From Myxococcota bacterium (lineage in GTDB: Bacteria > Myxococcota_A > UBA796 > GCA-2862545), in assembly GCA_039208735.1 (NCBI GenBank), contig JBCCQY010000206.1:1-13483 (forward strand): a DNA stretch of 13,483 nucleotides, written 5' to 3'. Of this stretch, positions 1 through 13,483 are shown one piece after another. Numbering within the stretch: the stretch's first letter is position 1; each line of letters starts with the position of its first letter. The position numbers and the translations under genes were made by a program. Below the pieces are notes generated by a model. That model made no database searches and was not told the DNA's origin. It was given only the letters and a program-made list of their open reading frames with translations.

Positions 1-161
1 CCGATGACTCGACCCGATAGCCGTTCACCCTTCTTCTCAGCTCGAACACCATTGGAAGGACATCATGTGCGGGCTGGTGGAAAGGTACCATGTACCCAGG
101 ATGAATCCTGCATGAACCCACTGGATTCCCCCGTATCGAAAAAGGGGGTAGGGTGGGTCTG

Positions 162-1814
162 ATGACCACAAGGAGCCATAGGACGCAGTCGTCGAAACCC
201 TCGCTGCTCGTGAGGGGAAGGCGGCTCGCCGACCACTGGACCATCGGCGCTCGGTGGGCAGTGTTCGACGATCTGCATCTGCACGCCGGCAGCTCCGAGA
301 TCGAAGTAGACATCGCGGCGTGGCGGTACCAGGGCAGTCAGCTGTTGCCCAAGTTTCTGGACGCTCTCGAAGCAGATCGTCAGCGATTCAGTGCGCTGGT
401 CCATCCACAGGTGTGCCGAACCTTCGACATCGGACGGGTACCGAGCGAGCTTACCTGCTACTGGGTGCAAGAGTCCCCTGGCGGCGTGTCGCTCCTGCAG
501 CACCTGCACGAACGCTCGGTGGTCGTGCCGGATCTGACCATCCACCTAGGCTTACAGATCGCCTTTGGTCTTGATGCGATTCATCGGGCGGGGCTGCTCC
601 ACGGCGACCTCGACCCCGAGTTCATTCGCGTGATCGGCAAAGACCGAATCAAGTTGGGTTGGGCCGGACTGGCAACCCGTGTCGAGTCCGCGGGGCTCGC
701 GACAGGGCGTGGTACCGCACGGTCGCTGGCCGAGATGGCGCCCGAGACCCTGGTGGACGGCATCGTAAGCGTCGCTTCGGACACCTACGGGTTTGCCGCA
801 CTGCTGTACCGTATGCTGGCCGGGACGTCGCCATTCCTTGTGCGGCGAGACGCTCCCCTGACAGCTCTCGACACCTCCGGGGCGCTGGCGCGCTTGCCCT
901 CTGAGGTGCCGCAAGTCCTATTTTCTTTGCTTGCCACGTCTCTCGAACTCGATCCCAGGAGGCGGCCGACCATTGAAGAGTGGGTCGAAGCCCTGCGCCA
1001 AGCGGAACGCGGGCTCATGCCAACATCGGGTCATTGGTTAACCGGAGCCCTACCTCGACGCGACACAGTGGCTCAGCCGGAATCGGAGTTTGTCGAAGAG
1101 GAGCGAGCTGCGATCGTTGCCCTTAAAGACATAGCCGAGGCGCTACGTTCGACGCCAGGCATGGAGATTCCACCCGTGCTCGAAGAGATGGTGGAGAACG
1201 GCGTCGTTCCAGCAACGTACCTACTACCGGCACCTAAGAACTGGAAATCTGAATCCCGTCGGGGCCTCACCCGCGTGAAATTCGAATTCTCTGGGCTTGA
1301 TCTTGCAGTGGATGAGCCGAGAGTTGTGGCTTCGCTTAGGGCCGCTCTTCCTTCGATCAACATTGCCGTGCTGACCCACGGTTCAATCAAGGGCACAGGG
1401 TACGTCAACAATGACGATACAGCTAGGATTGAACAAACGAAAGTGGACTGGGGTTCTGGGCCAGCCCCGGATGTGTTGACAGTAAACAAGCCCAAACCAC
1501 TCTACACAGCCGACGATGAGCCGTTCCTCGACGGGTCGTTATATCGTGCCCTCACACCGGTGTCACGACAACATGTCAGACTCGAGCTGGTTCTGCATCG
1601 CAACTTTGACGGCTACGAGGTTCGTCGTGCGTCTACGATTTTGATCGGCGAATCACCCAGTGAAAACCTCACACCGCGACAGATCGCTGGTTGGGTGGTC
1701 TTGGCCTGTCGAAGAAGAGGAATTCTGAAGGAACTCGCCCGTTGGGCCTCATTAGCCCGCCCCTTTACACGAGAGTTTCTGGCGGTCGAGTTTGATTCGT
1801 CGACTTTCGAATAG
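162..1814 (+). CDS. Ser/Thr (Hanks-type) kinase-fold protein, probably a pseudokinase, with a C-terminal region resembling TRADD-N and effector-associated (EAD/death-like) domains
   Basis: Kinase subdomains recognisable: LVHPQVCRTFDIG, YWVQE, GLDAIHRAGLLHGDLDPEFI, IKLGWAGLA, EMAPE, SDTYGFAALLYRMLAGTSPF, LDPRRRP. Catalytic motifs are degenerate. ATG at 162 follows a purine-rich tract; GTG at 153 is an alternative start. C-terminal domain calls are pattern-based inference. Confidence 0.8.
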   Translation: MTTRSHRTQSSKPSLLVRGRRLADHWTIGARWAVFDDLHLHAGSSEIEVDIAAWRYQGSQLLPKFLDALEADRQRFSALVHPQVCRTFDIGRVPSELTCYWVQESPGGVSLLQHLHERSVVVPDLTIHLGLQIAFGLDAIHRAGLLHGDLDPEFIRVIGKDRIKLGWAGLATRVESAGLATGRGTARSLAEMAPETLVDGIVSVASDTYGFAALLYRMLAGTSPFLVRRDAPLTALDTSGALARLPSEVPQVLFSLLATSLELDPRRRPTIEEWVEALRQAERGLMPTSGHWLTGALPRRDTVAQPESEFVEEERAAIVALKDIAEALRSTPGMEIPPVLEEMVENGVVPATYLLPAPKNWKSESRRGLTRVKFEFSGLDLAVDEPRVVASLRAALPSINIAVLTHGSIKGTGYVNNDDTARIEQTKVDWGSGPAPDVLTVNKPKPLYTADDEPFLDGSLYRALTPVSRQHVRLELVLHRNFDGYEVRRASTILIGESPSENLTPRQIAGWVVLACRRRGILKELARWASLARPFTREFLAVEFDSSTFE

Positions 1815-2252
1815 TGGAGAGAGCGTCGGGCCTGAAGGCGACGCGAATCCGTGCCCATCCTTCGCGAATCTGAACGCTGGATGGACAGCGTGGTGCCGCG
1901 GTTTGCACCCGACGAAGCAATCGCTAAGGCCATTCGCTACGTGCGCACCCATCGCGATGCGTTGTGGCGCTTCGTCGACCACGGCACCGTGCCCTTGACC
2001 AACAACTTGTCGGAACGCGAACTGGGCGTCATCGGCCGGGGTCGCAAGGCCTTTCTGTTCGCCGGCAGCGACGCCGGAGCCCGTCGATTGGCCGTGCTTC
2101 ACACCGTCGTTCGGACCTGCCAGCGCCTGCGTGCCGATCCGTTCGCCTACCTGTGCGACGTCCTGCCCCGCTTGAGCGTGATGCCCGCGAACCGCGGCCT
2201 TCGCCTGGCTGACCTGACCCCGCACGGTTGGTTCGCCCTCCAAGACCGCTAG
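1815..2252 (+). pseudogene. tnpC: IS66-family transposase TnpC, C-terminal remnant
   Basis: Translation ERRA*RRRESVPIL...AKAIRY...PLTNNLSERELGVIGRGRKAFLFAGSDAGARRLAVLHTVVRTC...DPFAYLCDVLPRL...LADLTPHGW matches the IS66 TnpC C-terminus (NNxxERxxR, GRKNxLFxGS, DPxxYLxDVL, LxPxxW). In-frame TGA at 1833-1835; the N-terminal part and tnpA/tnpB are absent. Confidence 0.88.
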
Positions 2253-2294
2253 GTTCGAACTTCCGCCTTATTCGACCGTCCCGAACCGACCACC

Positions 2295-2313
2295 GGGGCT
2301 TGCCCGAGCCTAC
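2295..2313. mobile_element. Possible degenerate right terminal inverted repeat of the IS66 remnant
   Basis: GGGGCTTGCCCGAGCCTAC about 45-60 nt after the tnpC stop. Its reverse complement begins GTAGGC, resembling the GTAA/GTAAGC-type IS66 termini. No left end is available for comparison. Confidence 0.35.
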
Positions 2314-2605
2314 AGGTCGACGGTCGCAGTGCAACCACAATCCCCACTTCTTGGGGACGAGATCTTCCGCCATCCGGTGAGTTCAACTTGCGGATTAACT
2401 TTGCGTGAATTTCAGATGGAGCGCCAGTGCTAGTGTTCGGCAAGGACAACAACGAAGAGGAAGCTCGCAGCTGGACAAGCGGCATGAAGTGCCACTGCAC
2501 GTGCGCGCAACGGTGGAGTTCGAATGAGTATGGCGTTCTGGTCGGCCAAGATTTGCAAGTGGAAGCAACCTCACCACTCTCAAAATAGTCGGTATTGAAG
2601 GCCAA

Positions 2606-3946
2606 TTGTCTCAAGATCCAAATCGCGTCTTCATCAGCTATAGCCACGATAATGATGGTCATTCCAAGGCCGTGCTTGAGCTAGCTCAACAGCTACGCCG
2701 TGACGGTGTCAACGCTGTCATTGACAAGTTCCAGTCGCACCAGGAAGACTGGGTGGTGTGGATGAGGGATCAGGTGGAGGCCGCGCAGACCGTGCTCTGC
2801 GTGTGCTCGACCAACTGGCGCACTCGGTATGAGGGGAAAGCCGACGACGGGAACGACTTCGGCGTACGCATCGAGGGCGACCTCCTCAGAGATCGAATCG
2901 CACAGGCCAAGCGGGAACGTAGGCCACACGGCATCATTCCTGTAGGCATCGGAGAACGACCGCCCAACAACGTGGTTCCCGCACTGTTGCGCAACACCAC
3001 TTCTTATGGCCTTGCTCCAGGAAGCAGCGACTACCAGGCTCTCCTCGACTGGCTCCGGGGTGACGCTAGCGTGACCCCGGAGCCACTCGCCGAGGCACCC
3101 GTGCTCTCCCGCGGTGCTCGTGCGCCTATGGTGCAGGTTCTGGTCTTGCTGGACGCCCTACAGCCAGGCGACTTGGAGGGCGTCGAGGCACACATCACTC
3201 GGCCCGGCCTCGCACGGCACGTGCTGCGACTTACAGAGCACGGCTACCAACGGCCATCAGAGGACGCTCCTCGTGACGCCCTTGACTGGTCCATGCTGTC
3301 GACTGCCATCGATCAGTTGGCCAAGTCTCTTCACGCCCACCGCCTGGAGGCCACCGCACCCATCGAGGTTTACGTCAGTGGCCACGCGCCGCTCGGTGCG
3401 TTCTACGCCTTGGGCACTCGCCTCGACACGCGCACGATGTGGGTCACCCACCTGCAGGCGAACAAGCATTCGCCCGAGCGGTGGGATGTTCTCGATCTCA
3501 CCCCACGTCCCGGCGGTGAGCTTCCATTGGTCGCATCTGGCATCGAGGGTCGTGCCCGACGGGGCGCGGGCCAGCTCGCCGTCTACATCTCTCCCCTCCA
3601 GCAAGATGTCCCCGCCGAGCAGATCGAGGAAGCTCTCGGCGATGACGGACCTCCTCTGCTCGAGATCGTCAGTTTGGTCGCGCCTGGCCACGAGCGACTG
3701 GACATCGACCGACAAGGGATGCCTTCGATCAGCCACCAGTTGGGAGAGCTGTTCGAGCAGATCGAGCGAGTCTACCCGCGACGCCTCGGCATGTCGCTCT
3801 TCCTCCACTGTCCCGCCTTCGTGGCCCTTGCAGCCGGCTGGCTCACCATTCCCCACCACCATCTGGAAGGGGAGCGTACCATCGACTTGTTCGCCTACGT
3901 GGCCGGAACCTACCACCGCGTGCTTCGTTTGCCTCTTCGGCCGTGA
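2606..3946 (+). CDS. SEFIR/TIR-SAVED fusion; predicted cyclic-oligonucleotide-activated effector (putative NADase)
   Basis: N-terminal RVFISYSHD...VLELAQQLRRDGVNAVID...WVVWMRDQVEAAQTVLCVCS...GVRIEG is SEFIR/TIR-like, with E90 (nt 2873-2875) at the position of the TIR catalytic Glu. The C-terminal half has two SAVED-type motifs (VYVSGHAPLGAFYALG and LFLHCPAFVALAAG) and ends FAYVAGTYHRVLRL. TTG start preceded by GAAGG. Lies directly upstream of cas10. Confidence 0.85.
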   Translation: MSQDPNRVFISYSHDNDGHSKAVLELAQQLRRDGVNAVIDKFQSHQEDWVVWMRDQVEAAQTVLCVCSTNWRTRYEGKADDGNDFGVRIEGDLLRDRIAQAKRERRPHGIIPVGIGERPPNNVVPALLRNTTSYGLAPGSSDYQALLDWLRGDASVTPEPLAEAPVLSRGARAPMVQVLVLLDALQPGDLEGVEAHITRPGLARHVLRLTEHGYQRPSEDAPRDALDWSMLSTAIDQLAKSLHAHRLEATAPIEVYVSGHAPLGAFYALGTRLDTRTMWVTHLQANKHSPERWDVLDLTPRPGGELPLVASGIEGRARRGAGQLAVYISPLQQDVPAEQIEEALGDDGPPLLEIVSLVAPGHERLDIDRQGMPSISHQLGELFEQIERVYPRRLGMSLFLHCPAFVALAAGWLTIPHHHLEGERTIDLFAYVAGTYHRVLRLPLRP

Positions 3947-4006
3947 CCCTGACCAGCGCAACGGCGACACAAGCAACCCCACCACCTTCTTCCCGAGCTA
4001 CGTGCA

Positions 4007-5839
4007 GTGAGCACTCCTCACCTGATCTTGTGGACCTGTGGACCCGTCCAGAGCTTCATCGCAGCTGCCCGTAAGGGCCGCGATCTCTGGTTTGGATCTT
4101 GGCTGCTGTCCGAAGTCTCGACGGCAGCCGCCAACGCGTTTCTCGAGTCCGGCGCTCGACTGCTGCTTCCCGCGCCTCCCGAACCCGTGGTGGAGAACCT
4201 GGCGAGACTGGACTTCGACGTGCCCAATCGGGTGCTGGTCCAGGTGAGCACGGACAACCCGAGGGCACTCGCGGAGCACGTAAGTGAGAAGGCAAGCCAG
4301 CAGCTTCGGACGATGGCCACGAAGACCTTCGACACCCTCGAGGAGCAAGGACATCGCAACCAGTACGACCGTGAGGAGGCGATTCAGCAAATCGAGGATC
4401 TCCTCGACACCGCTTGGGCGTCCGTGCGTTGTACCGAACGACCTCAACGCGACCGGTCTCGAGTGGTCGCCTTGCTGGAGGCTCGACGTTCGGCGCGGCT
4501 GTTCACACCCCCGCTCTTCGCCCAACCGGGCGTGCCCAAGAGCTCGCTCGATGGAGCGCGCGAGGTCGTCACTCGCAAGGGCGCCGGGCTGAGACTGGGC
4601 CTTACTCACGACGAGCGCCTATGTGGTGTGGGTCTGCTCAAGCGGATGGGCCACCACATCGCGAAGGACGCCCCAGGCGGGCGGCTGGCTTCAGTATCGG
4701 CTTTTGCGCTGCACACGTGGTTGCGACCAGCGCTTGGTCCACATCAGGAACATCTCGAGGCAGTTGAGAATGCCGTCAAAGCCTTCGCTGACGAACTCAG
4801 GCGTAGCCAGTTCTTCACAAAGCTGGAACAGCCTCGAGCGTTTCCACTCCTCGGCCAGCTCGATGCTCACGCCTTCTACGCGAACCGCGTCCATGAGTTC
4901 GCGCAGGAGGACAAGCAAGAAAGGGACAAGCAAGACGAAGGTCCGCAACACAAAGACGGGCTGAACGATCTCCGAACGCACCACACCAGGGCGTTGAACA
5001 CCTTCCTCGACACTGTGGCCCGCGACACCAACGTGCGTCTTCCTCGGGTGCCCAACCCCTACTACGCCATTCTGTTGGGCGATGGCGACCAGCTCGGTCG
5101 CTACCTGAGACCCCTCGACCACCAAGAGTTGGCGCAGGTTTCTGGTGTGCTCTCAGCGTTCGCTGCCAGCGTGCGCGACGACGTGTTCCGTCCGGAACGC
5201 CTGGCCGGCGCCTGTGTCTACGCGGGTGGCGATGACGTGCTCGCACTCGTGCCCGTAGACGTAGCGCTTCAGCAGGCTCGAGCTCTGTCGGACCGCTTCG
5301 CGGCGGCGTTCGAGGAGCTTGGCGAGAGTCTGCTGGCGCGTCACGGCGTGCCCACGTTCTCCGTAGGCATTTGTGTTGCCCACCACCTCACTCCCCTCCG
5401 TGATGCCCTTGCTGGGGCACGCGCCGCCGAGGCAACCGCCAAGGAGATTGCCGGCCGCTGTGCATGGGCCGTGCGTGTCAACAAACGCAGTGGTGCACCC
5501 ATCACCATCCACGGGCCCTGGACGGATGACAGCGACCGCGCGCTCATCCGGCTCACCACCCTGTCAGCCGCAGGAGGCGATGTTCCACGCGGACTTGCCC
5601 ATGAGCTGGTGGAGGTCGCGAGACGCCTTGGCGTTGCCACCGAGGTGCTGGAGCGTTGTGAGCTGATTCGGGTACTCGCCCAGAAGGGTGACGCCGTCCA
5701 GCAGCACCGCGACTTCTTTCTCGGCGAGCTTGAACGAGCGCGGTCGCACCATGGCAACCACACAAGCGGCTTGGCGAACCTCGCGGAACGGTTGGTCGTC
5801 GCCCGCGCGCTTGCTGGCCTCGGAGGCGCCGCAGCATGA
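4007..5839 (+). CDS. cas10: Type III-B Cas10/Cmr2 large subunit lacking the HD nuclease domain, cyclase motifs intact
   Basis: Starts directly with GPVQSFIAAARKGRDLWFGSWLLS (Cmr2 Palm1 signature). Has YYAILLGDGDQLG (DGD at 5081-5089) and VYAGGDDVLAL (GGDD at 5225-5236), then FSVGICVAHHLTPL and KRSG. Only 610 aa with no N-terminal HD domain. Confidence 0.95.
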   Translation: MSTPHLILWTCGPVQSFIAAARKGRDLWFGSWLLSEVSTAAANAFLESGARLLLPAPPEPVVENLARLDFDVPNRVLVQVSTDNPRALAEHVSEKASQQLRTMATKTFDTLEEQGHRNQYDREEAIQQIEDLLDTAWASVRCTERPQRDRSRVVALLEARRSARLFTPPLFAQPGVPKSSLDGAREVVTRKGAGLRLGLTHDERLCGVGLLKRMGHHIAKDAPGGRLASVSAFALHTWLRPALGPHQEHLEAVENAVKAFADELRRSQFFTKLEQPRAFPLLGQLDAHAFYANRVHEFAQEDKQERDKQDEGPQHKDGLNDLRTHHTRALNTFLDTVARDTNVRLPRVPNPYYAILLGDGDQLGRYLRPLDHQELAQVSGVLSAFAASVRDDVFRPERLAGACVYAGGDDVLALVPVDVALQQARALSDRFAAAFEELGESLLARHGVPTFSVGICVAHHLTPLRDALAGARAAEATAKEIAGRCAWAVRVNKRSGAPITIHGPWTDDSDRALIRLTTLSAAGGDVPRGLAHELVEVARRLGVATEVLERCELIRVLAQKGDAVQQHRDFFLGELERARSHHGNHTSGLANLAERLVVARALAGLGGAAA

Positions 5840-7035
5840 CCGGATTCCTTATTCACCCCCTCGATCCTTTGGTATTCGGTAGCGGCCGCCCATTCACTTC
5901 CGTGCCAGGCAGCCGGGTGACCTCCCGCTCCCTGCCGCCTCCGAGCACACTCGCTGGAGCTGTGCGAACAGAGGCCGGTCGAGACGCCAATGGACGCTTC
6001 GACATCTCCCAGATCGAGACTCTTCTGGCCGAAGCAGTATACGGTCCACTGCTGGCAGTGGACGCAGACTCACCCGAGCTCGCGCTCCCGTCGCCGGCCG
6101 ATGCCATTCGGCTGCGCGGTGATGTCTCCGAAGAGCACCTGCTAAGGAGACGCGTTCCCCTCGAGCTAAGCGACGGGGACTATGTCTCCACCCACCACCT
6201 CGCACCCGTTGGAAGCGTGATCACGGACGACAGGAAGGAGGTCAAGAGTCCGCCTGCATTCTGGACCCAGCGCGATCTGTTGAGCTGGCTCGTGGACCCT
6301 CCACCCCCTGTGGAGACGCGTCCACTCTCCGAGCATTGGGGCATCAGCGGCCCCGATGCCGAGGTCCGAATCCACGTGCGCGTAGACCGCCGCTCGAATC
6401 TCGCTGATGAAGGCGGTCTGTTCTCCACCGAAGGCCGACGGTTCGTAGGTCGGCGACACGGTGAGCTCGTGGCGCTCGCCATGTACGGCGAGACCACAGC
6501 GGATCTGCCGTTGCCGAGCCACGCCGTCATCGGAGGCGAGGGTCGACTCTCTCGTCTTGCGTCGTGTGACCGTCTCGTCCCAGAGATCCCAAAGGTCATC
6601 GTCGACTCGGCGCGGAACGGGTTTGTACGTGCTTACCTCGCAACCCCGCTGCCGCTGGAAGACGGCACCTGGCAACCCACGGGTGTCGCGCGGATCGTCG
6701 GTCAGGCTCACGGTCCGCCGGTCGTGATCAGTGGATGGTCCATGGCGCCGCTAACAAGGACGTTCGGGTACGAGGCGGCTCGCAACTCAACTGCAAGAAG
6801 CGAGTCACCAGATCGCCCCCAGGGTGGTCCCAAACCGGTGCGTCGGTTGTTCCCCGCCGGCTCCGTGTTCTTCCTCGAACTGTCCGGAAGCGAGGACGCC
6901 CGAGAGAGCTTTGTCCGTGACCGTTGGGGGGCCTCGCTCCTAGAGGGCCAGGACGCACGAGACGGATTCGGCCTGACCCTGTTTGGCACCTGGAGCGGCA
7001 ACTGCCATCCCCTCGCGCTCGAGGATTCACCATGA
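5836..7035 (+). CDS. cmr3: Type III-B Cmr3 (Cas5-family RAMP)
   Basis: IHPLDPLVFGSGRPF, PPPSTLAGAVRT, GLFSTEGRRF, IGGEGRLS, YLATP, ISGW, PKPVRRLFPAGSVFF, DGFG. ATGA overlap with the cas10 stop. Confidence 0.93.
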   Translation: MTGFLIHPLDPLVFGSGRPFTSVPGSRVTSRSLPPPSTLAGAVRTEAGRDANGRFDISQIETLLAEAVYGPLLAVDADSPELALPSPADAIRLRGDVSEEHLLRRRVPLELSDGDYVSTHHLAPVGSVITDDRKEVKSPPAFWTQRDLLSWLVDPPPPVETRPLSEHWGISGPDAEVRIHVRVDRRSNLADEGGLFSTEGRRFVGRRHGELVALAMYGETTADLPLPSHAVIGGEGRLSRLASCDRLVPEIPKVIVDSARNGFVRAYLATPLPLEDGTWQPTGVARIVGQAHGPPVVISGWSMAPLTRTFGYEAARNSTARSESPDRPQGGPKPVRRLFPAGSVFFLELSGSEDARESFVRDRWGASLLEGQDARDGFGLTLFGTWSGNCHPLALEDSP

Positions 7036-7874
7036 GTACTACCCGTATGCTTCTGTTGCATGCTGTCACTCCGCTCCACGTCGGTACCGGCCGGGGTGAA
7101 GGTGTGATTGATCTGCCGATTGCCCGTGACCAAGTCACCCGGCACCCCCTTTTGCCTGGCTCCGGCCTCAAAGGGCCGATGCGGGCCGCGGCGAGCGAAG
7201 GGGATCGGATCGAGGTGTTCGGTCCTGAGCACAACAACATCACACACGCGAGTGCGGTGCGTTTCAGCGACGCGCGTCTCGTGGCCATGCCCTGCCCGAG
7301 CGACCATGGGACATTCGCCTGGGTGACTTCGCCCATGATCTTGGCCCGCTGGCGCCGCGACTTTGCCCACCTCATCGACTTTCCGTCCACGCCTCCCGAG
7401 ATCACCTCGGAGCAGTGCGCCTGTGCACCTGACGCGGCAATCATCGGTGATGGAAACGTGGTCCTCGACGGTGAACGCTATGAGGCGCTGGCACTTGATT
7501 CTTGGCCCCAGTGGTTTGCCGAGTTGATTTTCCCCGGCGACCTCGTTTGGCAGAACATGATGGCCAATCGCCTAGCCATCTTGCACGATGACGCGTTCGA
7601 TGCCCTGGCTCGGCACGGCACAGACGTGCGGGCCCATATCCGCATCGACCCTACCACCGGCACCGTGCACGACGGGGCCCTCTGGTACGAGGAGGCTGTT
7701 CCCGCAGAGGCTATCTTCGCTGGTGTAGTGCAGTTCATCGGTAGTCGTAGAGCCGGCCCCGCTGAGGCCTTGAAGGTGATCGAGGGGCTGCTTGAAGGGC
7801 CGCTCACACTCGGTGGCAGCAAGACATCGGGCATGGGCATCGTTCGGGGACGCCTCGCGGGAGGTGGGGCGTGA
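7032..7874 (+). CDS. cmr4: Type III-B Cmr4 (Cas7-family backbone RNase), copy a, canonical
   Basis: TPLHVGTG...IDLPIARD (H16, D27), PGSGLKG, FSDARLVAMP, FAWVTSP, IRIDPTTGTVHDGALWYEEAVP, LGGSKTSGMG. ATG at 7032 with GAGGA RBS and ATGA overlap with cmr3; the ORF track start at 6924 is too early. Confidence 0.95.
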   Translation: MSTTRMLLLHAVTPLHVGTGRGEGVIDLPIARDQVTRHPLLPGSGLKGPMRAAASEGDRIEVFGPEHNNITHASAVRFSDARLVAMPCPSDHGTFAWVTSPMILARWRRDFAHLIDFPSTPPEITSEQCACAPDAAIIGDGNVVLDGERYEALALDSWPQWFAELIFPGDLVWQNMMANRLAILHDDAFDALARHGTDVRAHIRIDPTTGTVHDGALWYEEAVPAEAIFAGVVQFIGSRRAGPAEALKVIEGLLEGPLTLGGSKTSGMGIVRGRLAGGGA

Positions 7875-8245
7875 GCTCAAACGAGCGGGCGCGAGCCCAA
7901 CAAGCCTACGAACGCGTTTCGGCACGCGCGGCCCTGGGTGGCAAGGCCTGGCGACAGTACCGCAGCATTGCCCTCAAGCTTCCGGTGATGGTTCACAACG
8001 AGGGTCTTCTGCCAGCGCTGCACTTCGTTGCTGCGCGCGGCGACGCAAACCAGAAGTTGATTCTCGACGACCTGGCTCTGGCCCTAGAGCAGGAGAACCA
8101 AGCCAGCATGCTGTGCTGGATGCGATCCCTCGAGGGCGATGCGCTTAGAAACGGCACCCTTGAAGTTCAGCGACGGCTCGGTTGGTACAAACGGCTGGTG
8201 CAGGCCTTCGGCAAGGAGCCTGTGGATCCTGGGGTAGTGCCATGA
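7871..8245 (+). CDS. cmr5: Type III-B Cmr5 (Cas11 small subunit), copy a
   Basis: 124 aa helical protein with RAQQAYERV, YRSIALKLPVMVHNEGLLPALHF and LGWYKRL. GTGA overlap with cmr4a. Confidence 0.9.
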   Translation: MSSNERARAQQAYERVSARAALGGKAWRQYRSIALKLPVMVHNEGLLPALHFVAARGDANQKLILDDLALALEQENQASMLCWMRSLEGDALRNGTLEVQRRLGWYKRLVQAFGKEPVDPGVVP

Positions 8246-9420
8246 TGCGCAAGGTCACTATCGACGCTGTGACGGAATTGCCTCCCAGCTCGCTGACCCC
8301 TGCATCGCTAGCTCGAGACATCGATCTACGCGCGGTCACACCAGTCTACCTAGGCTCTGCCCGCCCAGCAGGAATCGACAAGGATTATCCCTTTCGGGGC
8401 CCATCCCTGCGGGGAAACCTACGCACTTGGTGGCGCGCGGTGCACCCGACGCAGGACCTGAGCGAGCTGCGCAACGCCGAGCGTGCGCTGTTCGGCGGGA
8501 TTCACGACGAACAGGGCCAAGGCGCTCCACGTGCGAGCCGGGTCTCACTGGGACTTGCACGCATGTCCTCCAGAGTGAGCACCCGAAAGCAGCTCAACGA
8601 GCACCTCGATACCGACCTTCCCTACGCTCTATGGGTGGATAGAGCAGGAACCGAGACACGGTACCATCTGCAAGCCCGTGCCAGGCTGCAGCTCACGCTC
8701 CGCCCACGCGCTGAGGACGAGTTGCCGGCCGACGCGGCGCCTCTTCTCGAACGTGCCTTGAAGGCGATGGTACTCCTCGGGGGCGCAGGTAGCCGTACTC
8801 GCCGAGGCCTGGGACGACTATGGTCCGACGAGCTCCTAGGACCCACGGTCGCCAACGCAGAATCCCTAGCGGAAATGCTCTCGGAGCTCGCGCCCACGAG
8901 TGCCCCTCGCGGTTGGCCTTCCTTAGCGGGGATGACCGTTGCATGGAAGTCTGGCTCGACCTACGGCAACGCCGCGCTCGCGGCTCAGGCCGCCCTGGAG
9001 GTTCTCCAGCTGCTGCGCGGAATGCGGCCCGATGGCGATCGCTTCGACGGGAGTGAGCGGCTCGAGGAGGCCGAACAAGACTGGTTTCACATCAATCACG
9101 GGATGCCCCTGCACCAAGCATTTGCCGCGGCCCTCGGTATGCCCTTGGCCTATCGCAAACCAGGAGTTCTCGTTGCGAGAGTCGTTCCACACGGCCACGA
9201 GACGGATCGTCTCCCAAGCCCCCTGCACGTGCGCCCCGTTCCGACACCAAATGGCTGGGCCGCCGTAATCCTCTGCCTTCAGCCCTGGTACACTGGCGCG
9301 ATCTCCTCATCGCACCGACCGCATGAGAAAGGGAGCCTCAATCCTTGCGCGGTCAACATCATGGTCGCGGGGCTTGCCCGTGAGGGCTGGCTGACCGTGC
9401 CGGTGGTGGGTGCGATGTGA
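8242..9420 (+). CDS. cmr1: Type III-B Cmr1 (RAMP)
   Basis: LRAVTPVYLG, FRGPSLRGNLRTWWRA, ERALFGG, LLGGAGSRTRRGLG, ALGMP, DRLPSPL. ATGA overlap with cmr5a; the ORF track start at 8182 is too early. Confidence 0.92.
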   Translation: MMRKVTIDAVTELPPSSLTPASLARDIDLRAVTPVYLGSARPAGIDKDYPFRGPSLRGNLRTWWRAVHPTQDLSELRNAERALFGGIHDEQGQGAPRASRVSLGLARMSSRVSTRKQLNEHLDTDLPYALWVDRAGTETRYHLQARARLQLTLRPRAEDELPADAAPLLERALKAMVLLGGAGSRTRRGLGRLWSDELLGPTVANAESLAEMLSELAPTSAPRGWPSLAGMTVAWKSGSTYGNAALAAQAALEVLQLLRGMRPDGDRFDGSERLEEAEQDWFHINHGMPLHQAFAAALGMPLAYRKPGVLVARVVPHGHETDRLPSPLHVRPVPTPNGWAAVILCLQPWYTGAISSSHRPHEKGSLNPCAVNIMVAGLAREGWLTVPVVGAM

Positions 9421-10232
9421 CCCTGAAGATCCTCCAGGCAGTGACCAGTCTTCGGGTCGGGGATGGTACGGCCGTTGGCGCAGTCGACCTACCGCTGGCC
9501 CGAGAGCGACACACTCGATGGCCGTTCGTGCCCGGTAGCTCCTTGCGAGGAGCCTTGCGGGGTCGAGCCACTGCCCTCGGTCATGGTGTCGATGAGGTCG
9601 AGGCGGTGTTCGGGAGCACCCCGCCCGAACCCGGTGTCGTGGGAGACGACCTACGCATGGGCACCCTCCGGGTGGGCCAAGCTACGCTGCTGGCACTCCC
9701 CGTGCGCTCCTTGACCCGCACGTTTCTGTTGCTCACCTGTCCCACCGCCCTCGCTCGATTGCGTCGCGCCGCGGGCTTTGAGCTCGAGGTGCCCAATCCG
9801 GATGTTCACCAAGTTTGCGGGGCTAATGACCGCCCGAACCATCTCGAGGAAGCGGGCATCGTTTACGTCGAGGATCTCGACCTTGAGGCCGTTCACGACC
9901 CCACGGTCGCCGCATGGGCACAGAGGCTCCGGGCCCACGGAGGCGACGAGCTGGCGGTCGAACGACTGGTCGTGGTGCACGATGATGTGTTTGCCCATGC
10001 GTGCACCGCATGGACCGAGCTGCGAACGCGGAACCGAATTGAGCCCAGCACCGGGGTCGTGCGAAAAGGCCAGCTGTTCGATGTCGAGTTCCTGCCTAGT
10101 GAAACGCTGATGTGGGTGCCACTAGAGGGCTCCGGCGCCGATTTGCTGCCCGCTAATGGGGAGACCTTCGGGCTCGGTGGTCACCAGTCGGTAGGTGCTG
10201 GGCGTGTTGTCTGGTCAGGAGGTCCATCGTGA
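9417..10232 (+). CDS. cmr4: Second Cmr4 paralogue (copy b), divergent
   Basis: AVTSLRVGDG...VDLPLARERHTRWPFVPGSSLRGALR, LLALPVRS, LLTCP, VVHDDVF, RNRIEPSTGVVRKGQLFDVEFLPSET, LGGHQSVGAG. GTGA overlap with cmr1. Confidence 0.92.
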   Translation: MTLKILQAVTSLRVGDGTAVGAVDLPLARERHTRWPFVPGSSLRGALRGRATALGHGVDEVEAVFGSTPPEPGVVGDDLRMGTLRVGQATLLALPVRSLTRTFLLLTCPTALARLRRAAGFELEVPNPDVHQVCGANDRPNHLEEAGIVYVEDLDLEAVHDPTVAAWAQRLRAHGGDELAVERLVVVHDDVFAHACTAWTELRTRNRIEPSTGVVRKGQLFDVEFLPSETLMWVPLEGSGADLLPANGETFGLGGHQSVGAGRVVWSGGPS

Positions 10233-10573
10233 GCGTACTCTCGCAGGCCTTCGAGATCCGAAGCCAGGTGGCGAAGCACGAGAAAGCGGATCCGGAGCAA
10301 CTCAAGGAACTCCTTCGGCGACTCCCAGCAGCGGTTCGTCGAATGGGGCTGGTTCGATGCCTGGAGTGGCTGGACGTGGGAAAAAAGAAGTCTGCGACCG
10401 GCAGGATCCTCCAGGCCAAGCTGGCCATCCACCTTGGATTGCCGGTCAACCCACGAGCAGCCGCCAGCCAACTGGAAGAGGGGTCGCGGCTGGAGTTGTT
10501 CCGCTGTCATCGCCAGGCTGTGGCGCTGTTCGATGCCCTCGCTACAGCTCAGCGGGTGGTGGAGAACTCATGA
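10229..10573 (+). CDS. cmr5: Second Cmr5/Cas11 paralogue (copy b), divergent
   Basis: 114 aa. LLRRLPAAVRRMGLVRCLEWL aligns with IALKLPVMVHNEGLLPALHFV of Cmr5a. Follows cmr4b exactly as cmr5a follows cmr4a. GGAGG RBS and 4-nt overlaps at both ends. Confidence 0.75.
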   Translation: MSVLSQAFEIRSQVAKHEKADPEQLKELLRRLPAAVRRMGLVRCLEWLDVGKKKSATGRILQAKLAIHLGLPVNPRAAASQLEEGSRLELFRCHRQAVALFDALATAQRVVENS

Positions 10574-11760
10574 AGCGCGACAGTCTTACTCGCAGGGTTC
10601 GCGGGTTGGCCGACGATACCAGCCGCTCGCCAGTGGCTCACGTGGGATTGGCCTACGAAAAACTGGCTCCTCACCGTTCTGCACTCGATCCAGACGCAAA
10701 GTCTCGATTCGTTCGCCAGCTGGCTGACTTCAGCGAGATGCCGGAAGGCTATTCGACCCTGTTCAACAGGTGGGTCCGACGTACGCTTGACGACCACAAC
10801 GGCCTCTTCGGGCGCCGAACTCGCATTGCCGTGAGTCAGGGGCGGGTCCTTTGCGGGCTCGGTTTACTGACACCCAGCGAGAACGGCCTCGCGATCCACG
10901 CCACTTATGGCGTCCCCTACTTGCCAGGCTCGTCGCTCAAGGGCATTGCCCGCGCCTGGCTTGTCGAGCAAGTCACCACAGGGCCGTGGGCGACGGGCGG
11001 CGCCCTGTTCCGCGAGATTTTTGGTTGGCAGGCTGGAGGGGAAGAGGACCGGGAGCAGGATCCTGGCCTCAGTGGCGCGGTATCCTTCCTCGATGCCCTC
11101 TGGACGCCGCCTGACGAGCACCTAACTCAGCTCCCCAAGCACCCCTGGGCAGCTGAGATCGTCACGCCCCACCACGGGAAGTACTTCGCCGGTCATGGTG
11201 GACCAGACGGAACGGAGAGCCCGGTCCCCAGTACATTCTTGGCCGCTCAGGGCGGATTCCGAGTGGTGATCGAAGGCCCTCAAGAGATGCTCGGCCCGAC
11301 GATGGATGTGCTCGAGCGGGCACTCGCGGAGCGCGGGGTCGGAGCCAAGGGGCGGGCCGGCTACGGACGGTTCGTGTTTCTGGACGAGATGACCGGTGTA
11401 GAACGCGACATCGAGGAGCAACGGCAGGCGGCGGCGCGTCGCGAAACTGCAGAATCTAGGGTGACCGAGGCGAAAGACGTGGTCGAAGCTCTTGAAGAGC
11501 TGGCTCTACTCGTTGGTAAGGACGGCCTGGCCGCCGAACTCCAGGCTTGGCTCACCGGCGACAGTCCCCACAGGCTAATCTCCCACTTCCCAGTGACCCC
11601 TGAAGCAGCGGCGAACGCATGGACGTGGGCCAAAGGCAGACATCTCAAGATCTTGCGGCGAAGAATCAAAAAACGCGTCGCACCTGAGATCATGGCAGCA
11701 ATCGATAAGGTATCTGAAGCCTTGGATTTACGGAAAAAAAGCAGGCGTAGGAAAACTTGA
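10570..11760 (+). CDS. cmr6: Type III-B Cmr6 (RAMP) with about 128-aa C-terminal extension
   Basis: GRVLCGLG...SENGLAIHATYGVPYLPGSSLKGIARAW, GAVSFLDA, EIVTPHHGKYF, ESPVPSTFL, GVGAKGRAGYGRF. ATG at 10570 with GGAG RBS and ATGA overlap; the ORF track start at 10195 is too early. Confidence 0.93.
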   Translation: MKRDSLTRRVRGLADDTSRSPVAHVGLAYEKLAPHRSALDPDAKSRFVRQLADFSEMPEGYSTLFNRWVRRTLDDHNGLFGRRTRIAVSQGRVLCGLGLLTPSENGLAIHATYGVPYLPGSSLKGIARAWLVEQVTTGPWATGGALFREIFGWQAGGEEDREQDPGLSGAVSFLDALWTPPDEHLTQLPKHPWAAEIVTPHHGKYFAGHGGPDGTESPVPSTFLAAQGGFRVVIEGPQEMLGPTMDVLERALAERGVGAKGRAGYGRFVFLDEMTGVERDIEEQRQAAARRETAESRVTEAKDVVEALEELALLVGKDGLAAELQAWLTGDSPHRLISHFPVTPEAAANAWTWAKGRHLKILRRRIKKRVAPEIMAAIDKVSEALDLRKKSRRRKT

Positions 11761-12666
11761 ATGGAGCGTTCGCGGCACTGGATGGAACAGCTGCATGCCA
11801 CGGAACTGGTCGCCACGTACCGTCCGAGGCGGTCTTGGGAGCTGACCTGGAGCCCTGGCGCAACACTGCGCAGTGCGTTGCTGCGTGAGCTGACTCTGGC
11901 CTTGTGTCCGAGAAGGCCGGGGGGTACTTGCACCTGCCCACAGAAGGCTCTCTGCACAATCGAGCAGTGGTGGCGTGGTGGCACGAGCAAGGTGCCGATG
12001 CCCTGGTGGCTCACGGTAGAGCCGGGAGCTGGGTGCCGGGTGGGGCCTGACCAGCCACTGCGCCTCACACTACGTGCGCTTGGACCGATTCCTCAAGCCC
12101 CGGCTCTGGTGGCAGCACTGCAGCGGATGGGGTCGTCTGGCCTCGGGAAGGCTCGCACCCCACACGACCTGGAGCAACTGTGGGTTCGGGGGGCAGGAAC
12201 GCCTCGGGCCGTTGTCCGCGAGGGTAGACGCGTGGGGCAGATGCCAGCGCCCGGCCGTCTCGCCGATCTGGTGAGGTCCCCAACCACTCAGCCAAAACGA
12301 GCCACGATCTACCTACGATCTCCCTTTGCGAGCCAGTCCAGGCCAACCGTCGCATTGTGGTTGTCGAAGGCAACAGGCAGAGTTCGAGGGCTGGCGCGAC
12401 GCCTCGGACAACGGCTGCCCGTGTGGTGGCCAAGACCCGACGACATCGACGGATACGTTCAGGTGAGGTGGCACAAAGCAAGCCGTCGCCCTCGTAGCCA
12501 GCCGGGTCGCCAGAGCTTGTCTGGGTGGCTCGGTCGAATAGTGTTCGAAGGGCCGTGCCTCGAGGACTACACCGAGCTGATTTCAACGGCAGCGTTCTTG
12601 CAGGTGGGACCAGGAGTGACCTACGGATTGGGAAGCGTGGCGGTTCGCTGGGACGAACCCTACTAA
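11761..12666 (+). CDS. cas6: Cas6 pre-crRNA endoribonuclease with N-terminal Cys cluster
   Basis: PGATLRSAL, CPRRPGGTCTCPQKALC, PMPWWL, GLGKAR, IYLRSP, SLSGWLGRIVFEG and the C-terminal glycine loop QVGPGVTYGLG. Located between the Cmr operon and the array. Confidence 0.85.
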   Translation: MERSRHWMEQLHATELVATYRPRRSWELTWSPGATLRSALLRELTLALCPRRPGGTCTCPQKALCTIEQWWRGGTSKVPMPWWLTVEPGAGCRVGPDQPLRLTLRALGPIPQAPALVAALQRMGSSGLGKARTPHDLEQLWVRGAGTPRAVVREGRRVGQMPAPGRLADLVRSPTTQPKRATIYLRSPFASQSRPTVALWLSKATGRVRGLARRLGQRLPVWWPRPDDIDGYVQVRWHKASRRPRSQPGRQSLSGWLGRIVFEGPCLEDYTELISTAAFLQVGPGVTYGLGSVAVRWDEPY

Positions 12667-12693
12667 CACGCATCACACCGGCGTAGGCTTGGC

Positions 12694-12712
12694 GACCAAC
12701 GAGGAGTTGGTC
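12694..12712. terminator. Stem-loop between cas6 and the convergent array; possible terminator or processing/stability hairpin
   Basis: GACCAAC-GAGGA-GTTGGTC forms a perfect 7-bp stem. There is no U-tract, so it is not a classical intrinsic terminator. Confidence 0.3.
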
Positions 12713-12766
12713 CTGAACGAGGGTCGCCGCACCTCGGAACGGTTCAATAGGTTTGGGCCACGTTAT

Positions 12767-12803
12767 CCGCAATGGTGCGGGTGCTCGCGCAGGCCTCGGT
12801 GAC
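12767..12803 (-). repeat. Relic terminal CRISPR repeat
   Basis: CCGCAATGGTGCGGGTGCTCGCGCAGGCCTCGGTGAC. Its last 18 nt match the 12840 degenerate repeat at 17/18, and it sits exactly one 36-nt spacer before it. Confidence 0.65.
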
Positions 12804-12839
12804 GGACACGGCGACTGGGGAACCCTCGCGGTTCCTCGA

Positions 12840-13483
12840 GTTCCAATGCGCTCCATGACGCGCAGGCGTCGGTGACCTCGTCTCGATCGCGTCGGAAGAC
12901 GGCCTCGAGGTTGTTTCAATGCGCTCCATTACGCGCAAGGGTCTGCGACCTCTCGTGGGACTGCCGGTAGTAGTGGCCATCATCTGTTTCAATGCGCTCC
13001 ATTACGCGCAAGGGTCTGCGACATGCCTACAGCTCTCAGCTGTTCGGCCATTGGGTGTGTTTCAATGCGCTCCATCACGCGCAGGGGTCTGCAACGACTG
13101 CAGAAGCAAGCACTGGGCCTGGCCGCCATGCTCGGTTTCAATGCGCTCCATCACGCGCACGGGCCTGCGACTTGCCGAGCGAGGTGGCTCGTGACGTCCG
13201 CCGCCAAGTTTCAATGCGCTCCATTACGCGCATGGGCCTGCGACCGCTCGCCAACTACCTGCGACGCCTCGGATTCTGGTTTCAATGCGCCCCATCACGC
13301 GCATAGGCCTGCAACCCGGAGAATGCGAAGTGCTTCCTTCGGGAAGGCTTCTGTTTCAATGCGCTCCATTACGCGCATAGGCCTGCAACGGCAAAAAAGT
13401 GCTGGACGTCGCACGACATCGACTGGTCGTTTCAATGCGCTCCATCACGCGCACGGGCCTGCGACGGGATGGAACCGCTCAAG
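12840..13483 (-). CRISPR. CRISPR array, 37-nt repeats, truncated by the window end
   Basis: Repeats (+ strand e.g. GTTTCAATGCGCTCCATTACGCGCAAGGGTCTGCGAC) start at 12913, 12986, 13059, 13135, 13208, 13279, 13353 and 13429, plus a degenerate copy at 12840-12876 (6 mismatches to the 12913 copy). Spacers are 36, 36, 36, 39, 36, 34, 37 and 39 nt, with a partial one at 13466-13483. The minus-strand repeat ends ATTGAAAC (8-nt crRNA 5' tag) after a GCGC/GCGC hairpin. Decay at the left end marks the trailer. Confidence 0.97.

What the first reader, a model, noticed from the sequence alone, without database searches (positions are those of the whole stretch)
7032..10573. Type III-B complex with two diverged Cmr4-Cmr5 modules in one coupled operon
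Seen: cmr4a-cmr5a (7032-8245) and cmr4b-cmr5b (9417-10573) are intact, highly diverged from each other, and joined to their neighbours by ATGA/GTGA overlaps. This argues for maintained expression rather than a recent duplication or assembly error. Known: canonical Cmr complexes build the backbone from multiple copies of one Cmr4 and one Cmr5. Inference: the backbone is heteromeric with position-specific subunits (e.g. pair a near Cas10/Cmr3, pair b near Cmr1/Cmr6), or two alternative complexes form with different crRNA length or cleavage and signalling kinetics.
Basis: partly seen in the sequence, partly recalled or inferred. Interest (0 to 1): 0.85.

Follow-up and report, generated by a model that had tools for sequence, protein, structure and literature searches.

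The report
CRISPR III-B with split backbone subunits
This bacterial RNA-targeting CRISPR operon, and relatives in several other uncultured bacteria, carries two anciently diverged sets of the genes for its repeating backbone, and these likely build one complex in which the first set cuts the target RNA while the second is predicted to sit once at the far end with weakened cutting.

Summary
Confirmed. The window holds an intact, 4-nt-overlapped operon: cas10-cmr3-cmr4a-cmr5a-cmr1-cmr4b-cmr5b-cmr6, then cas6 and an array. Cmr4a and Cmr4b are 32% identical; Cmr5b has the Cmr5 fold (TM 0.73). The full order recurs in seven other genomes (7 of 182 in the host class carry Cmr4b, all with cmr4a upstream). 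Cmr4a and Cmr4b form separate 100%-supported clades, and dN/dS is equally low (0.14-0.19 vs 0.16, one sub-lineage). Labour looks divided: the slicer Asp is in 39/39 Cmr4a but 52/66 Cmr4b (kept in this window), and Cmr5b lacks the W-x-K/R motif (0/10, against W in 33/33 canonical). Natural Cmr4b-Cmr5b and Cmr5b-Cmr6 fusions suggest a single b pair beside Cmr6. Best reading: one heteromeric complex, a-module cutting, b-module a distal adaptor with weakened slicing. No description surfaced in ten literature searches; heteromeric Cas7 backbones are known in type III-D. This scan noted duplicated cmr4-cmr5 twice before on other DNA, with no sequence look-alike. New variant of III-B; interest 0.62.

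The parts
2606..3946 (+). SEFIR/TIR-SAVED protein, likely cOA-activated effector of the system (start codon uncertain)
   Evidence: Pfam SEFIR E 7e-16, TIR_2 E 1.7e-11, SAVED E 1.5e-5; NCBIfam SAVED 32.7 bits vs cut-off 33; ends 60 nt upstream of cas10
4007..5839 (+). cas10/cmr2 without HD domain, with intact palm motifs (GDGD at residue 358, GGDD at residue 407)
   Evidence: TIGR02577 153.8 bits vs cut-off 79.4; motifs
5836..7035 (+). cmr3 (Cas5)
   Evidence: Pfam Cas_Cmr3 E 8.8e-52
7032..7874 (+). cmr4a: keeps H16, slicer D27 (codon 7110), D80, W218, E220; has lost the Pf R95 and E151 equivalents (P89, D146)
7871..8245 (+). cmr5a: canonical-type small subunit with N-terminal R8 and W105-Y-K107-R motif
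8242..9420 (+). cmr1
   Evidence: PADLOC Cmr1 E 8.9e-14; TIGR01894 E 1.2e-5, below cut-off
9417..10232 (+). cmr4b: separate clade; keeps slicer D24 (codon 9486) here but has R13 (Pf H15), Q88 (Pf D86), F221 (Pf W225), V223 (Pf E227)
10229..10573 (+). cmr5b: diverged Cmr5-fold small subunit lacking the W-x-K/R motif and the conserved Tyr
10570..11760 (+). cmr6
   Evidence: TIGR01898 81.7 bits vs cut-off 51.1
11761..12666 (+). cas6
   Evidence: PADLOC Cas6 E 1.8e-26
12840..13465 (-). CRISPR array: nine 37-nt repeats with variable ends and 34-39-nt spacers, running to the contig end; minus orientation is inferred from the repeat end

Best explanation
The operon encodes two conserved, diverged Cmr4-Cmr5 pairs that likely assemble into one type III-B complex, in which Cmr4a/Cmr5a would form the cutting backbone next to Cas10-Cmr3 and a single Cmr4b/Cmr5b pair would form the last backbone segment against Cmr6-Cmr1, with weakened or absent target cleavage there. 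Shown: two maintained paralog pairs, fixed gene order, asymmetric loss of conserved residues, and two fusions in relatives. Inferred: co-assembly; the order Cmr3-(Cmr4a)n-Cmr4b-Cmr6; one copy of the b pair; a skipped or slow cut at the crRNA 3' (seed) end. Also inferred: with no HD domain on Cas10, immunity would run through cOA and here the SEFIR-SAVED protein, and fewer cuts would likely slow target release and lengthen signalling.
For: (1) Conservation. The full order occurs in 8 genomes including this one (window, L017, L018=L026, L019, L027, L029, L101, L103); L102 runs to the start of cmr5b at its contig end; L028, L030, L031 and L119 are compatible fragments. Of 182 class genomes, 27 have a Cmr4 match and 7 have Cmr4b, all 7 with cmr4a 2.3-2.4 kb upstream. 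(2) Clades. Cmr4a and Cmr4b are each one clade apart from single-copy Cmr4: 100 SH in a 272-row FastTree; 100/98 and 100/100 in a 42-row IQ-TREE. Patristic distances of paired a and b correlate: Mantel rho 0.48, p 0.02 for 8 pairs shown on one locus; 0.63 with 9 more pairs inferred from equal contig lengths. (3) Selection. dN/dS is 0.14-0.19 for cmr4b (3 pairs) vs 0.16 for cmr4a (1 pair), and 0.23-0.35 for cmr5b vs 0.30 for cmr5a; mean identity over 8 loci is 0.464 vs 0.468. (4) Catalysis. The Pf D26 column is D in 39/39 Cmr4a, 168/171 other Cmr4 and 52/66 Cmr4b, needing at least 11 changes on the tree. It is D in 12 of 19 full-length 50%-cluster representatives of Cmr4b (read). Pf H15 is H in 39/39 a and 35/66 b. 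In Cmr5, the motif W is present in 33/33 canonical, 10/10 a and 0/10 b, and K/R in 31/33, 10/10 and 0/10. Cmr5 Lys/Arg and a Cmr4 Trp hold the target at the scissile phosphate in Cmr-beta (10.1101/2020.06.24.163345, passages). (5) Position. P0026 is a Cmr4b-Cmr5b fusion (Cmr5b profile E 6.5e-17 at residues 325-416), and L103:8492-9925 is one ORF joining Cmr5b to Cmr6. (6) Interface. On the two faces defined in PMC4333402 section 15, Cmr4a has lost R95 (7/39 vs 58/58 b, 170/171 others) and K276 on one face, while Cmr4b has lost D86 (22/58 vs 39/39 a, 167/171) and changed helix alpha6 on the opposite face. None of 12 control sub-clades lost the R95, E151, D86, H15 or D26 columns. (7) Precedent. 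S. solfataricus III-D uses ordered Cas7 paralogs, one of which skips its cut despite a plausible Asp (PMC9945777, passages).
Against: No structure, pull-down or expression data. The window's own Cmr4b keeps the Asp, as do 52/66 of the family. H15 and E227 mutations had no apparent effect in P. furiosus (PMC4333402). One 9-row control clade of other Cmr4s also lost the W225 and E227 columns, and control clades lost 0-19 columns, so the number of losses is not unusual. The non-overlap of a-lost (4) and b-lost (10) columns among 56 is expected by chance (P 0.44). Cmr4b keeps the central contacts of both faces (R112 58/58, R115 56/58, H34 51/58, D233 as E/D 52/58), so b-b stacking is not excluded. 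Predicted Shine-Dalgarno pairing is weaker for cmr4a than cmr4b (mean -6.1 vs -11.5 kcal/mol), the opposite of a high-copy a. Raw pairwise identities of a and b do not correlate (rho -0.11). Each fusion is a single record. dN/dS comes from one sub-lineage (L027/L028/L029/L031), not the window's. L029 has a frameshifted cmr4b (and cmr3). G506 gave one match only, Cmr4b, on a contig that starts inside cmr1. Which face points to Cmr6, and the match of the W-x-K/R lysine to Sis Cmr5 K145, are my inference.
Confidence: 0.55

Rival explanations
1. One heteromeric complex with a different stoichiometry. Cmr4a is a single subunit against Cmr3 and Cmr4b fills the remaining position(s), or every subunit is single-copy in a short fixed complex. 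Cmr5a then partners a Cmr4b site that still cuts, and Cmr5b only covers the Cmr6 end.
For: Cmr4a lost K276 while keeping D86 (39/39), which argues against a-a stacking. Cmr4b lost both partners of that salt bridge and keeps the other contacts of both faces. The Asp is kept in 52/66 Cmr4b. Predicted SD pairing is stronger for cmr4b. T. thermophilus complexes with only two Cmr4 exist (PMC8376896, passages).
Against: The Cmr4b-Cmr5b fusion and the Cmr5b-Cmr6 fusion together imply one Cmr4b. Solved complexes follow Cmr4(n+1):Cmr5(n), which two Cmr4 plus two Cmr5 would break. R95 kept in b would face R/A at the E201 position of another b.
Confidence: 0.23
2. Two alternative homomeric complexes share Cas10, Cmr3, Cmr1 and Cmr6. 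An a-complex cuts and turns over; a b-complex cuts poorly and signals longer or uses another crRNA length.
For: Both Cmr4s are full-length folds and keep the central self-contact residues. A different locus, L120, duplicates the whole cmr4-cmr5-cmr6-cmr1 block, so alternative complexes are plausible elsewhere.
Against: Neither module was seen alone: 9 of 9 cmr4b loci whose contig reaches upstream carry cmr4a, and the only context-known members of the a clade come from these loci or the compatible fragment L119. A Cmr5b-Cmr6 fusion cannot supply a multi-copy Cmr5 filament. A fully non-cutting Cmr4 could not be made in P. furiosus with intact effectors (PMC7192623, passages).
Confidence: 0.13
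3. The b pair is a slowly decaying duplicate, or a free decoy or regulator (for example an anti-CRISPR sink), and is not a stable subunit.
For: Repeated loss of the catalytic Asp, faster divergence of Cmr5b (mean identity 0.325 vs 0.437), and one frameshifted cmr4b (L029).
Against: dN/dS 0.14-0.19; 30 invariant columns in 49 Cmr4b sequences; 19 full-length clusters at 50% identity; crRNA-binding K46 in 57/58; fusions to core subunits.
Confidence: 0.07

Closest known systems
Canonical type III-B Cmr complexes (P. furiosus, A. fulgidus/P. furiosus chimera 3X1L, T. thermophilus, S. islandicus Cmr-beta)
   Same: Same six subunit families, a Cas10 with GGDD, Cmr4 slicer Asp in register with Pf D26, and Cmr5 fold. 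The HD-less Cas10 resembles T. thermophilus Cmr (PMC8376896). The nearest single-copy loci have the order cas10-cmr3-cmr1-cmr4-cmr5-cmr6 (e.g. L034, L040, L107).
   Different: Canonical complexes use 2-4 copies of one Cmr4 and 1-3 copies of one Cmr5. Here each is encoded twice as old, separately conserved families, with an extra pair between cmr3 and cmr1, relaxed catalytic residues in Cmr4b, and a Cmr5b without the W-x-K/R motif.
Saccharolobus solfataricus type III-D (SsoCsm, PDB 8BMW)
   Same: Backbone of ordered, non-interchangeable Cas7 paralogs, with one position not cleaving (PMC9945777, passages). This is what the present system likely works like.
   Different: SsoCsm has five cas7-like genes but one cas11. 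Here both Cas7 and Cas11 are split, the subunits are Cmr-family rather than Csm3-family, and no III-D signature gene was hit.
Type III-D2/Dv, III-E (Cas7-11) and III-I effectors
   Same: Each backbone position has its own Cas7 domain and domains are fused (PMC12669027, passages). The Cmr4b-Cmr5b and Cmr5b-Cmr6 fusions echo this trend.
   Different: Those systems derive from III-D and are largely single polypeptides. This one keeps separate Cmr genes and a full Cas10.
Myxobacterial III-B loci (PMC11237760)
   Same: III-B loci, a few with cmr1 placed after cmr3 (passages).
   Different: The survey describes one cmr4 and one cmr5 per locus; no duplicated pair appears in the passages read.

Membership tests
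CRISPR subtype III-B | Cas10/Cmr2 large subunit with palm (GGDD) motif | tested here: met
   TIGR02577 above cut-off; GGDD at residue 407; GGDD in 9 of 9 variant Cas10s
CRISPR subtype III-B | cmr1, cmr3 and cmr6 present | tested here: met
   (Cmr1 and Cmr3 fall below NCBIfam cut-offs but hit PADLOC/Pfam: Cmr1 E 8.9e-14, Cmr3 E 8.8e-52)
CRISPR subtype III-B | Cmr4 (Cas7) with catalytic Asp equivalent to Pf D26 | tested here: met
   D27 in Cmr4a and D24 in Cmr4b of the window; lost in 14 of 66 Cmr4b family rows
CRISPR subtype III-B | Cmr5 (Cas11) small subunit | tested here: met
   Cmr5a Pfam E 3.6e-16; Cmr5b Foldseek to 2ZOP, TM 0.73
CRISPR subtype III-B | crRNA-guided target RNA cleavage at 6-nt intervals and target-activated second-messenger synthesis | not testable with these tools
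   needs biochemistry
Canonical Cmr architecture (homopolymeric backbone) | One cmr4 and one cmr5 gene whose products repeat along the crRNA | tested here: not met
   two of each, in separate clades
CRISPR subtype III-D | Csm3-like Cas7 paralogs with csx10/csx19 signature genes (definition recalled) | tested here: not met
   best hits of all RAMPs are Cmr1/4/6 models; no Csx10 or Csx19 hit among the 11 ORFs scanned
CRISPR subtype III-D | Ordered heteromeric Cas7 backbone in a single complex | not testable with these tools
CRISPR subtype III-C | Cmr-like subunits with inactivated Cas10 cyclase (definition recalled) | tested here: not met
   GDGD and GGDD intact

The most novel reading that the evidence does not exclude
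A type III-B lineage caught turning its repeating backbone into position-specific subunits. A dedicated, largely non-cutting Cmr4b/Cmr5b segment at the crRNA 3' seed end acts as an obligatory adaptor to Cmr6, and so as a built-in timer that slows target release and prolongs Cas10 signalling. This would be a Cmr-based parallel to the path that led from III-D to single-chain Cas7-11, complete with first fusions.
Probability: 0.3. Interest if true: 0.8.

Novelty: new variant of a known kind. Interest (0 to 1): 0.62.

Why it matters
Type III-B backbones are described as homopolymers whose length varies from complex to complex. A conserved family with split Cas7 and split Cas11 gives a natural way to test open questions: what each backbone position does for seed recognition, crRNA length, cutting and switching off Cas10. 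It would also show sub-functionalisation of a homo-oligomer into a heteromer in a simple operon, with single-copy relatives as outgroup. Because each position would have its own gene, single cleavage sites could be mutated independently, which canonical Cmr does not allow. That is useful for mechanism and for tuning cOA-based RNA detection.

Tried and rejected
Assembly artefact or recent duplication: rejected. The modules share no DNA match over 23 nt, GC3 is similar in all five genes checked (0.69-0.72), and the order recurs in other genomes. Contigs of run X1, which may be the source and is therefore not independent, span 5836-10608 and 10581-11760. Run X2, from another study, has near-identical pieces in cmr4a, cmr5a and cmr4b but none bridges the modules. 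Expression: no RNA holder listed. Complex prediction (Cmr4a + Cmr6 1-275 + Cmr5b + Cmr4b) was not available, so nothing was folded and the order of subunits stays open. Foldseek of the Cmr4b model and VIA-align of the Cmr5b model were not obtained. Origin of b: a and b are not sisters in the best tree, but the AU test does not reject a+b monophyly (p 0.103), so in-situ duplication versus capture is unresolved. A link to one effector: rejected. Neighbours vary: SEFIR-SAVED in the window, Cas02710/Csm6-like in L028, L029 and L101, APE2256-family CARF in L027, L029 and L103, none evident in L017, L018, L019 or L102 within the stretches read. Statistical complementarity of lost residues: not significant (P 0.44). 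SD strength does not support a high-copy Cmr4a. Search for further Cmr5b fusions among longer proteins: none at E <= 1 among 8000 candidates, weak evidence since the known fusions were not recovered. Viral contigs: 6 pattern matches, 0 relatives. Plasmids: 36 records, all under 60% identity and each with one place; the 10 listed are ordinary Cmr4 at 36-40%. ESM Atlas: no usable hit for Cmr5b. Cluster look-up of 10 Cmr4b proteins gave no organism names. Wider taxonomic samples found Cmr4b only in 3 class members among 401 phylum genomes, 1 of 401 around G506 and 1 of 301 around G505; these are samples of incomplete genomes. Literature: searches listed no description of this layout. One search was swamped by unrelated cardiology papers (20 of 353 seen), and most subscription journals are not covered.


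Full report
OBSERVATION. The window is contig C206 of a 9.4-Mb draft genome. It carries, on the + strand, a SEFIR-SAVED gene (2606-3946), cas10 (4007-5839), cmr3, cmr4a (7032-7874), cmr5a (7871-8245), cmr1, cmr4b (9417-10232), cmr5b (10229-10573), cmr6, cas6 and a nine-repeat CRISPR array. All seven junctions from cas10 to cmr6 are 4-nt ATGA or GTGA overlaps. Both Cmr4s exceed the curated Cmr4 cut-off and are 32% identical. Cmr5b is missed by Pfam and NCBIfam. It is a Cmr5 by fold (model pLDDT 90.7; Foldseek best hit T. thermophilus Cmr5, prob 1.00, TM 0.73) and by profile (E 0.0099 to 2ZOP; E down to 4e-7 against canonical Cmr5 from fetched loci). The genome has no other Cmr4. Cas10 lacks an HD motif and keeps GDGD and GGDD.

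IT IS A FAMILY. A search with Cmr4b gave 51 proteins at 42-100% identity before a drop to ordinary Cmr4. A profile search of 1.84 billion representatives gave 19 full-length clusters at 287 bits or more, then a gap to 214 bits, among 1280 hits at E <= 1e-30. In the host's class, 27 of 182 genomes have a Cmr4 match and 7 have Cmr4b, each with cmr4a 2.3-2.4 kb upstream. The complete eight-gene order is present in the window, L017, L018 (=L026), L019, L027, L029, L101 and L103. L102 ends at the start of cmr5b, and L028, L030, L031 and L119 are compatible fragments. The cmr4-cmr5 4-nt overlap is kept in every module that could be read. Record titles name a Thermoanaerobaculia, a Polyangiaceae, a delta-proteobacterial and an 'Enterobacterales' MAG, the last being the same contig as G055 from the host's own order; all four named records are metagenome-assembled. 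Outside the host class the variant is sparse. Against this: L029 has frameshifts in cmr4b and cmr3, and G506 shows only Cmr4b, on a contig beginning inside cmr1.

BOTH COPIES ARE MAINTAINED. Cmr4a (40 rows) and Cmr4b (61 rows) each form one clade excluding all 36 single-copy loci in a 272-row FastTree; IQ-TREE on 42 rows gives 100/98 and 100/100. Whether a and b are sisters is open (AU p 0.103). In the one sub-lineage close enough to measure, dN/dS is 0.14-0.19 for cmr4b, 0.16 for cmr4a, 0.23-0.35 for cmr5b and 0.30 for cmr5a; across 8 loci Cmr4b is as conserved as Cmr4a (0.464 vs 0.468) while Cmr5b is the fastest gene (0.325).

ASYMMETRY IN CATALYSIS. P. furiosus numbering was transferred through the alignment with 4WNZ. 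D26 is the slicer residue (PMC4333402, passages and section 15; PMC5965380, passages). It is D in 39 of 39 Cmr4a, 168 of 171 other Cmr4 and 48 of 58 Cmr4b. With 8 added representatives it is D in 52 of 66, replaced by N, S, H, K or G, needing at least 11 changes on the tree (Fisher p 0.002 against Cmr4a, which overstates because rows are related). H15 is H in 35 of 66 and R in 29; W225 is F in 55 of 58 and E227 is V in 47 of 58. Cmr5b has lost the C-terminal W-x-K/R motif (W: 33/33 canonical, 10/10 a, 0/10 b; K/R: 31/33, 10/10, 0/10) and a conserved Tyr. In Cmr-beta, Cmr5 K145 and R35 and Cmr4 W227 hold the target beside the scissile phosphate (10.1101/2020.06.24.163345, passages). The motif lysine is K144 in the A. 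fulgidus chain; its equivalence to Sis K145 is my inference. Cautions: the window's Cmr4b keeps D24; H15 and E227 mutants had no apparent effect in P. furiosus; and a control clade of other Cmr4s also lost the W225 and E227 columns.

POSITION. Protein P0026 is Cmr4b joined by a linker to Cmr5b, and L103:8492-9925 is a single ORF of Cmr5b followed by Cmr6. As Cmr6 is single-copy in solved complexes, these two single records together suggest one Cmr4b/Cmr5b pair beside Cmr6. Interface residues point the same way. On the face formed by the beta3-beta4 and beta10-beta11 loops, Cmr4a has lost R95 (7/39 vs 58/58 b and 170/171 others) and K276 and gained an Asp at the L97 position (38/39 vs none among the listed residues of b or others). 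On the opposite face Cmr4b has lost D86 (22/58 vs 39/39 and 167/171) and changed helix alpha6 (L199 to A in 58/58). The E151 column is also lost only in a (1/39 vs 58/58 and 168/171). This fits an a-to-b contact that co-evolved, running from Cmr3 towards Cmr6 if the first face is the thumb side, which I infer from RRM topology. None of 12 control sub-clades lost the R95, E151, D86, H15 or D26 columns, but they lost 0-19 other columns, and the non-overlap of a and b losses is not significant (P 0.44). K276 is lost in both copies, Cmr4b keeps the central contacts of both faces, and SD strength favours cmr4b, so copy numbers are not settled.

MECHANISM. Most likely (0.55): Cas6-processed crRNA nucleates Cas10-Cmr3; Cmr4a with Cmr5a builds the proximal, cutting backbone; one Cmr4b/Cmr5b pair closes it against Cmr6-Cmr1. 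That position coincides with the 3' seed, where Cmr5 must move to admit the target in T. thermophilus (PMC8376896, passages), and with the site whose product was most abundant in Cmr-beta. Target cleavage switches Cas10 off (PMC7192623 and PMC9945777, passages), so a weak distal site would likely slow release and extend cOA output to the SEFIR-SAVED effector. Effectors differ among variant loci, so the backbone is not tied to one. Rivals: a different stoichiometry with an active b site (0.23), two alternative complexes (0.13), a decaying or decoy copy (0.07).

COMPARISON AND NOVELTY. It is a member of subtype III-B by gene content but fails the canonical one-cmr4, one-cmr5 architecture. It likely works like the S. 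solfataricus III-D complex, whose ordered Cas7 paralogs include one that skips its cut, but that complex has one Cas11 and Csm3-type subunits. The 2025 classification (PMC12669027; passages, supplementary files 1 and 3 searched, file 2 unreadable, its external data files not seen), the myxobacterial survey (PMC11237760, passages) and the rare-systems survey (PMC10910872, passages) do not mention it in the parts seen. Ten searches (listings only for papers not named above) surfaced no description. Supplements of these surveys and subscription papers could still list such loci. Two earlier notes of this scan report duplicated cmr4-cmr5 in other genomes, one archaeal with a Cmr4-Cmr5 fusion. Sequence look-ups with both window Cmr4s found no look-alike and I did not check those loci, so they may be independent origins; L120 shows yet another duplication layout. 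Verdict: real, conserved, new variant of a known kind; interest 0.62.

Noticed in passing
window 2606-3946: SEFIR/TIR-SAVED fusion directly upstream of cas10, the likely cOA-activated effector. A SAVED-domain homolog lies by the single-copy III-B locus L023, and a second SEFIR-like hit is on genome contig C238.
   Followed up: partly
window 12840-13465; genome contigs C104, C111, C120: The CRISPR repeats are unusually heterogeneous in their last third, varying in blocks along the array. Arrays of the same repeat family occur on three other contigs.
   Followed up: partly
window 13172-13207 (spacer) vs G000:C111:2882-2900 and 2073-2089: One spacer has 19-nt and 17-nt perfect partial matches to two nearby places on another contig of the same genome (E 6.7e-4 and 0.011).
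   Followed up: no
window 153-1814 and 1851-2252: A Ser/Thr kinase-like gene with an unannotated C-terminal half, and an IS66 transposase remnant, lie upstream of the effector.
   Followed up: no
L120 (G1054:C399) 2431-9265, minus strand: A different duplication: cmr3 followed by two tandem cmr4-cmr5-cmr6-cmr1 blocks, neither with a Cmr4b-type protein (cmr5 assigned by position and appearance only).
   Followed up: partly
L106, L112, L117 (single cmr4 genes): Three single-copy Cmr4 proteins carry Asn in place of the catalytic Asp, suggesting III-B systems that may not cut target RNA at all.
   Followed up: no
L029 687-1109, 2970-4071, 6420-7224, 11993-17148: Variant locus with frameshifts in cmr3 and cmr4b (real or assembly error), an extra RAMP fragment upstream of cas10, and an array of at least 72 repeats.
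   Followed up: no
L027 12795-14399: ORF with a Cas6-like domain followed by a reverse transcriptase domain, downstream of the variant operon.
   Followed up: no
L103 2636-4309: This Cas10 has GGDD, but the first palm Asp motif was not matched by the pattern that found it in the other 8 variant Cas10s.
   Followed up: no
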